Shown piece after piece: positions 1 through 64,000 of a stretch of DNA of 64,000 nt. Under the pieces are notes generated by a model. The model was given only the letters and a program-made list of their open reading frames with translations. It did not search any database and was not told where the DNA came from. This DNA is from an uncultured Bacilli bacterium. GTDB taxonomy: Bacteria; Bacillota_I; Bacilli_A; RF39; UBA660. Position 1 is the first letter of the stretch, and each line of letters starts with the position of its first letter. The DNA lies in contig CANRNY010000002.1 in the NCBI GenBank assembly GCA_947632085.1, forward strand, positions 14,151 to 78,150, read 5' to 3'. Position numbers and translations under genes: made by a program.

Positions 1-1
1 A

Positions 2-130
2 TTATATTCATTTGTTAATGGTTTAGTTAAGAAGAGATTAAAAGATAAAAATTTACCAATTGATTCTAAAGATTATAATAATTTATTATATGTTGATGAG
101 AAGACAGGTAAATTAGTTTATGAAAAATAA
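2..130 (+). CDS. 3' end of an ORF entering from upstream (product unknown)
   Basis: Frame is open from the window edge and ends ...DEKTGKLVYEK with TAA 128-130. A hairpin plus T-run follows directly. Confidence 0.4.
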   Translation, partial: LYSFVNGLVKKRLKDKNLPIDSKDYNNLLYVDEKTGKLVYEK

Positions 131-153
131 AGATATTTAATATATCTTTTTTT
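130..153 (+). terminator. Rho-independent terminator
   Basis: Stem AAGATAT (130-136) / ATATCTT (142-148), 5-nt loop, T-run to 153. Confidence 0.6.
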
Positions 154-181
154 CTTGGTATAATTTTATTAGGTGATAATT

Positions 182-1309
182 ATGGATTATGAAAAAGTAA
201 GAAAAAATATGACAATTAGAAATAATTATCTATGTAAGATGGCAACTAAAGATAGTGAAGCATTTCGCTTTAAGGAAGTTAAAGATAATGATTTTAGAAC
301 ACCTTTTTTTAGAGATATAGATCGTATTGTTTATTCTTTATCATATACGAGATATATGGATAAGACACAGGTATTTAGTTTTAATGATAATGATAATATA
401 AGTAAACGTATGACCCATGTGCAGATGGTTAGTAAAATAGCAAGAACGATAGGGCGTGCATTAGGGTTAAATGAAGATTTAATAGAAGCAGCAGCTTTAG
501 GACATGATTTAGGTCATGTACCTTTTGGACATGCGGGAGAAAGAATTTTAAATGAAATAAGTTTAAATAATGGGGAAGGTTATTTTAATCACAATGTTCA
601 AAGTGTTAGAACTTTAATGACTTTAGAGAATAATGGTAAGGGTAGTAATATAACATTACAAGTATTAGATGCAATAATGTGCCATAATGGAGAATTAGAG
701 TTAGAAGAGTATCGTCCACGTAAGAAAGATAAAGACACATTTTTAAAAGAATATGAAGAAACATATAAAGATAAAGATATGATTAAAAAGTTAGTTCCAA
801 TGACTTTAGAAGGTTGTGTCGTAAGAGTAAGTGATATTATTGCTTATATTGGAAGAGATATTGAAGATGCAATAAGAATGAAGATTATTAATCCTGATGA
901 AATACCTAAAGAAATATCTGATGTTTTAGGATTAACTAATCGTGAAATAATTAATACAATTATAAATGATTTAGTAAGTAATAGTTTAGATAAAGATTAT
1001 TTAAAACTAAGTAATAATATTTTTCAAGCGATAAAGAGTTTAAAACAATTTAATTATGAACATATTTATGCTAAAGCTAATAGTAAGGAAATGTTAGATT
1101 TATATGAGGATATGTTTAATAAAGTATTTACTAATTGTTTAAATGATATAAAGACCAATAATAAAGAAGGCCATATATTTACTATTTTCTTAAATGATAT
1201 GACTGATGATTATTTAAATAATACTAGTGATGAGCGAAAAGTTATTGATTATATTGCTGGAATGACTGATGATTTTATAGTTTCTGAATATAATAGTATT
1301 ACAGATTAA
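182..1309 (+). CDS. HD-domain dGTP triphosphohydrolase-like phosphohydrolase
   Basis: HD signature 'AAALGHDLGHVPFGHAGE' and C-terminal 'VIDYIAGMTDDF', typical of the Dgt-like family. AGGTGA at 171-176 favours ATG 182 over the track's GTG 173. Confidence 0.8.
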   Translation: MDYEKVRKNMTIRNNYLCKMATKDSEAFRFKEVKDNDFRTPFFRDIDRIVYSLSYTRYMDKTQVFSFNDNDNISKRMTHVQMVSKIARTIGRALGLNEDLIEAAALGHDLGHVPFGHAGERILNEISLNNGEGYFNHNVQSVRTLMTLENNGKGSNITLQVLDAIMCHNGELELEEYRPRKKDKDTFLKEYEETYKDKDMIKKLVPMTLEGCVVRVSDIIAYIGRDIEDAIRMKIINPDEIPKEISDVLGLTNREIINTIINDLVSNSLDKDYLKLSNNIFQAIKSLKQFNYEHIYAKANSKEMLDLYEDMFNKVFTNCLNDIKTNNKEGHIFTIFLNDMTDDYLNNTSDERKVIDYIAGMTDDFIVSEYNSITD

Positions 1310-1399
1310 TAAAATTATATAAATTATAATTGATTTTAATTAATTAAAATATTATAATTTAAGTAGCGAAAAGATAGTTCGCGTAGTGAGGAGTTATTT

Positions 1400-2989
1400 A
1401 TGGAAGAACAGACAAAAGCTACTACTCCATCTCCAAAGAAAACTGATAAGGTGAAAGATAGTGGCAAGAAAGTATTAGATTCAGCAAAAGAAGGTGGCAA
1501 AACTGTAGTAGATAAAGCTACAGAGTTCTCAAAGAGGGATTTTGGTAAATTTAAAGGATTACATATAATGATAGCTTGTGGCGTTGTTGTTGTATTAATT
1601 CTATTATTAGTAGTAGGAACACTTGTTAGTGGTGGAAGTGGAGTTAAGTACCCTATTGTTTATTCAGATGATGATGGAAACTTATACTTAATGAAACCTA
1701 ATGCTAAGGATGAAGATGATGCTATTAAATTAGCAGGAGATTCTTCAAATGATGTTCATTATGCTAATACAACTGATAGATATGTTCTATTTACTAAAGA
1801 TAGCGATTTATATTTATATGATTCTAAAGCTAAAGAAGAAACTAAGAAAATTATTTCTGACGTTGATGAAGCTTACTTCACAGAAGATGATAAATATATA
1901 ATAGCAACTGATAGTGATAACAATCTATATTCTTATAACTTTAAGAAAGATAAAGAAAGATTAGATACTGATGTATCAAGTATTTATGATTTCGATAATA
2001 ATCGTGTTGTATATGAAAAAGATGGTAGTGTTTATGTAAGAAGTATAAATGCTAAAAAAGATGATAGAAATAAAGTAACTGATGAATATAATAGTGCTTT
2101 ACAATTAAGTGAAGATGGTAAGACGATTACTTATATTGATGATGATTATACATTAATGGTTTATAATATTAGTAAAAAAGAAAATAATAAAATTGCTAGT
2201 GATGTTTCTTCATATTCATGTGAAGGATCTGAATCTTGTAAAAACTTATATTATATAGTTACTGATGATGAAAAAGACCTATATTACTATAATGGTAAAG
2301 AAGGTACAAAAGTTGCATCTGATATTGCTTCTCTTTATGCTACTGATGCTAAAGAACAAAAAGCTGTTTATACCGTTGCTGATGGTGATGAATATACTTT
2401 ATATTATCAAAAAGGAACAAAAGACGCTGCTAAAGTTGAAGATGGATTAGAAAGTGTTAGAGGAGTATTATTCTTTGAATCTAAAGAAATATATTATCTA
2501 ACTGGTGATAATGAAATTAAATATGCTAAAGTTAGCGGAAATAAAGTTGGCGATGTTAAATCTGTAGTTGACGATGTTGAAACAGTAGAAGAAACTAAAA
2601 ATGGATATGTATTTATTGCTGATGTTGATGATGATGAAAACGGAACACTTTATATAGCTCAAGGTGGAAAAGCTAAAGAAATAGCTGATGATGTTTATAG
2701 TTATAAATTAAATGTAGGTAAAGATGGTAAGAAAGTTTATTACTTACAAGACTTTAAAACTACTGGTGATTTATATGTAACATCTGGTGGTAAAGGTAAA
2801 AAAATTGAATCTGATGTTCGTTCTTATGTAGTAGTAAATCCTAACTTGATTTATTTATTAAAAGATTATAGTAGCTCTAAATCTAGAGGAGACTTATATA
2901 GATCTAATGGAAGTAAATCAGTTAAATTAACAGAAAATGTTAGTGGAATTTATACTAATATGAATGTTGGTTATGACCCAGAAAAATAA
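1400..2989 (+). CDS. Membrane-anchored protein with repeated beta-propeller-like blades (TolB/DUF5050-like), function unknown
   Basis: Lys-rich N-terminus, one TM 'LHIMIACGVVVVLILLLVVGTLV', then at least 10 recurrences of a 'D..LY.Y....K' blade-like motif (DGNLYLMKPN, DSDLYLYDSK, DNNLYSYNFK, EKDLYYYNGK, GTLYIAQGGK, GDLYVTSGGK...). GAGGAG RBS present. Confidence 0.6.
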   Translation: MEEQTKATTPSPKKTDKVKDSGKKVLDSAKEGGKTVVDKATEFSKRDFGKFKGLHIMIACGVVVVLILLLVVGTLVSGGSGVKYPIVYSDDDGNLYLMKPNAKDEDDAIKLAGDSSNDVHYANTTDRYVLFTKDSDLYLYDSKAKEETKKIISDVDEAYFTEDDKYIIATDSDNNLYSYNFKKDKERLDTDVSSIYDFDNNRVVYEKDGSVYVRSINAKKDDRNKVTDEYNSALQLSEDGKTITYIDDDYTLMVYNISKKENNKIASDVSSYSCEGSESCKNLYYIVTDDEKDLYYYNGKEGTKVASDIASLYATDAKEQKAVYTVADGDEYTLYYQKGTKDAAKVEDGLESVRGVLFFESKEIYYLTGDNEIKYAKVSGNKVGDVKSVVDDVETVEETKNGYVFIADVDDDENGTLYIAQGGKAKEIADDVYSYKLNVGKDGKKVYYLQDFKTTGDLYVTSGGKGKKIESDVRSYVVVNPNLIYLLKDYSSSKSRGDLYRSNGSKSVKLTENVSGIYTNMNVGYDPEK

Positions 2990-3012
2990 GGTTCTCTTTG
3001 AACCTTTTTTTT
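2988..3012 (+). terminator. Rho-independent terminator
   Basis: AAGGTTC / GAACCTT stem, loop TCTTT, followed by T8. Confidence 0.7.
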
Positions 3013-3090
3013 GTAATAATAATTGTCAGAAAAAGTAGACCTAGTTTAAGGTTTACTTTTTTCATGTTATAATATAAATGGTGATGAAAA

Positions 3091-3936
3091 GTGAAATTTA
3101 CAAAAATGCATGGTTTAGGAAATGATTATATTTATATATATGAAGAGGATATAAATAAAGAAAAGAGAAATGATGAATTTTATAGTAAAATAGCTATTAA
3201 ACTATCAGATAGACATTTTGGAATTGGAGCAGATGGAATAATATTAATCAAAGAAAGTGATAAAGCAGATTTCTTTATGCAGATATATAATGCTGATGGC
3301 TCTAAGGGTGAAATGTGTGGTAATGGTATACGTTGTGTTGGTAAATATGTTTATGAAAGAGGATTAACTAATAAAAATAAATTAGCTATTGATACTTTAG
3401 CGGGAATTAAATATTTAGATTTATTAGTAGATGATAATAATAAAGTAAATGAAGTAATTGTTGATATGGGTGAACCGATGTTACATAATGGAAGTCCAGT
3501 AAGTCTTAATTGTGAACATACTTTAAAAGTAGATGATGAAGAATATCAAGTAATGGATATTTCAATGGGTAATCCACATACAATAATATATGTTCCAGAA
3601 ATAACAGATTACTTAGTATTAGAAGTAGGACCAAAGATAGAAAATAATAGTTTTTATCCGAATAGAACAAATGTAGAATTTGTTAAAGTAATAGATGATA
3701 GTACTTTAGAAATGAGAGTTTGGGAAAGAGGTAGTGGAGAGACGATGGCTTGTGGTACAGGTGCTTGCGCAGTAGCTACTTCTTATATGCTTAAACATCC
3801 AGAGGTAAAAGAAATACAAGTAAAGTTAAGGGGTGGAACTTTAAATATTAAGTGGAATAGTGATAAACATATTTTAATGCGTGGTGAAGCAACAAAAGTA
3901 TTTGACGGAGAAATAGAAGATAGTATTATAAAATAG
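3091..3936 (+). CDS. dapF: Diaminopimelate epimerase
   Basis: N-terminal 'MHGLGNDYIYI' and both catalytic-Cys motifs ('MCGNGIRC', 'MACGTGACA'). Length 281 aa; GTG start. Confidence 0.9.
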   Translation: MKFTKMHGLGNDYIYIYEEDINKEKRNDEFYSKIAIKLSDRHFGIGADGIILIKESDKADFFMQIYNADGSKGEMCGNGIRCVGKYVYERGLTNKNKLAIDTLAGIKYLDLLVDDNNKVNEVIVDMGEPMLHNGSPVSLNCEHTLKVDDEEYQVMDISMGNPHTIIYVPEITDYLVLEVGPKIENNSFYPNRTNVEFVKVIDDSTLEMRVWERGSGETMACGTGACAVATSYMLKHPEVKEIQVKLRGGTLNIKWNSDKHILMRGEATKVFDGEIEDSIIK

Positions 3937-3971
3937 TTAAATTAAGACATAATATTAGTTAGAGGTGGCAT

Positions 3972-5249
3972 ATGGAATATAAAATGTATGATTGTAAAAC
4001 TTATCGTATACATACAATAAAAACAGATAAATTTAAAAATTGTTCAATGGAAATAATGTTTAGGAATGAATTAGTTAAAGAAGAGATTACAGAAAATAAT
4101 ATGTTAGTAGATATCTTAATGCATTCTAGTAAAAAATATCCTAAAAGAAGAGATGTTTCTATTGCTTTAGAAAATCTTTATAGTACACAAATTAGAGGTG
4201 TAGCAACAAGACTTGGTAATAGTACGATGTTATCTTTTATTACTGATTTTTTAAATCCTAAATATTGCTTTGATGGATATTTAGATGAAGTAATTAATTT
4301 TTCTTTTGAAATGCTATTAAATCCTAATGTTACGGATAAAAAGTTTGACCAAAGAAGTTTTAATATAATAAAAAATAGAATTAAAAGTGATATTGAATCA
4401 TTAAAAGAAAATGCTACTAGATATGCATTTAGAAGAACATTAGATAATATGGATAGTAATAGTCCAACTAGTTATTATATGGTAGGTTATTTAGATGACT
4501 TAGAAAATATTACACCATCTACTTTATATGATACTTATAATAATGTATTAAATAATTATATATGTGATATATTTGTTATTGGTAATTTAGAGATGGATGA
4601 AGTTGTTAAGATTATTAAAAAGAAATTTACGATTAGAACTTTAAAAGAAAAAGAAATAGATTTATATGTTAATAATAAAGTAAGAAAAAAACCATTAGAT
4701 GTTTTAGAAACTGGTAAGTATGAACAAGATTCTTTTGTTATGTTATATAATCTAGTTAATTTAACTAAAAGGGAGAGAGATTTAGTTATTCATTTATATA
4801 ATATAATATTAGGTAGTGGTAGTTTAACAAGTAAATTGTATCGTTATTTAAGAGAAGAGAATTCTTTATGTTATGTAGTTTCTAGTATGTATCAAAAATA
4901 TGATGGTTTATTAATGATTTATGCAGGAATAGATAAGAAAGATAAAAATAAATGTATAAAATTAGTAGAAAAAGCACTTTTAGAAATGGAAAATGGCGAT
5001 TTTACTGATGAAGAATTTGAAAATTCGAAAAAGATGGTTATTTCTTCAATTAAAATGAGTGAAGATACTTTAGGGGGAATTATAAATAATTATTTATTTA
5101 ATTATTTAGATAATTTACCTTTATATGAAAAACGTATTGAAGAATTTAAAAAAGTAACGAAAGAAGAAGTAGTTGAATTAGCCAAGAAAGTTAAATTAAA
5201 TATTATTTACTTGTTAGGAGGAGAAGCAGATGAAAGAGATAACGCTTAA
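3972..5249 (+). CDS. M16 (pitrilysin/insulinase) family peptidase-like subunit lacking the HxxEH motif
   Basis: Length and layout match M16 partners, with no HxxEH. It overlaps the next M16 gene by 20 nt, a YmfF/YmfH-like pairing. Confidence 0.7.
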   Translation: MEYKMYDCKTYRIHTIKTDKFKNCSMEIMFRNELVKEEITENNMLVDILMHSSKKYPKRRDVSIALENLYSTQIRGVATRLGNSTMLSFITDFLNPKYCFDGYLDEVINFSFEMLLNPNVTDKKFDQRSFNIIKNRIKSDIESLKENATRYAFRRTLDNMDSNSPTSYYMVGYLDDLENITPSTLYDTYNNVLNNYICDIFVIGNLEMDEVVKIIKKKFTIRTLKEKEIDLYVNNKVRKKPLDVLETGKYEQDSFVMLYNLVNLTKRERDLVIHLYNIILGSGSLTSKLYRYLREENSLCYVVSSMYQKYDGLLMIYAGIDKKDKNKCIKLVEKALLEMENGDFTDEEFENSKKMVISSIKMSEDTLGGIINNYLFNYLDNLPLYEKRIEEFKKVTKEEVVELAKKVKLNIIYLLGGEADERDNA

Positions 5250-6513
5250 GGGAATAGATGAAAAAATCTATTATGATAAATGTGATAATGGTCTTCCTAT
5301 ATATATGGTTGTTAATGATAAAGTAAATAATTTTTATTTAACATTAAATGTTAAGTATGGATCTATTGATACAGAGTTTAAAGTTAAGGGAAGTAAAGAA
5401 TATAAAAAGGTGCATAATGGAGTAGCACATTTTTTAGAACACGTTAATTTTAATGAAGGTGATGGTGTAACAGCTCATGATTTTTATAATAATTTAGGTT
5501 CATCAATTAATGCTTTTACAACATTTGATTTTACTTCATATGAAGTATTTGCTTATGATAATTTTGAACTTAATTTAAATCATTTACTTGATTATGTGCA
5601 AAAACCTTATTTTACGAAAGAATTAATTCAAAAAGAAAAAGGTATTATTTGTGAAGAAGTAAAAATGGGAAAAAATAATCCGGGTCATAAATTATATTAT
5701 GGAATGTATAAAGCTTTATATAAGAATGATAAAAGAAAAAATTATGTAACGGGTGATATTGAAGATGTGGAAGCAACAACAGTTAAAGAATTAGAAACTG
5801 TTTATAATACTTTTTATCATCCCGCTAATATGTTTTTAGTTATTACGGGCAATTTTAATCCTAGTGAAGCAGTAGGTATTGTTAAAGAAAATCAAGCGAG
5901 AAAGAAATTCCCACAATATTTAAAACCAGTAAGAAAGAAAGTTAAAGAACCTACATCAGTTAATGTTAAGTATCAAGAAATTGAAGCTAATGTAGAAGTA
6001 CCTAAAGTTAAAATTTGTTATAAAATGCCTAAAAAGTTATTTAAGAAATACGATGAACGTTTAATAAATATTTATTTAAGTATTATTTTACGTAATAATT
6101 TTGGTTCTACTTCTTATTTACGTGAAGAATTATTAGAAAATGAATTAGTGGTTGCTATAGGTGCTAGTCGTGAAATATTTGGTGATATTGTAACATTAGA
6201 AGTTAATATGGAAACTAAGTATCCTAGTGAAGTTATTCCTAAGATAGAAGAGAAAATGCATAATTTAACTTTAGATGAAGATGATTTACAAAGAAGAATT
6301 AGATGTAATATTGCAGCTTTAATTAATGATTATGATGATATAGAGTATGTTAATTCAGATATAGCTGATCAATTGATTACTTATGGAGAAGTAGCTGATA
6401 ATATGTATGAAATATATAATAATTTGAAATTAGATGAAGCTTTAGATATTATAAAGTTACTTGATTTAAATAATTCTAGTACGATAGTTATGGTGCCATT
6501 TAAAGAAAATTAG
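5230..6513 (+). CDS. M16 family zinc peptidase (catalytic subunit)
   Basis: Inverted zincin motif 'GVAHFLEHVNF' (HxxEH) with downstream 'EEVKMGKNNP'. Translationally coupled to the preceding gene. Confidence 0.8.
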   Translation: MKEITLKGIDEKIYYDKCDNGLPIYMVVNDKVNNFYLTLNVKYGSIDTEFKVKGSKEYKKVHNGVAHFLEHVNFNEGDGVTAHDFYNNLGSSINAFTTFDFTSYEVFAYDNFELNLNHLLDYVQKPYFTKELIQKEKGIICEEVKMGKNNPGHKLYYGMYKALYKNDKRKNYVTGDIEDVEATTVKELETVYNTFYHPANMFLVITGNFNPSEAVGIVKENQARKKFPQYLKPVRKKVKEPTSVNVKYQEIEANVEVPKVKICYKMPKKLFKKYDERLINIYLSIILRNNFGSTSYLREELLENELVVAIGASREIFGDIVTLEVNMETKYPSEVIPKIEEKMHNLTLDEDDLQRRIRCNIAALINDYDDIEYVNSDIADQLITYGEVADNMYEIYNNLKLDEALDIIKLLDLNNSSTIVMVPFKEN

Positions 6514-6531
6514 AGTTTAAGAGGTAGTTAA

Positions 6532-7590
6532 ATGAAGAATAGTTATGAATTTTATTTAAAAGAATTAGGTTTAGATGAGAGCCAAGTAAAGAAAAAATAT
6601 GAACTAATATGTAAAATACAAAATGATTTAAATAATAATAGTTATGATGAAGAGGAAATAAGAAAGTTAGATTATGATAGTTTTATTATTATAATATTAG
6701 AAGATAAGATAGATTTATTTAAGAGATTAGTTTCTTTATTTCCTTATGATGATAATGGAGTAGTTAGGTATCGTTATTTAGTTGATGTTATATCACTTGG
6801 AGTTGTAGATAAAATAAAGTATAGTGATAATTTAATTGATTCAAAAGTAGTGAATGAATTATTAACAATTATTTATTATATTGATTATGATAAAGCTAAA
6901 ACAATGAGGATTCGTGATGTTTTGCCTAGACAAATATCAGGAATGGGGCATCCTGTTATATCAAAAAATGATGTTATATATTATAGTGAATTACCATTAT
7001 TACAAAGTGCTTTAGATTGTTTTGATAAAAATATTATTACAACATCTAATGATACAGAAGGTTGTTATTATGATAATCCTTCTGATGTATCTAGTAATTA
7101 TGTTGTTAATTTAATGATTAATTATGATACATTGGATGAAAATAATAAAGTTGTTGCTGATAGTTTAATTGAAAGTGGCAATGCTAGATTAACTAAATCA
7201 TTTACTGAAAATGGAGAATATGATTTAATTGTTTATGTTAAGGTAAGTCCTTTAGATACTGTTGAAGAAGTAAGTGATAGATTAATAGCTTTATTTACAA
7301 AGTTTAGTAAACAAGATATGTTATTTGGACATTTAACTCTTGATGATATAGAAAATTATATGAATAATCAAGTTGCTAATTTATCTAATGAACAGTACAA
7401 TCAAGTTTTAGATATTTTAGATAATGGTTGGAGTGATGAAAATGTTTTAAAGGCTTTAGAATATTTTCCGTTTATTTTTTATTATTATGATCCAGAAGAA
7501 AAAATTTTTTGGCAAGATGAATTTTACTGTCAATGTCATAAAAAATATTTAGCTGAGCAGCTTAATCAAGTTAATTCATTTAAGCAATAA
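6532..7590 (+). CDS. Hypothetical cytoplasmic protein
   Basis: Long ORF with RBS GAGGTAG and no TM or recognisable motif. Ends at a bidirectional terminator. Confidence 0.55.
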   Translation: MKNSYEFYLKELGLDESQVKKKYELICKIQNDLNNNSYDEEEIRKLDYDSFIIIILEDKIDLFKRLVSLFPYDDNGVVRYRYLVDVISLGVVDKIKYSDNLIDSKVVNELLTIIYYIDYDKAKTMRIRDVLPRQISGMGHPVISKNDVIYYSELPLLQSALDCFDKNIITTSNDTEGCYYDNPSDVSSNYVVNLMINYDTLDENNKVVADSLIESGNARLTKSFTENGEYDLIVYVKVSPLDTVEEVSDRLIALFTKFSKQDMLFGHLTLDDIENYMNNQVANLSNEQYNQVLDILDNGWSDENVLKALEYFPFIFYYYDPEEKIFWQDEFYCQCHKKYLAEQLNQVNSFKQ

Positions 7591-7615
7591 AAAACTCACT
7601 TTATAGTGAGTTTTT
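7590..7615. terminator. Bidirectional terminator shared by convergent genes
   Basis: AAAAACTCAC / GTGAGTTTTT stem with A-run and T-run flanks, lying between the 6532-7590 ORF and rpsD. Confidence 0.75.
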
Positions 7616-7621
7616 ATGTGA

Positions 7622-8224
7622 CTATCTGTTATAGTATTCAACGATAAGTGTTTCGTTAACATCTTGGTTAAGTTCACTTCTATCAGGTAATCTTAAATAT
7701 TTACCAGATAATTTATTTTGATCAAATTCAACATAAGCAGGACGATGAGTACAAGTTTCAACAGCTTCTTTAATTGCTGGATGTTCTAAAGAGTTTTCTT
7801 TAACAGCAATAACATCGCCAACTTTAACTTGATATGAAGGAATATTAACCTTAATACCATTTACAGTAATATGTCCATGATTAACAACTTGTCTAGCGGC
7901 TCTTCTTGTTTTAGCTAAACCTAAACGATAAACCATATTATCTAGTCTAGATTCTAGTAAGCAAAGTAAGTTGAAACCAGCTTTACCAGTCATTTTAGAA
8001 GCTTTATCAAATAGTTTATGGAATTGTTTTTCATTTAAACCATACATTAATCTGATTTTTTGTTTTTCAGCTAATTGGATACCATATTCACTTGATTTTC
8101 TTCTTTTATCATTTCCATGTGCTCCAGGAGCATAAGGACGTTTAGCTAATTCTTTACCATTTTCAAGGATTGAGAAACCTAAACGACGAGATTTTTTGTA
8201 AACAGGACCAGTATATCTTGCCAT
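7622..8224 (-). CDS. rpsD: 30S ribosomal protein S4
   Basis: '[16 protein letters not shown]...' and S4 domain '[31 protein letters not shown]'. Confidence 0.97.
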
Positions 8225-8419
8225 TATATTTTCTCCTTTCTATATATTTTTGATATATAGGATTGTTATAAAACTAAGATAGGGAGTTTATTTAGATATT
8301 TTCTCTAAGGCAGCCTTAGATACTCATATACCAATTTGGTAATAAACACATTATATAATTTTATAACGCTGCCAAATACATCGCATATTTAATTATACAT
8401 TAAATATGTAAAAAGTCAA
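8225..8419 (-). promoter_or_regulatory. rpsD promoter plus long 5' leader (candidate S4 autoregulatory leader)
   Basis: On the minus strand: TTGACT (8414-8419), 16-nt spacer, TATAAT (8392-8397). This leaves a leader of about 160 nt before the start codon. Long S4-binding leaders upstream of rpsD are known in Bacillus. Confidence 0.5.
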
Positions 8420-8426
8420 TAAATTC

Positions 8427-9359
8427 CTAGTGTAAATGCTTCTTCACTAGTTCAGAATCTTGACTGTTTTCATATGTGACATTATATATAGCTAAAAAGT
8501 CTTCAACAGTTATTTGATTATCAAATACTCTTTGGATATTGAATACCATTTCGTTTTTAACTTTTTCAGATTCATTTTTATAAATATCAAATAGTCTTAA
8601 AGCTTGTAAAGTACCTGGAATGTATATGGCTTGATCAAAGGCGACCATATTAGATGGTGTTATTGTTTTATTAGGTAGATGTTGCATGTAAAATATAATA
8701 TCTAACAAATATTTAAAACGAGCTAGTTGTGATTTTACTAAAACATCTTTATTAGAAGTTGCTTCTAAAGCAAATATCTTTTCTATTAGAATTGGTAAGA
8801 CTTCTTTATTAGTATATTCTTGAGTGATACCTTTTTGACTTTCAATTTGAGTATGAACAATTTCGTGACAATAAGTTCCACTTGAAAGAATGGAAATATT
8901 TCGACCAAGAGTAATTTTATTAAAAATGATTGGTTCTTTTTTTAAAAATTCGTCGCTATCTGTTAATAAAATACTTTTTTTAGTATCACCAATCATTGAA
9001 TGACCTTCAACAAAAGAAACTGGTAAGGCGAATGGGCTGACAGTCGAAGTTTTCTTTTTAGCTTTAGCAAGAAAATCTTCAATAGAATAAATACCTTTAT
9101 TAACAATTTTAGCGATGTCTTGTTCATCACCAGCAATCACTTTATGAAGTTTGAAACGTTGATTCATAAAACTTTGAGCCATAGTGAATACTTCTTTTCT
9201 TGGACATGAAAAAGCAGAAAAATCACCAATTTCTGGAATATCTTTTAAGGTATCAGCAATTTGGTAAATTGCTTGATTCGCAGTAATTGTAGCTCCAGCT
9301 TTTTCGTAGCCATATAATTGTAATTTCAATTTAAATTGAATATCTTTTAAATTTGTCAT
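8427..9359 (-). CDS. Hypothetical protein with HExxH zincin-like motif
   Basis: 'GTYCHEIVHTQIE' is the only recognisable motif. No signal peptide or TM. Confidence 0.55.
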   Translation of the reverse strand: MTNLKDIQFKLKLQLYGYEKAGATITANQAIYQIADTLKDIPEIGDFSAFSCPRKEVFTMAQSFMNQRFKLHKVIAGDEQDIAKIVNKGIYSIEDFLAKAKKKTSTVSPFALPVSFVEGHSMIGDTKKSILLTDSDEFLKKEPIIFNKITLGRNISILSSGTYCHEIVHTQIESQKGITQEYTNKEVLPILIEKIFALEATSNKDVLVKSQLARFKYLLDIIFYMQHLPNKTITPSNMVAFDQAIYIPGTLQALRLFDIYKNESEKVKNEMVFNIQRVFDNQITVEDFLAIYNVTYENSQDSELVKKHLH

Positions 9360-9561
9360 AAAAAATTTTTTCCTCTTTTTCTTAAATGGATATTCTATTG
9401 AAAGAATCTAATAATGTCAAATTTTAACTGATTATTAATATTAAAATGTTAATTTACAAATTAGTTAACAATTCAAATATAGTAAAATGGCGATAAAATG
9501 TATATTTTACTTTTGGTTTGTGTTATGATAATGGTGTAGTATTAGAATAGGAGGTATAGCA

Positions 9562-11280
9562 ATGAGTCAAGCAATGTACATATTAGCTGGAGTTACCTAT
9601 TATATAATTAGTATAATTGTGATTGTTATAGTTCTTAATCTAATTAATAATAAAGAAAAGAAAAAGTATCAAAATGAAATAACTTCTTTGGAGAGAGATA
9701 AAAATTTAATTATATCTTCTTCAATATTAAGTGAACTTAATAAAGTAGAAGCTTTAATAAATAATGATAAATTACAAGAAGCTTATGAAGAATGGCAGAA
9801 AAGATTTAAGGAGATTAAAGATGTAGAAGTCCCTAAATTAACTGATGCCTTAATTGAAATTGAAGAGTGTTTTAATGAGAAAGATTATAAAACTTTAAAT
9901 GATAAAATAGCTAAAGCTGAATTAGAGATTTTTTATGTAAAAAGTAAAGCTAATGTCTTATTAGAGGAGATTAAAGAGATTACTTTGTCAGAAGAAAGAA
10001 ATAGGGATACAATTACTAAATTAAAAGCTAAGTATCGAGAAATTATTGCTAAATATAATAATAGTAAGAATGATTATAAGGAAGTTTGTGCTCCTTTAGA
10101 ATTACAATTTGAAAATGTTGATAAGTTATTTGCGGCTTTTGAGGTAGCAATGGAAGCTAACCGATATGAAGAAGTTGGTAAAATAGTTAAAGGAATTGAT
10201 GACTTAGTAGGTAATTTAGGTATTGTTATTGATGAAGCGCCAACAATTATTATAATGGGACGTAATTTAATACCTAATAAGATGAAAGATGTTAAAAATA
10301 TTGCTGAAAGAATGACAGCTGAAGGATATAATTTAGATTATTTAAATTTAAATTATAATATTGAAGAAACGGAAAAAAAATTACAAGATATTTTTGCTAA
10401 ATTAAATGTGTTAAATGTTGAAGATTCTATTTTGGAATTAAAGATATTATTAGAATATTTTGATAATGTTTATAATGATTTTGATAAAGAAAAACAAGCA
10501 CGAAAGATCTTTGAAGAATACGTAAGAAAGATATTAGTTAAAGCTAATAAACTAGAAAAAGTTAATAATGGTTTATATAGAAAATTAGATGTTATTAAAT
10601 ATAGTTTTGATTTAACTGATGATGATGTTAAAGTAATAGAAGTTATTAAAAATGAATTAGTGGCAGTAAAAAAAGATTATAATGAGATTGTTGATGCTCA
10701 TCGTAATAAATCATTTTCTTATACAAGATTAGGTAAGGAAATGGAAAATCTTAATATGCGTCTTTCAAAGACTGAAGAGAAATTAGATGTAGCGCTGAAG
10801 AATTTAGGTAATTTAGAAGAGGATGAACAAAGAGCGCATGAACAGTTAGATGAAATTAAAGAGATTTTAACGAAAGCTAAGAAAAGAATTAATAGCTATA
10901 AATTACCAATTATACCTAATGATTATTATGTTCAATTAAGTGAAGCCAATGTTGCAATTAAAGAAATGGTTAAAGAACTTAATATGAAACCTGTTTCAAT
11001 TAAAACACTTAATATAAGAGTTGATACAGCTCGTGATTTAGTACTTAAACTTTATAATACATCATCAGAAGTTGTAAAGACAGCAGCGATGGTAGAAACA
11101 GCAATTGTTTATGGTAATAGATATCGTCCGGTTAATAAAAATTTAGATGTCGAAATGACTAAAGCTGAAGATTTATTCTATCAAGGGGAATTTAAAAAAG
11201 CTTTAGAAAAAACAATTAGAGCAATTGATGCAATTGAACCAGGAATAAAAAATAAGTTATTAGAATCAATAAAAAGATAG
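9562..11280 (+). CDS. ezrA: Septation ring formation regulator EzrA
   Basis: N-terminal TM 'ILAGVTYYIISIIVIVIVLNLI' followed by about 540 aa of coiled-coil repeats. Its position upstream of the cysteine desulfurase/thiI pair matches Bacillus. Confidence 0.85.
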   Translation: MSQAMYILAGVTYYIISIIVIVIVLNLINNKEKKKYQNEITSLERDKNLIISSSILSELNKVEALINNDKLQEAYEEWQKRFKEIKDVEVPKLTDALIEIEECFNEKDYKTLNDKIAKAELEIFYVKSKANVLLEEIKEITLSEERNRDTITKLKAKYREIIAKYNNSKNDYKEVCAPLELQFENVDKLFAAFEVAMEANRYEEVGKIVKGIDDLVGNLGIVIDEAPTIIIMGRNLIPNKMKDVKNIAERMTAEGYNLDYLNLNYNIEETEKKLQDIFAKLNVLNVEDSILELKILLEYFDNVYNDFDKEKQARKIFEEYVRKILVKANKLEKVNNGLYRKLDVIKYSFDLTDDDVKVIEVIKNELVAVKKDYNEIVDAHRNKSFSYTRLGKEMENLNMRLSKTEEKLDVALKNLGNLEEDEQRAHEQLDEIKEILTKAKKRINSYKLPIIPNDYYVQLSEANVAIKEMVKELNMKPVSIKTLNIRVDTARDLVLKLYNTSSEVVKTAAMVETAIVYGNRYRPVNKNLDVEMTKAEDLFYQGEFKKALEKTIRAIDAIEPGIKNKLLESIKR

Positions 11281-11349
11281 ATTGTCTATCTTTTTTCTTC
11301 TCTTGATTTAAAATAGTGATTACTCTATAATGATGATAGGTGATTAGAA

Positions 11350-12486
11350 ATGATTTATTTAGATTACTCAGCAACGACACCAGTTTTAGCAGATGTTCTA
11401 GAAAGTTATAATAAAGCAACAAAAGATTATATGGGCAATGTTAATTCGATTCATGCCTTAGGAGTAAAATCAAAAGTATTATATAATAGTGCAACTAAAC
11501 AAATATGTGATTTGTTTCAAATAAACCAAGATGAGTTAATTTATACTAGTGGAGCGACAGAAAGTAATAATATGGCATTAAAAGGAGTAGCATTAGCTTA
11601 TCAAAATAGAGGAAAACATATAATAGTTTCAAAATTAGAACATCCTTCGATTTATAAGATATGTGAATTTTTAGAAACACAAGGATTTGAAATTGATTAT
11701 GTAGAAAATGATAGTGAAGGTTTAATTGATTTTGATGATTTAAAAAAGAAAATTAGACCAGATACTATTTTAGTTAGTGTATGTGCGGTTAATAGTGAAG
11801 TAGGAATAAGACAACCACTTAAGACGATTAGGATGATTATTAAGAAAGAAAATTCGGAGACATTATTTCATAGTGATATAACACAAGCGGTTGGAAAGGT
11901 GGCAGTTAATTTACATGATGTAGATTTAGCATCAATGAGTGGTCATAAAATATTTGGTCCTAAAGGAATAGGGTTACTATATAAAAATAGTAAAGTAAGA
12001 ATTGTTCCATTAATTCATGGTTCTAGTAAAGTTAGTGATTTAAGAGCGGGAACACCTGTTCTTCCTTTAGTAGTAGCTTTATCAAAAGCGATAAGAATAG
12101 CTTTAAAAGATTTAGAGAAAAAAGAAGAAAAGATTGTTAAGTTAAATGAACGTATATGTGAAAATTTAGGTAAGTATGAGGGAGTTATAATTAATAAAAC
12201 TAAATATTCTATTCCGCATATATTAAATATTAGTTTGACGAATATTAAACCGGAAACATTTATTCATGCTTTAGAAGATGAAGAAATATATGTTAGTACT
12301 AATACAGCTTGTTCATCAGGAGATTTGAGTACTTCAGTTATGGCAATATATAATGATAAGAATAGAGCTACATCAACGATTAGAATTAGTTTAAGTTATG
12401 TAACTACAAATGAAGAAATAAGTAAATTTTTAAATATCTTTAAAAGTAAATACCAAGAACTTAATACTTTAGTTAAATTAAAATAA
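11350..12486 (+). CDS. iscS: Cysteine desulfurase (class V aminotransferase, NifS/IscS-like)
   Basis: PLP-lysine motif 'SGHKIFGPKGIG' and catalytic Cys 'NTACSSG'. Lies next to thiI. Confidence 0.85.
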   Translation: MIYLDYSATTPVLADVLESYNKATKDYMGNVNSIHALGVKSKVLYNSATKQICDLFQINQDELIYTSGATESNNMALKGVALAYQNRGKHIIVSKLEHPSIYKICEFLETQGFEIDYVENDSEGLIDFDDLKKKIRPDTILVSVCAVNSEVGIRQPLKTIRMIIKKENSETLFHSDITQAVGKVAVNLHDVDLASMSGHKIFGPKGIGLLYKNSKVRIVPLIHGSSKVSDLRAGTPVLPLVVALSKAIRIALKDLEKKEEKIVKLNERICENLGKYEGVIINKTKYSIPHILNISLTNIKPETFIHALEDEEIYVSTNTACSSGDLSTSVMAIYNDKNRATSTIRISLSYVTTNEEISKFLNIFKSKYQELNTLVKLK

Positions 12487-12518
12487 AGAATCTAGTCTAG
12501 CGATTCTTTATTTTTTTT
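12485..12518. terminator. Terminator between convergent genes
   Basis: AAAGAATC / GATTCTTT stem, 9-nt loop, T8 run. Overlaps the stop of the minus-strand ORF. Confidence 0.65.
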
Positions 12519-13287
12519 CTAATCTAGATGAAATATCTAATAATGGACTAATTAATGTATCGACAAAATAATCATCTTTATCAGGTACAAATCTATTAAT
12601 TATAATATCTTCTAAGTAAGAAACGATATCTTTGGTTAAATGATATTTCATTTGTAATTCAATAACTTCATCAGCTAATATATTAGGATTAGGATACATA
12701 AAATATTTATTTAGTAATGTACCAATAAGCATAGCTAATAAAAGATATTTATCATTTAACATTAGATTAGTATCACTTACTTCTTTAGGATTACGATTAA
12801 AATATGAAAGATCAAAGAAAGTTTTAGCTTCACCATTACATGTGTATTTGCCTTGATAAAAGGAATGATCGAAATCGATGAAAGTTGGATTACCATTTTC
12901 ATCAATTAAGTAATTACTAAATTTAATATCAAATGGATATAGTTCTTGAGTATGAGCTTTTTGTAAATCAGTTAATAAAATTTTAAACATTTGTAATACT
13001 TCTTGAGGATTCATTTTAGATAAAGCTTCATGTAATGGAGTACTATTTTTGATAAATGGTGAAATTAAGAAATAATAAGTATAGAACTCATCAACACATA
13101 AACGACGATGGGTATTAAAATGTTCTAAATTAAAATCTTTTAACTTTAGTAATGGTTCAACATTGACATCAGTTATATGAACCTTTTTGATAAATATACG
13201 ATCGTTAAGAACGATTAAGTCTTCCATATTTTGAAAATGATAAGCATAATCCCAAGGAATATCTGGCATTATTGGAATATTAGACAT
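12508..13287 (-). CDS. Protein-kinase-like fold protein (APH/CotS-like), function unknown
   Basis: 'LYPFDIKFSNYLIDENGNPTFIDFDHS' reproduces a D-x-K-x-x-N catalytic loop followed by an (I)DFD metal-binding motif. Confidence 0.55.
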   Translation of the reverse strand: MSNIPIMPDIPWDYAYHFQNMEDLIVLNDRIFIKKVHITDVNVEPLLKLKDFNLEHFNTHRRLCVDEFYTYYFLISPFIKNSTPLHEALSKMNPQEVLQMFKILLTDLQKAHTQELYPFDIKFSNYLIDENGNPTFIDFDHSFYQGKYTCNGEAKTFFDLSYFNRNPKEVSDTNLMLNDKYLLLAMLIGTLLNKYFMYPNPNILADEVIELQMKYHLTKDIVSYLEDIIINRFVPDKDDYFVDTLISPLLDISSRLEKK

Positions 13288-13410
13288 ATAAAAACCCCCT
13301 TAATGAGATAGATAATAACATAAAATGTGGTAAAATACTAGATATAAAATATTATTTTATTATTTTAGGAGTTATGTTATACTTTATTTTAGTTTTAGGG
13401 GTGATACTAT

Positions 13411-14604
13411 ATGGAAAAACTAATTATGATTAAATATGGAGAGTTATCAACGAAAAAAGCTAATATTAATTTGTTTTTAAATCAATTAAAAAAGAATGTT
13501 TTATTCGCTTTAAAGGATTTGGATGTTGGAATTAAATTTGATAAAGGAAGAATGTTTATAACTTTAAATCAAGATAATTTTGATGAAGTTAGTGATAAAT
13601 TAAAAAATGTTTTTGGAATTCATGAATATGATGTTGCTTATAAGTTAAAAGAAAAGGATTTTGAAGCAATAGCTAAGGTTATTTTAGATTTAGTTAAGGA
13701 TAAGGAATTTAAAACTTTTAAAGTATTAACTAAAAGAAGTGATAAGAAATATCCAATATCTAGTATGGAATTTAGTCGTAAGATTGGTGGTGTTTTACTT
13801 AAGAATATTGATGATATTAAAGTAGATGTTCATAATCCAGAGTTACTTGTTAATATTGAAATAAGAATTGATGGTGTTTATATATATTTTAATAGTGAAA
13901 GAGGAATTGGTGGTTATCCAGTAGGTGTTTTAGGTAAAGGGTTATTAATGCTTAGTGGAGGAATAGATTCACCAGTAGCAGGTTATTTAGCAATTAAAAG
14001 GGGTGTTAAGTTAGAAGCTTTATATTTTGAAAGTCCACCTCATACTAGTTTAGAAGCCAAAAATAAAGTTTTAGAGTTAGCACGTAAATTAGCTATATAT
14101 AATAATGATATTAAAGTACATATAATTAATTTTACCGAAATACAACAAGCAATATTACAAAATTGTCCTCATGAGTATTTAATTACGATAATGCGTAGAA
14201 TGATGTATCGAATAAGTGAGATTGTAGCAAGAAATAATCGTTGTAAAGTTATAGTTAATGGAGAAAGTATTGGGCAGGTAGCTAGTCAAACATTAACAAG
14301 TATGAATGTTATAAATGAAGTAGTTAAAATACCAGTAATAAGACCAGTAGCTTGTTTTGATAAATTAGAAATAATTGATTTAGCAAAACAGATTGATACT
14401 TATGAAACTAGTATTTTACCATATGAAGATTGTTGTACGATATTTGTTCCTGATCATCCGGTTATTAATCCAGAATTTGATAAAGCTAGAGAGTATGAAA
14501 AACTAATACCTTATGAAGAAATGATATATAAAGCAATTAAGAATCATGAAGTAATTAGAGTAACAGTTAATGAAGAAAAGGAAGAATTTGCTGATTTATT
14601 ATAA
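13411..14604 (+). CDS. thiI: tRNA 4-thiouridine synthase ThiI (no rhodanese domain)
   Basis: N-terminal 'IKYGELSTK' and PP-loop 'LSGGIDSPVAG'. Length of about 400 aa is typical of the Firmicute form. Confidence 0.9.
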   Translation: MEKLIMIKYGELSTKKANINLFLNQLKKNVLFALKDLDVGIKFDKGRMFITLNQDNFDEVSDKLKNVFGIHEYDVAYKLKEKDFEAIAKVILDLVKDKEFKTFKVLTKRSDKKYPISSMEFSRKIGGVLLKNIDDIKVDVHNPELLVNIEIRIDGVYIYFNSERGIGGYPVGVLGKGLLMLSGGIDSPVAGYLAIKRGVKLEALYFESPPHTSLEAKNKVLELARKLAIYNNDIKVHIINFTEIQQAILQNCPHEYLITIMRRMMYRISEIVARNNRCKVIVNGESIGQVASQTLTSMNVINEVVKIPVIRPVACFDKLEIIDLAKQIDTYETSILPYEDCCTIFVPDHPVINPEFDKAREYEKLIPYEEMIYKAIKNHEVIRVTVNEEKEEFADLL

Positions 14605-14658
14605 TGATTTAATGTATAGAACTTAATAAGTAGTTAATAATAGTAATAGGTGATATAA

Positions 14659-14838
14659 ATGCGTAGAAGAAGTTTTGATTACTATTATAAAGCTTGTGAT
14701 TTAGAAAAGATGAGTTCATTAGATAAAAAAAGATATGAATTATTAAATGAATTTGGTTATAATATGGATTCTAATAAAAAAAGAATATGTGATGAAGAAA
14801 TAAAAATTAAAAGACATAAAAATTCGGAAAGTAGATAA
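14659..14838 (+). CDS. Small basic hypothetical protein (59 aa), not in the ORF track
   Basis: ATG 14659 is preceded by TAGGTGA. Translation: MRRRSFDYYYKACDLEKMSSLDKKRYELLNEFGYNMDSNKKRICDEEIKIKRHKNSESR. TAA at 14836-14838, followed by a weak hairpin and T9. Confidence 0.35.
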   Translation: MRRRSFDYYYKACDLEKMSSLDKKRYELLNEFGYNMDSNKKRICDEEIKIKRHKNSESR

Positions 14839-14906
14839 TTTATATTTATAAAAAGATAGATATTCTGTCTTTTTTTTTGTATAATAACTTTGAGGTGGAA
14901 AAAAAT

Positions 14907-16106
14907 ATGAAGTATTTATGTGTAAATGCTGGTAGTTCTTCATTAAAATTTCAATTAATGGAAATGCCAGAAGAAAAAGTTATTATAAGTGGTTATATTG
15001 AAAAAATTGGTTCTCCTGATAGTTTTTGGAATACTAAAGTTAATGGAGAAAAAATTAGAGGCGAAAGATTTGTTCCAGATCATACAGAAGCTGTTAAAGT
15101 TTTAGTAGAAGAATTATTAAAATATAAAGTAGTAGAAAGTATGGATGAAATAAAAGGTATTGGTCATCGTGTATTACATGGTGGAGAAATGTACGATGAT
15201 TCAGTACTAATTACTGATGAAGTAATTAAGAATATTGAGTCTTTAACTAAGTTAGGACCTTTACATATTCCTGGTAATTTAGCTGGTATTAATGCGATGA
15301 AAGAAGCATTACCAGATACACCAATGGTTGCCGTATTTGATACAGCATTTCATCAAACAATGCCTGAATTAAGTTATATCTATCCAGTACCTTATGAATG
15401 GTATGAAAAATATGGAGTTCGTAAATATGGATTCCATGGTACTAGTCATAAATATATTACTGGTCAAATGCAAGAAATGTTAGGTAAAGAAGACGTTAAC
15501 TTAATTATTTGTCATATAGGTAGTGGTAGTAGTATTTGTTGTGTTAAAGATGGTAAGTCTTATGATACAACAATGGGTCTTACTCCACTTGATGGGTTAA
15601 TGATGGGTACAAGAAGTGGTGCTATTGATCCATCTATTATTGAATATGTATGTAAAGAATCAGGTATGGATGTTTCTGAAGTAACTAATATCTTAAATAA
15701 GAAGAGTGGTTTACTTGGTGTAAGTCAAAAATATGCTGATCATCGTGATGTTGAAAAAGGTATGGAAAATGGTGAACATTTATCTGTATTAGCTAATGAC
15801 TTATATATTGAAAGAGTTGTTAATTATATTGCTGAGTATTATGTTAAATTAGATGGTAAAGTAGATGCAATAGTATTTACTGCTGGTTTAGGTGAAAATG
15901 CTCGTGAATTTAGAGAAAATATTTTAAATAAACTAGGTTCTTTAGGAATTAAAGTAGATAAAGAAGCTAATATGGAAATTGCTTCATATTGTGATAAACA
16001 TGAAGGTAAGATTAGTACTGATGATTCTAGTGTAGATGTATATGTTATACCTACTAATGAAGAATTAATGATTATTAAAGATACTTATAATATAGTAAAT
16101 AAATAG
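14907..16106 (+). CDS. ackA: Acetate kinase
   Basis: 'MKYLCVNAGSSSLKF', 'GHRVLHGG', 'FDTAFHQTMP', 'YGFHGTSH'. GAGGTGG RBS at 14892-14898 supports ATG 14907 rather than the track start 14877. Confidence 0.95.
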   Translation: MKYLCVNAGSSSLKFQLMEMPEEKVIISGYIEKIGSPDSFWNTKVNGEKIRGERFVPDHTEAVKVLVEELLKYKVVESMDEIKGIGHRVLHGGEMYDDSVLITDEVIKNIESLTKLGPLHIPGNLAGINAMKEALPDTPMVAVFDTAFHQTMPELSYIYPVPYEWYEKYGVRKYGFHGTSHKYITGQMQEMLGKEDVNLIICHIGSGSSICCVKDGKSYDTTMGLTPLDGLMMGTRSGAIDPSIIEYVCKESGMDVSEVTNILNKKSGLLGVSQKYADHRDVEKGMENGEHLSVLANDLYIERVVNYIAEYYVKLDGKVDAIVFTAGLGENAREFRENILNKLGSLGIKVDKEANMEIASYCDKHEGKISTDDSSVDVYVIPTNEELMIIKDTYNIVNK

Positions 16107-16127
16107 TAGAAAGTGGGATATGGACTA

Positions 16128-17108
16128 ATGATGATGAAAGTAGAGATAAAAAGAATCTTAAAAAAAATAAAACAATATAATACAATCGTTGTTGCTAGGC
16201 ATATTAGTCCAGATCCTGATGCAATAGCTAGTCAAATTGCATTGAGAGATACAATTAAATTAACTTATCCCAAAAAGAATGTCTATGCAGTTGGAACAAT
16301 GGTATCAAAATTTAAGTATTATGGTTATCTAGATAAAATAGATGAAACTACTTTTAAAGATGATGCTTTGCTAATTGCTTTAGATGTACCTAATAAATCA
16401 AGAATAGATGGGGTAGATCAATCGGCATTTAAAGAAATGCTTAAAATAGATCATCATCCTTCAGAAGAAGATTTTGGGGAATGTGATTGGGTAGATGAAA
16501 CATCTTCTAGTACTTGTCAAATGATTATAGAATTTATTTTAGAATCAGGATTAAAATTAGATCGTAAAATAGCGGAGAATTTGTATTTAGGGGTTGTTTC
16601 AGATAGTGATCGTTTTTTAATAAGTTATACGACAGATAAGACTTTTGATTTAGTAGCTAAATTAATTAAAAAAACTCAAATAGATTTTACGAAGTTATAT
16701 CCTTATTTATATGAAAGACCTTATGATGAAATTAAATTTCATGGATATATATCTGAAAATTTAGAAATAACCGAAAATGGTTTTGCGCATTTATATATAA
16801 CGCCAGCAATATTAAAGAAATATAATGTTGATCCAGCAACTCCTTCTAATATGATTAATGATTTTAGTAATATTAAAGATGTTTATGTATGGACTTTTGT
16901 TACATATGATGAAAAGAATGATATATATAAAGTTAATATTAGAAGTAAAGGACCAGTTATTAATGAAACAGCGGCTTTATATGGTGGTGGAGGACATAAA
17001 TATGCTTCTGGAGTTAGAACAAATAAAAAAGAAAATATTGATAAGTTATTAAAGGCATTAGATGAGGATTGTAGGAAATATAAAGAAAGTCTTAAAGATA
17101 ATGTTTAA
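16128..17108 (+). CDS. nrnA: DHH/DHHA1 phosphoesterase, NrnA-like oligoribonuclease/pAp phosphatase
   Basis: Motifs 'ARHISPDPDAIAS', 'KIDHHPS', 'GGGGHKYASG'. Start is ambiguous between GTG 16113 (track) and ATG 16128-16134. Confidence 0.8.
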   Translation: MMMKVEIKRILKKIKQYNTIVVARHISPDPDAIASQIALRDTIKLTYPKKNVYAVGTMVSKFKYYGYLDKIDETTFKDDALLIALDVPNKSRIDGVDQSAFKEMLKIDHHPSEEDFGECDWVDETSSSTCQMIIEFILESGLKLDRKIAENLYLGVVSDSDRFLISYTTDKTFDLVAKLIKKTQIDFTKLYPYLYERPYDEIKFHGYISENLEITENGFAHLYITPAILKKYNVDPATPSNMINDFSNIKDVYVWTFVTYDEKNDIYKVNIRSKGPVINETAALYGGGGHKYASGVRTNKKENIDKLLKALDEDCRKYKESLKDNV

Positions 17109-17110
17109 TA

Positions 17111-17140
17111 AAAGGTACTTAGATACTAAGTGCTTTTTTT
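17111..17140 (+). terminator. Rho-independent terminator
   Basis: AAAGGTACTTAG / CTAAGTGCTTT stem (two G-U pairs), 3-nt loop, T7. Confidence 0.7.
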
Positions 17141-17223
17141 GATTTAAAAGAGTTGAATTCAAGAAATAAATGTGATAAGTTATTGAACGTGGACAAAAAA
17201 ATTTAAAAATATGGGGGTTAATT

Positions 17224-18657
17224 ATGGCTAGAAAAAGTTTTAAGAAGATACTATTAATTATGATGGTATTTATAAGTATTATTTCTTTAAAAGGTTTTAT
17301 ATTTTCTAAAACTATTGTAAAAGAAAATACGATTTATCAAAAGGAATATAAAGATAAGAAGATAGTTAGTGATGAAATAGTTTCTTTATACATATGGGAT
17401 GTGGATGATGTTAATTTATCTAAGTTAAAGGATGAAGTAGAATATTTGAAGATTAATACTTTATATGTTTCTTTACCTGAAGGAAAAGAGCAGGTAGAAA
17501 GATTTAAACTAATAGATAAATTTGCTGAGTTGTATCAATTAGATGTTTTTATTTTAGGTGGTTCTAGTAGTACAAGAGATGCTTTAACAAAGCCAAATAG
17601 TAAGTTTGTTACGGAGTTTATTGATAAAGCTAATAAACTAAATAAAGAATTAGATTATAAAATTAAAGGAATTAGTTTAGATATTGAGTTTTATTTAACT
17701 GATGAGTATAAAAATGGTACGACTGAAAGGCAAAAAGAGCTATTTAAAACATATACAGTAAATAGTAAGAAAGCTTGTGATTATGCTAATAAATTAGGTT
17801 TAGAGTTTAGTATGGCATTACCAGTATTGTTAAATAAATTAGATATAGAAGTATTAGAAGAATTAATGAATTATAATTATGATCATATTGCTTTTATGAA
17901 TTATTATAAAGAAACAATAATGGAAAATATTGATGAGGAAGTGGAAATAGCTAAGAAGCATAATATTAAAATTGTTTCAATTAGTGAATTACAAGATCCA
18001 AGTAAAGGTAGTGTTGGTGAAGATGATACTTTCTTTAATGATGGATTATCTAAGTGTATGGAAACATTAAAAGCTTTAAAAGATAAATATGCTTATGATA
18101 AACTAGGAATTTCTTATCATTATTATGTTCCTTTATTAGATGTTTTAAAAAGAGATACTAATGTGGGAATTCAAAATAAATATGAATTAGAAATAAATAT
18201 ATTTCATGATAAAACAAAAACTAATGTAGATGATATTACTATTAGTGATAAGAATGTTAAGTATATTAAAGATGGCTCTAAGATTATACTTTTTGGATTA
18301 GAGTATGGTAAAGAATATACAGTAACAGTAAAGAAAGATAAATTAATTAGTATTAAAAAGTTTAAGTATGAAAAGGTTTCTAATTTGGGTAAATTAGAAA
18401 AAACTAGTGTCGATATGAAGTTGGTAAAAGATACAAGTAAACCATCAAAAGAAGAAAAGTCAAAGGTAGATAAAACTTCTAATAAAGTTAATAAAGAAAA
18501 GGATAAAGTAGATGTGGAAGAACAGGCACCAAATACGAAAACAGAATTTAATTTCTTAAAAGTTATTGGCATTGGAATTATTGTTTTAGCACTTGCTATT
18601 TTATCAGAGATTGATGATGTAATTATTGCTAAAGATGAATTTATGAAAGGAATGTAA
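17224..18657 (+). CDS. Doubly anchored envelope protein with possible TIM-barrel glycosidase-like domain
   Basis: N-terminal hydrophobic 'ILLIMMVFISIISLKGFIF' and C-terminal TM 'VIGIGIIVLALAILSEI', preceded by a K/E/S-rich stalk. 'IKGISLDIEFY' resembles the GH18-type 'G.D.D.E' strand. Confidence 0.5.
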   Translation: MARKSFKKILLIMMVFISIISLKGFIFSKTIVKENTIYQKEYKDKKIVSDEIVSLYIWDVDDVNLSKLKDEVEYLKINTLYVSLPEGKEQVERFKLIDKFAELYQLDVFILGGSSSTRDALTKPNSKFVTEFIDKANKLNKELDYKIKGISLDIEFYLTDEYKNGTTERQKELFKTYTVNSKKACDYANKLGLEFSMALPVLLNKLDIEVLEELMNYNYDHIAFMNYYKETIMENIDEEVEIAKKHNIKIVSISELQDPSKGSVGEDDTFFNDGLSKCMETLKALKDKYAYDKLGISYHYYVPLLDVLKRDTNVGIQNKYELEINIFHDKTKTNVDDITISDKNVKYIKDGSKIILFGLEYGKEYTVTVKKDKLISIKKFKYEKVSNLGKLEKTSVDMKLVKDTSKPSKEEKSKVDKTSNKVNKEKDKVDVEEQAPNTKTEFNFLKVIGIGIIVLALAILSEIDDVIIAKDEFMKGM

Positions 18658-18737
18658 ATTCATTCTTTTTTTTGTAAAACATTTGTTCTTGTTATACTCA
18701 AATAGATTTGGTATAATAAAGCTTACAAGGTGATACA

Positions 18738-19499
18738 ATGAAAATAGAAAAGTATACGAAATTAAGAGATAATCGTTATGAAGTATTAATAGATGGAATA
18801 AAAGTAAAATTATATGATGATGTAATTATTAAATATGAATTATTAAGAATGAAAGAGATAGATGATGATTTGTTTAACGAAATTACGAAGTATAATGATA
18901 AATTAGATGCTTATTATCGATCTTTAAAGTATATTACAAAGAAGTTACGTACAGAAAAAGAGATAGAGGAATATTTAAAAAAGGATTTTACTAAAAAGAC
19001 GATTGATGAAACGATTAAAAAATTAAAAGAAAATGGTTATTTAAATAAAGAATTATACTTAAAAAGTTATTTGGCAGATCAAGTTAATTTAGGCAATTAT
19101 GGACCTAATAAGATAAAAAATAATTTAATTAAATTAGGATTTAAGGAAGAGGAAATAAAAGATACAATAGAAACAATAGATGAAGATGTTTGGTTAGAAA
19201 AGATAAGAAAAAATGTTAAAAAAATGATTGCTAATAATAAGAGTTTGAGTAGTAATAAATTAAAAGAAAAAATACTATATAATTTAAGTATGATGGGATT
19301 TTATAAATGGATGATAGAAGATATTATTAATGAAAGTGAATTTAAAAAGACTGATGATATCTTAAAGAAAGAATATGAAAAAGCTAAGAGTAAGTTTAGT
19401 AAAAAGTATGATGGATATGAACTAGAAAATAAAATTTTAGGAAGTTTAGTTACTAAAGGATTTTATTATGATGATGTAAAAAAAATAATGAGTAAATAA
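18738..19499 (+). CDS. recX: Recombination regulator RecX
   Basis: Three-repeat helical RecX pattern ('YYRSLKYITKKLRTEKEIEEYLKK', 'NGYLNKELYLKSYL', 'GPNKIKNNLIKLGFKEEEI'). Length 253 aa. Confidence 0.75.
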   Translation: MKIEKYTKLRDNRYEVLIDGIKVKLYDDVIIKYELLRMKEIDDDLFNEITKYNDKLDAYYRSLKYITKKLRTEKEIEEYLKKDFTKKTIDETIKKLKENGYLNKELYLKSYLADQVNLGNYGPNKIKNNLIKLGFKEEEIKDTIETIDEDVWLEKIRKNVKKMIANNKSLSSNKLKEKILYNLSMMGFYKWMIEDIINESEFKKTDDILKKEYEKAKSKFSKKYDGYELENKILGSLVTKGFYYDDVKKIMSK

Positions 19500-19502
19500 A
19501 AA

Positions 19503-19534
19503 GATCTACATAAGGAATAATGTAGGTCATTTTA
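19503..19534 (+). terminator. recX terminator
   Basis: GATCTACA / TGTAGGTC stem (one G-U pair) followed by ATTTTA. Confidence 0.5.
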
Positions 19535-19543
19535 TATTGAAAT

Positions 19544-19578
19544 AAAAAACTACATCAATTTTTATCGATGCAGTTTTA
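19544..19578 (-). terminator. prsA terminator
   Basis: Minus-strand transcript reads AAAACTGCATCGAT...ATTGATGTAGTTTTTT, a stem followed by a T-run. Confidence 0.65.
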
Positions 19579-19590
19579 ATTAATGATATA

Positions 19591-20643
19591 TTATTCTTCG
19601 TCAGTTTCGTCAGTAGTTCCTTCAGCTGCTTCTTTATCTTGATTTTGATAATAAGTTAATTCATTTTGAATATATGTAGCATATTTACTTTGAATTTCAT
19701 CATCAATAATTTCCATTTTATATTCTTTTCTTAACTCTTGTAAAGCTTCAACTTGAACAACTGAATGTGTACTTGCATACTCACTAGCTAAATCAGTTAA
19801 TATTGTATCTTTAACTTCGTCTAAAGAAGCTTTTTCTTTAGTTTCAGTTCTTAAAACAATATGGTAACCAATTTCAGTCTTAATTAAAGATTTAGAATAT
19901 TCACCATCTTTTAATTTATAAGCAGCACTTACTAATTCATCATATTCTTCAGATAATGTATCAGTATTGATTGTTCCTAAAGAACCACCTTTATCTTTAC
20001 TTGTATCATCCATTGAATATTGTTTAGCAAGTTCAGCAAATTTTGTTGCAACATCTTTGCTATCAACTTTCTTTAATTCAGCAAGAATAGAATTAATTTT
20101 ATCTTCAGCTTCTTTTTGGGCTTTCTCTTTTTCTTCATCTGTCATATCATCAGTTACATTTGGCGTAATTAAAATATGACTTACAACGATATCTGGTTTA
20201 ATTTCATCTTCATAATATTTTTTAATATCTTTATCTTTGATTTGTTTCTTACTATAGTCTTCAACAGCTAGGTTTCTTAAATAAGATAGACGTAGATATG
20301 ATTTAACATCATCCATTGAACTAAATCCTTGTTGTTGAATATAACTTTCTAAGTCATCACCATAATATTGTTCTAATGTATTTATTGTAGATTCAGCTGA
20401 TGAGTCAGCTTCATCAATACGATCACTATATATTCCTTCTAATATTTTTGAATCAACCAAATCTAGTAAAGATTGTAGTGCATAATCACTTTTCATACTT
20501 TCGTAAAGATCATTTACACTAATGTCTTGACCATCTTTCATTGTAACAACTGCTTCATCGCCGTTAGAAAGCTTAGGTATTTTACTTCCACACCCTGAAA
20601 TTAATAATAGACAAAGAGCTAGCACAATAATTTTCTTTTTCAT
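19591..20643 (-). CDS. prsA: Foldase lipoprotein PrsA (parvulin-type PPIase)
   Basis: Lipobox 'LLISGCG' and parvulin core 'VVSHILI...GGSLG...GYHIV'. Confidence 0.85.
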   Translation of the reverse strand: MKKKIIVLALCLLLISGCGSKIPKLSNGDEAVVTMKDGQDISVNDLYESMKSDYALQSLLDLVDSKILEGIYSDRIDEADSSAESTINTLEQYYGDDLESYIQQQGFSSMDDVKSYLRLSYLRNLAVEDYSKKQIKDKDIKKYYEDEIKPDIVVSHILITPNVTDDMTDEEKEKAQKEAEDKINSILAELKKVDSKDVATKFAELAKQYSMDDTSKDKGGSLGTINTDTLSEEYDELVSAAYKLKDGEYSKSLIKTEIGYHIVLRTETKEKASLDEVKDTILTDLASEYASTHSVVQVEALQELRKEYKMEIIDDEIQSKYATYIQNELTYYQNQDKEAAEGTTDETDEE

Positions 20644-20767
20644 GTTTTCCTCCTTAATACAACTTATATTATAACAACCTATATTCTAAAAAACAAGATT
20701 AACATTCACATAAATTCATTATTAACCATAGAATATTAGTGAAAAAACAAATAAAGGAGGATGGTTT

Positions 20768-20857
20768 ATGAACAATTGTGGAAATAACGCTTTGGGTCCT
20801 GCAATTATTTTAGTATTATTTATTTTATTAATTATTATAGTAGGAGCTTATATTTAG
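20768..20857 (+). CDS. Tiny hydrophobic peptide (29 aa), YjcZ/TIGR01732-like
   Basis: AAAGGAGGA RBS, then ATG 20768. Translation MNNCGNNALGPAIILVLFILLIIIVGAYI resembles the '..ALIVVLFILLIIVG' tiny TM peptides of Bacilli. Confidence 0.45.
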   Translation: MNNCGNNALGPAIILVLFILLIIIVGAYI

Positions 20858-21018
20858 TTTTTTTAAGAAAAAGAGTAAAGTTGTAAATAGTTCGTTACTG
20901 ATTATTATTCTATATATTCTAGTAGGTATTATACTATGTAACTTTATTTTTTGTTAATAAAGGAGGAAATACCTCTTTTTCTTTTTATTTTGTGATATAA
21001 TGGTTATGGTGATAGAGT

Positions 21019-23280
21019 ATGGCTAAGAAGAAAAAAACATCTAAGAAAGATGAAAAAAAAGAATTTAATTACAGTGTAGAACTAATTGGCTTACTTTTAA
21101 TTGTCATTGGAATCGTTGGGGTCGGTTTTGGTATTGTTGGGGCAATGGTTAAGCAATTTGCAATGTTTTTAGTTGGAGAATTTTGGTGGGCTATCTTAGC
21201 TTTACTTTTATTTATGGGCTTTTATATGCTTATTAAAAGAAAATTACCAAGTTTTTTCAGTTCTAAATTAGTAGGTTTATATATATTTATTTTAGTAGTA
21301 TTAGTTATGGCTCATGCTGGTTTTATTAAAAATTATGCGCCAAAAGATATTATTAATCAAACAATAACTAATTATAATTCACGTATTGATTCGTTTAAGA
21401 GTGGTTCTAGTGTATTTACGAGTGGACAAAGTAGTATTAATGTTGGAGGAGGAATTATAGGTGCAGGTTGTGCTTATGCATTAACTAGTTTGTTTGGTAA
21501 AATAGGAACAATAGTTGTCTTATTTGCTTTAGTTTTATTTGCGATAGTTATGTTATTCGATGTTGATTTAGGTGAAGCAATAGTTAACTTTAAACATAAA
21601 CTTGATGAACGTCGAGCCTTAAGAGAAAGTGAAGAAGACGAAGAAGAGGATGAAGACGAAGAAAATAATGATGAAGAAGATGTCGCTGTTTCAATTAGTG
21701 ATGATGAAATACCAATGCTTAAGAATAAGCCTGAAGTAAATCCGGCTAGCTTGGCTGCAGAACTTGATAATAAAAATATGGATTTAACAATGACGATGAA
21801 GATTCCAGAGATGACTTCAGCTTCAACTAAAGGTTTCTATACTTTACCTAGTATTAATCTTTTAGATGAAGTACCTAAGAGTAAAGTTAATAGCTCTGAA
21901 TTTACCAAAAGTAATAAGATTATCTTAGAAAGAGTTTTAAATGATTTCCAAATAAATGGTACAGTTGTAGAAATACATGTTGGACCGGCTGTTACACAAT
22001 ATGAAGTAGCTATTCCTAATGGAACAAAAGTTAGTCGTATATTAAGTATTAATAAAGAAATTGCTTTAGCATTAGCAGCTAAAGATATTCGTATTGAAGC
22101 GCCAATACCAGGTAAAAGTACAATTGGTATTGAAATACCTAATCCATCAATTAGTGCAGTTAAAATAAGAGAAGTATTAGGTAATATTCCAAAAGGACAA
22201 GAAAATTCTAAAGTATTGGTTGCTTTAGGTAAAGACTTAATGGGACGTGTTCAAACTGCGGATATTTCAAAAATGCCACACTTATTAGTAGCTGGTTCTA
22301 CTGGTTCAGGTAAATCAGTATGTATTAATAGTTTTATTGCATCAATATTAATGTTTAGAAGACCTGATGAAGTTAAATTAGTTTTAGTTGATCCAAAGAA
22401 AGTTGAACTTTCAAATTATAATGGTATTCCACATTTATTATGGCCAGTTGTTACTGATCCAAAGAAAGCTAATACAGCTTTACAAAGAGTTGTAGCTATG
22501 ATGGAAGAACGTTATGAAATGTTTAGTGATACAGGAGTTAAAAATATTGGTTCATACAATGAATGGGTTGCTGCAGAAAAAGCTAAGGATCCAACATTTG
22601 ATAAAGAACCAATGTATTACTTAGTTGTTATTATTGATGAGTTAGCTGATTTAATGTTAGTAGCTTCTAAAGAAGTTGAAGATTCAATTATGCGTATTAC
22701 TCAAATGGCTCGTGCAGCTGGTATTCACCTAATTGTTGCGACACAAAGACCAAGTACAGATGTTATTACAGGTGTTGTTAAAGCTAATATACCATCACGT
22801 ATTTCATTTGCTGTCGCATCACAAGTTGATTCAAGAACAATCTTAGATCATGCAGGAGCAGAAAAATTATTAGGTAAAGGTGATATGCTGTATCTACCTA
22901 TGGGAGAAAATAATCCGATAAGAATCCAAGGTTGTTTTATTACTGATGAAGAAATAACTAAAGTTATAGAATATGTTAGTGGTCAGCAATCAGCAACTTA
23001 TGATGATTCATTAGAAAAAGCTGCAATGGAAGAACATAATCCAGTATCGGGAGATAAAGAATCATTTGACGATCCATTATATAACGAAATATATGAGTTT
23101 GCTTTAGAAACGGGTAAAATTAGTGCTTCATTAATTCAAAGAAGATTTAGACTAGGATATAATAGAGCAGCGAGAATAGTTGACTTGTTAGAAGAAAGAG
23201 GAATTATTGGACCAGCTAATGGTTCTAAACCTCGTGAAGTATTAGTTGGTAAACAACAAACAGAAAACGTAGAAGAATAA
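21019..23280 (+). CDS. ftsK: DNA translocase FtsK/SpoIIIE
   Basis: N-terminal TM helices, acidic linker, 'LLVAGSTGSGKSVCIN', 'VVIIDELADLM', 'GIHLIVATQRPS', and winged-helix gamma domain 'LIQRRFRLGYNRAARIVDLLEERGIIGP'. Confidence 0.95.
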   Translation: MAKKKKTSKKDEKKEFNYSVELIGLLLIVIGIVGVGFGIVGAMVKQFAMFLVGEFWWAILALLLFMGFYMLIKRKLPSFFSSKLVGLYIFILVVLVMAHAGFIKNYAPKDIINQTITNYNSRIDSFKSGSSVFTSGQSSINVGGGIIGAGCAYALTSLFGKIGTIVVLFALVLFAIVMLFDVDLGEAIVNFKHKLDERRALRESEEDEEEDEDEENNDEEDVAVSISDDEIPMLKNKPEVNPASLAAELDNKNMDLTMTMKIPEMTSASTKGFYTLPSINLLDEVPKSKVNSSEFTKSNKIILERVLNDFQINGTVVEIHVGPAVTQYEVAIPNGTKVSRILSINKEIALALAAKDIRIEAPIPGKSTIGIEIPNPSISAVKIREVLGNIPKGQENSKVLVALGKDLMGRVQTADISKMPHLLVAGSTGSGKSVCINSFIASILMFRRPDEVKLVLVDPKKVELSNYNGIPHLLWPVVTDPKKANTALQRVVAMMEERYEMFSDTGVKNIGSYNEWVAAEKAKDPTFDKEPMYYLVVIIDELADLMLVASKEVEDSIMRITQMARAAGIHLIVATQRPSTDVITGVVKANIPSRISFAVASQVDSRTILDHAGAEKLLGKGDMLYLPMGENNPIRIQGCFITDEEITKVIEYVSGQQSATYDDSLEKAAMEEHNPVSGDKESFDDPLYNEIYEFALETGKISASLIQRRFRLGYNRAARIVDLLEERGIIGPANGSKPREVLVGKQQTENVEE

Positions 23281-23348
23281 ATTCTACGTTTTAAATTTGG
23301 CAAAAGAGATATTCATTGCTATAATACAAATGATTTTGAGGTGAGATA

Positions 23349-24173
23349 ATGAAAAGTTTAGTAGATTATCCGATTATAGTAAATGAAACATTCTATAAAT
23401 GTTGGCATATTTTAGAATATTTAGAAAAACATAAAGATATTAGCAAATTAGATATAGAAGCTATTCAAGCAACGATTATGGATGCTTTAGTTTATCATAA
23501 CGATATTAATCCTCAAGAAGAATTTTTATCTTTAGATAATTTAGCGATTACGAATAATCCTAATGATTATCATTATACTATGACGCCTAATGTCTGTGGA
23601 ATTCCAATGGCAATTAAAGAAGAATTAAGAAAGAAATGTCTTTATATATCAGCAGGAGTTCCAGTTACTTTATTTTTAGCTAAACCACCTAGTAAAATAA
23701 TGAGGTATTGTGTATATGATCCTAATACAGCTTTTAGTTCTATTTTTGATGATTTTACTTTTTATGAAGCAATTTATACATCACCTACAAGAGAAGTAAG
23801 ACTTACTGAATCAAGACCATTTGTCGAAGTAAAAATAAATAATGAACTATATTTAGTTGACACAATTACTAATCGAATATTTAAATCTGCTTATTTTAAA
23901 GAAAAATATGATTTAGTAGTGGTGGATATGGTTAGAAAAAGTGAATTTAATTATAGACAACAAAAATTATATGCCGAACAGACACAGGAAAGATGTAGTT
24001 TAGCAGATGTATTAATGGTTTATGAAATGAATAAAGCGATTGTAGCACCTGAATTAGCTGAACAAAATTATGAAGTAGAAAGAAGTAAAGAATTATATCC
24101 TGAGGCTTGGGAAGAATATAAACGTATACAAGAAGATATGAAATTGTTTTTTAGAAGAGATAAAAATAAATAA
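23349..24173 (+). CDS. Hypothetical cytoplasmic protein
   Basis: ORF with GAGGTGA RBS. No recognisable motif. Confidence 0.5.
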   Translation: MKSLVDYPIIVNETFYKCWHILEYLEKHKDISKLDIEAIQATIMDALVYHNDINPQEEFLSLDNLAITNNPNDYHYTMTPNVCGIPMAIKEELRKKCLYISAGVPVTLFLAKPPSKIMRYCVYDPNTAFSSIFDDFTFYEAIYTSPTREVRLTESRPFVEVKINNELYLVDTITNRIFKSAYFKEKYDLVVVDMVRKSEFNYRQQKLYAEQTQERCSLADVLMVYEMNKAIVAPELAEQNYEVERSKELYPEAWEEYKRIQEDMKLFFRRDKNK

Positions 24174-24231
24174 AGTGCTTTAATGCACTTTTTTTATGTG
24201 GTATAATTTTTATAGTATGGAGGTGTAGCAC

Positions 24232-25938
24232 ATGATATGCAGTAAATGTAAAAGCAAAGTTAAAGACAATTTATCAATATGTCCAATGTGTGGTGCACCT
24301 TTAAAAAAGAGGACTTCTAAAATATTAAAGAATAAGTATATAAAGAATAATAGTTTAAATGAAGTTGGGGGAGTTGTATCTAATAATAGTTCATTTGTTA
24401 ATTTAAAAAAGAAAAAGGTTCAACAACAAGTTAAAAGATCTGATTATTATAACTATTTAGATTATAAAGAAGCTAAAGAAAAGTTAGAAGATCAACAGTT
24501 GGCGAAATCAACAAAGTACAAAAGTAAAATCTTTACAGATGATGCACAAGAAGGTAAAGGTTTCTTTAGTGTTTTAAGAATTGAAAAAACACCAAAAAAG
24601 GTTGATTTAAACGATTATAAAAAGAGTTTAGTAGATGATAATAATCCAAAAACAGGAGCTAATAATGCAAAAATTAAGTTTGCGAAAGATAGTGCTGAAG
24701 CTTCAATTAAATCTAAAAGAATTCGTGATTATAATCAAGTTGGTAATGCGATAAAGGCAAAAAATTATGATAGTAAATTAAAAAATGAGGAACAAAGACC
24801 TGTTAATAACCAAAGAAGTTATCAACAAACTAACATAAACTTTAAACCAGAATATGAATTTAATACTAATGTTAAAAGACCACAAAAAAAGAAAGGTCAT
24901 TTAGGAGATTTTCTATCTTATATGGCAGTAATGGCAATATGGATTATTGTAGTTTTTGTTGTAATATCTGCCAATAATAAAGATTATTATTTTAGTACGG
25001 ATGAAGAACAAAATTTACAATCATATAATGGAGTTTCTAAGTCAAAACAAGAAGGTAATGTTTCAGGTCTTGGAGTTACTTCAGTAATATATGATAATCA
25101 ATATCTTAAACAAATGGTGTTTAGTAGTGTTGATGATGTTAATGAATTAATTGTTAGTGATAGTGTAAAACAAAAAGATGTATGTCCAAATGATGTTAAA
25201 GCAATTGAAAATGAAATCATAAATAATTATGAGATTGTTGCTGTTAATTTCTGTGAAATAGATAAAGAATTAGCTACAGAATTAAGAAATGTTATTGCTT
25301 ATATATATAATGAATTCCCTAATGCAAGAAACTATTTAACTAATGTTACAATTGCTAATGTAGGAGATAATGAAAATTTTATTGCTGCTTTTATGCCGGT
25401 CTTTACTTTTGCAACAAGTAATACGACTTCTGGTTATCCAGTAGCTATAAAAACGCAAATTATTTTAAATGCTAAGTATTTCTTAAATCCAACTAAACTT
25501 AAAAATTCAGTTAGTAGTGGAGATGCTAGTGGGTATTTTCCACATAATGCTAATAGTAGTAGTACAGTAGCTCATGAATTTGGTCATTATCTATCATATG
25601 TAGCAATGTTAAATTATTATAATACAAGAAAGTTAAATTATGTAACAGCAGATGAAGCTAAAACATTATATGATGTTTATGCTGATTTTAATAAAGGCAA
25701 TTTTAGTTATAAATTATTACAAGAAGCTTATGGAGAATATCAAAAAGATTATTTATCAGTTGGAACTTTTGATGATTTTAGAAAAAGTATTTCTGGATAT
25801 GCAATGGCAAAAGATAAAAATGGTAAATATATATATGATGAAACTATTGCTGAAGCATTCCATGATTATTATTTAAATGGGGAGAATGCTAAAGCAGCAA
25901 GTAAAACGATTGTTGAAGTTTTAAGAAGTAAATTATAG
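24232..25938 (+). CDS. Zinc-ribbon / single-TM / extracytoplasmic HExxH metalloprotease-like protein
   Basis: N-terminal 'CSKCKSKVKDNLSICPMCGAP', basic linker, TM 'FLSYMAVMAIWIIVVFVVISA', zincin motif 'TVAHEFGHYLSY'. Confidence 0.6.
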   Translation: MICSKCKSKVKDNLSICPMCGAPLKKRTSKILKNKYIKNNSLNEVGGVVSNNSSFVNLKKKKVQQQVKRSDYYNYLDYKEAKEKLEDQQLAKSTKYKSKIFTDDAQEGKGFFSVLRIEKTPKKVDLNDYKKSLVDDNNPKTGANNAKIKFAKDSAEASIKSKRIRDYNQVGNAIKAKNYDSKLKNEEQRPVNNQRSYQQTNINFKPEYEFNTNVKRPQKKKGHLGDFLSYMAVMAIWIIVVFVVISANNKDYYFSTDEEQNLQSYNGVSKSKQEGNVSGLGVTSVIYDNQYLKQMVFSSVDDVNELIVSDSVKQKDVCPNDVKAIENEIINNYEIVAVNFCEIDKELATELRNVIAYIYNEFPNARNYLTNVTIANVGDNENFIAAFMPVFTFATSNTTSGYPVAIKTQIILNAKYFLNPTKLKNSVSSGDASGYFPHNANSSSTVAHEFGHYLSYVAMLNYYNTRKLNYVTADEAKTLYDVYADFNKGNFSYKLLQEAYGEYQKDYLSVGTFDDFRKSISGYAMAKDKNGKYIYDETIAEAFHDYYLNGENAKAASKTIVEVLRSKL

Positions 25939-25948
25939 GAGGGATAAG

Positions 25949-27550
25949 ATGAAGAAGATACTTTATTTATTGATTATAAGTTTATGCTTTATGACAACAT
26001 CTTATGCCTTTGACATTGATATTAATAAAATAGATATTAATTCTAAAAGTAATGAATTAATTAATGGCTTAAATAAAACTTATAATATTGAAATTAATGA
26101 TTTTGATAAAAGAATTATTAATGATGATAAAATAAATAATCTAGCTAAAGAATTAGTAAAAGAAACTTTAAGTGATAAAAGTTTTGATGAATTATATGAA
26201 TTATTTAGTAAGAAATATTTATATACTAGTGAAGATAATGGGGCTGATACTTTATCGGGAGCATTATTTATTAAAATGTATTTAGAAATGGTTAAAGAAA
26301 AAGATATTCAAGCTGATTATATTAAAGAAATTAGAACGATTACATTTAAAGAAAATGATGCTTTATCTTTTGTCTTTTTAGAAGATGCAAAAGTAGATGG
26401 TCAAACGGAAGATTTAATTTTAGCTTTTTGGTTAAAAGAAAGTAAAGGCGAATATAAATTATTTTTTCCTTGGTTAACTTATGATAAAGATTTACAAAAT
26501 TATTACAATGAAGTAGCTTTAAAAGAAGAAAAAGGCGAAGTAATTGGGGGAACTTTTAATAAGTTATCATTAGATGATCAAACTGAAGTTAGAACAATAG
26601 ATGAAAATAAGTTAAATGAATTTTATAATAATAATAAACTAAGTAATGTTAGTATAACGGGAATGAATGAAAATGGAATTAATTTAACTGGTAGTGGATT
26701 TGTTATTAGAGAAGGAATAGTTGCTACTACTTGGTCTAATTTTTTAAAATTCTTAAATGATAGTAATTATGTATATGTTACGGATGCTTTAGGTAATACT
26801 TATCAAATTAAAGGTGTAGTAGCTGCAGAAGCTAATTATGATATTGTTTTATTAAAATTAGAAAAAGAAGTATTAACAAAAGTTAAAATAGGTAATAGTA
26901 GTGAACTTAAAACGAATGATGATATTTTAATGATAAATAGTAAATCAAATAAGAATTTTAGTGTTAGTTATGGGACTTTAATTAACGAAGAAAATGGCAG
27001 AATGGAAAATTTACTAAGTTTAAGTGATAGTGATGTTGGTAGTGCTTTATATAATATTAATGGTCAAGTTATAGGATTTGCTGTTGCTGATAGTTTAAAT
27101 GCTGATTTTTCTTATGCTAATAGTACAGATTATCTAAAGAATATTCAAAGTATTTTAACATTACAAAACTTTAATGATATAACAGCGACTTCACTAGAGA
27201 ATTTTAAAATGAGTTATTATCGTAATGTAAATGAAGAAGAAGTAAAATATAATAATACAGGTAAGAAATCTGGTGAATATAAACAAGTTGGTAATGTTTT
27301 AAAAAATATTGATCTACCGTTAATTAAAGCTTCATTTAAAGATAATATTTTAAGTTTAAGATATAAAAACGAAGCAACAGGAATGATAGATGCTATGTAT
27401 TTAGTTTCAAATTATACTAAAGTCTTAGAAGATGACGGCTATGAAAAAACATATGATAGAAATAATAAACAAGTATATATTGGTGATAAATATAAAGTAG
27501 TAATTAAAAATAATTTAGATTATTTAATTATATTAATTATGGAGAAATAG
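25949..27550 (+). CDS. Secreted protein with trypsin/HtrA-like (S1) fold domain, probably non-catalytic
   Basis: Signal-like 'MKKILYLLIISLCFMTTSYA'. 'GSGFVIREGIVATTWSNF', 'YDIVLLKLEK' and 'SDSDVGSALYNINGQVIGF' align to HtrA blocks, but the His position and probably the Ser position are substituted. Confidence 0.5.
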   Translation: MKKILYLLIISLCFMTTSYAFDIDINKIDINSKSNELINGLNKTYNIEINDFDKRIINDDKINNLAKELVKETLSDKSFDELYELFSKKYLYTSEDNGADTLSGALFIKMYLEMVKEKDIQADYIKEIRTITFKENDALSFVFLEDAKVDGQTEDLILAFWLKESKGEYKLFFPWLTYDKDLQNYYNEVALKEEKGEVIGGTFNKLSLDDQTEVRTIDENKLNEFYNNNKLSNVSITGMNENGINLTGSGFVIREGIVATTWSNFLKFLNDSNYVYVTDALGNTYQIKGVVAAEANYDIVLLKLEKEVLTKVKIGNSSELKTNDDILMINSKSNKNFSVSYGTLINEENGRMENLLSLSDSDVGSALYNINGQVIGFAVADSLNADFSYANSTDYLKNIQSILTLQNFNDITATSLENFKMSYYRNVNEEEVKYNNTGKKSGEYKQVGNVLKNIDLPLIKASFKDNILSLRYKNEATGMIDAMYLVSNYTKVLEDDGYEKTYDRNNKQVYIGDKYKVVIKNNLDYLIILIMEK

Positions 27551-27552
27551 CT

Positions 27553-28068
27553 ATGAAGAAAAAATGGTTATTGATATTATTATTTGTTTTAGGAGTAGCT
27601 GCATTAGGAGGACTTTATCATTCTTATAGTATGAAAATAAAAGCTTATGATAATGATAATTTTAAGATAAGTTATGATAGTACATGGAAGATAAAAGATG
27701 AAGATAATGGGTTAACATTAGAACATAAAAAATCACATAGTATAGTAAGAATTCAATGTAAAATATTAGATACTAATTATATCGATACACCTTTAAGTGA
27801 TTTAATTAGTGATATAATTGATAGTATTGAAAAACAAAATAAGGATTATGAATTAATTAGTTCAGCTAATATAACTGATAAATATGAAAGTTATTCTTTT
27901 CTGTATGAAAAGAATATGAAGCAAGCTTTAGTTAATGTTTATAAAAAGGATACGAAATTAATAATAGCTTTTTATGAAGCTGATAGTGAATATTATGATA
28001 TTGTTTTAGATAGTGTTGATACAATGTTAGATTCTTTAGAAATTATTGTGGGAGAAAAAGTAAATTAA
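27553..28068 (+). CDS. Small membrane-anchored hypothetical protein
   Basis: N-terminal 'KKWLLILLFVLGVAALGGLY'. Starts 2 nt after the preceding stop, so it is coupled. Confidence 0.5.
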   Translation: MKKKWLLILLFVLGVAALGGLYHSYSMKIKAYDNDNFKISYDSTWKIKDEDNGLTLEHKKSHSIVRIQCKILDTNYIDTPLSDLISDIIDSIEKQNKDYELISSANITDKYESYSFLYEKNMKQALVNVYKKDTKLIIAFYEADSEYYDIVLDSVDTMLDSLEIIVGEKVN

Positions 28069-28088
28069 CGTCAAGTTAATTTATTTTT

Positions 28089-28118
28089 TTGACTTTTTAA
28101 ATAAGTTACGCATATAAT
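28089..28118 (+). promoter_or_regulatory. Sigma-A-type promoter of the glmS leader
   Basis: TTGACT (28089-28094), 18-nt spacer, TATAAT (28113-28118). Confidence 0.55.
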
Positions 28119-28157
28119 GAAGTATAAAACTTAAATTAGAAAGGTAGTAAATTTAAG

Positions 28158-28290
28158 TTAGCGCCAGGTCCTTTTATGGATGACGAGGTTAGTAAGATTC
28201 GAAAGATTCGGCGGGTATTACTACGTAAGATTGGAAACGTTAGAATTATTCAAAAAGCAAAATCAAGATTGTAACAAATAATAATTCTCC
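28158..28290 (+). promoter_or_regulatory. glmS ribozyme (GlcN6P-responsive self-cleaving leader)
   Basis: 'AGCGCCAGG' cleavage-site core at 28160, 'GACGAGG' and 'TTCGAAAGATTCGGCGGG' match conserved glmS ribozyme segments. It lies directly upstream of glmS. The 3' boundary is approximate. Confidence 0.85.
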
Positions 28291-28316
28291 ATATTTTTTA
28301 GTATGGAGGAATTTTT

Positions 28317-30101
28317 ATGTGCGGAATAGTAGGTTATGTTGGGAAAGATAGATGTATTCCTAAAATTATAAAGGGCTTAGAAGCTTTAGAATATAGAGGT
28401 TATGATAGTGCAGGGATTGCTTATAAAGTAGGTGACCAGATAAATATTTTAAAAGAAAAAGGAAGAATTAAGTCTTTAAAAGAAATAGTTAATGAAGATA
28501 TTAATTCTTATATAGGAATTGGACATACAAGATGGGCTACACATGGTAAACCTTGTAAAGTTAATAGTCATCCTCATAAAGTAGGTAAAATAACATTAGT
28601 TCATAATGGAATTATAGAAAATTATGAAGAATTGAAACTTTCTTTAAAAGAATATAAATTTAAAAGTGAAACTGATAGTGAAGTTGTAACGGCATTAATT
28701 GATAAACTTTACAAAGAAGAAAAAGATATGTTAAAAGTTTTAGCTAAGTTAAAAGAATATTTAGTTGGGAGTTATGCTTTAGGTATTTTAGTTGATGGAC
28801 AAGATGAGATATACGCGATAAGAAAAGATAGTCCTTTAGTTATAGGGATAAGTGAAGAGGGAAACTTTATTGCTAGTGATGTTCCAGCTATTTTAGAATA
28901 TACAAATATGTATTATTTACTTTTAAATAATGAATATGCAGTGCTTACTTTTGATGATGTAACTATTTATGATCAAGAAGGAAATATTAGTACAAAGTCT
29001 TTAGAAATGTTTGAAGGTAGTAAGGAGTCAGCTATGAAAAATGGCTATGAACATTATATGCTTAAAGAAATATTTGAACAACCTAAAGTAGTAATGGCAA
29101 CAATTAAAGAATATATTAGTAGTTATGATGATTTAAAAGAAAAAATGAATGTTTTAGAAAAGTGTGAAGCAATAGATATAGTAGGTTGTGGTAGTGCTTA
29201 TCATGTAGGTTTAGTAGGTAAGATGTTAATTACTAAATATGCGAAGATACCAGTAAATGTAGAGATTGCTTCAGAGTATCGATATACAGATCATATATAT
29301 AATAAACATCATTTAATTATATTAATAAGTCAATCAGGAGAAACAGCTGATACTTTAGCAGTTTTAAGAAAAGTAAAACAAGAGGGATTAGATACTTTAG
29401 CAATTGTTAATGTAGTTGGTTCTTCAATTGCTCGTGAAGCAGATAAAGTATTATATATAAAAGCTGGACCAGAAATAGCTGTAGCTACTACTAAAGCTTA
29501 TTTATGTCAGATGGTATTATTATCTTTAATTGCTTTATATTTAGGAATTAATAAAAATACTTTGGATAAAAAATTATTGAATGAATATAAACAATTAGAT
29601 AAATTAATTGAACAAGAATTAGTTAGAAAAGATGAATTAGAAGAAATAGCTAATTTAATTTATAAAAATAAAGATATCTTTTATTTAGGAAGAAAAATAG
29701 ATTATGCGTTATGTATGGAAGCTTCATTAAAATTAAAGGAAGTAAGTTATTTACATAGTGAAGCTTATGCAGCAGGAGAATTAAAGCACGGAACAATAAG
29801 TTTGATTGAAAGTAAAACACCAGTGATAAGTATTATTACAGATGATGATATAAGATATAAAACGCTTAGTAATGTAAAGGAAGTTTGTGCTAGAAAGGCT
29901 TTAAGTATAATTATTAGCAATGAAGAAGTAAAAGATAAAACTTTATATAGTAGGTTAATCTTAATACCAAAGGTTCATGAATTATTTAGTGGTATTTTAG
30001 TAATGGTTAATTGTCAATTAATTGCTTATTATGTAGCTAAGTTAAATAATTGTGATATTGATAAACCACGTAATTTAGCTAAAAGTGTGACAGTAGAATA
30101 A
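28317..30101 (+). CDS. glmS: Glutamine--fructose-6-phosphate aminotransferase
   Basis: 'MCGIVGY' Ntn-Cys start, two SIS domains ('SQSGETADTL'), C-terminal 'KPRNLAKSVTVE'. Confidence 0.97.
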   Translation: MCGIVGYVGKDRCIPKIIKGLEALEYRGYDSAGIAYKVGDQINILKEKGRIKSLKEIVNEDINSYIGIGHTRWATHGKPCKVNSHPHKVGKITLVHNGIIENYEELKLSLKEYKFKSETDSEVVTALIDKLYKEEKDMLKVLAKLKEYLVGSYALGILVDGQDEIYAIRKDSPLVIGISEEGNFIASDVPAILEYTNMYYLLLNNEYAVLTFDDVTIYDQEGNISTKSLEMFEGSKESAMKNGYEHYMLKEIFEQPKVVMATIKEYISSYDDLKEKMNVLEKCEAIDIVGCGSAYHVGLVGKMLITKYAKIPVNVEIASEYRYTDHIYNKHHLIILISQSGETADTLAVLRKVKQEGLDTLAIVNVVGSSIAREADKVLYIKAGPEIAVATTKAYLCQMVLLSLIALYLGINKNTLDKKLLNEYKQLDKLIEQELVRKDELEEIANLIYKNKDIFYLGRKIDYALCMEASLKLKEVSYLHSEAYAAGELKHGTISLIESKTPVISIITDDDIRYKTLSNVKEVCARKALSIIISNEEVKDKTLYSRLILIPKVHELFSGILVMVNCQLIAYYVAKLNNCDIDKPRNLAKSVTVE

Positions 30102-30128
30102 AAAGTTACTATCAAGTAACTTTTTTTT
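30101..30128 (+). terminator. glmS terminator
   Basis: AAAAGTTACT / AGTAACTTTT perfect stem, loop ATCA, T-run. Confidence 0.8.
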
Positions 30129-30186
30129 AGAGCTAAAATATGTTATTATTTTAATAGATAAAATAGAAAAAAGTAGGCGATGTATA

Positions 30187-33100
30187 ATGAATCCATTTTT
30201 TCGTAATATATTAAGAATAAATCCTCAAGCATTAAACGGAATACCTGAAAGATTTATTACTGAAGATGATGTTAAAACAGCAGTAAAAAGAGGCTACAAG
30301 GTTGATAGTCAAACACCTATTTACTTATTAAAATATATAGATATAGCTAGATTATATATGACATTACTTGAAAATGGAAAAACAGTAACTGGAGAGGAAA
30401 TAGTTTTATTAATTCAACATGATGAATTAATTGATGAATTAGTTTACTTTATAAATGTCGATGATTATAATGAAGAACAAAAAAAGATTATTTTTGATGT
30501 TCTTAGAAAAAACTTAGATTCATTATTTTATGGAAGGAATGACCTATTATATAGAGAAGAATTAATATATGATTATTTAGAACAAAACCCTTTCTTTTTA
30601 AATAATCCTTATCTTCTTGATAGAATTAAAGATTATGATAGATTCTATGAAATTATTAAAAAGACTTCTAGTTCATATAACTTAAATAATATGAATTTAG
30701 GATTATTTAAAGTTTGGTATAAAAATGATCCTTCGATTTTATTTTCTAGGGATTTACCTTATAAAATAAGAACTAATCCTGAAGTTATTGAAATGTTAAA
30801 AGAATCATATGAAGCACATACTTTAGATTTAATACAATTAAAAAATTCAGAAATGATAAAATTAAAAGAAGTATATACTTATCTTTTAAAAAAAGATATA
30901 GCAAATATTCAGTATTTACCTTATTTTGGATACAATCAAGATTGTTTTGATTTTTTCTTAGATTTGATACTTAATAATTTTGAAGAAAATATTAAATATT
31001 TAGCAGATATTAGTAAAATAGTAACAGGAGATCCTAGTGTAGATAAAAAAAATAGACTTATAAAAGCTATATTAGATAATAATATTGTAGTTAAGGATTG
31101 TTCGTGGTCTTTTTTGGCAGATAATGCTGATATTGTTTATAATTCATTTATTAATGACCCATCATCTATTAATAATTTGAATTCACATTATTTTGGTGAT
31201 AGAGAATTAACTCAAGAAGAAATTGATAATATAGCAAGGATTATTGTAGAACAGAAGATAGTTGTTAATAAATATAATCCTTTTATTAGTCGTTATCCTG
31301 AAATATTAAAGGCGGCTTTAAGTGTTAATCCATATTTAATTGATGATCGGGAAAAGAATATTACTGGTGTTGATTTACGTGAATTAATTAATTATGGTTA
31401 TGAAATAAATATTTCGTCACCATCATTTGTTTTCTATTCTTCTTTTGATAATTTTGATTTTGTTTTAGATGCTATAAATCGAGATTTAAGTTTGTTGAAT
31501 AATCCTTCTTTTAATATTGTTATGCCGACAGAAGAAAAAATATTAAAAGTATATAACGTATTAAAAGCTCATAATTATAAATTAACTTTAACTTCACCTA
31601 AATGCTTATTTAATAATCCTTTATTAGTATTAGATGGATTAGAAGAAAAAAATATTGATTTAAATGATATTGGTAGTAGTGTTATAAATCAAACAAATAA
31701 ATATAGTGAAGTATTAAAACAATATATATTAAATCATTATAGTTTAGAAGAAATAGAAAATATTCTAGGATATACTTATTATTTTGATGAAAAAGATTAT
31801 AACTATGAAGAGAAGATGCAAGTTAATGATATATTGATGGATTTGAAAAAGGATTTTGTTAATTGTGAAATATATAATAGTAAAATTGATTTGAGTTTGG
31901 AAGTCCAAAAACAAATTAGTGATTTATATTTTGCTAATTATGAAGAAAATAAAAAGTTTTATGGGTCAACACCATTGGTAGATAATAATCCATATATTAA
32001 TACTTATGAATGTTTATATCATCATCGTCCAATGCGTAATGTAGATTGCCTAAAAAATACGGAGTTAGCTTCTTTCTTTAAAGAAAATTATCAAAAAGAA
32101 GGAGTTGAAATTACTGGTAATTTAATAAAACTATTTATTAATGATCCAGCATTAGCTGATTTGATAAGACAATATCCAGAGAGAATTGAATCTTGGGCAT
32201 CTCGTTTAAGTTACAATATTAATCAAAATTTTATCACTGAAGTATGTGAGCAATTAAAAAATGGTACTTATGTTGTTTCAAGGAGTATAAATGATGATTT
32301 GGCAAAGGCTATTTTTGATTTTGCATGGGAAAATAATGTACCTAATATTGGATATATTCTTAGAAGAGTAATGGATGAATATTATGGATATGGACGTGAT
32401 TATACAAATTATGTTTATGAAGCTTTAATTAGTGGTAGAGCAAATATGTATGAAATAGGAGAAGATAATTGTTTGAAGTTAAGTGAAGAACAATTACTTG
32501 CGATATTAAAAGCTCAACCAAATAATATTGTTAATATGCGTCGTTCTTTTAATCCTAAAATGAGGGAATTTATTAGTAGACCTGAAATTCAAGAAATATA
32601 TACGAATGCTATTAATAACTTAGAACTATATGATGGAAAAAGAAATTATTCTTTGGATGAATTATTCACTTTAGCTAAAAGTAATCCTAATATCTTTTTA
32701 AGAGAAAAATATTATAAGACTTATACTTTGCTTCAAGGAGAATTATTTAATAGAATTCATAATGTTATTGTTGACGCTTATAAAAATCATAAAATTACGT
32801 TAAATGTTGATTTGGAAAAATGTATAATTGTTACACATAGTACAGCAGATAAAATTGATGACGAATTTATGAATTATTTATTAGAACATGATTTGGTAGA
32901 TTATATATGTTGTTTAAATGAAGGGATGCCTAATGAGTATCTTGATAAATTATATAAAAAGTTTGCTTCATATGACTCTTTAAATAGAAAATTGGATGTT
33001 ATTAATAATATGCCAAAGAATAAAGCTTTTTATTTACCAATATATAAAGAATTATTAAGACAAAGTTTAGGTAAAAAAGAATTAGTTAATTGTACGAAAA

Positions 33101-36100
33101 ATAATATTTTTACACCTTCAGAAGTATATAATATATGGGTAGAAGCTGGACGTCCTTTAAGTTTTTATGATGGTGAAAATGATATTATTACTAATAAACA
33201 AATAATATTAGATGCTTTAAAAATGGATATTAATAATTATCAGTATTTTTTATATAGTCCTGATTTATCTAATCGAGATTTGGCTTTTGAAGAAGAAGTA
33301 TTTAATTTGTATAAAGTACATAGTTATGATATTTCACCTTATTCTTCTAATATCTTTTATAACAATTCATTTATTATGAAGTATATGGGATTAGAAGATA
33401 AAATTGTTATTACAGAAGATAATATGAATTTATACTATGATAAATATCATTGGGATTTGCCTTTAGAAATAATGATAGAATCAGTAAAGAACTATAAATA
33501 TTCTTTAAATAAAATAGTATTTTTTAGAAATTATTCAGAGTTATTTAATTATTTAAAAAGTACTAATTTTGTTCTAGATGAAAAATATGATGCTTCAGTA
33601 GCAGCAAACTATGAGTTTGTGACTATTTCAGCTGAAAATAATTTAAAACAAACTATAGAAGTTGTTGGTAAATATAAAGTAGAAGCAGATAGTAAAATAG
33701 TAAAATATTTAATAGAGAAAGCTATAAATAATAATTATTTAGTTAATAGTAAAACACCAAAGGTATTCTTAAAAAATAAAGATTTGTTATATCATTCAAT
33801 TAAAACAGATCCAAAATTAATCGTTTATTTTGATAAAAACATTGAATTTGATGAACAAGAAAAACAAGAAATTAGAGAATTACTAATAAAAAATAAAATA
33901 TGTTATTATTATGGAATATTTAAATTCTTAGAAGATGATTATGAGTATGTCAAATTTAGTGTTATGAATAATCCATCTTCAATAGAAGTAATTAATGAAG
34001 CTTGCTTTACGACAGTAGAGAAAAATGAATTAATGAAAATAATTAAAGATAAAATAAGAGATAGTAGTTATAAAATAAATTATAATATGCCAACTTGGTT
34101 ATTTTATGATTATGAATTATTGGCGATGGCTCGTAAAGAGTTACCATTAATAGGAAAAGATATTCCAGGATTTGATTATTTATTAGAAGATTATAAATTA
34201 TTATACGAAAAAGGTATTACAATCGATAATAATCCATATACAATATTAAATAATATTATAAATAATATAGAGTTAGTTGATGTTTTACAAATAAATCCTA
34301 ATATAGTTTATCCTGAAGAATTATTTAATCAATTAGTTGATAAGTTAATAGCAAGTCATTATGAAATAAATGAAAAAACACCAAATATTCTTTTCAATAG
34401 TGGAGAATTTATTATTTATGCTTTAGAAAATAATATGAAGATAGATGATAAATATATTGAAAGATTTTTGAATATAGAAAATTTATATAAATATAAAAAG
34501 TTTGATTTAGCTAAAAAATATTGTCAAATGGGTTATGGAATTAAATATAAAAATATGTTTGATAAATTTGGTTTAGATGAAACTTTAAAATTAGCAATAA
34601 AATATGGTTATTTATTAAATACATTAAATTTAAACGAGAATTATGATATAGATAAATTAGATGAATATTTCTTAAAGACAGCTGGATATGGTGATTTAGT
34701 TGATGTCTTAATTAGAATTAATTATCCATTAAGTGATGAAGAAATTAAAGAAGGCAAAATAAATCTTATTGGAAGACATTTTGTTTTATCTGAGAATGAC
34801 ATGTTGTTTAATTATTTAATTCCGAAGGACCCTAATAAAATTATGTTATATACTGGACGTAATAATAAATTATATATATTGGCAATTAAATGTGGTTTTG
34901 AACTAACTTTAGAAAAATATATAAAATGTGATAATTTTAGAACTAATGATTATTATACTTCATTAATTTTAGATACTGATTGTAATGCAATTAAATATTA
35001 TCGCGGTTCTAATAGTGAATTATATAAAAAAGCAATTGCTAAAGGTTATAAGATAAATGAACAAGATTTTATAGATTTTCCATATCTTTGTGATACATAC
35101 TTATTAGAATATGCAATTAATACTGATGATGTAAGTAAATATATTATGTATTATAAAGGTCATGATGAGGAGTTATTTAAAAAAGCAATTGCAAATGGTT
35201 ATGTACCAACGATTGATATTTTAAATAAGAAAGATAATTTCTGTGCTAGTTCTGCTATTATTCATCGAGTGATGCAAGATGATATAAAAGCAATTAAATA
35301 TTATAAAGGTAGTGCAGAGTATTTTACTGATTTATTTGATATAGAAGATAAAAATGGTAATAAAATTGTTCCTGATAGAGAAATGATGAAGGATTTAGCT
35401 TTTATCTATGGTAATGATGAATTAATGAAAAAAGCTATTTTATATGATTGTAATAATATTGTATTTTATCAAGGGAATGAGGAAGAATTATTTAACTTAG
35501 CAATAAATGGTGGTTATATACCTAAGAAAGAAGATTTTGAACTTACTGATAATTTAAATGATAAAAATATAATATTTAAAAAGATTTTAGAATTAGGTCT
35601 TATTGATTTATTATTATATTATACAGGTAATGATGAAGAAATTATAAAGGGAATATATAGAGATTTGTTAAGTGATCAATATGATTTAGTTATTAGGAAT
35701 AATGATGATTTAACTAATTATATTGCAGTATGGCAATCATTTAATAGTAGTACTAATCATGAAAGATTAATTACTTATATGAATCCAAAAAATATAAAAG
35801 CATTTGAAAAAATGCCAATAGATTATTATCTAGTTTTAAAATATGGTATTGGTAATTCAAAGATGGATTTTCTTATTCAAATAATTAAAGATGGTCAAAT
35901 AGATAATTTTGCTAATATTTATTCTTATTTAATAAAAAATTATTTAGAACTTAATAATAATGCTTTTGGAGTTGATTTATTTTTAAAGATAGCTCGTTTA
36001 TATGTAACATATCCTAATTTATTAGGTAATATTCTTGATAGGAAATTAAATGATATTGAAGTAGCTAATTTAATTAAACTTATTAATAGTGAGGTAAAAA

Positions 36101-38205
36101 TAAGTGAAGTTAATAGCTTAGAAGATTTGGCAAAATTAGATGAAACTTTAATTGCGACTATTAAATATAATTTAGATTTTTGTAAAGATCCAAAAGAAAT
36201 TAAAAATATGATACTACAATATGTTTTTAATATTGATTATGATGAATTTATGCATATTTTAACTAATTATATTAATTTTGATACTTTGGACAAAATTATT
36301 AGTAAAGCAGAAAAATTAAAAAATCAAGAAGAATTAATGTATGAAGCTTCAATATTAAAGATATTATTAAAAATGTTAGAAGAGACAGTTAATGCGACGA
36401 ATGATATAGAATCATTAAAAGCATTATTAAGAAATTATTTAAATAATCAAGAATTAGTAAATAAAGTAAGGCCTTTATATTATGATTTAAAAGAAAGAAT
36501 AAGAAATATATATGAGTTAGATGCTAATGCTACTTTAACAGATTTAAGTGATTATACCCCTAATGAAAATGGTGTTATTGATTTACAAAACTCAGAATAT
36601 ACTATTTATGCACATGTTATGGGTGGGGATAATTTTGCTGATTATGTTAAATATCGTTTTAATGGTAAAGTAACAATATGTGTTTCACCAATAAGTAATT
36701 TAGGTAAGAAATTATATTCTAATTCAGGAGTTATTTTAGGATTTGTAAATATTCCTCGTGGAGGATTTATTGGTTCATCTAATCGTAATATGGGTAGTAA
36801 TGGTTATATTAATAATAATGATTATCAAGTTCATAATGATCACTTTTATCATTTAGAAATTAAAGATAGTAGTTCTTTAACACCTAAAGAACATCCAGAA
36901 ACTTTATTATATCGTGATGGTTTATTACCTGGTTGTATTATTATTAGAGGTGATATACCTAGTCAAGAAGAAAAGGCAGCACAGCAAGCCTTTAGAGATT
37001 TAGGATTAGAAATTCCTTTTGTTCATACGCAAGCGATTGGTAATGTAGCTGAATTAAAAGGCAAAGATATGACAATTGTTGATCCACAAGAAGATGTTGA
37101 TAAACATATTTATGTAGAACAAAATATTGAACTTGGAGAATATGAAGCTAAACTAGATAAAATTAAGAAAGTACGAGAAAAAGTATTAGAATTAAAAGAA
37201 CATGTTGAAGGTTTAGGAATAAAACAAGAAGAAATATATGATTTAATACCAATGAAAATTGGTGGTTCGCATGATATGTTTAAATGTCATATTAAAGGTA
37301 AAGATGGAATATTCTATTTAAAACCTGGTTATCGTAAAGGAAGAGGAGATATTGATCCATATCGTTCTTATGCGATGGAAGCTGGTTATCGTATTCAATC
37401 AATTGTTAATCCAGAAGGAGCAGTATATGTTGATACAGTAATGGTTTCTTCAGAAAGTCTTGGATATAGTAGTACACAAGAAGATATATTGTGTTCAGTA
37501 ATTGAAGTTAAACAAGATACGACGAGTTATGATGGTTGGGCGACTAGTAGAGTTGAGTATTCTGAATTATCAGAAAAAGAAATGTCATCATTTATGCAAG
37601 AATTTATTAGTGATTATTTGTTATTTAGTTATGATACTAAGCCAGAGAATTTCCTAAAGGATAAAAATGGAAATACATTTGGTATTGATAAAGAACAAGC
37701 ACTAAAATTTATTCTTCATCCATTATTTGCCCAAAGAGATAATGATAACAATTTAACATTTAATACTTCTTTTGCCGATTCTACTTCTTCAAAAGCCGAT
37801 TTTAATGGTTGTGGTATAATTTATATTAAGATTTTTGATGCTGTTAAAGAAGGAAAACAAAAAATAACAGAAGAAAATGTTAATAAGGCGATGGCAGCGA
37901 TAAATCGAGTTGAAGCTATGTCTGATGAAGAATATAAACAAATTTTTAAAAACTATGTTGATGATTTTGCTAAAAGCTCAGTTGTTTCTAGTATAGTTAA
38001 TAGTTATAAAAATGCAGGATATTCAGATAAAGATGCCATAGCAGCGGTTAAAAATGAATTATATGAATCACTTTTAGCAAGAAAAAATAATTTACGTACA
38101 GAGTTTACATTATATATTAATAATGTTTTATCAACTTATTATTCTAAGATAGGGGAGGAAGTTCCAGAATGGGTAACGAATTTGAGTCAAGAAAAGAAGA
38201 TTTAA
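30187..38205 (+). CDS. Giant (2672 aa) non-secreted repeat protein with C-terminal atypical protein-kinase-like domain
   Basis: Uninterrupted 8-kb ORF with no signal peptide or TM. About 2100 aa of degenerate helical repeats (DUF4116-like pattern 'h..A+..nP..h..h'), an unassigned globular segment, then 'GGSHDMFKCHIKGKDGIFYLKPG ... SYDTKPENFL ... GIDKEQ', a kinase-like core. Confidence 0.85.
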   Translation: MNPFFRNILRINPQALNGIPERFITEDDVKTAVKRGYKVDSQTPIYLLKYIDIARLYMTLLENGKTVTGEEIVLLIQHDELIDELVYFINVDDYNEEQKKIIFDVLRKNLDSLFYGRNDLLYREELIYDYLEQNPFFLNNPYLLDRIKDYDRFYEIIKKTSSSYNLNNMNLGLFKVWYKNDPSILFSRDLPYKIRTNPEVIEMLKESYEAHTLDLIQLKNSEMIKLKEVYTYLLKKDIANIQYLPYFGYNQDCFDFFLDLILNNFEENIKYLADISKIVTGDPSVDKKNRLIKAILDNNIVVKDCSWSFLADNADIVYNSFINDPSSINNLNSHYFGDRELTQEEIDNIARIIVEQKIVVNKYNPFISRYPEILKAALSVNPYLIDDREKNITGVDLRELINYGYEINISSPSFVFYSSFDNFDFVLDAINRDLSLLNNPSFNIVMPTEEKILKVYNVLKAHNYKLTLTSPKCLFNNPLLVLDGLEEKNIDLNDIGSSVINQTNKYSEVLKQYILNHYSLEEIENILGYTYYFDEKDYNYEEKMQVNDILMDLKKDFVNCEIYNSKIDLSLEVQKQISDLYFANYEENKKFYGSTPLVDNNPYINTYECLYHHRPMRNVDCLKNTELASFFKENYQKEGVEITGNLIKLFINDPALADLIRQYPERIESWASRLSYNINQNFITEVCEQLKNGTYVVSRSINDDLAKAIFDFAWENNVPNIGYILRRVMDEYYGYGRDYTNYVYEALISGRANMYEIGEDNCLKLSEEQLLAILKAQPNNIVNMRRSFNPKMREFISRPEIQEIYTNAINNLELYDGKRNYSLDELFTLAKSNPNIFLREKYYKTYTLLQGELFNRIHNVIVDAYKNHKITLNVDLEKCIIVTHSTADKIDDEFMNYLLEHDLVDYICCLNEGMPNEYLDKLYKKFASYDSLNRKLDVINNMPKNKAFYLPIYKELLRQSLGKKELVNCTKNNIFTPSEVYNIWVEAGRPLSFYDGENDIITNKQIILDALKMDINNYQYFLYSPDLSNRDLAFEEEVFNLYKVHSYDISPYSSNIFYNNSFIMKYMGLEDKIVITEDNMNLYYDKYHWDLPLEIMIESVKNYKYSLNKIVFFRNYSELFNYLKSTNFVLDEKYDASVAANYEFVTISAENNLKQTIEVVGKYKVEADSKIVKYLIEKAINNNYLVNSKTPKVFLKNKDLLYHSIKTDPKLIVYFDKNIEFDEQEKQEIRELLIKNKICYYYGIFKFLEDDYEYVKFSVMNNPSSIEVINEACFTTVEKNELMKIIKDKIRDSSYKINYNMPTWLFYDYELLAMARKELPLIGKDIPGFDYLLEDYKLLYEKGITIDNNPYTILNNIINNIELVDVLQINPNIVYPEELFNQLVDKLIASHYEINEKTPNILFNSGEFIIYALENNMKIDDKYIERFLNIENLYKYKKFDLAKKYCQMGYGIKYKNMFDKFGLDETLKLAIKYGYLLNTLNLNENYDIDKLDEYFLKTAGYGDLVDVLIRINYPLSDEEIKEGKINLIGRHFVLSENDMLFNYLIPKDPNKIMLYTGRNNKLYILAIKCGFELTLEKYIKCDNFRTNDYYTSLILDTDCNAIKYYRGSNSELYKKAIAKGYKINEQDFIDFPYLCDTYLLEYAINTDDVSKYIMYYKGHDEELFKKAIANGYVPTIDILNKKDNFCASSAIIHRVMQDDIKAIKYYKGSAEYFTDLFDIEDKNGNKIVPDREMMKDLAFIYGNDELMKKAILYDCNNIVFYQGNEEELFNLAINGGYIPKKEDFELTDNLNDKNIIFKKILELGLIDLLLYYTGNDEEIIKGIYRDLLSDQYDLVIRNNDDLTNYIAVWQSFNSSTNHERLITYMNPKNIKAFEKMPIDYYLVLKYGIGNSKMDFLIQIIKDGQIDNFANIYSYLIKNYLELNNNAFGVDLFLKIARLYVTYPNLLGNILDRKLNDIEVANLIKLINSEVKISEVNSLEDLAKLDETLIATIKYNLDFCKDPKEIKNMILQYVFNIDYDEFMHILTNYINFDTLDKIISKAEKLKNQEELMYEASILKILLKMLEETVNATNDIESLKALLRNYLNNQELVNKVRPLYYDLKERIRNIYELDANATLTDLSDYTPNENGVIDLQNSEYTIYAHVMGGDNFADYVKYRFNGKVTICVSPISNLGKKLYSNSGVILGFVNIPRGGFIGSSNRNMGSNGYINNNDYQVHNDHFYHLEIKDSSSLTPKEHPETLLYRDGLLPGCIIIRGDIPSQEEKAAQQAFRDLGLEIPFVHTQAIGNVAELKGKDMTIVDPQEDVDKHIYVEQNIELGEYEAKLDKIKKVREKVLELKEHVEGLGIKQEEIYDLIPMKIGGSHDMFKCHIKGKDGIFYLKPGYRKGRGDIDPYRSYAMEAGYRIQSIVNPEGAVYVDTVMVSSESLGYSSTQEDILCSVIEVKQDTTSYDGWATSRVEYSELSEKEMSSFMQEFISDYLLFSYDTKPENFLKDKNGNTFGIDKEQALKFILHPLFAQRDNDNNLTFNTSFADSTSSKADFNGCGIIYIKIFDAVKEGKQKITEENVNKAMAAINRVEAMSDEEYKQIFKNYVDDFAKSSVVSSIVNSYKNAGYSDKDAIAAVKNELYESLLARKNNLRTEFTLYINNVLSTYYSKIGEEVPEWVTNLSQEKKI
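34804..35665 (+). repeat. Six tandem ~49-aa protein repeats inside the giant ORF
   Basis: Recurring '(I/L)xYYxGxxEELFxxAIxxGY' units: IMLYTGRNNKLYILAIKCGF, IKYYRGSNSELYKKAIAKGY, IMYYKGHDEELFKKAIANGY, IKYYKGSAEYF, IVFYQGNEEELFNLAINGGY, LLYYTGNDEEIIKGIY. DNA-level similarity is visible (35021-35056 versus 35171-35206). Confidence 0.8.
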
Positions 38206-38366
38206 ATAAATTAAGTGAATTAATTAATAATGTTGATCCAGAAAATAATTATTATAAAGAATCATTAAATGAAATAAAAGATTTATTAGTAAAAATGGAT
38301 CAGCCAAAAAAAGCTTTAGAAGAAGAGAAAGAAGCTAAAGATAAAGAGAAAAAGAAGGCAATTTGA
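38169..38366 (+). CDS. Small K/E-rich protein (65 aa) overlapping the end of the giant gene
   Basis: GGGGAGGAAG RBS 8 nt before ATG 38169. 37-nt overlap with the giant ORF in another frame. Followed by a terminator. Confidence 0.45.
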   Translation: MGNEFESRKEDLNKLSELINNVDPENNYYKESLNEIKDLLVKMDQPKKALEEEKEAKDKEKKKAI

Positions 38367-38382
38367 CATTGTCTTCTTTTTT
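38351..38382 (+). terminator. Rho-independent terminator
   Basis: AAAGAAGGCAAT / ATTGTCTTCTTT stem (one G-U pair), loop TTGAC, T-run. Confidence 0.7.
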
Positions 38383-38411
38383 CCTTTATAATATGGCTAG
38401 TGGTGATAACT

Positions 38412-39002
38412 ATGAAAATTGATACTGTAGAACTAAAAAGTATTGCAGTAAGAACAAGTCAATATCCAGAAGATCAGAAAAAAGAGTTTTTATTAGTAGG
38501 TAGAAGTAATGTAGGTAAAAGTTCATTTATTAACTCAATTATCGGACGTAAGAATTTTGCACATACTAGTGCAACACCTGGTAAAACGAAAACTTTAAAT
38601 TTTTACTTAATAAATGATGAATTTTATTTAGTAGATGTGCCAGGATATGGGTATGCAGCAGTTTCACAAGATAATCAAAAGAAATTTGGTTTAATGATCG
38701 AAGAATACTTAATTAATCGTAAAAATTTAAAAAGAGTGTTCTTACTAGTTGATTTTAGACATAAACCAACAGAAGATGACTTATTAATGTATAATTTTAT
38801 GAAGTATTATAATTTAGATGTAACAATTGTCGCAACTAAGTATGATAAAGTAGGTCAAAAAGATCGTGTTAAAACGGAAAATGTTTTAAGAAGTTCATTT
38901 GAATTGAAAGGGAATGATAATATTGTATTATATTCTTCAGTTACGAAAAAAGGTCGTGAAGAAATATATTCAATTATTAATGAATGTCTTGGTACTAAAT
39001 AG
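38412..39002 (+). CDS. engB: Ribosome biogenesis GTPase EngB/YsxC
   Basis: 'GRSNVGKSSFINS', 'DVPGYGYA', 'ATKYDK'. ATG 38412 preferred over track GTG 38400. Confidence 0.9.
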   Translation: MKIDTVELKSIAVRTSQYPEDQKKEFLLVGRSNVGKSSFINSIIGRKNFAHTSATPGKTKTLNFYLINDEFYLVDVPGYGYAAVSQDNQKKFGLMIEEYLINRKNLKRVFLLVDFRHKPTEDDLLMYNFMKYYNLDVTIVATKYDKVGQKDRVKTENVLRSSFELKGNDNIVLYSSVTKKGREEIYSIINECLGTK

Positions 39003-39099
39003 TACCTTTTCTTATGAAATGAGATATTTTATAATAAAAAGAGAATTTTACATATTAAGTTAATTATGATAAAATACCACGAGAAATGAGGGGTGGCAT

Positions 39100-40425
39100 A
39101 TGAAAAAGACTGTTTGTTTAATTGGTAGACCTAATGTAGGTAAAAGTACAATCTTTAATCGTTTAATTAAAGAAAACAAAGCTATTATTTTGGATACACC
39201 TGGAGTAACTAGAGATCGTATTTATGGTGATGTTACGTATGATGAAAAAACATTTTTATTAGTTGATACAGGTGGTATAGATTTAGGCGAAGGGGACTTT
39301 AATAAAGATATTAGATTACAAGCTGAGATAGCTATAGAAGAATCTGATGTAATAGTATTTGTTGTTGATGGTCGAGAAGATTTAACAAGTAATGATTTAT
39401 TTATTCGTGATATGTTAATGAAAACTAATAAAAAAGTTATTGTAGCTTTAAATAAATTAGATAATTTTAAATTACAAGAAGAAAGAATATATTACTATTA
39501 TGAATTAGGTTTTCAATATGTAATACCAATATCTGCTTCTCATAATTTAGGTTTTGGCGAATTATTAGATGAAATAACTAAGGATTTTAAAGAAAATAGT
39601 GATGAACCAGAAAATATCTTAAAATTTTGTATTATTGGCAGACCTAATGTTGGCAAAAGTAGTTTGGTTAATGCCATATTAAATGAAGAAAGAGCTATTG
39701 TTTCTGATGTTGCAGGTACAACTAGAGATTCTGTTGATACAAGATTTAAATATAATAATGAAGATTATATCGTCATAGATACAGCAGGAATGCGTAAACA
39801 AGGAAAGATATATGAATCAGTTGAAAAATATAGTTTACTTAGAAGTTTAAAAGCAATTGATCGTGCTGATGTTTGTGTATTAGTAATAGATGCCCAAGAA
39901 GGAATTATTGAACATGATAAACATATAGCTAGTTATGCGATTGAAGCTGGTAAAGGATTAGTTTTAGTTGTTAATAAATGGGATACGATTGAAAATAAAG
40001 ATCAAGCGATAAAAGAATGGAAAGTTCTTTTAAAAAATGAATTTCAATTTATGACATATGCTAAAGTTGTTTTCTTATCAGCATTAACGAAAAAAAGATT
40101 ACATACTTTAATGCCAGAAATATTAAGTGCTTATGAAAATAATCATCGTGAAGTTAAAACATCACTTTTAAATAATGTAATAAATGATGCAACTAAATTA
40201 CATGAAGCACCTGGTTATAAAGGTCGTAAATTAAAAATTTATTTCAGTAGTCAAACAGGTATATGTCCTCCTAAATTTACTTTTAGATGTAATGATAAAG
40301 GATTAGTTCATTTTAGTTATGAAAGATATTTAGAAAACACAATTAGAAATAATTTTGATTTTACGGGAACACCAATTGTTTTACAATTTAAAAATAGAGG
40401 TAGTAAAGATGAAGATGATGAATAA
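39100..40425 (+). CDS. der: Ribosome biogenesis GTPase Der/EngA
   Basis: Two GTPase domains ('GRPNVGKSTIFN', 'GRPNVGKSSLVN', 'DTGG', 'DTAG', 'NKLD', 'NKWD') plus a C-terminal KH-like domain. Confidence 0.95.
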   Translation: MKKTVCLIGRPNVGKSTIFNRLIKENKAIILDTPGVTRDRIYGDVTYDEKTFLLVDTGGIDLGEGDFNKDIRLQAEIAIEESDVIVFVVDGREDLTSNDLFIRDMLMKTNKKVIVALNKLDNFKLQEERIYYYYELGFQYVIPISASHNLGFGELLDEITKDFKENSDEPENILKFCIIGRPNVGKSSLVNAILNEERAIVSDVAGTTRDSVDTRFKYNNEDYIVIDTAGMRKQGKIYESVEKYSLLRSLKAIDRADVCVLVIDAQEGIIEHDKHIASYAIEAGKGLVLVVNKWDTIENKDQAIKEWKVLLKNEFQFMTYAKVVFLSALTKKRLHTLMPEILSAYENNHREVKTSLLNNVINDATKLHEAPGYKGRKLKIYFSSQTGICPPKFTFRCNDKGLVHFSYERYLENTIRNNFDFTGTPIVLQFKNRGSKDEDDE

Positions 40426-40438
40426 TCATCTTTTTTTT
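40412..40438 (+). terminator. der terminator
   Basis: AAGATGA / TCATCTT short stem followed by T8. Confidence 0.55.
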
Positions 40439-40470
40439 GTTATAATAGGTATAGTATGGTAGGTGGTTAG

Positions 40471-42345
40471 ATGGCAAATACAGTATTAGGATATAAATTT
40501 GAAATGTGTAATCCTAAAATATTAACTATTCCTTATATAAAGGAACATATAGATGAACTAGATATAAAAGAGATAACTTTAGATGGTTGTACTTTAATTA
40601 ATGAAAATAAATTTATATATTCAGATTATGAACATCCGATAGTTTTAGTAGATGCGATATTATCAACTAAAACTCTTAGTATAGATTCAAAATATTATAT
40701 GGAACATAAAGAAGAAATAGATGAATTAATTGCCTTTATTTGTCAGCATATAAAAGGGGACTTTTTATCTCTGGCTGATAAACCATTAGTTAATGATAAT
40801 GTTTATGAAGCGATAGGAAGTAATCCTAATATAAAGAAATTAAGAGTTGGAAATATGAATGATCCAGTTTCATTGACATTAAATGGATATAATTCGTTAA
40901 AAAAAGGGAATATAGAAGAAGTAAGAAGTTATGGCATATGTGAAGAACTTAAGGAAAATTTTGATCCTATTATTCTATATAATAGAAGAGAATTAGCTGG
41001 TCGTTATACTTATAATGCCTTACAAAGTAGTGATTCATTTTTGTTTAGTAAATCTTTATCTGAAGATGAATTATATTATTTAAAGTTTATTAATAAAAAA
41101 GCTAGTATTTCAATTCAATCATATGATTATGCTAATTATTTTAAAATGGTTAAAAGATTAAAAGAAGTTAACTATGAAGGACCTATTAGTTTGTATGTTA
41201 ATAATAAAAATGAACTTAATAATTATATATTTACTCATTTAGAGGAATTAACTGGTTTAGATAATATTTTTATTAAATCACAAACTTATATTGGTTTAGA
41301 TTGTGATATTTTAACATATATAAAAAATGAAAAAAGACTTATTGATATGGTAATGCCGGCGATTAATTATAGTCCTTTTGAAAAATATTTATATGCTTAT
41401 AATATTGTTAAACACTTTAAGAAATATAAAGAAAGTGAAGATAAATCTAAGGCCCGAAATTTGTATCAGTTATTAGATAGTGATTATATGGTATGTGTAG
41501 GTTTTGCAAGATTACTGGGAGATTTATTAGAAAAATTAGGAATTCCTAGTATAGATTATTCAGTATCGGTTGATGTAGGATTAGATGATGTTGATTCAAA
41601 GGCTTTAGTAGTACCAGATAAAGTAGTTTCAAGAGTTAATGGTCAAGAACATGAAGTCTTACTAAAAAAAGAAAGTCACGCTCGTTTGATGGTTAATTTA
41701 GTTGATAGTAAGTATGGAATAGATGGTTATTTTATAACTGATCCAACGTGGGATAATAATATGGAACTTGATACTTATAATTATGCGTTAATGACGCAAG
41801 ATGAATATATAGGTATTTATCGTTATGATAGTTTAAATTATTTTAGTGTTGATGAGTTATTTTTTGCTCATAGCTTAGAAGAGTTTTATTTAAAAATTAA
41901 TTTCTTATTAGATAAGAATAAAAGACAAAGTGAAAAAGATATTATAAGAAATTTATTAAATAAATTTAAAAAGATAGATAGTGAATTTTATGAAGAATTA
42001 ATTAGTAAATATGAGGGATTAGATAAGTATAGTTTTACATTTACAAAAGAATTAATTCAAGATATTCTTTTAGATATGGGTGAACATATTTTATTAAAAA
42101 CAAATAAGATGGTTAGTGGTAAAACATTTAAAGAAGGTATAAGGAATTACTATGAAAAAGTAGATGGTTTAAATGGAGAAGAATTAGAACAAAAAGTTAA
42201 TGAAGTAATGAGGGAGAATGAAAGGCTACAAGCAATTAATTTCCCAACAAGATATAAAATAGAGCGTGATAATGAAAAAATGGTTATTTTAAATGAAACT
42301 AATAAATTTACTTTAGATAGTGAAGAAGAGGGCTTAAAAATGTAA
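40471..42345 (+). CDS. Cytoplasmic transglutaminase-like (papain-fold) domain protein
   Basis: Core triad pattern: 'YMVCVGFARLLGDLLEKLGIPS' (Cys342), 'ESHARLMVNL' (His403), 'YFITDPTWD' (Asp424). No TM. The N-terminal 330 aa are unassigned. Confidence 0.65.
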   Translation: MANTVLGYKFEMCNPKILTIPYIKEHIDELDIKEITLDGCTLINENKFIYSDYEHPIVLVDAILSTKTLSIDSKYYMEHKEEIDELIAFICQHIKGDFLSLADKPLVNDNVYEAIGSNPNIKKLRVGNMNDPVSLTLNGYNSLKKGNIEEVRSYGICEELKENFDPIILYNRRELAGRYTYNALQSSDSFLFSKSLSEDELYYLKFINKKASISIQSYDYANYFKMVKRLKEVNYEGPISLYVNNKNELNNYIFTHLEELTGLDNIFIKSQTYIGLDCDILTYIKNEKRLIDMVMPAINYSPFEKYLYAYNIVKHFKKYKESEDKSKARNLYQLLDSDYMVCVGFARLLGDLLEKLGIPSIDYSVSVDVGLDDVDSKALVVPDKVVSRVNGQEHEVLLKKESHARLMVNLVDSKYGIDGYFITDPTWDNNMELDTYNYALMTQDEYIGIYRYDSLNYFSVDELFFAHSLEEFYLKINFLLDKNKRQSEKDIIRNLLNKFKKIDSEFYEELISKYEGLDKYSFTFTKELIQDILLDMGEHILLKTNKMVSGKTFKEGIRNYYEKVDGLNGEELEQKVNEVMRENERLQAINFPTRYKIERDNEKMVILNETNKFTLDSEEEGLKM

Positions 42346-42356
42346 GTCCTTTTTTC

Positions 42357-42385
42357 TTGACAAAAAAATGAAATATTTATATAGT
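42357..42385 (+). promoter_or_regulatory. Candidate sigma-A promoter
   Basis: TTGACA (42357-42362), 17-nt spacer, TATAGT (42380-42385), directly upstream of the 42396 ORF. Confidence 0.45.
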
Positions 42386-42395
42386 AAATTTTACT

Positions 42396-43730
42396 ATGGG
42401 TGATGGTATGCAACTTTATGGAATGGATAGAGAACTTATTGAAATATATAATTTACGTAATATAGAATCAATTAAATTATGGGATTTAGTAAAAAATGGA
42501 ACAGGTAAATTATTAGTAATTCCAACGTTATTAGTTACTTATGATGGTGGTAAATATTTAAATATTAGTGCAAATGAAAAATATTTTAGAGTCTTTGTAC
42601 AAAAGGTTGTAGAAGTTTATCATAATGAGAAAGATAATTTATTAGAAGATGGATTAACTGATCCATTTAAATTACGTCCTAGAATAGATATAGATGAAAA
42701 AACTAAAGTAATTCTTGAAAGCGGTAGATTAGAACAGTTAAATAAAATATATAGTTTTTATGATGGTAAAGATAGTTATGATAGTAGTTTATTATTTCAA
42801 ATTGATGAGTTAAAAGCATTATTACCAATGATTAAATATCATATAAAAAGTTTTTATGGATTTACTGATCATACTATTAATTTTGATGATGGGGTTAATG
42901 GATATAGAGATAACTATAGTATAAGTGGTCAAGTTGATGGGATAGAAGTTACAATAACTTTATTGTTTAATAAAATAGATAATGATGAGTATGAAATATT
43001 TATTGGTGGACTTAATAGTAAGAATGAACCATTAAAAATGAAAATTAAATTTTATAAAGATGCCATTACAGTTGATTTGGCGATTGTAGCTTATGACTTA
43101 GTTAGTAGTCATCTTTATCATATGACTAAAGGAGCACCTAAAGTAACTTATGAAGTTAAAAAGGGTGGATTACCAGTAGTATTTGTTGATAAAGATTTAG
43201 AAAAAGTGGCAAATAACTGGGAAAATATTGCAGATATAGATTATGATAATGATTTAGTTTGGTATAAGTTACCTTGGAATGCTTTATACGGAGTAAGTAA
43301 TGAGATAAAAGAAGTTAGTGAGACTGAAAAGGTAGTAAGTACGCATAATATGTTTATTGATGTTAGTGAAGAACAATTTGTTAGAAGAGAATATTATGCT
43401 AAGACTTATATAAGAAATCGTACAGTAGCAGTTTCGGCACAAGAAATGGTAATGGATGAAGTAAGAAAAACAATTAATGGAGTATGTGTTTCAAAACATG
43501 ATGGAGTTTATGCGATTGAAACCGGTTTTGCTGATAAAGTATTGGGGAAATCTGGATTTTATGAAGAAAAATTAAAAAATCGCTATTTTTATCATTTGTG
43601 TCAAAGTAGAGAAGGAATAAAAGGAATAGTTAGAGATAACTTAAAATCAGTTTGTAAAGACGATGATATTTTACAAGCAAGTGATATGTTAAATAAAGCT
43701 AATATATTAAAGCTAGTTAAGGGTGAGTAA
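42396..43730 (+). CDS. Hypothetical protein (444 aa), no recognisable domain
   Basis: Long ORF whose stop lies 1 nt before the start of the AAA+ gene. The true start may be ATG 42408, because the predicted promoter leaves almost no leader for 42396. Confidence 0.55.
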   Translation: MGDGMQLYGMDRELIEIYNLRNIESIKLWDLVKNGTGKLLVIPTLLVTYDGGKYLNISANEKYFRVFVQKVVEVYHNEKDNLLEDGLTDPFKLRPRIDIDEKTKVILESGRLEQLNKIYSFYDGKDSYDSSLLFQIDELKALLPMIKYHIKSFYGFTDHTINFDDGVNGYRDNYSISGQVDGIEVTITLLFNKIDNDEYEIFIGGLNSKNEPLKMKIKFYKDAITVDLAIVAYDLVSSHLYHMTKGAPKVTYEVKKGGLPVVFVDKDLEKVANNWENIADIDYDNDLVWYKLPWNALYGVSNEIKEVSETEKVVSTHNMFIDVSEEQFVRREYYAKTYIRNRTVAVSAQEMVMDEVRKTINGVCVSKHDGVYAIETGFADKVLGKSGFYEEKLKNRYFYHLCQSREGIKGIVRDNLKSVCKDDDILQASDMLNKANILKLVKGE

Positions 43731-43731
43731 G

Positions 43732-46026
43732 ATGGGAATATTTAGTGAAGAAACACAGGAAGAAAAAGATTATAAAAGATTATTAAAAGTAATAAAAGGA
43801 TCAAATTTAAGTTATGAAATAATAGATAAATTAGTTAAATATGTAACTGATATTAGAGATAAAAAAAGAAATAATGATTTTTTTGATTTTGAATTTTTAG
43901 AGGGAGTTATTTTAGAAATAGCTAATTCACAATTTCAAGATAGTGATGAGTTTATAACTTTGTTTGATGAGTTATTAAAAACTATTAAGTTCTTTTTACC
44001 AGAAGGAATTGAAACACCAGATTATGAAGCAATAAAAAGAATGTATATTCATAATTTTAGTGGTAGTGAAGGTATTTTAGCGAAAGATGTTTTTGATCAA
44101 AAGTTTTTTAGTTTATTTGAATCGAGATTAGATTACTTATATATTATGAATTTAATTAGAGATGATGAAAGTTTAGTAGGTAAATATCGTAATATAGTTA
44201 ATTTTGCTTTAGAAGTGGCACCTTATTGTATTAATCAAACGGTCTTAAAAAATGAAATACTATCTTATATTAATGGTTTAAAAAATGAATTAGGCGATAT
44301 AGATACTTATAGTGATAAAAAACTTACTGAAGCTAAAAAAAGAACAGGTGTTTATCCAGTTGATGAAAAAACGTTGGCGATGATTTCAGCGGAAGCAGAG
44401 AAAGCTCAAGGATTAATTACAAAGTTAAATGTTATGCAAAAGAAAGTAGATACTTATCAAGATCGAGTTAATTCTTTAACTAAAACGGGAGTTAAAGAGA
44501 TAAAAGATTCAATAAGTTTAGGTAAGAAAGATATAAGTGATTATGCTTCGACGGCTGTATTTGATATGAAGAAAGCTATTTTAGAAGCAAAAGAGGAATT
44601 AGTTAGTAAGTTAGATGAATATTTACTAACTTTAGAAAAGTCTTTAAAAGAGAGTAGCGATGAAGTATTTAGACAGTTACTTTTAGATACAGAAGAAAAA
44701 ATTAAAGGCATAAAAGTAATGGCTCAAGGTTTATCTAGTACAACTACATCAGAATTATTACGTATTCAAAAAGCGACACAAGATAGTGTAACTAAGTTAA
44801 AGAGTTATGTTGAAACAGAACCACAATTACAAGAATTTTTAAAGAGTGCTAGTGATAATGAAAAGATAATGGAAGCTTTAAAGAAATTTAGTGAATTACA
44901 AGTGGGAGCTGCAAGTCAAGCGGTAGTAGGAGCGCCAGTAAGTGGAATAGTTATACCTGGTAATGATCGTTTAGTAGTACCTGCTAGTCCACAAGTTGTT
45001 ATTCCTAAAGAACATACTGAATCAATTATCTTACCAGCTTTTGATGAAAATATTCCATTTGATAAACGAATGGATAGAATATTAGAAGAGAAAAAACGTC
45101 GTGAAGCAAATGGCGAGTTCTTTCATGAAATGGTAGAAGAAGTTATCCGTTGTATCTTAGAAGGTGATTGGGTTTACTTATGGGGTCCATCAGGATGTGG
45201 TAAATCATTTGTTATTAAACAAGTTGCTGAATTAATAGGAATTGATTTGGTAGAAAATGGTAAAATAACGGATAAATATAGTATTATGGCTTATAACGAT
45301 CCACATGGACATTTTAGAGCAACGCAAGCTTTTGTCGCTTTAGTATATGGGAAAATGTTATCTTTAGATGAATTTGATAATGGTAATACTGATACGCAAG
45401 TTGTTTTAAATGAATTATATTCTGGTTTGTTAGATGTTTTAGGTAATCCAAATAAAAAACGTTATGTAACCTTTGCTGAAGATATGACAGTACCTATTAA
45501 TCCTAACTTTAGAATGATAAGTGCTGGTAATACGAGAGGTGGCGGAGAAAACCAAATATTCTCTTCACGTGGTAAGATAGATGAAGCTGTACAAGAACGT
45601 ATGACACCAAAAGAATTTAAGTATGATAATTTAGTTGAGCAAAAAATATTTGGACAATATAAAGACTGGTATGAAATATTTATTAAATTTAGAGAAGCTT
45701 GTGATGCTTATGCTAAGCAAAATGGTTTAGATACAGCGCCAGGAATTGGGACAACAAGAGATGCAGCAGCAATTGTTAAATATATTAATCATAATAGTAA
45801 ATCAATTGATCAAATTATGAGGGAAAAATTTACACAGACTAAAGAAAGAGATTACTTAAGTTTTTTAAGAAAGAAATTTAGAGAATTTTATGATTTAAGT
45901 GAAAATTTAGGTGATTTTGCAGTTCCAAGTAAGTTATGTGATGCTGATACAATGATTTTAGCTAAATCATTTGTTAAAGCTTGTAATGATAGTTTAGCTG
46001 GAACAGAAAAGAAAAAGGGAAGATAA
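43732..46026 (+). CDS. AAA_5 (MoxR/McrB-type) AAA+ ATPase with ~450-aa coiled-coil N-terminal region
   Basis: Walker A 'LWGPSGCGKSF', Walker B 'MLSLDEFDNG', sensor-1 'RMISAGN', 'IDEAVQERM' arginine motif. AAGGGTGAG RBS favours ATG 43732 over track GTG 43723. Confidence 0.75.
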   Translation: MGIFSEETQEEKDYKRLLKVIKGSNLSYEIIDKLVKYVTDIRDKKRNNDFFDFEFLEGVILEIANSQFQDSDEFITLFDELLKTIKFFLPEGIETPDYEAIKRMYIHNFSGSEGILAKDVFDQKFFSLFESRLDYLYIMNLIRDDESLVGKYRNIVNFALEVAPYCINQTVLKNEILSYINGLKNELGDIDTYSDKKLTEAKKRTGVYPVDEKTLAMISAEAEKAQGLITKLNVMQKKVDTYQDRVNSLTKTGVKEIKDSISLGKKDISDYASTAVFDMKKAILEAKEELVSKLDEYLLTLEKSLKESSDEVFRQLLLDTEEKIKGIKVMAQGLSSTTTSELLRIQKATQDSVTKLKSYVETEPQLQEFLKSASDNEKIMEALKKFSELQVGAASQAVVGAPVSGIVIPGNDRLVVPASPQVVIPKEHTESIILPAFDENIPFDKRMDRILEEKKRREANGEFFHEMVEEVIRCILEGDWVYLWGPSGCGKSFVIKQVAELIGIDLVENGKITDKYSIMAYNDPHGHFRATQAFVALVYGKMLSLDEFDNGNTDTQVVLNELYSGLLDVLGNPNKKRYVTFAEDMTVPINPNFRMISAGNTRGGGENQIFSSRGKIDEAVQERMTPKEFKYDNLVEQKIFGQYKDWYEIFIKFREACDAYAKQNGLDTAPGIGTTRDAAAIVKYINHNSKSIDQIMREKFTQTKERDYLSFLRKKFREFYDLSENLGDFAVPSKLCDADTMILAKSFVKACNDSLAGTEKKKGR

Positions 46027-46066
46027 GTTTGCTTATTAAAGTAGATTTAAAAAGGAGGAAACTTTA

Positions 46067-47026
46067 ATGGAAAGATATCCCCATAATTATCAAAAATATG
46101 AAGATTATATATTTCCTCCAGATGAAGTTGAAATAGATGATGAAAAATATACGATTTATAAAGCACGTTTTAATAATTTATTTGAACTTTATGATTATTT
46201 AAAAAGTAATCCTAAGACCAATAATCGGGTTTTTACAACTTTACATAGTATTTCTAAAGGTAGTGATTTTGCTGGTAAACCTTATAAAGAAGCAGTAGAA
46301 GATTTAGTTAGTGAAGTTGATCCTGGTTATGAAGAGTTTTTATCTTTACAAAGAGATTTAGATAATGCGGGATTAAAAGAAGTTCATAAATATAAATTAG
46401 TAAGAACAGTTGCAGGGGGACATTTAAATATTCCGGCTTATAGTGCGGGGAATCCTTTATGCTATGAAACGGAAGAAAAGGTAAGAAGTCCAAAGTTTGT
46501 TAGAATTCATGTTACTTTATCATATTATTGGGGGACAACTAAAAAACAAGTTTTAAATCGAGCCATAATAATTACTAATGTGTTAAAAGCGTTAGAGAAA
46601 GCAGGTTATAATGTTTTATTAAATACTTTTGAATTAAGTATGGAATATGATGAAATTGTTTATATTGTTGTTCAAATAAAGAAACATGGTGAAAGAATGA
46701 ATATGGCGGCATTATATAAAACTTTATGTCGGGTTGAGTTTTTAAGAAGAATTCTATTTAGAATACTCGAAACTTTAGATGTTAAAAGAGCTTGGGAAGA
46801 TGGATATGGTTCGACTTGTAGTGCAAACTTTACAAAAAAGGTTTTACACTTTGGATCAAACGACATCTTCTTTGATCAACCACGAGAGATGGGTATTTAT
46901 GGTGATGATTTAGCCGATGACTTTGAAGCAGCGATTAAACATTTAAATTTAGAAGATAAAATAGATGTTGAAAAAGCAAAAAAAGAGTTTAAAAAAGATG
47001 TTCAAAGTTTGAAATTAAAGAGATGA
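46067..47026 (+). CDS. Hypothetical protein (319 aa) partnered with the AAA+ ATPase
   Basis: AAAGGAGGAAAC RBS. No motif recognised with confidence. The strand-helix pattern 'FVRIHVTLSYYWGTTKKQVLNRAIIITNVLKALEKAGYNV' is vWA-like but lacks a DxSxS MIDAS motif. Confidence 0.5.
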   Translation: MERYPHNYQKYEDYIFPPDEVEIDDEKYTIYKARFNNLFELYDYLKSNPKTNNRVFTTLHSISKGSDFAGKPYKEAVEDLVSEVDPGYEEFLSLQRDLDNAGLKEVHKYKLVRTVAGGHLNIPAYSAGNPLCYETEEKVRSPKFVRIHVTLSYYWGTTKKQVLNRAIIITNVLKALEKAGYNVLLNTFELSMEYDEIVYIVVQIKKHGERMNMAALYKTLCRVEFLRRILFRILETLDVKRAWEDGYGSTCSANFTKKVLHFGSNDIFFDQPREMGIYGDDLADDFEAAIKHLNLEDKIDVEKAKKEFKKDVQSLKLKR

Positions 47027-47043
47027 TTTTTTTCATCTTTTTC
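47021..47043 (+). terminator. Rho-independent terminator
   Basis: AGATGA / TCATCT stem with a T-rich loop and trailing T-run. Confidence 0.5.
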
Positions 47044-47108
47044 TATGGAATGAATATTGTATTATATGGGATAGAGTGTTATACTTTAGGAAGATAAAGA
47101 GGTGTGAT

Positions 47109-48725
47109 ATGGAAGAGGAAAAAGTTGAAAAAAAGACGGAGACTATAAAGGAAGAAAAGAAAAGTAAAAAAGGTTTAAAGATTACTTTAACTGTTATAAG
47201 TTTAGTAGTAGTTGTAGGGTTAGTTGTTGGTTTAATAGTATTTAATAATCGTAATCCAAAGGATAAACTTGATGAAGAAAAAGAAACTATTACAGTTGAT
47301 TCTGACTATAAAATGTCAGGTAATAATGTTCAAGAGTTTGATTTATTCTTTTTGAAATCAGAAAATGAAACAAAAAATAAAGTTTATAGTCCTTTATCAA
47401 TTAAATATGCTTTAGGAATGTTAAACGAAGGAACTGATGGAGAAACTAAAGCACAAATAAGTGCAGTTATAGGGGATTATGTTGGGAAGAAATATGTTAA
47501 TAGTAAAAATATGTCTTTAGCTAATGCTTTATATATTAACGAAAGTATGCAAAATAATATTAAGACAGAATACATTAATACTTTAAAAGATAAATATAAT
47601 GCTTCAGTATTTTATGATCCATTTAAAAATCCTAATAATATTAATAAATGGGTTAGTGATAATACATATAATTTAATTCCTGATCTATTAGATGATGTTA
47701 TGGATAAAGATTTTATTTTAATAAATACTTTAGCAATAGATATGGAATGGGTTAATAAAATTCAAAGTGAAAATGAATTCTTCTCAGTAGATTATCCACA
47801 TGAAGAATACTATGTTGGAGTTGATCCTTTGAATTCTGAAGGATATTCAGAATTAAAATTTGATAATTTAAATTATAGTGTTAAATCGGTAAAAATAGCA
47901 GCTTCAGCTAATAGATATGATATAGTATCAGATTTAACAGAAAGTAGTATTAGAAATACTGTAACTAGTGAATATAATAAATTTGTTAAAAATGAGGAAT
48001 GTGGTACTCCTGGAGTAGAATATAATTATGAACCAACTAAAAGTTATGTTGATAAATATATGAAAGAAATAAATTCTAGTTATGGAAAAGTTGAAAGTTC
48101 AACAGATTTCTATTTCTATGTTGATAATGATGTTAAAGTGTTTGCTAAAGATTTAAAAGAATATGATGGTACAACCTTACAATATGTAGGTATAATGCCT
48201 ACTAGTACATCATTAGATAGTTATATAAATAATGTAAGTGCTAAACAAGTTGAAGAACTTATAGGTAAATTAAAAGATCCTAAGAAGATAGAAAGTTATA
48301 CGGATGGTAAGATAACTAAATTAACAGGTCAAATTCCAGTATTTAATTTTGATTATGAATTAAACTTAATTAATGATTTAAAAAAATTAGGTATTACTAA
48401 TGTCTTTGATGGTAGTAAAGCTGATTTATCTAAGTTAACAAGTAATAAAGGAACTTATATTGATACTGCTTTACATAAAGCTAATATAGAATTCTCTAAT
48501 ACAGGTATTAGAGCAACTGCTGCAACAGCTGTTGGTGGTTATGGAGCAGCTGATTGTGGTTTTGATTACTTATATAAAGTACCAGTTGAAGAAATTAATT
48601 TAACTTTTGATAAACCATTTATGTTCTTAATAAGAGATAAAGCAACAGGTGAAATATGGTTTACGGGTACAGTTTATGAACCTACAAAGATAACTGATTT
48701 AGATTTAAATGGACCTGAATATTAA
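47109..48725 (+). CDS. Membrane-anchored serpin (serine protease inhibitor family)
   Basis: TM 'LKITLTVISLVVVVGLVVGLIVF'. Serpin N-terminal block 'YSPLSIKYALGMLNEGTDGETKAQI', hinge-like 'SNTGIRATAATAVGG', C-terminal 'FDKPFMFLIRDKATGEIWFTGTVYEP'. AGAGGTG RBS supports ATG 47109. Confidence 0.8.
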   Translation: MEEEKVEKKTETIKEEKKSKKGLKITLTVISLVVVVGLVVGLIVFNNRNPKDKLDEEKETITVDSDYKMSGNNVQEFDLFFLKSENETKNKVYSPLSIKYALGMLNEGTDGETKAQISAVIGDYVGKKYVNSKNMSLANALYINESMQNNIKTEYINTLKDKYNASVFYDPFKNPNNINKWVSDNTYNLIPDLLDDVMDKDFILINTLAIDMEWVNKIQSENEFFSVDYPHEEYYVGVDPLNSEGYSELKFDNLNYSVKSVKIAASANRYDIVSDLTESSIRNTVTSEYNKFVKNEECGTPGVEYNYEPTKSYVDKYMKEINSSYGKVESSTDFYFYVDNDVKVFAKDLKEYDGTTLQYVGIMPTSTSLDSYINNVSAKQVEELIGKLKDPKKIESYTDGKITKLTGQIPVFNFDYELNLINDLKKLGITNVFDGSKADLSKLTSNKGTYIDTALHKANIEFSNTGIRATAATAVGGYGAADCGFDYLYKVPVEEINLTFDKPFMFLIRDKATGEIWFTGTVYEPTKITDLDLNGPEY

Positions 48726-48735
48726 GCAAAATAAT

Positions 48736-48764
48736 TTGACAAATTAAATTATTGGTAGTAGTAT
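48736..48764 (+). promoter_or_regulatory. Candidate promoter of the thrS leader
   Basis: TTGACA (48736-48741), 17-nt spacer, TAGTAT (48759-48764). Confidence 0.45.
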
Positions 48765-48770
48765 TTAGTT

Positions 48771-48967
48771 AATTCAATGAGGAAGAACACGATTATTAAG
48801 AAACTTCTTTATAGAGAGTTCATGGTTGGTGGAAATGAATAAAAAGACTTAATAGTTACTATCTTCTGAGAGGTTTAATAAAACCCGGTTAAGGCCGTTA
48901 TCGATAATTAAGTTAAATAAAGGATGGTACCGCATTATTTGCTCCTTGCAAATAATGTGGTTTTTTT
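48771..48967 (+). promoter_or_regulatory. T-box leader (threonine specifier ACU) with terminator/antiterminator
   Basis: Stem I elements ('AGAGAG...GGTTGGTGGAA', GA motif 'TGAGGAAGA/TCTTCTGAGAG'). ACT at 48858-48860 is followed by A at the 3' end of the specifier loop. T-box 'AAGGATGGTACCGC' at 48920-48933. Terminator CCGCATTATTTGC/GCAAATAATGTGG plus T7. Confidence 0.85.
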
Positions 48968-48993
48968 ATTTAAGAAGAAAGGAATGAAGGAAT

Positions 48994-50757
48994 ATGGTAA
49001 ATTTTAAAGAAGATGAAAAGTTAAATGTTTTAAATCATAGTTGTGCGCATTTACTTGCTCAAGCAGTAAAACATTTATACCCTCATGCTAAATTTTGGGT
49101 TGGTCCTGTTGTAGAAGAAGGATTTTATTATGATATTGATTTAGGGGACGATAAGATTACCGATGAAGATTTAGAAAAAATTGAAAAAGAAATGAAAAAA
49201 TGTTCTAAGTCAGCTAAAAATATTATCAGAAGAGAAATTTCTAAAGAAGAAGCTTTAGAGATGTTTAAAGATGATGAGTATAAGATTGATTTAATTGAAA
49301 GAATGGAAGACGGAACAACTATTTCTTGCTATACACAAGGTGATTTTACTGATCTTTGTCGTGGACCACATATGTCTAATACTAAAGAAATTAAATACTT
49401 TAAGTTAACTAAATTTAGTGGAGCTTACTACAAGGGAGACGCTAATAATAAAATGCTTCAAAGAATATATGGGGTATGTTTTCCAACAGAAGAAGAGTTA
49501 AATGAACATTTAAAATATTTAGAAGAAATGAAGTTACGTGATCATCGTAAGATAGGTAAAGACTTAGAGATATTTATGGTAAGTGATTTAGTTGGTAAAG
49601 GTTTACCAATGTATTTACCTAATGGATATATTGTATGGGAATTATTAGAAAATTATATTAAAGGTAAAGAAAGAGAATTAGGTTATTTACATGTTTTAAC
49701 ACCACCAATAGGTAATGTTGAACTTTATAAAACTTCTGGACACTGGGATCACTATAAAGATAATATGTTTCCTAAGATGGAAGTTGAAGGTGAAGAATTT
49801 GTTCTAAGACCAATGAATTGCCCTCATCATATGATGATTTATAGTAATAATGTTCATTCATATCGTGATTTACCAATTAGAATTGGGGAGATTGCGCGTG
49901 ATGCAAGATTTGAAACTAGTGGTTCATTAAAAGGTATTGAAAGAGTTAGAACTTTCTGTCAAAATGATGCCCATTTATTTGTAACTCCAGAACAAATCGA
50001 ATCTGAATTCTCTTGTGTTGTTAACTTAATCTTAGATGTATATAAAGAATTAGGAATTAAAGATTTTAGATTCGAATTATCTTTAAGAGACCCTGAAGAT
50101 AAAGTTAAATACTATCCAGATGATGAGATGTGGAATAATGCAGAAACTACTTTACGTAACGTTTTAAATGATTTGGGTTATGACTATGTTGAAAAGATTG
50201 GTGAAGCAGCTTTCTATGGACCTAAATTAGATGTTCAAGTTAAACCAGCTGTGGGACCTGAATATACTTTATCTACTTGTCAATTAGATTTCTGTCTACC
50301 TATGCGTTTTGATTTAGGATATATAGATAGTGATGGCAGTAAGAAAACACCAGTTGTACTTCATAGAGCAATATTTGGTAGTATAGATAGATTTATTGCT
50401 TATTATTTAGAGGAAACTAAAGGCTATTTACCAGTATGGCTTGCACCTGTCCAAGTACAAGTAGTACCAGTTAATATTCAATATCATGAAGCTTATAGTA
50501 AGGAAGTTTATGAAGCTTTAAAAGGAGCTGGATTTAGAGTAGAATTAGATGCTCGTAATGAAAAACTTGGTTATAAATTAAGAGAATCAGTAATTAGAAA
50601 GATACCTTATATGTTAATATTAGGTCAAAAAGAAGTTGATAGTAAAACAGTATCTTATCGAAGAGCTGGTAGTGAAGAAACAGTTACTGTTTCATTAGAT
50701 GAATTTATTAAATTAATTAATGAAGATATAACTTCTAAAAAGAGATATGATAAATAG
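48994..50757 (+). CDS. thrS: Threonine--tRNA ligase (short form lacking the N-terminal TGS domain)
   Basis: Starts within the editing domain ('NHSCAHLLAQAVKHLYP...GPVVEEGFYYD'). Class II core 'FVLRPMNCPHH', 'RVRTFCQNDAHLF', anticodon-binding C-terminus. 587 aa. Confidence 0.95.
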   Translation: MVNFKEDEKLNVLNHSCAHLLAQAVKHLYPHAKFWVGPVVEEGFYYDIDLGDDKITDEDLEKIEKEMKKCSKSAKNIIRREISKEEALEMFKDDEYKIDLIERMEDGTTISCYTQGDFTDLCRGPHMSNTKEIKYFKLTKFSGAYYKGDANNKMLQRIYGVCFPTEEELNEHLKYLEEMKLRDHRKIGKDLEIFMVSDLVGKGLPMYLPNGYIVWELLENYIKGKERELGYLHVLTPPIGNVELYKTSGHWDHYKDNMFPKMEVEGEEFVLRPMNCPHHMMIYSNNVHSYRDLPIRIGEIARDARFETSGSLKGIERVRTFCQNDAHLFVTPEQIESEFSCVVNLILDVYKELGIKDFRFELSLRDPEDKVKYYPDDEMWNNAETTLRNVLNDLGYDYVEKIGEAAFYGPKLDVQVKPAVGPEYTLSTCQLDFCLPMRFDLGYIDSDGSKKTPVVLHRAIFGSIDRFIAYYLEETKGYLPVWLAPVQVQVVPVNIQYHEAYSKEVYEALKGAGFRVELDARNEKLGYKLRESVIRKIPYMLILGQKEVDSKTVSYRRAGSEETVTVSLDEFIKLINEDITSKKRYDK

Positions 50758-50780
50758 ACAAGAGATTGTCTATTTATTTT
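50753..50780 (+). terminator. thrS terminator
   Basis: AATAGACAA / TTGTCTATT perfect stem, loop GAGA, then TATTTT. Confidence 0.7.
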
Positions 50781-50846
50781 GGGATTAATTGACACTATAA
50801 TTTATTTTTTGTATATTTTTATTGATAGAATATGGTGATAGTTATT

Positions 50847-52061
50847 ATGAATGATGAAGAAATTTATTATATAAGTAACTTAGAAGAACTAGATAATTTT
50901 TTACAAGGTAAATATAGTGGTAAAACGGAAGAAAAAATACCATTATTCTTTATTAAAAGTAATAATGGATATTTTTTGTATGATGAGTCGGTACCATATT
51001 TTAAAAAAGCGCCAGAAATATCAAGTGTTAGTTTTTTAGCTAATGTTAAATTATTAATGGCAATTCATAATAGATATATACCTATATTTAGTAAAGAAAC
51101 TAAAAATTTATTATTTACGGAAGATGAGTTTTGGGCGCTTAGAAAAAAGATGAGTGGCTTAAAGAAGTATAATTGTGGAGACTTTATATTTGCTGATGAT
51201 TTATCTTTTCCGGGAATAGATGAATTAATGGTGGAAATAGAACAAAATAATAAAAAAGTAGATAGTTTAAAGACGGTTGTCGAAGACGATATTAGAAGTT
51301 TATTTAAACAGATTGGAATAGATTTAAGTTTTGATCATCATGAGGGGATTGTAAAATTACTTGATACTGGTTCAACATCACGTGGAACTAGTGTTCCATC
51401 ACCTAATGGAGAAGTTGGAGGAGATTTTGATTTTCTACTTAGAGCTCCAGGTGGAGATATAGAAAGAATTAAAGATTTTTTAATAAATAAATTAGGTAGA
51501 CAATGTCCAAATAAGTTAATAAGTCGTCATCGAATTAGATTGTTTGGTGTTCAATTAGAGGGGTTAGATAAACCAATAGATATAGATGTATCATTTGTAA
51601 GAAGTGATAAGGATTACTATGCGACAGAAGAAGCTTTAAGTGATCGTCTTGAACAAATAAAGAAGCAAGATGAAATGAAATATTTATTAGTTCAAGCGAA
51701 TATAGTAATGGCTAAGAAAGTTTTAAAAGAAGCAGGGGTTTATAAACCTAGTCGTAGTGATAAAAGTCAAGCGGGTCTTGGCGGAATTGGCATTGAAAAT
51801 TGGATTTTACAATATGGTGGTTCGTTTAAGGCAGCAGCACTTGATTTTTTAGTTCATGCTAAAGGTAAAGACTTTATTGAATTTGAAAAAGAATATAGTA
51901 TTTTTGATTTTGGAAATAATCATATTAGTATAGCTAGACATAGATTTCCTTATGATAATTTTGTCATAAAAAATATGCGACAAAATGGTTATTTTTTGAT
52001 GCAACAAGCTTTATTAAAATATATTAATTCGTTACCAAAAGAGGAAACATTAAAGTTTTAA
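50847..52061 (+). CDS. Pol-beta-superfamily nucleotidyltransferase with unassigned N-terminal domain
   Basis: 'LLDTGSTSRGTSVPSPNGEVGGDFDFLLRA' (G-S...D-x-D) and third acidic strand 'PIDIDVSFV'. Downstream 'GLGGIGIENWILQYGG' resembles the helix after the NTase core in class I CCA-adding/PAP-like enzymes. GGTGA RBS supports ATG 50847 (track start 50832). Confidence 0.6.
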   Translation: MNDEEIYYISNLEELDNFLQGKYSGKTEEKIPLFFIKSNNGYFLYDESVPYFKKAPEISSVSFLANVKLLMAIHNRYIPIFSKETKNLLFTEDEFWALRKKMSGLKKYNCGDFIFADDLSFPGIDELMVEIEQNNKKVDSLKTVVEDDIRSLFKQIGIDLSFDHHEGIVKLLDTGSTSRGTSVPSPNGEVGGDFDFLLRAPGGDIERIKDFLINKLGRQCPNKLISRHRIRLFGVQLEGLDKPIDIDVSFVRSDKDYYATEEALSDRLEQIKKQDEMKYLLVQANIVMAKKVLKEAGVYKPSRSDKSQAGLGGIGIENWILQYGGSFKAAALDFLVHAKGKDFIEFEKEYSIFDFGNNHISIARHRFPYDNFVIKNMRQNGYFLMQQALLKYINSLPKEETLKF

Positions 52062-52069
52062 AATAGTAG

Positions 52070-52098
52070 AGGAATTCTAAAATAAAAGAATTCCTTTT
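52070..52098 (+). terminator. Rho-independent terminator
   Basis: AGGAATTCT / AGAATTCCT perfect 9-bp stem, 8-nt loop, T-run. Confidence 0.7.
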
Positions 52099-52157
52099 AT
52101 ATTGTAATTCTCTATTATTTAAGTTATAATTACTAGAGAATAGGGAGTGTGGCAAGT

Positions 52158-55100
52158 ATGAAAATTATGTTGATGGATGCTACAAAATTAGTAAATTTAG
52201 TTCTTCCTAATGATGTTTTTGGTAACTATTGGATTGTTAATGCTAACAGAGAAAATTTAGTTAGTGTCCAAGCTTCCGAAGGTAATTGGGTGTTAAAAAG
52301 TAATAGTGATGTTAAAGTATTTAGAAATGGTACTGCTGTAGATGATACTTTACTTGAATATGAAAAATTTTATACTCTTAAAAATGTTTTATTAGGAGAT
52401 AGTTATGTTATTTATACTTGTCCAGTTTATGATGAAAATGCTTTACAATTAAATATTTCGATAAATGGTTTAAATGGTAATAATACGTGGTATATAGGTA
52501 ATAATGGAGCACAAAATGGAGATGGTAGTTCTAGTTATCCTAATATTATTTCATATGAACAACCTGGAGTAGCAAAAAATCAATTAAAATTAGATTATAA
52601 TAATGGTATTTATTCAGTTACAAATATAAATCCACAAATACCAATGTATATTAATGGAGCTCCAGCTGTAAATGCAGATTTAAGATATGGAGATACAATA
52701 TTTATTTTAGGATTAAAATTATCAATTATTAAAGATATATTCTATATTAATAATCCAAATAAATTAGTTAAATTCGATTCACAAATGTTTAATATGAGAA
52801 TGACTCAGGAACTTGATTTTTCAAAGATTCCAACAGAACCTGATCCAGTTATTGAGATGTATAAAAAAGAAGATTATTTCTTAAAACCACCAAGATTTGA
52901 TGAGAGAATCGAAGAGAAAACTTTAGTTATTGATCCACCACCAGCTGCCCAAAAGCAAGAAGAAATGCCAGCTATTTTAACGATGGGTTCAATGATGATG
53001 ATGGGTATGAGTTCAATGATGACAGGAGTTATGACTTTAACGAATGTTATTAATGGAACAACACAGTTATCAGCAGCTTTACCATCATTACTAACGGCAG
53101 CAGCAATGCTTTCATGTATGCTTATCTTACCAGCTGTTAGTAAAATGTATAATAAACATAAAAAAGTAGTATATGAAAGAAAAAGACAAGCAACGTATAG
53201 TAATTATGTTAATAAGAAAAGAGAAGAATTTTTAATTGAAATAAAAAGAGAACAACAACTTTTAATTGAAAAATATATTCCATTAAAAGATGTTGGTGAT
53301 ATTATCTTGTATAAAAAGAGAAATTTATGGGAAAAGAATGCTGATGATTATGACTTTTTATCTTTAAGATTAGGTATTGGTTCAATTCCACCATTCTTTA
53401 AAGTTAATTATCCTGACGAACATTTCTCAATGGAAGATGAAGATAATTTAATGGGCTATTTAAGAGAGTTAGAAAAAGAAACTAATTTACTTGAAAATGT
53501 TCCAGTTACTTATTCATTTGTAGAAAAATATATAACAGCTGTTATTGGACAGAAAAATGTTACTAATCCATTTTTAAGAGGACTTTTATTACAAATAATT
53601 GCTTATCATGGTTATGATTCATTAAAAGTATGTGTATTTACAAATAAAGAGAATGAAAAGTTCTGGGAAGATATTAAAGATTGTCCATATTTTTGGGATG
53701 ATAATAGAACATTAAGATTTTTCGGAACGAATACTGATGAAATAAATCAAATAAGTTCTTATTTTGAAGAATTACTTAATAGTATAAAAGAAGCTAATGA
53801 AGAAAAAGATGCAGTAGGTGGTCAAAAAGGAACAGCTAAATTATCAACTAGATATTTAATTATTACGGATGATATTGATTTAGTTAGAAATGTAAGTGTT
53901 ATTCGTTCTTTAATTGAGTCAGTTGAATATGTTGGTATTAGTTTGTTAATATTTACAGAAAAATTAAATTCTTTACCTAATGAAGTTGAACACTTTATAA
54001 GTGTTGATGAACGTACTGGTGGCGTATTTGAAAGAGTATTATCAGATAGCCGTAGAATTAATTTTGTACCAGATTTTATGTATGGTTCACTTGAAAAATA
54101 TACTTATGTTTTATCTAATATTCCAATTGCTTTAAATGGTGGTAAATTCCAGTTACCTTCTTCATATTCTTTCTTAGAAATGTATAATGTATCTAATGTT
54201 AATCAATTAAATGCTTTAGCAAGGTGGAAAGAAAGTGATCCAATTAATTCATTAGCTGTACCAATTGGTGTTAATGAGTATGGTGAATTATTTAAGTTAG
54301 ATTTACATGAAAAAGCGCATGGACCACATGGCTTGATTGCTGGTATGACTGGTTCAGGTAAATCAGAATTTATTATTACATTTATCTTAAGTACAGCAAT
54401 TAATTTCCATCCATATGAAGTACAGTTTGTTTTAATCGATTATAAAGGTGGAGGTTTAGCTGGAGCTTTCGAAAATAGAGAGACAGGTTTAAGATTACCA
54501 CATCTAGCTGGAACAATTACCAACTTAGATGTTAGTGAAATAAATCGTAGTTTAGCATCATTACAAAGTGAACTTAAAAGACGTCAAGCAGTATTTAATA
54601 AAGCAAGAGATAAAGTTGGTGAATCAACTATTGATATTTATAAGTATCAAAGATTATATCGTAATGGACAAGTTGATGAACCTGTATCACATTTGTTTAT
54701 TATTTCTGATGAGTTTGCAGAGTTAAAAGCGCAACAACCAGATTTTATGAACGAACTTATTTCAACAGCTCGTATTGGACGTTCATTAGGTGTTCACTTA
54801 ATTTTGGCTACACAAAAGCCTAGTGGTGTTGTTAATGACCAAATTTGGTCAAATGCGAAGTTTAAAGTTTGTTTAAAAGTTCAAGATAGATCAGATAGTC
54901 AAGAAATGATTAAAAGACCTGATGCTGCTTCTTTAAAAGAAACTGGTCGTTTCTTCTTACAAGTTGGTTATGATGAATATTTTGCTTTAGGTCAATCAGC
55001 TTGGACTGGAGCTCCTTATTATGAATCTGATGTAAGAAAGAAAAAGATTGATAATTCAATTACCTTTGTTGATAACTTAGGAATGCCTATTAAAGTTGTT

Positions 55101-56825
55101 GAAGATGGCCGTAATAGTTTCTCTGGAGTATTAAAAGGTGAAGAATTACCAAATATTATGAAATACTTAGTAGATGTTTCAAAAAAAGAAAATATTAAAG
55201 TTAAACAATTATGGCTTAATGCTTTAGCACCAGTTATTTATATTGATGCTTTAAAAGAAAAATATAGCTATAAGAAAATTGCTTGTGATATTAATCCAGT
55301 AATTGGTGAATATGATGCGCCTAACTTACAAAAACAAGGTTTACTTACTATGCCAATTACTACGCAAGGTAACTGGATAGTTTATGGTATGGCTGATAGT
55401 GGTAAAGAAGAAATGATTAATTCATTAGTTTATTCTTGTATTACGACTTATTCACCAGCTGAAATAAATTTATATTTACTTGATTTTGGAGCAGAAACTT
55501 TAAAAGTTTATCGTAAAGCACCACAAGTTGGTGATGTAATATTACAAAACGATGTTGATAAAGTTATTAATTTATGGAAAGTAATTAGTGATACGGTTGC
55601 TAAGAGAAAGAAATTATTCGCTGATTTTGGTGGTGATTATATTTCTTATTCTAAAGCTACTGGTAAGGTTATTCCAAATATAGTAATTATTATTAATGGT
55701 TTTGAATTATATAATGAAAATTTTGGGGATGATACATTTGATTTATTAGCAACATTAACTCGTGATTGTCAAAAGTATGGTGTTTACTTTATTATGACAT
55801 CAACTACTTCTAATGGTATTAGAACTAGACTTTCACAATACTTACCAAATCATTTAGTATTCCAAATGAATGATAAGTATGATTATTCTTCATTACTTGC
55901 AAGAACAAAAATTGAACCAGCTAATGTAAGTGGTCGTGGTTTAGTAAAACTAGATTCAGTATTTGAATTCCAAGCTGCTGTACCAACAGAAAAAGAAAAT
56001 TTAAATACTTTTGTTTTAGATAAGATTAATGAATTATGTAAATTATATCCTGATAGTGCACCAAAGGTTCCAGTACTTCCAGATGTAGTAACTGTCGCTT
56101 ATTGTTCTGATCAAAGAAAAGGTGTTAATTCTATTCCAGTTGGGATTGAAAAAGAATCATTACAAGTTAGAACTTTCGATTTAACAAGAAGTACAGTTAA
56201 TATCATAACAGGTATGGAATTTAATGAAATTAAAAACTTTGGGGAACTATTTATTAGAGAAGTTGCTAGTTGTATTGGTAAAAATTGTTATGTATATGAC
56301 TTAGAAAAAGCTTATAAAGATTTAGAGAATTATACAACTTATTATGACAATACAATTTTAGATAACTTTAAAACTTTTGGTAAACAAGTCTTTGATATGT
56401 ATACAAAATATAAAGATTCAGGATTTGATGTCGAATCATTAAAAGAATACGGAGAATATATTTGTTTTATCGTTGGAATTGATAAATTTAAAAATATGTT
56501 AGCGACTGAATTTGATGGGGCTTATAGTGGATTAGTTTCAATGATAAAAGGAATGCCTAAAGTTAGATTCGTAATAATTGATTCAAGTGATAATATTAAG
56601 AAACGTGAGTTTGAACCATGGTACAAAGATACAGTATCAGGTACAAGAGGCGTTTGGGTAGGCAATGGTATGGGTACACAATATACGATTAAATCGACAT
56701 TATCTTCTAGAGTATTATCTGCTAAATTGGAAAAGAATTTTGGTTATTACGTAGATGGAAATACAACTGTTTTAGTTAAGCTTATTTCTGAAATGGGAGA
56801 TGAAGAAGTTTACGAGACTTTATAA
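52158..56825 (+). CDS. essC: Type VII secretion system ATPase EssC/YukB (FtsK/SpoIIIE family)
   Basis: FHA-like N-terminus and two hydrophobic segments. D1 core 'LHEKAHGPHGLIAGMTGSGKSEF...LIDYKGGG...FIISDEFAELK...RIGRSLGVHLILATQKPSGV' closely matches S. aureus EssC from memory. Two further, degenerate P-loop domains ('YGMADSGKEEM'). ATG 52158 is better spaced from GGGAG than track GTG 52149. Confidence 0.95.
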   Translation: MKIMLMDATKLVNLVLPNDVFGNYWIVNANRENLVSVQASEGNWVLKSNSDVKVFRNGTAVDDTLLEYEKFYTLKNVLLGDSYVIYTCPVYDENALQLNISINGLNGNNTWYIGNNGAQNGDGSSSYPNIISYEQPGVAKNQLKLDYNNGIYSVTNINPQIPMYINGAPAVNADLRYGDTIFILGLKLSIIKDIFYINNPNKLVKFDSQMFNMRMTQELDFSKIPTEPDPVIEMYKKEDYFLKPPRFDERIEEKTLVIDPPPAAQKQEEMPAILTMGSMMMMGMSSMMTGVMTLTNVINGTTQLSAALPSLLTAAAMLSCMLILPAVSKMYNKHKKVVYERKRQATYSNYVNKKREEFLIEIKREQQLLIEKYIPLKDVGDIILYKKRNLWEKNADDYDFLSLRLGIGSIPPFFKVNYPDEHFSMEDEDNLMGYLRELEKETNLLENVPVTYSFVEKYITAVIGQKNVTNPFLRGLLLQIIAYHGYDSLKVCVFTNKENEKFWEDIKDCPYFWDDNRTLRFFGTNTDEINQISSYFEELLNSIKEANEEKDAVGGQKGTAKLSTRYLIITDDIDLVRNVSVIRSLIESVEYVGISLLIFTEKLNSLPNEVEHFISVDERTGGVFERVLSDSRRINFVPDFMYGSLEKYTYVLSNIPIALNGGKFQLPSSYSFLEMYNVSNVNQLNALARWKESDPINSLAVPIGVNEYGELFKLDLHEKAHGPHGLIAGMTGSGKSEFIITFILSTAINFHPYEVQFVLIDYKGGGLAGAFENRETGLRLPHLAGTITNLDVSEINRSLASLQSELKRRQAVFNKARDKVGESTIDIYKYQRLYRNGQVDEPVSHLFIISDEFAELKAQQPDFMNELISTARIGRSLGVHLILATQKPSGVVNDQIWSNAKFKVCLKVQDRSDSQEMIKRPDAASLKETGRFFLQVGYDEYFALGQSAWTGAPYYESDVRKKKIDNSITFVDNLGMPIKVVEDGRNSFSGVLKGEELPNIMKYLVDVSKKENIKVKQLWLNALAPVIYIDALKEKYSYKKIACDINPVIGEYDAPNLQKQGLLTMPITTQGNWIVYGMADSGKEEMINSLVYSCITTYSPAEINLYLLDFGAETLKVYRKAPQVGDVILQNDVDKVINLWKVISDTVAKRKKLFADFGGDYISYSKATGKVIPNIVIIINGFELYNENFGDDTFDLLATLTRDCQKYGVYFIMTSTTSNGIRTRLSQYLPNHLVFQMNDKYDYSSLLARTKIEPANVSGRGLVKLDSVFEFQAAVPTEKENLNTFVLDKINELCKLYPDSAPKVPVLPDVVTVAYCSDQRKGVNSIPVGIEKESLQVRTFDLTRSTVNIITGMEFNEIKNFGELFIREVASCIGKNCYVYDLEKAYKDLENYTTYYDNTILDNFKTFGKQVFDMYTKYKDSGFDVESLKEYGEYICFIVGIDKFKNMLATEFDGAYSGLVSMIKGMPKVRFVIIDSSDNIKKREFEPWYKDTVSGTRGVWVGNGMGTQYTIKSTLSSRVLSAKLEKNFGYYVDGNTTVLVKLISEMGDEEVYETL

Positions 56826-56858
56826 GGGGTTAACGAGTGTTAACCTCTTGTTTATTCG

Positions 56859-56887
56859 TTGACTTTAAATTTTTTTAAGTGTATTAT
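56859..56887 (+). promoter_or_regulatory. Candidate promoter of the yukD-esx operon
   Basis: TTGACT (56859-56864), 17-nt spacer, TATTAT (56882-56887). Preceded by hairpin GGGGTTAAC/GTTAACCTC (56826-56848). Confidence 0.5.
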
Positions 56888-56986
56888 GAATATATAAGAG
56901 TATATAATCGATGGTTGTGGGGAATTGGTCAGAAATGGTAAGCTATCATATATTCTTAAGTCTACTGTTTAATAGGAGGTTTTATT

Positions 56987-57244
56987 ATGAATAATAATAA
57001 GGTCTGTGTAGATTTGATTGTGCCTAGTATCGAAGAAAGATACAATGTTTTTATTCCTGTTAATAAGAAGACTATTGAAATTATATTCTTATTAAATAAG
57101 GCGATTAGTGATATGACAGATGGTAGTTTTCCAATGTCTGATAAGTTGTCATTAATTAATGCTGATAACGGGGCTGTTTATGATGTTGATAAAACTTTTT
57201 TAGAGAACAACATTTTAAATGGTGCAAAAATAATTTTGATATAA
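56987..57244 (+). CDS. esaB: YukD/EsaB-like ubiquitin-fold T7SS protein
   Basis: 85 aa. The 'VCVDLIVPSIEERYNVFIPVNKKTIEI...' beta-grasp-like pattern, the size and the position next to essC all fit. Confidence 0.75.
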   Translation: MNNNKVCVDLIVPSIEERYNVFIPVNKKTIEIIFLLNKAISDMTDGSFPMSDKLSLINADNGAVYDVDKTFLENNILNGAKIILI

Positions 57245-57259
57245 GGAGGTGTAAGATTA

Positions 57260-57568
57260 GTGGAAACATTTAGAATTTCAGGAGAAGAAATGGGTCAAAC
57301 TATTTCTATGTTAAAAAGTGCTGCTGAAGCAATGAACGATGTAGCTGACGAGATGAAAGAAACTGTTAAAAACGTATTACTTACAAGTGGGTTAAGTGGT
57401 GATACTGCAAACACTTTAACTGAAATGTATGATCAAGACGTATTAACTTCTATTCGTAATTTTAACGAAGAATTAAATGAATATATAGCTAAAAATGAAA
57501 CAGTTTATAATGCTGCTCAAGAAACAAGTTCAGCAACAAATAGAATTGCTAGTTCTGTTGTAAAATAA
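57260..57568 (+). CDS. Small helical WXG100-superfamily-like protein (LSG in place of WXG)
   Basis: 102 aa, helix-turn-helix length, central 'SGLSGDTANTL'. AAGGAGG RBS, GTG start. Confidence 0.6.
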   Translation: METFRISGEEMGQTISMLKSAAEAMNDVADEMKETVKNVLLTSGLSGDTANTLTEMYDQDVLTSIRNFNEELNEYIAKNETVYNAAQETSSATNRIASSVVK

Positions 57569-57589
57569 TTGATGAAAGGGTGATTATAG

Positions 57590-57907
57590 GTGAAAGAGAC
57601 ATTCGATGTCCAAGCTGCAACTGAAGCTTTAAAAACAGCTTTAGCAAGTAATGATGAATTAATTGCTAAATTTGCTGATGCAAATAAAAAAGTAGAAGAA
57701 GCTTTTACTTCTGCTGGTGGAGCATTAGGTGGTAATTTAGGTACTATTGCTGGTAACTTATGGGTAGAAGGCTCTGGAGAAAGCTTCGAACATAAAGTTA
57801 GAACTCAAACTGAAAATTTCCTTGCTTATAAAGTTAATGAAATCATTAATGAAATGGAATCATTTTCTGAATCAGCAAGTCAAACTTATGGTAATAGTGG
57901 TCAATAA
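57590..57907 (+). CDS. Small helical WXG100-superfamily-like protein
   Basis: 105 aa, central 'LWVEGSGESFEHKV'. Paired with the preceding ORF. Confidence 0.6.
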   Translation: MKETFDVQAATEALKTALASNDELIAKFADANKKVEEAFTSAGGALGGNLGTIAGNLWVEGSGESFEHKVRTQTENFLAYKVNEIINEMESFSESASQTYGNSGQ

Positions 57908-57912
57908 TTTAT

Positions 57913-57977
57913 ATACTGCATAGTTTTTATGCAGTATGTTATAAATAAAAAATTATAATTTTTTATTTATAACATAC
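57913..57977 (+). other. Two overlapping hairpins (9-bp stem plus perfect 44-nt palindrome)
   Basis: ATACTGCAT (57913-57921) / ATGCAGTAT (57929-57937). GTATGTTATAAATAAAAAATTA / TAATTTTTTATTTATAACATAC spans 57934-57977. The two structures share 57934-57937. Confidence 0.8.
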
Positions 57978-58000
57978 TTGGAGTATAAGGAGGTTATGAT

Positions 58001-58297
58001 ATGGCTTATGATTTTGAATTTGACGATGAAAAAGTAACAGAAGTAGTTGAGACGATTTTTGAATCATATGAGAATCTTTGGGATAATTGTGATAATTTAT
58101 ATAATGAACTAGGAAATATGGAAGATTCTTGGTCAGGGGATACGTATGAAAATTATGTATCTGGTATTAAATCATATGAAGGTTCCGTCAGAGGTGTTCC
58201 TTCAATTCTTTGGGCTTTTAGAGAAGCTTTACTTGATGCCAAAGAAAAAGGAAATGATTTAATAACTAATGTAAAATCTTCACTTGATATATTTTAA
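58001..58297 (+). CDS. WXG100 family protein (EsxA-like)
   Basis: 98 aa with central 'EDSWSGDTYENYV' (W-S-G). AAGGAGG RBS. Confidence 0.8.
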   Translation: MAYDFEFDDEKVTEVVETIFESYENLWDNCDNLYNELGNMEDSWSGDTYENYVSGIKSYEGSVRGVPSILWAFREALLDAKEKGNDLITNVKSSLDIF

Positions 58298-58308
58298 GGA
58301 GGTAAATT

Positions 58309-58773
58309 ATGGCAGGGTTGAATGAAAATTTTTCTAATAGTCGTGTTTCTTCAACAATATCAAAAACAGTTTTATCAAACTTTAAAGAAGTTTATGATAT
58401 TGAAGGAATGGCAGGACATATATCTAGTTTTGCTGGTTTACTTCAAGCATATGAAGAAGAGACAGGTAAAATAGATGATTCAGTATCGGAAACGATAGGT
58501 GCTGATGGCTTTAAAGGTGATTATGCCAATAAATTACTTGATACATATGAAAGTTTAGTTGGTAATTTTACTGGCTTTCTTGAGCATTATGATGAATGGA
58601 ATGATATGGTTGCTGTTGAAGACTCAATGTATGGCTCATTTAATGAAAAATCAATAGGTGAGTATAAAAGTGTTGGTAGTGGCGGTAAACTACCTTATAA
58701 GAAAGCTTCTGAAAATCGTAGTCCTAGTGGTAAAAAAGTTACTACTACTAATACTACTCCTGCAGTTAAATAA
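58309..58773 (+). CDS. Helical T7SS-associated protein (FKG variant of the WXG turn) with Ser/Thr-rich tail
   Basis: 154 aa, 'GADGFKGDYANKLLDTYE'. No TM. Confidence 0.55.
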   Translation: MAGLNENFSNSRVSSTISKTVLSNFKEVYDIEGMAGHISSFAGLLQAYEEETGKIDDSVSETIGADGFKGDYANKLLDTYESLVGNFTGFLEHYDEWNDMVAVEDSMYGSFNEKSIGEYKSVGSGGKLPYKKASENRSPSGKKVTTTNTTPAVK

Positions 58774-58808
58774 CATGACAATTAATATTGAATAAGAGGT
58801 GAAATATT

Positions 58809-59048
58809 ATGAAATATAGTACAGTTGGTGGAGCAACTGAAGAGATTGATAAGGCATTATCAGCTGCTGATGCTCTTTTAGCACTTCTTACTGTAGATAC
58901 TTTGGATTCGGATGCTGCACATCTTGATACAATTAATGAAAAAGTAAAAAAATTGAAAGAAGATGTAGAGCAAAATAAGGAAGATTTAATTGAAAAAGCT
59001 GAAAAGATGAAAACGATTGATGATGAAGTGACGGGAGGTTGGTCATAA
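58809..59048 (+). CDS. Small helical protein (79 aa), T7SS locus
   Basis: GAGGTGA RBS and a coiled-coil-like sequence. Its stop overlaps the next start by 1 nt. Confidence 0.5.
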   Translation: MKYSTVGGATEEIDKALSAADALLALLTVDTLDSDAAHLDTINEKVKKLKEDVEQNKEDLIEKAEKMKTIDDEVTGGWS

Positions 59049-61582
59049 TGCCATATTTAAAAATAAATAAAGCTAATCTTACTGATACCGTTGCTAAGTC
59101 TGAAGAAACAAAAGAGAGTTTAAATAGTGCTGAAACAGCTTTAACTAATTTTGTTAGTTCAGCGAAAACACATTGTAGTAATTGGGAAAATAGCTATTGG
59201 CAAAAATTTAAAGATCAAGCTGGAATTAGTGAAAGCTCTTATATGATAACTACTGCAGATGGTTCTGAATTAGATAAAGATCGATATAATGCTGCAGTAG
59301 AGGCTGCTGCAAGACAGATTGTAAAAAATAAAATGGAAGAATATAAAGGCTATACAACTGATATGACTAAAGTAATACATGAAAATTATACGTTGATGCT
59401 TGATGTATATACAGCTTTTAATAATGTACAAAATTATTTAAATGAATTTGAAGGCAATACAGTTGGTTCATTAGAAGAATACTTTAAAGCTAGTTTTGAT
59501 AGACATGATCTTGATTATGAAGATTATAATTACAGTTTTGAATACGAAGTTGATAAAAAAGGAAATGAAATTCAAACTTTAGCTGTTGAAGTTTCAGGTG
59601 CTTATGCAAACTTAGATGAAACTGCAGTAGAATTTATTACTAGTGAAGGAGCTAAAATGATTTTACCATATGTTAAAGTATTTGATTTGGTAGATGATGA
59701 AGAGTTCCAAAATATGACTCCAGAACAACAACGTGCAGTTGTTACAAAGGTAATTCAAGAGGCAGAGGATGCAGTAGATGATCAAACTGAAAGTTATAGA
59801 AAAAGAGGATTATATTCTGTTACTGATGCTGATGAAATTGCTGATAGATATGAACAAGATACTGGCGTAAAATATAATAAAAAACGTGTTGCTAAAGAAG
59901 CTGATTACTTTAGAGAAAAAGCTGGTGTTGATAAAAAGAATGATTTTGGTCTTGGACAAACTGCAGCTGGTATGGTAACAGGAGTTGGGGTTTATAATTT
60001 TGCGAAGAGTAATGGCCCTGCTAAAAGTGAAGACTTAGAAAAAGATGGCCTTGGTTATTTAAAAAGAGGTCGTGATAATGTTGCTGAAGGTAAAAATTTG
60101 GACGAAGATGGTAATGTAGATAAGAAAAAATTAATTAAACCTGAACCTGGTGAAGGTCCAAAAACTAAAGATGATGAAACGGAAGAAATTGCATTAGATA
60201 AAGAAATTGAAATTGGTGATGAAGACACTGAAACTGTGAGTGAAGGTACTAGTGAAGATGCTAGTGGAGCTACTGGTGGTTCCGGCGGAGGTACCGGTGG
60301 CGGTGGCTACTCTGATGATGGAGGTTCATCCGGTGGTGGCGGAGGTGGAAGCAGCTCAAGCTCTAGCTCAAGCTCAACTCCAGAACCAAGTCCTGAACCA
60401 AAACCAGATACAACACCAGAACCAGTAGTTGATAAAATTATTCCAGATAATAGAACAACAGAGTTAATAGATGATCCAATTCCTAAGAGTCCTGAGGTTG
60501 AAACTAAATATGATAATGCTACTATTGATAGATTAGCAGAAGAAGAATACTATAATAGATATACTCCAGAAGAATTAGCTGATTATAGAAATGAACAAAT
60601 GAATGAATTAGAAGAAATGTATGTTCAAGAAGATAAGAGTGAATTAATTGAATTCTTAACTGATTCAGGATATGAATTAAGTGATGCTCAAGTAATTGCT
60701 GAAGATAAAGAACTTAGTCTTGCGGCATTCTTAGCTGCTAAACAAAGTGCTGATATGGCAGATATTTCTAAATCAATTGCTCAAGGGGCAAATGTGGATA
60801 TGTCACATTTTGATACTAGATATGATGATGTTCCATCTTATAAAGATTTAGTTTCTGGTGAAACAAGTGCTTCATTATCAAATCCAAATAACGATCCAAA
60901 TGTAGCTAATGCTAGACAAAATATGAATAATGCTAAAGCTCAATATGATAAAGCTGTTGATAATGCTAATAAGTCAATAGAAAATGCAAATGATAATAAA
61001 GACAAATTAGATAGCATTAGAAAGAGCATAGTTAAAAAATCTGGAAATGATAGTAGTAAATGGTCTGAAGCAGAAATTGAGAAATATAATGATGCTGTTA
61101 AGGATTACAATGATTCAGTAAGAGAAGCTAATGAAGATGTTGCTACAGCCCAAGAAGCTAAAGAAACATATGAAAATACTAAAGAAGCATATGAAAATAG
61201 TAGAGAAGCTTACTATGAACGTGTAAAAGAAGACTTACAAGCTAATAAAGGAACTACTGATAATGTAGGAGAAACACCAGAAGTATCTGATACACCACAA
61301 AATGGTGGTGGAACACCAGATGTTGAAGTTAAAGATGATGGTATTGGTCTTCCTAAAGAACCAGCGGGAACTGAAGTTAAAGACGATGGTATTGGTGTTC
61401 CAGCTGAGTCAGTTGATAACTCACAAGATGGTTATGTTTCAGTAGATGAAAATGGAACAGGTATGGGTATTAGAAATACTGATACAGAAAATGATAATTT
61501 TACAAATGAAAATAATGAAGAATACATATACCATGAATCTGAAGGACAAGTAAATGTTAGCAATAATGGTATTGGTGTATAA
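59048..61582 (+). CDS. Large acidic candidate T7SS substrate (LXG-like N-terminal helical region, Gly/Ser/Pro linker, coiled-coil C-terminal part)
   Basis: GGGAGG is 9 nt before ATG 59048. No signal peptide. Glycine-zipper-like 'GLGQTAAGMVTGVGVYNFA', low-complexity 'GGSGGGTGGGGYSDDGGSSGGGGGGSSSSSSSSSTPEPSPEPKPDTTPEP', and terminal 'VKDDGIG(L/V)P' repeats. Confidence 0.6.
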   Translation: MPYLKINKANLTDTVAKSEETKESLNSAETALTNFVSSAKTHCSNWENSYWQKFKDQAGISESSYMITTADGSELDKDRYNAAVEAAARQIVKNKMEEYKGYTTDMTKVIHENYTLMLDVYTAFNNVQNYLNEFEGNTVGSLEEYFKASFDRHDLDYEDYNYSFEYEVDKKGNEIQTLAVEVSGAYANLDETAVEFITSEGAKMILPYVKVFDLVDDEEFQNMTPEQQRAVVTKVIQEAEDAVDDQTESYRKRGLYSVTDADEIADRYEQDTGVKYNKKRVAKEADYFREKAGVDKKNDFGLGQTAAGMVTGVGVYNFAKSNGPAKSEDLEKDGLGYLKRGRDNVAEGKNLDEDGNVDKKKLIKPEPGEGPKTKDDETEEIALDKEIEIGDEDTETVSEGTSEDASGATGGSGGGTGGGGYSDDGGSSGGGGGGSSSSSSSSSTPEPSPEPKPDTTPEPVVDKIIPDNRTTELIDDPIPKSPEVETKYDNATIDRLAEEEYYNRYTPEELADYRNEQMNELEEMYVQEDKSELIEFLTDSGYELSDAQVIAEDKELSLAAFLAAKQSADMADISKSIAQGANVDMSHFDTRYDDVPSYKDLVSGETSASLSNPNNDPNVANARQNMNNAKAQYDKAVDNANKSIENANDNKDKLDSIRKSIVKKSGNDSSKWSEAEIEKYNDAVKDYNDSVREANEDVATAQEAKETYENTKEAYENSREAYYERVKEDLQANKGTTDNVGETPEVSDTPQNGGGTPDVEVKDDGIGLPKEPAGTEVKDDGIGVPAESVDNSQDGYVSVDENGTGMGIRNTDTENDNFTNENNEEYIYHESEGQVNVSNNGIGV
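61325..61420 (+). repeat. Tandem 48-nt duplication encoding EVKDDGIG(L/V)P units
   Basis: GAAGTTAAAGATGATGGTATTGGTCTTCC (61325) versus GAAGTTAAAGACGATGGTATTGGTGTTCC (61373). A third 'NNGIGV' lies at the C-terminus. Confidence 0.7.
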
Positions 61583-61603
61583 TAGAGGTAAGGAGGAAAG
61601 AAT

Positions 61604-61978
61604 ATGAGAGAAAAGTATTTACCAATTGGAACGGTAGTTTTATTAAAAGGTGGAAAGAAAAGAGCGATGATTACTGGATTTTGTTCTGTAGCTCAAGAAA
61701 ATCAAGAAAAAATATATGATTACAGTGGATGTGTATATCCAGAAGGTTATTTAAGCTCTAATCAAGTTTGTTTATTCGATCATGATCAAATTGAAAAGAT
61801 TTTCTTCCTTGGCTTCGAAGATGATGAAGAAAAAGTCTTCAAAGATAAATTAAATAAAATTGTTTCTTTAATTGAAAATAACAATGGCAATACAAGTGTT
61901 AATGCAGATGGTACAGAAGGTAGTGCAGCTAGTACTGAACAAATAACTCCTTTTGCTCCAGCTGTTGAGGAAAATTAA
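61604..61978 (+). CDS. DUF4176-like protein (T7SS-associated)
   Basis: 'YLPIGTVVLLKGGKKRAMITGF...YDYSGCVYPEGY...LFDHDQIEKIFFLGFEDDEE' matches the DUF4176 pattern common in T7SSb/LXG loci. Confidence 0.7.
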   Translation: MREKYLPIGTVVLLKGGKKRAMITGFCSVAQENQEKIYDYSGCVYPEGYLSSNQVCLFDHDQIEKIFFLGFEDDEEKVFKDKLNKIVSLIENNNGNTSVNADGTEGSAASTEQITPFAPAVEEN

Positions 61979-62005
61979 AAAAAGACTATACATTAGTCTT
62001 TTTTT
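61979..62005 (+). terminator. Rho-independent terminator
   Basis: AAAGACTA / TAGTCTTT stem, loop TACAT, T-run. Confidence 0.75.
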
Positions 62006-62027
62006 ACATTTTATAAAAATCTTTTTA

Positions 62028-62056
62028 TTGATTAATTAGGATAATTTTTATATAAT
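62028..62056 (+). promoter_or_regulatory. Candidate promoter of the esx pair
   Basis: TTGATT (62028-62033), 17-nt spacer, TATAAT (62051-62056). The leader contains hairpin AGTCAAG/CTTGACT. Confidence 0.55.
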
Positions 62057-62168
62057 TAGAAATATAAGGATATGATGAGTAAGCTAGGGGTGTTTGGTAT
62101 ATAAGTCAAGCATTGTATTCTTTATGTTACTTGACTATATTCTTATAAAATTTTATGGAGGTGAAAAT

Positions 62169-62465
62169 ATGTCAAATGGTTTAGCAATTGATACAGAATT
62201 AGTTAACACTTCAGGAAGTGGTATCAATACTAACGGAACTACTTTCCAAGAAGAAGTAGAAAAATTCAAAAATCATAAAGAGGCTATTTTAGGTATCTGG
62301 AATGGAGAAGATGCTACTGAATTTGGAAATGTTGCAAATGAAGTTGCTACTTTACTTAATGAAGCTTCAATTACTGTACAAGAAGTTGGTACTCATTTAG
62401 TTAGTACTGCAAATGCTATGGATGAAACTGTAGCTGCTAATAAATCTAGCATGTCTGGAATCTAA
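62169..62465 (+). CDS. WXG100 family protein
   Basis: GGAGGTGA RBS before ATG 62169 (track start 62094 is upstream in the leader). Central 'LGIWNGEDATEFG' (W-N-G). 98 aa. Confidence 0.85.
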   Translation: MSNGLAIDTELVNTSGSGINTNGTTFQEEVEKFKNHKEAILGIWNGEDATEFGNVANEVATLLNEASITVQEVGTHLVSTANAMDETVAANKSSMSGI

Positions 62466-62494
62466 TAAAATATAAGAGAGGAAAGTGAATTAAT

Positions 62495-62794
62495 ATGGCT
62501 TTAGATAAATTAAATTATGAACAATTTACTCAAGAACAAACTGCTATTAATTCTTGCATTAGTAACATTGAACAAGAATTAAATGCTGCTAATAGTAAAT
62601 TAAATGAAGCAACAAGTGATGCTTCAGGTAAATGGGCTAATACTGATATTGAAGATTGGAATAGAATTTATGGCGATATTAACGCTAAATTCACAAGACT
62701 TCAAGAACTTATGAGAGCTGCTGCTGCTGCTGTTCAAAAAACAGAAAGTACAGAAAGTGCTTATAGTGGTTTTAGCAATACTACACAAGCTTAA
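62495..62794 (+). CDS. WXG100-like partner protein (EsxB-like, no strict WXG)
   Basis: 99 aa, helical, adjacent to and co-oriented with the WXG100 gene. GAGAGGAAAG RBS. Confidence 0.7.
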   Translation: MALDKLNYEQFTQEQTAINSCISNIEQELNAANSKLNEATSDASGKWANTDIEDWNRIYGDINAKFTRLQELMRAAAAAVQKTESTESAYSGFSNTTQA

Positions 62795-62804
62795 TAATGA
62801 ATAT

Positions 62805-62866
62805 ATGTACTACGAAAGTAGTACATTGTAAGTCGCTAATCTTTTTGGTTTAGCGATTTACAATGT
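62805..62866 (+). other. Two overlapping hairpins (9-bp GAAA-loop stem plus 17-bp stem)
   Basis: ATGTACTAC (62805-62813) / GTAGTACAT (62818-62826). ACATTGTAAGTCGCTAA (62823-62839) / TTAGCGATTTACAATGT (62850-62866) with one G-U pair. The two structures share 62823-62826. Confidence 0.8.
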
Positions 62867-62894
62867 ATTATTTATACAGAAAGATGGTGTGATT

Positions 62895-64000
62895 ATGGCA
62901 TATGATTTTACCGCTGATAGTGATATTCAAACTACTTTATCTGGTGAATTAACTGCACAAGCTAGTGAGTTTGAAACACAAGTAAGTCAATTGTATAGCG
63001 AAATTGATGGTTTAGCTTCATCATGGAAAGGTGAGGACTATACAGCTTTTAATGAGGGAGCTCATGGTTATGAAAAAGCATTAGCTGATTTAAAAGAAAG
63101 TATAGATCTTTTTGCTAAACATTTTGAAAGACTTTCTGCGGGAACAGAGGAGTTGGCTGTCAGTCTTGCAACGATAATTGAAAATGCTTTAGAAGGCGGT
63201 GAAGCTGGAGGATCTAGTGGTTCAGGAGGAACTGGTGGTTCTGGTGATAGCGCTGATCAAGATGCTGCAAGAGGTCAAACAAAGAGTGATGGTTCAGTTA
63301 ATCCATATGGTGGAGGAAGACCTGATAGAGTAGAAAATCCAGATGGCTCTTATTCTTATGTCTATAGAGATAAAGATGGTAATATAAGACAAAAAGATAC
63401 TTGGGATAAAGATGGTAATTTAATTGGACAAGAGACTTATGATGAGGACGGTAAAACCAAAAATTATTCTATGCAAGTTGATCAGACCGATGGTTCTTAT
63501 GTCGTTGAAAAATTTGATGGCGATAATATATTATCTCATGAAGAAAGAGATGCTGATGATAAATTAATTAAGTCAATTGAATATGGATACGATGCTGATG
63601 GAAATAATAATTTAAAAACTACTACTAATGCTGATGGTACTCGCTTTGAAGAAGATATTTCAAATGACGAAACAGTAGGTATTAGAGTTTATGACGAAAA
63701 TAATGAACTACAATTTGAAAATAAAACAGAAAATGCTTCTGAAATAGCTGCAGCTTTAGCTGCTGGGGCTTCATATACTTTGGGACCTAATGGTATGTAT
63801 CGAATCGATTCTAAAGATGCTGATGGAACAGTTGAAACTGTATATGATAAAGATGGTTCTAAACGTAAATGTAAGTATCAAAATAGCGATGGTACTTCTA
63901 AACTGGAATATTATAATAATGGTGAGATTGAAGAAACATTTGAATATGATTCAGATGGAAATCCTACTGCCCATTACAAAGTTAATGAAGATGGTGAATT
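62895..64000 (+). CDS. WXG100-domain / Rhs (YD-repeat) polymorphic toxin, 5' part (runs off the window)
   Basis: Not in the ORF track because it has no stop. Translation MAYDFTADSDIQ...'ASSWKGEDYTAFN' (W-K-G), Gly/Ser linker, then YD repeats 'YRDKDGNIRQKDTWDKDGNLIGQETYDEDGKT', 'YGYDADGNN', 'YDKDGSKR', 'EYDSDGNPT'. Confidence 0.8.
   Translation, partial: MAYDFTADSDIQTTLSGELTAQASEFETQVSQLYSEIDGLASSWKGEDYTAFNEGAHGYEKALADLKESIDLFAKHFERLSAGTEELAVSLATIIENALEGGEAGGSSGSGGTGGSGDSADQDAARGQTKSDGSVNPYGGGRPDRVENPDGSYSYVYRDKDGNIRQKDTWDKDGNLIGQETYDEDGKTKNYSMQVDQTDGSYVVEKFDGDNILSHEERDADDKLIKSIEYGYDADGNNNLKTTTNADGTRFEEDISNDETVGIRVYDENNELQFENKTENASEIAAALAAGASYTLGPNGMYRIDSKDADGTVETVYDKDGSKRKCKYQNSDGTSKLEYYNNGEIEETFEYDSDGNPTAHYKVNEDGE

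Follow-up and report, generated by a model that had tools for sequence, protein, structure and literature searches.

The window, that is the whole stretch of 64,000 nucleotides that was analysed, contains an essC gene (TIGR03928, E = 7e-291) and, downstream of it, a module of small genes, one large gene and a DUF4176 gene. The genes of the module run in the same direction, closely spaced or overlapping, and are not interrupted by any terminator-like site. The features of the module are as follows.

56859..56887, + strand: promoter-like site TTGACT-17-TATTAT, a consensus match only
56987..57244, + strand: 85-aa EsaB/YukD-like small protein, assigned by position and size only
57260..57907, + strand: two Esx-like small helical proteins of 102 aa (57260-57568) and 105 aa (57590-57907)
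58001..58297, + strand: 98-aa WXG100-like partner with an SWSGD turn
58309..58773, + strand: 154-aa helical protein in a variable slot, no Pfam match
58809..59048, + strand: 79-aa helical partner whose stop codon overlaps the start of the large gene (TAATG, translational coupling)
59048..61582, + strand: acidic 844-aa protein of the family described below, stop codon included
61604..61978, + strand: 124-aa small DUF4176 protein of the Ltc-type chaperone family, PF13780 match

The promoter-like site comes after a terminator-like hairpin located 3' of essC, and no terminator-like site was found on the + strand between 56851 and 64000; judging from the sequence, it is the probable operon start of the module. 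The order of the genes, from the EsaB-like gene through the two Esx-like genes, the WXG-like gene, the variable slot, a 75-88-aa helical protein and the large family protein to the DUF4176 gene, is held in all the related first-module loci examined. The EsaB/YukD-like protein gives only weak ubiquitin-like matches in a profile scan and is 74-96% identical to its counterparts in these loci. The two Esx-like proteins are hypervariable (16-26% identity between loci, closest relative excepted), and the 102-aa one stays below the threshold for WXG100 (E = 1.2e-4).

The three small helical ORFs announced upstream of the large gene by the original prediction, which was made from the sequence without database searches, were confirmed. 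The description of the 98-aa product as a WXG protein holds in part: the SWSGD turn is readable, but the Pfam WXG100 match falls below threshold (PF06013, E = 0.038, 14.7 bits for a cut-off of 27.3; TIGR03930, E = 0.0028). The equivalent of this protein in a second module of the same genome is the N-terminal WXG domain of a 688-aa protein (blastp E = 2.4e-4). The slot occupied here by the 154-aa protein contains proteins from 137 to 1220 aa in other loci; the long ones (at least 389 aa) have one N-terminal helical domain in common, to which the 154-aa protein is loosely related (18-22% identity). Every first-module locus has a counterpart of the 79-aa protein immediately 5' of its family protein. 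As had been predicted, no immunity-like gene follows the large ORF, the next genes being the DUF4176 gene and then Esx-like genes, and none of the loci examined has a membrane-protein gene within or downstream of the module. A conserved peptide considered at 62094-62165, 5' of an Esx-like gene, is more readily explained as a promoter and ribosome-binding site that are conserved. EssB and EsaA, the canonical T7SSb membrane partners, were not found in the genome: the search for them gave no match for EsaA and a sub-threshold match only for YukC.

Nearly all the descriptive elements of the original prediction could be located where it had placed them. The large ORF is present at 59048-61582, but its length of 847 aa, which counts from a TTG at 59039, had to be corrected to 844 aa. 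The ATG at 59048 is the start common to the homologues and to the database entry; it is preceded about 10 nt upstream by a GGGAGG ribosome-binding site, and its A is also an A of the TAA stop codon of the 79-aa ORF, the 1-nt overlap already reported. The product is indeed strongly acidic, with 180 acidic residues versus 87 basic ones, a net charge of -93 and a pI of 4.29, within the lowest 1.5% of the genome ORFs of at least 250 aa. It has no signal peptide, as claimed, and no transmembrane-grade segment (top Kyte-Doolittle 19-mer mean 0.85). The cysteine content is 0.31% in the family versus a genome mean of 1.04%.

The domain layout is based on an AlphaFold2 model of the 844-aa protein, of moderate quality (mean pLDDT 63.9); a model of the first 330 aa alone, built from 4 sequences, had been too weak for use (pLDDT 54). 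The following segments can be distinguished.

59069..59455, + strand: N-terminal long helical hairpin, residues 8-136 (AlphaFold2, pLDDT 74-88; family consensus)
59468..59932, + strand: mixed alpha/beta mid domain, residues 141-295 (pLDDT about 50-80)
59945..60007, + strand: Gly-rich hydrophobic helix FGLGQTAAGMVTGVGVYNFAK, residues 300-320 (hydrophobicity scan; family scan; alignment)
60020..60505, + strand: spacer from the head to the C-terminal domain, residues 325-486 (composition; AlphaFold2; GC)
60515..61249, + strand: conserved all-helical C-terminal domain, residues 490-734 (pLDDT 75-91; alignments)
61250..61579, + strand: disordered acidic tail, residues 735-844 (AlphaFold2; motif scan)

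The helical character claimed for the N-terminus takes the form, in the model, of a long hairpin: helix 8-57 and helix 77-136 are connected by a turn that includes a small beta-hairpin. Two features of it are conserved family-wide, the start M-x-x-[VL]-K-x-N and W46, located inside helix 1 about 12 residues ahead of the turn, and residues 8-136 are a candidate targeting domain. The mid domain carries the family motif E-x-x-NAFYTY-x-G. The glycine-zipper-like stretch GLGQTAAGMVTGVGVYNFA singled out previously maps to residues 301-319, at the hydrophobicity peak of the protein, and residues 300-320 hold its most hydrophobic 18-mer; the helix is modelled with a pLDDT <50, and about a quarter of the relatives listed (33/140) possess a transmembrane-grade segment at this position. 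It is a candidate for either the binding site of the DUF4176 protein or a membrane-inserting segment. The spacer starts with two short predicted helices (residues 327-346, pLDDT about 80) and includes a disordered acidic Gly/Ser/Pro linker at residues 377-486, whose GC-richness was borne out (local GC 0.44-0.46 versus about 0.30 elsewhere). The C-terminal domain consists of a small helical bundle and then two long helices, 617-665 and 674-734, paired in a hairpin (pLDDT 79-87), the structure predicted for what had been described as an Asn/Lys/Glu coiled-coil region; the turn of the hairpin carries K-W-S-x-E. The idea that this hairpin could be an internal duplicate of the N-terminal hairpin found no support (hhalign probability 12%). 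In the tail, the terminal repeats are present in four copies of a [DEN][DN]G[IT]G motif (VKDDGIGLP, VKDDGIGVP, VDENGTGMG and the terminal VSNNGIGV). The first two are encoded by 24-nt direct repeats that lie 48 nt apart and differ at a single position. Endings related to VSNNGIGV recur across the family.

Scans of Pfam, NCBIfam and PHROGs gave no meaningful family for the 844-aa protein or its partners, a HATPase_c match (E = 0.007) being dismissed as it falls in the low-complexity tail. Nothing was found below E = 0.02 among PDB sequences, either with the protein or with its N- and C-terminal profiles, and Foldseek detected no match of the full-length model to PDB or BFVD at E up to 0.001. 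The top of the Foldseek list, below significance, consists of generic long helical hairpins (BAR domains, tape-measure proteins, R-domains of colicins). The earlier statement that no toxin fold is recognisable stands for Pfam, PDB and Foldseek alike.

Membership in the LXG family, in contrast, found no support. PF04740 does not match the 844-aa protein at E up to 1, any of 61 relatives at E up to 0.01, or anything else in the genome. A 92-sequence profile of the N-terminus aligned with LXG with an hhalign probability of 0.3%, in a comparison limited to two LXG sequences because PF04740 matches were so rare in the genomes searched (0/61, then 1/299). No conserved L-x-G is found in the N-terminal hairpin in the family alignments, and none of the small partners matches DUF3130 (Lap1) or DUF3958 (Lap2) at E up to 1.

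An exhaustive HMMER search produced 139 relatives of the 844-aa protein, whereas word-indexed searches yielded 3-7 only, probably because low-complexity words dominated the candidates. The 139 relatives have one layout in common: N-terminal hairpin, mid domain, hydrophobic Gly-rich helix, disordered Gly/Ser/Pro linker, C-terminal domain of about 250 aa and an acidic tail with a short conserved motif at its end. Most of them are matched in the C-terminal domain, which defines the family. The hairpin of this domain varies in length, with 1 to about 6 K-W-S-x-E...Y-N units per relative. Transmembrane-grade segments occur at residues 65-110, near 310, or both, in about a third of the 140 relatives listed, and isolated relatives match Pfam glycine-zipper models. 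In one relative, P0121, a peptidoglycan-hydrolase domain of the phage-tail-lysozyme type (PF18013, E = 4.9e-33) sits at the position of the mid domain, between the N-terminal helices and the C-terminal domain, in a protein that again has no signal peptide.

The family is present in 25/27 species genomes of the genus, usually in two copies and at a fixed position beside essC; it was found in 0/150 sampled genomes from other genera of the order, a count taken irrespective of the EssC content of these genomes. Neither this wider family nor the paralogue present in the same genome, which lies outside the window, figured in the original prediction. The paralogue belongs to the second module, 7 kb downstream, together with two DUF4176 genes, and is 28% identical to the 844-aa protein over 376 aa (E = 7.5e-34). 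Proteins of the first-module type have one hydrophobic helix and one DUF4176 gene; in the second-module type a transmembrane hairpin is usually added and the DUF4176 genes are two.

The polymorphic-toxin logic implied by the original prediction is inverted in this family, as the C-terminal half is conserved and the N-terminal half forms, with the partners, a variable cassette. The head (residues 1-330) and the three partners change together from one locus to another while the C-terminal domain stays similar. In the comparison with locus L015, for example, identity is 23-33% for head and partners, against 58% for the C-terminal domain and 99% for the DUF4176 protein. Such a co-variation, as read from the alignments, is the pattern that would be expected of a physically interacting complex.

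The DUF4176-like gene reported downstream is genuine: its 124-aa product matches PF13780 with E = 8.8e-28 and 96.6 bits, above the curated cut-off of 25, and belongs to the 'small' size class of 70-130 aa (PMC12478183). DUF4176 proteins have been demonstrated experimentally to be chaperones of type VII toxins, the small ones stabilising the membrane-depolarising toxin TelD (PMC12478183). The first 75 aa of the protein are 95-100% identical across loci. A recent recombination is ruled out as the origin of this invariance, since third codon positions are only 57-77% identical; for the same reason, the core must be under purifying selection. Such a near-invariant core argues for a conserved binding partner, and the adjacency of the two genes in all related loci examined suggests that the DUF4176 protein binds and stabilises the 844-aa protein.

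Taken with EssC upstream and a gene order kept in every locus examined, these observations make a type VII cargo/helper module very probable. From the overall reading proposed originally, the module and the lack of a toxin fold are retained, whereas LXG membership and polymorphic-toxin logic are not. The 844-aa protein itself is probably an exported cargo of the neighbouring EssC system, belonging to an undescribed, genus-restricted and non-LXG family. Residues 8-136 would assemble in the cytoplasm with the 98-, 154- and 79-aa proteins into a WXG100-like helical bundle acting as a composite secretion signal, by analogy with LXG domains bound to Lap1 and Lap2. The downstream DUF4176 protein would keep the cargo soluble, most plausibly by covering helix 300-320, and EssC would then export the chaperone-escorted cargo. 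Outside the cell, the activity may reside in the helical, conserved C-terminal domain and the acidic tail, which the long disordered spacer holds away from the head; the action would be non-enzymatic, through binding or association with membrane or envelope, and involve no catalysis. We infer export, of which the leaderless hydrolase domain of P0121 and the low cysteine content of the family would be signs.

The closest parallel is with the LXG complexes of Streptococcus intermedius (TelA, TelB, TelD), in which a large leaderless protein is also encoded beside essC, preceded by small alpha-helical WXG100-like genes and accompanied by a DUF4176 gene, which in the telD cluster is likewise small and located at the operon end (10.1101/2022.07.06.499029; PMC12478183). 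The long hairpin predicted at the N-terminus of the 844-aa protein would add to this likeness. The LXG complexes, however, comprise the LXG protein, Lap1, Lap2 and a DUF4176/Ltc chaperone, and three partners rather than two are found here. The variable unit is moreover the head with its partners, the C-terminal domain is conserved without a toxin fold or an immunity gene, and the DUF4176 core does not look client-specific. The predicted, conserved helical hairpin at the C-terminus, with a variable part at the N-terminus, recalls the reverse-arrangement substrates TslA and TslM of Staphylococcus aureus; in that type, the C-terminal helical targeting domain binds the small helical partners (PMC10730906; PMC13560087). 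Unlike it, the present family has no lipase domain, the 844-aa protein has no enzymatic N-terminal domain, a conserved hairpin is also found at the very N-terminus, and the partners co-vary with the N-terminal head and not with the C-terminal domain. The C-terminal hairpin shows no significant relationship to WXG proteins (hhalign probability 1%; PDB ESAT-6-like match at E = 0.3-0.4). The nuclease-type E colicins (E2, E3, E9) offer an architectural analogy only, as multi-domain, leaderless, exported proteins whose long antiparallel helical hairpin is the receptor-binding domain; the Foldseek matches to R-domains (E = 0.26-1.6) are non-significant, no structural or sequence similarity is significant, and export route, domain order and host envelope differ.

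Several observations speak against a cargo and have to be weighed. The N-terminus is linked to LXG neither by sequence nor by predicted fold, and the partners match no Lap family. The AlphaFold2 model is of moderate quality, and the genome showed neither EssB nor EsaA. A near-invariant DUF4176 protein would fit poorly with a hypervariable client, given the toxin-specific chaperones described so far. Finally, the presence in 25/27 species, the fixed position and the missing immunity gene would suit a component of the machine or of the envelope as well. An unlikely alternative, which nevertheless deserves consideration, is a membrane-active type VII toxin, depolarising or pore-forming in the manner of TspA, TelD and TelE. 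After export, the Gly-rich helix, and the transmembrane hairpin in the head of the paralogues, would insert in a target membrane, DUF4176 shielding them beforehand. Helix 300-320 is the hydrophobicity peak, a hydrophobic Gly-rich segment recurs there in the family, and the transmembrane-grade segments and glycine-zipper matches among the relatives point in the same direction. TspA, TelD and TelE also combine a Gly-rich or hydrophobic helix with a small DUF4176 gene nearby and a multi-protein escort (PMC12478183; 10.64898/2026.03.12.711312). The small DUF4176 proteins accompanying TelD have been proposed to bind membrane-inserting helices (PMC12478183; 10.1101/2022.07.06.499029), and TelE is a glycine-zipper pore former within a multi-protein complex (10.64898/2026.03.12.711312). 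Those toxins, however, have a recognisable LXG domain, a C-terminal membrane-active part and, adjacent to it, a polytopic immunity protein (DUF443, TipE); all known toxins of this kind possess such a gene, and none like it exists in the loci examined. The segment in the window is only marginally hydrophobic (Kyte-Doolittle mean 0.83), the most conserved region is a soluble helical domain and not a hydrophobic segment, and near-universality at a fixed position in the genus is unlike accessory toxins.

It is decidedly unlikely that the protein is a lineage-specific structural part of the type VII system or envelope of the genus instead of a usual cargo. In such an arrangement the helix would be inserted in the membrane or lie against it, the Gly/Ser/Pro spacer would cross the wall, and the C-terminal stalk and acidic tail would be displayed at the surface, the protein possibly replacing in part the missing EsaA and EssB. 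The disordered Pro/Gly/Ser spacer of about 110 residues is of a kind that we take to resemble the wall-spanning segments of Gram-positive surface proteins, the variable number of K-W-S-x-E...Y-N units recalls variable-length stalks, and fast divergence is consistent with surface exposure. The distribution in the genus, mostly as two copies beside essC, would agree with this role, as would the search results for EsaA and YukC, and T7SS variants with other components exist (PMC11217815). On the other hand, here and in many relatives the helix is not hydrophobic enough to serve as a reliable anchor, and core machine parts are usually conserved, whereas the family protein is 20-30% identical between species in which the EsaB-like protein is 75% identical. 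The adjacent DUF4176 gene and small helical partners are hallmarks of substrates rather than of apparatus, and the family is absent from the 150 sampled genomes of other genera, whatever their EssC status. The broader proposal of a non-toxin structure of the envelope or surface, specific to the genus and dependent on type VII secretion, either an apparatus part replacing EsaA/EssB or a surface stalk under diversifying selection, is also quite unlikely; it would combine a hypervariable membrane-held head, a wall-spanning disordered spacer and a helical stalk of variable length that bears the acidic tail, with the near-invariant DUF4176 coupling the structure to EssC. A non-exported cytoplasmic adaptor or scaffold, bringing to EssC the neighbouring WXG-domain proteins (the product of the variable slot or, in the second module, the WXG-fused protein of 688 aa), is very improbable. 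Several loci do have in the variable slot proteins of 842-1220 aa with a WXG-like N-terminus, which may be the real cargo, the 844-aa protein is very acidic and leaderless, and Lap targeting factors remain intracellular (10.1101/2022.07.06.499029). Yet a size of 844 aa, a disordered linker like that of wall-spanning proteins, strong cysteine depletion and hydrophobic helices are unlike an adaptor, the hydrolase domain of P0121 makes sense only outside the cell, and the large protein is retained in the window although the variable slot encodes 154 aa only.

The exported-cargo reading of the 844-aa protein bears on a field in which type VII secretion in Bacillota is known almost wholly through LXG toxins, their Lap partners and, lately, DUF4176 chaperones. 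The same escort logic, with small helical partners and DUF4176 beside EssC, is applied in this locus to a large protein without the defining features of LXG, in a family limited to a single uncultured genus. The variation is also turned round: the head, supposedly for targeting, is exchanged as a cassette with its partners, the C-terminal end is conserved and the chaperone hardly changes. Confirmation would broaden what counts as a type VII cargo, provide a natural system for the study of what DUF4176 recognises, and suggest that type VII secretion in commensals of the herbivore gut has a non-toxin, possibly structural, output.

The gene of the highly acidic 844-aa protein lies on the + strand at 59048-61582, as the original prediction had it, and its ATG overlaps the TAA of the preceding 79-aa ORF by one base (TAATG), with a GGGAGG ribosome-binding site ~10 nt upstream. 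The length of 847 aa initially put forward would need a TTG start at 59039 and was corrected: all homologues and the database entry start at the ATG, from which the product has 844 aa. The surroundings of this gene, including relevant loci elsewhere in the same genome (G000, contigs C2 and C12), are listed below.

Genes and signals around the 844-aa protein gene (window positions unless a contig is named)
52149-56825: EssC gene, upstream of the module (TIGR03928, E = 7e-291)
directly after essC: terminator-like hairpin
56859-56887: promoter-like site, after the terminator-like hairpin
putative operon, gene 1: 85-aa EsaB-like protein
operon genes 2-3: two Esx-like proteins, 102 and 105 aa
operon gene 4: 98-aa WXG-like protein
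operon genes 5-6: 154-aa protein (58309-58773), then 79-aa protein (58809-59048)
operon genes 7-8: 844-aa protein (59048-61582, + strand), then DUF4176 (61604-61978; its first 75 aa form the core)
62889-63998 and on to C2:79105: 688-aa protein of the second module, WXG100-like N-terminus (PF06013, E = 3.3e-5)
C2:80413-82665 (= L012:4414-6666, a stretch past the window): 750-aa paralogue, ~4.6 kb past the window end
C12:46011-50570, - strand: second EssC gene, 1519 aa, on another contig

No terminator-like site was found on the + strand from the promoter-like site to the window end. The gene following the 844-aa ORF does encode a DUF4176 protein (E = 8.8e-28). The 98-aa protein, described earlier as a WXG protein, carries an SWSGD motif, but its WXG100 match stays below threshold (E = 0.038), and the three helical partners (98, 154 and 79 aa) encoded 5' of the 844-aa gene have no match to the Pfam Lap1/Lap2 families DUF3130 and DUF3958. 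A search of the genome for EsaA gave no match, and for YukC a sub-threshold match only (C14:28323-28472, on a third contig). With the second EssC gene come a separate YukD-like gene, small helical genes, two large proteins of 938 and 762 aa, and a further DUF4176.

Most of the properties claimed for the protein itself were recovered. Its acidity (180 acidic versus 87 basic residues, pI 4.29) places it in the lowest 1.5% of all ORFs in the genome with 250 aa or more. It has no signal peptide, the Gly-rich stretch spans residues 301-319, GC rises locally to 0.44-0.46 over the Gly/Ser/Pro linker, the Asn/Lys/Glu region is helical in the AlphaFold2 model, and the terminal repeats consist of four [DN]G[IT]G motifs, two of which form a 24-nt direct repeat. 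A scan of the protein for transmembrane-grade segments returned none, it contains one cysteine in total, and no significant similarity to PDB chains or viral models was found.

Word-indexed searches retrieved only a handful of relatives. An exhaustive HMMER search covering 1.84 billion representatives yielded 139 at E up to 1e-3 (126 of them below 1e-10), most of which align solely to the C-terminal part of the profile. The architecture shared by the family was drawn from an alignment of 116 relatives and an AlphaFold2 model (18 sequences, mean pLDDT 63.9).

Shared architecture of the family, from N- to C-terminus
start: M-x-x-[VL]-K-x-N in the family alignment
residues 8-57 and 77-136: long N-terminal helical hairpin in which the Trp W46 is conserved, pLDDT 74-88
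mid domain: mixed alpha/beta, motif E-x-x-NAFYTY-x-G
residues 300-320: Gly-rich hydrophobic helix, pLDDT below 50
residues 377-486: disordered acidic Gly/Ser/Pro stretch
residues 490-734: all-helical domain, well predicted (pLDDT 75-91)
end of the all-helical domain: long closing hairpin with K-W-S-x-E at the turn, then Y-N-x-A-V-K-x-Y-N
C-terminal tail: disordered and acidic, with a short conserved motif at the end

The K-W-S-x-E...Y-N unit is present in 1 to ~6 copies depending on the relative. All members are acidic (pI 4.05-5.3 for those of full length, up to 6.0 in a few short fragments). Transmembrane-grade segments turn up in about one third of the 140 relatives listed, either at residues 65-110 or near residue 310 or in both places. 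Two members, P0089 and P0128, carry two tandem C-terminal domains, each with a Gly-rich hydrophobic helix ahead of it. In a third, the metagenomic P0121 (625 aa), a phage-tail-lysozyme domain (PF18013, residues 119-258, E = 4.9e-33) replaces the usual mid domain, between the N-terminal helices and the family C-terminal domain, and a signal peptide is absent. A profile of this C-terminal domain finds matches in 25 of the 27 species genomes of the window's genus, mostly two per genome and spaced 6-8 kb; outside the genus, 150 genomes of the same order gave no match. Named records are labelled 'uncultured Bacilli' and derive from rabbit gut metagenome assemblies, with further loci from other metagenomes.

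In every locus examined, the family protein has as immediate neighbours a small helical gene in front, coding for 75-88 aa (135-143 aa where the locus is a second module), and DUF4176 behind. The window's 154-aa protein occupies a variable slot: other loci have proteins of anywhere from 137 to 1220 aa there, the long ones (842-1220 aa; L002:1346-5008, L021:1892-5335, L019:1341-3869) having in common one N-terminal helical domain to which the 154-aa protein is only loosely alike; the latter looks like a short form of the slot devoid of a C-terminal extension. No Pfam toxin domain was detected in four large variable-slot proteins, two proteins from the equivalent slot of the second module and two WXG-fused proteins. 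Set against four distant loci, the window shares 74-76% identity in the EsaB-like protein wherever a locus has one, just 15-31% in each of the other proteins (Esx-like, WXG-like, variable-slot, small and large), and 95-97% over the first 75 residues of DUF4176. Between the window and its counterparts in L001, L002 and L014-L021, this DUF4176 core is 93-100% identical, against 15-30% for the neighbouring genes. Identity at its third codon positions reaches no more than 57-77%, so the conservation is due to purifying selection and not to recent transfer. The selection is extreme, beyond what would be expected of a client-specific chaperone. A pairwise matrix reveals mosaicism: comparison with L015 gives 58% identity for the C-terminal domain, 99% for DUF4176 and 23-33% for the head (residues 1-330) and three partners; with L014 the C-terminal domain stands at 51%, the head and partners at 19-21%. 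Head and partners therefore travel together, as a cassette separate from the C-terminal domain. In the 79-aa partner and its nearer counterparts (L001, L015, L018, L019) the sequence ends in M-x-x-[IL]-[DE]-x-[ED]-V-x-G, a motif reminiscent of YxxxD/E and FxxxD in export arms that is not found in the distant counterparts of L002, L014, L017 and L021.

The LXG identity suggested by the original prediction does not hold. The protein has no PF04740 match, no profile-profile similarity to the two LXG sequences compared and no L-x-G motif; its genome has no PF04740 match; and neither LXG nor any common Pfam family was found in 61 family members. An LXG protein is ruled out as well by the lack of a polymorphic C-terminal toxin and of an immunity gene. 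The escort logic itself is already known: small partners encoded upstream form helical bundles that target LXG toxins (10.1101/2022.07.06.499029), DUF4176 proteins were shown experimentally to be substrate-binding chaperones of T7SSb toxins, and small DUF4176 proteins stabilise the membrane-depolarising toxin TelD, a cover for hydrophobic helices having been proposed (PMC12478183). T7SS variants built with non-canonical components are widespread, as are substrates with flanking small WXG-like genes (PMC11217815). By analogy with these systems, the 844-aa protein is probably an exported, escorted type VII cargo. Its N-terminal hairpin would build a targeting bundle with the 98-, 154- and 79-aa proteins, a pairing supported by the co-variation of head and partners. 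The Gly-rich helix would then be masked by DUF4176, which fits the number of DUF4176 genes, one for the single-helix type and two for the paralogue type, the latter usually having an additional transmembrane hairpin. After export through EssC, the conserved helical C-terminal domain and the acidic tail would act outside the cell, a fate supported by the leaderless peptidoglycan hydrolase relative, by cysteine depletion (0.31% in the family vs a genome mean of 1.04%) and by the wall-spanner-like spacer.

The same Gly-rich helix, together with the transmembrane-grade segments of relatives, could also belong to a membrane-active toxin; this is unlikely for a family that is near-universal in its genus and comes without any immunity-like membrane protein. 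That near-universality, with members in nearly all species of the genus, would suit instead a structural component of the envelope or of the apparatus, as would the missing EsaA and EssB and the combination of a spacer with a stalk of variable length. The weak membrane anchor, the hypervariability and escorts of the substrate type nevertheless make such a role rather improbable. The idea of an adaptor that stays in the cell and serves the WXG-domain proteins encoded nearby is given very little credence.

The second module, downstream on the same contig, comprises two Esx-like genes, the 688-aa protein with its WXG N-terminus, two proteins of 263 and 140 aa, the 750-aa paralogue and two DUF4176. 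Over the C-terminal 376 residues, the paralogue shares 28% identity with the 844-aa protein (E = 7.5e-34). In L001, L014 and L015 its orthologues carry a transmembrane hairpin at residues ~65-125, lost from the copy in this genome. The 688-aa protein shows YD-like repeats, and no RHS or toxin match was obtained in Pfam at E up to 0.001. Between loci, conservation extends to the sequence at 62028-62165, just 5' of an Esx-like gene that starts at 62166. It can be translated as an apparent N-terminal extension (…LLDYILIKFYGGENM), yet a conserved promoter and ribosome-binding site fit better: a candidate promoter, TTGATT-17-TATAAT, lies at 62028-62056, accompanied by a GGAGGAGAA ribosome-binding site. 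This promoter, if real, would make the second module separately driven.

No description of the cargo family, of its inverted variation pattern or of the near-frozen chaperone was found in the searchable literature. The scope of the family is narrow and its members are uncultured. It lets one ask, in a clean natural setting, what DUF4176 recognises and whether type VII secretion also delivers proteins that are not toxins and may be structural.
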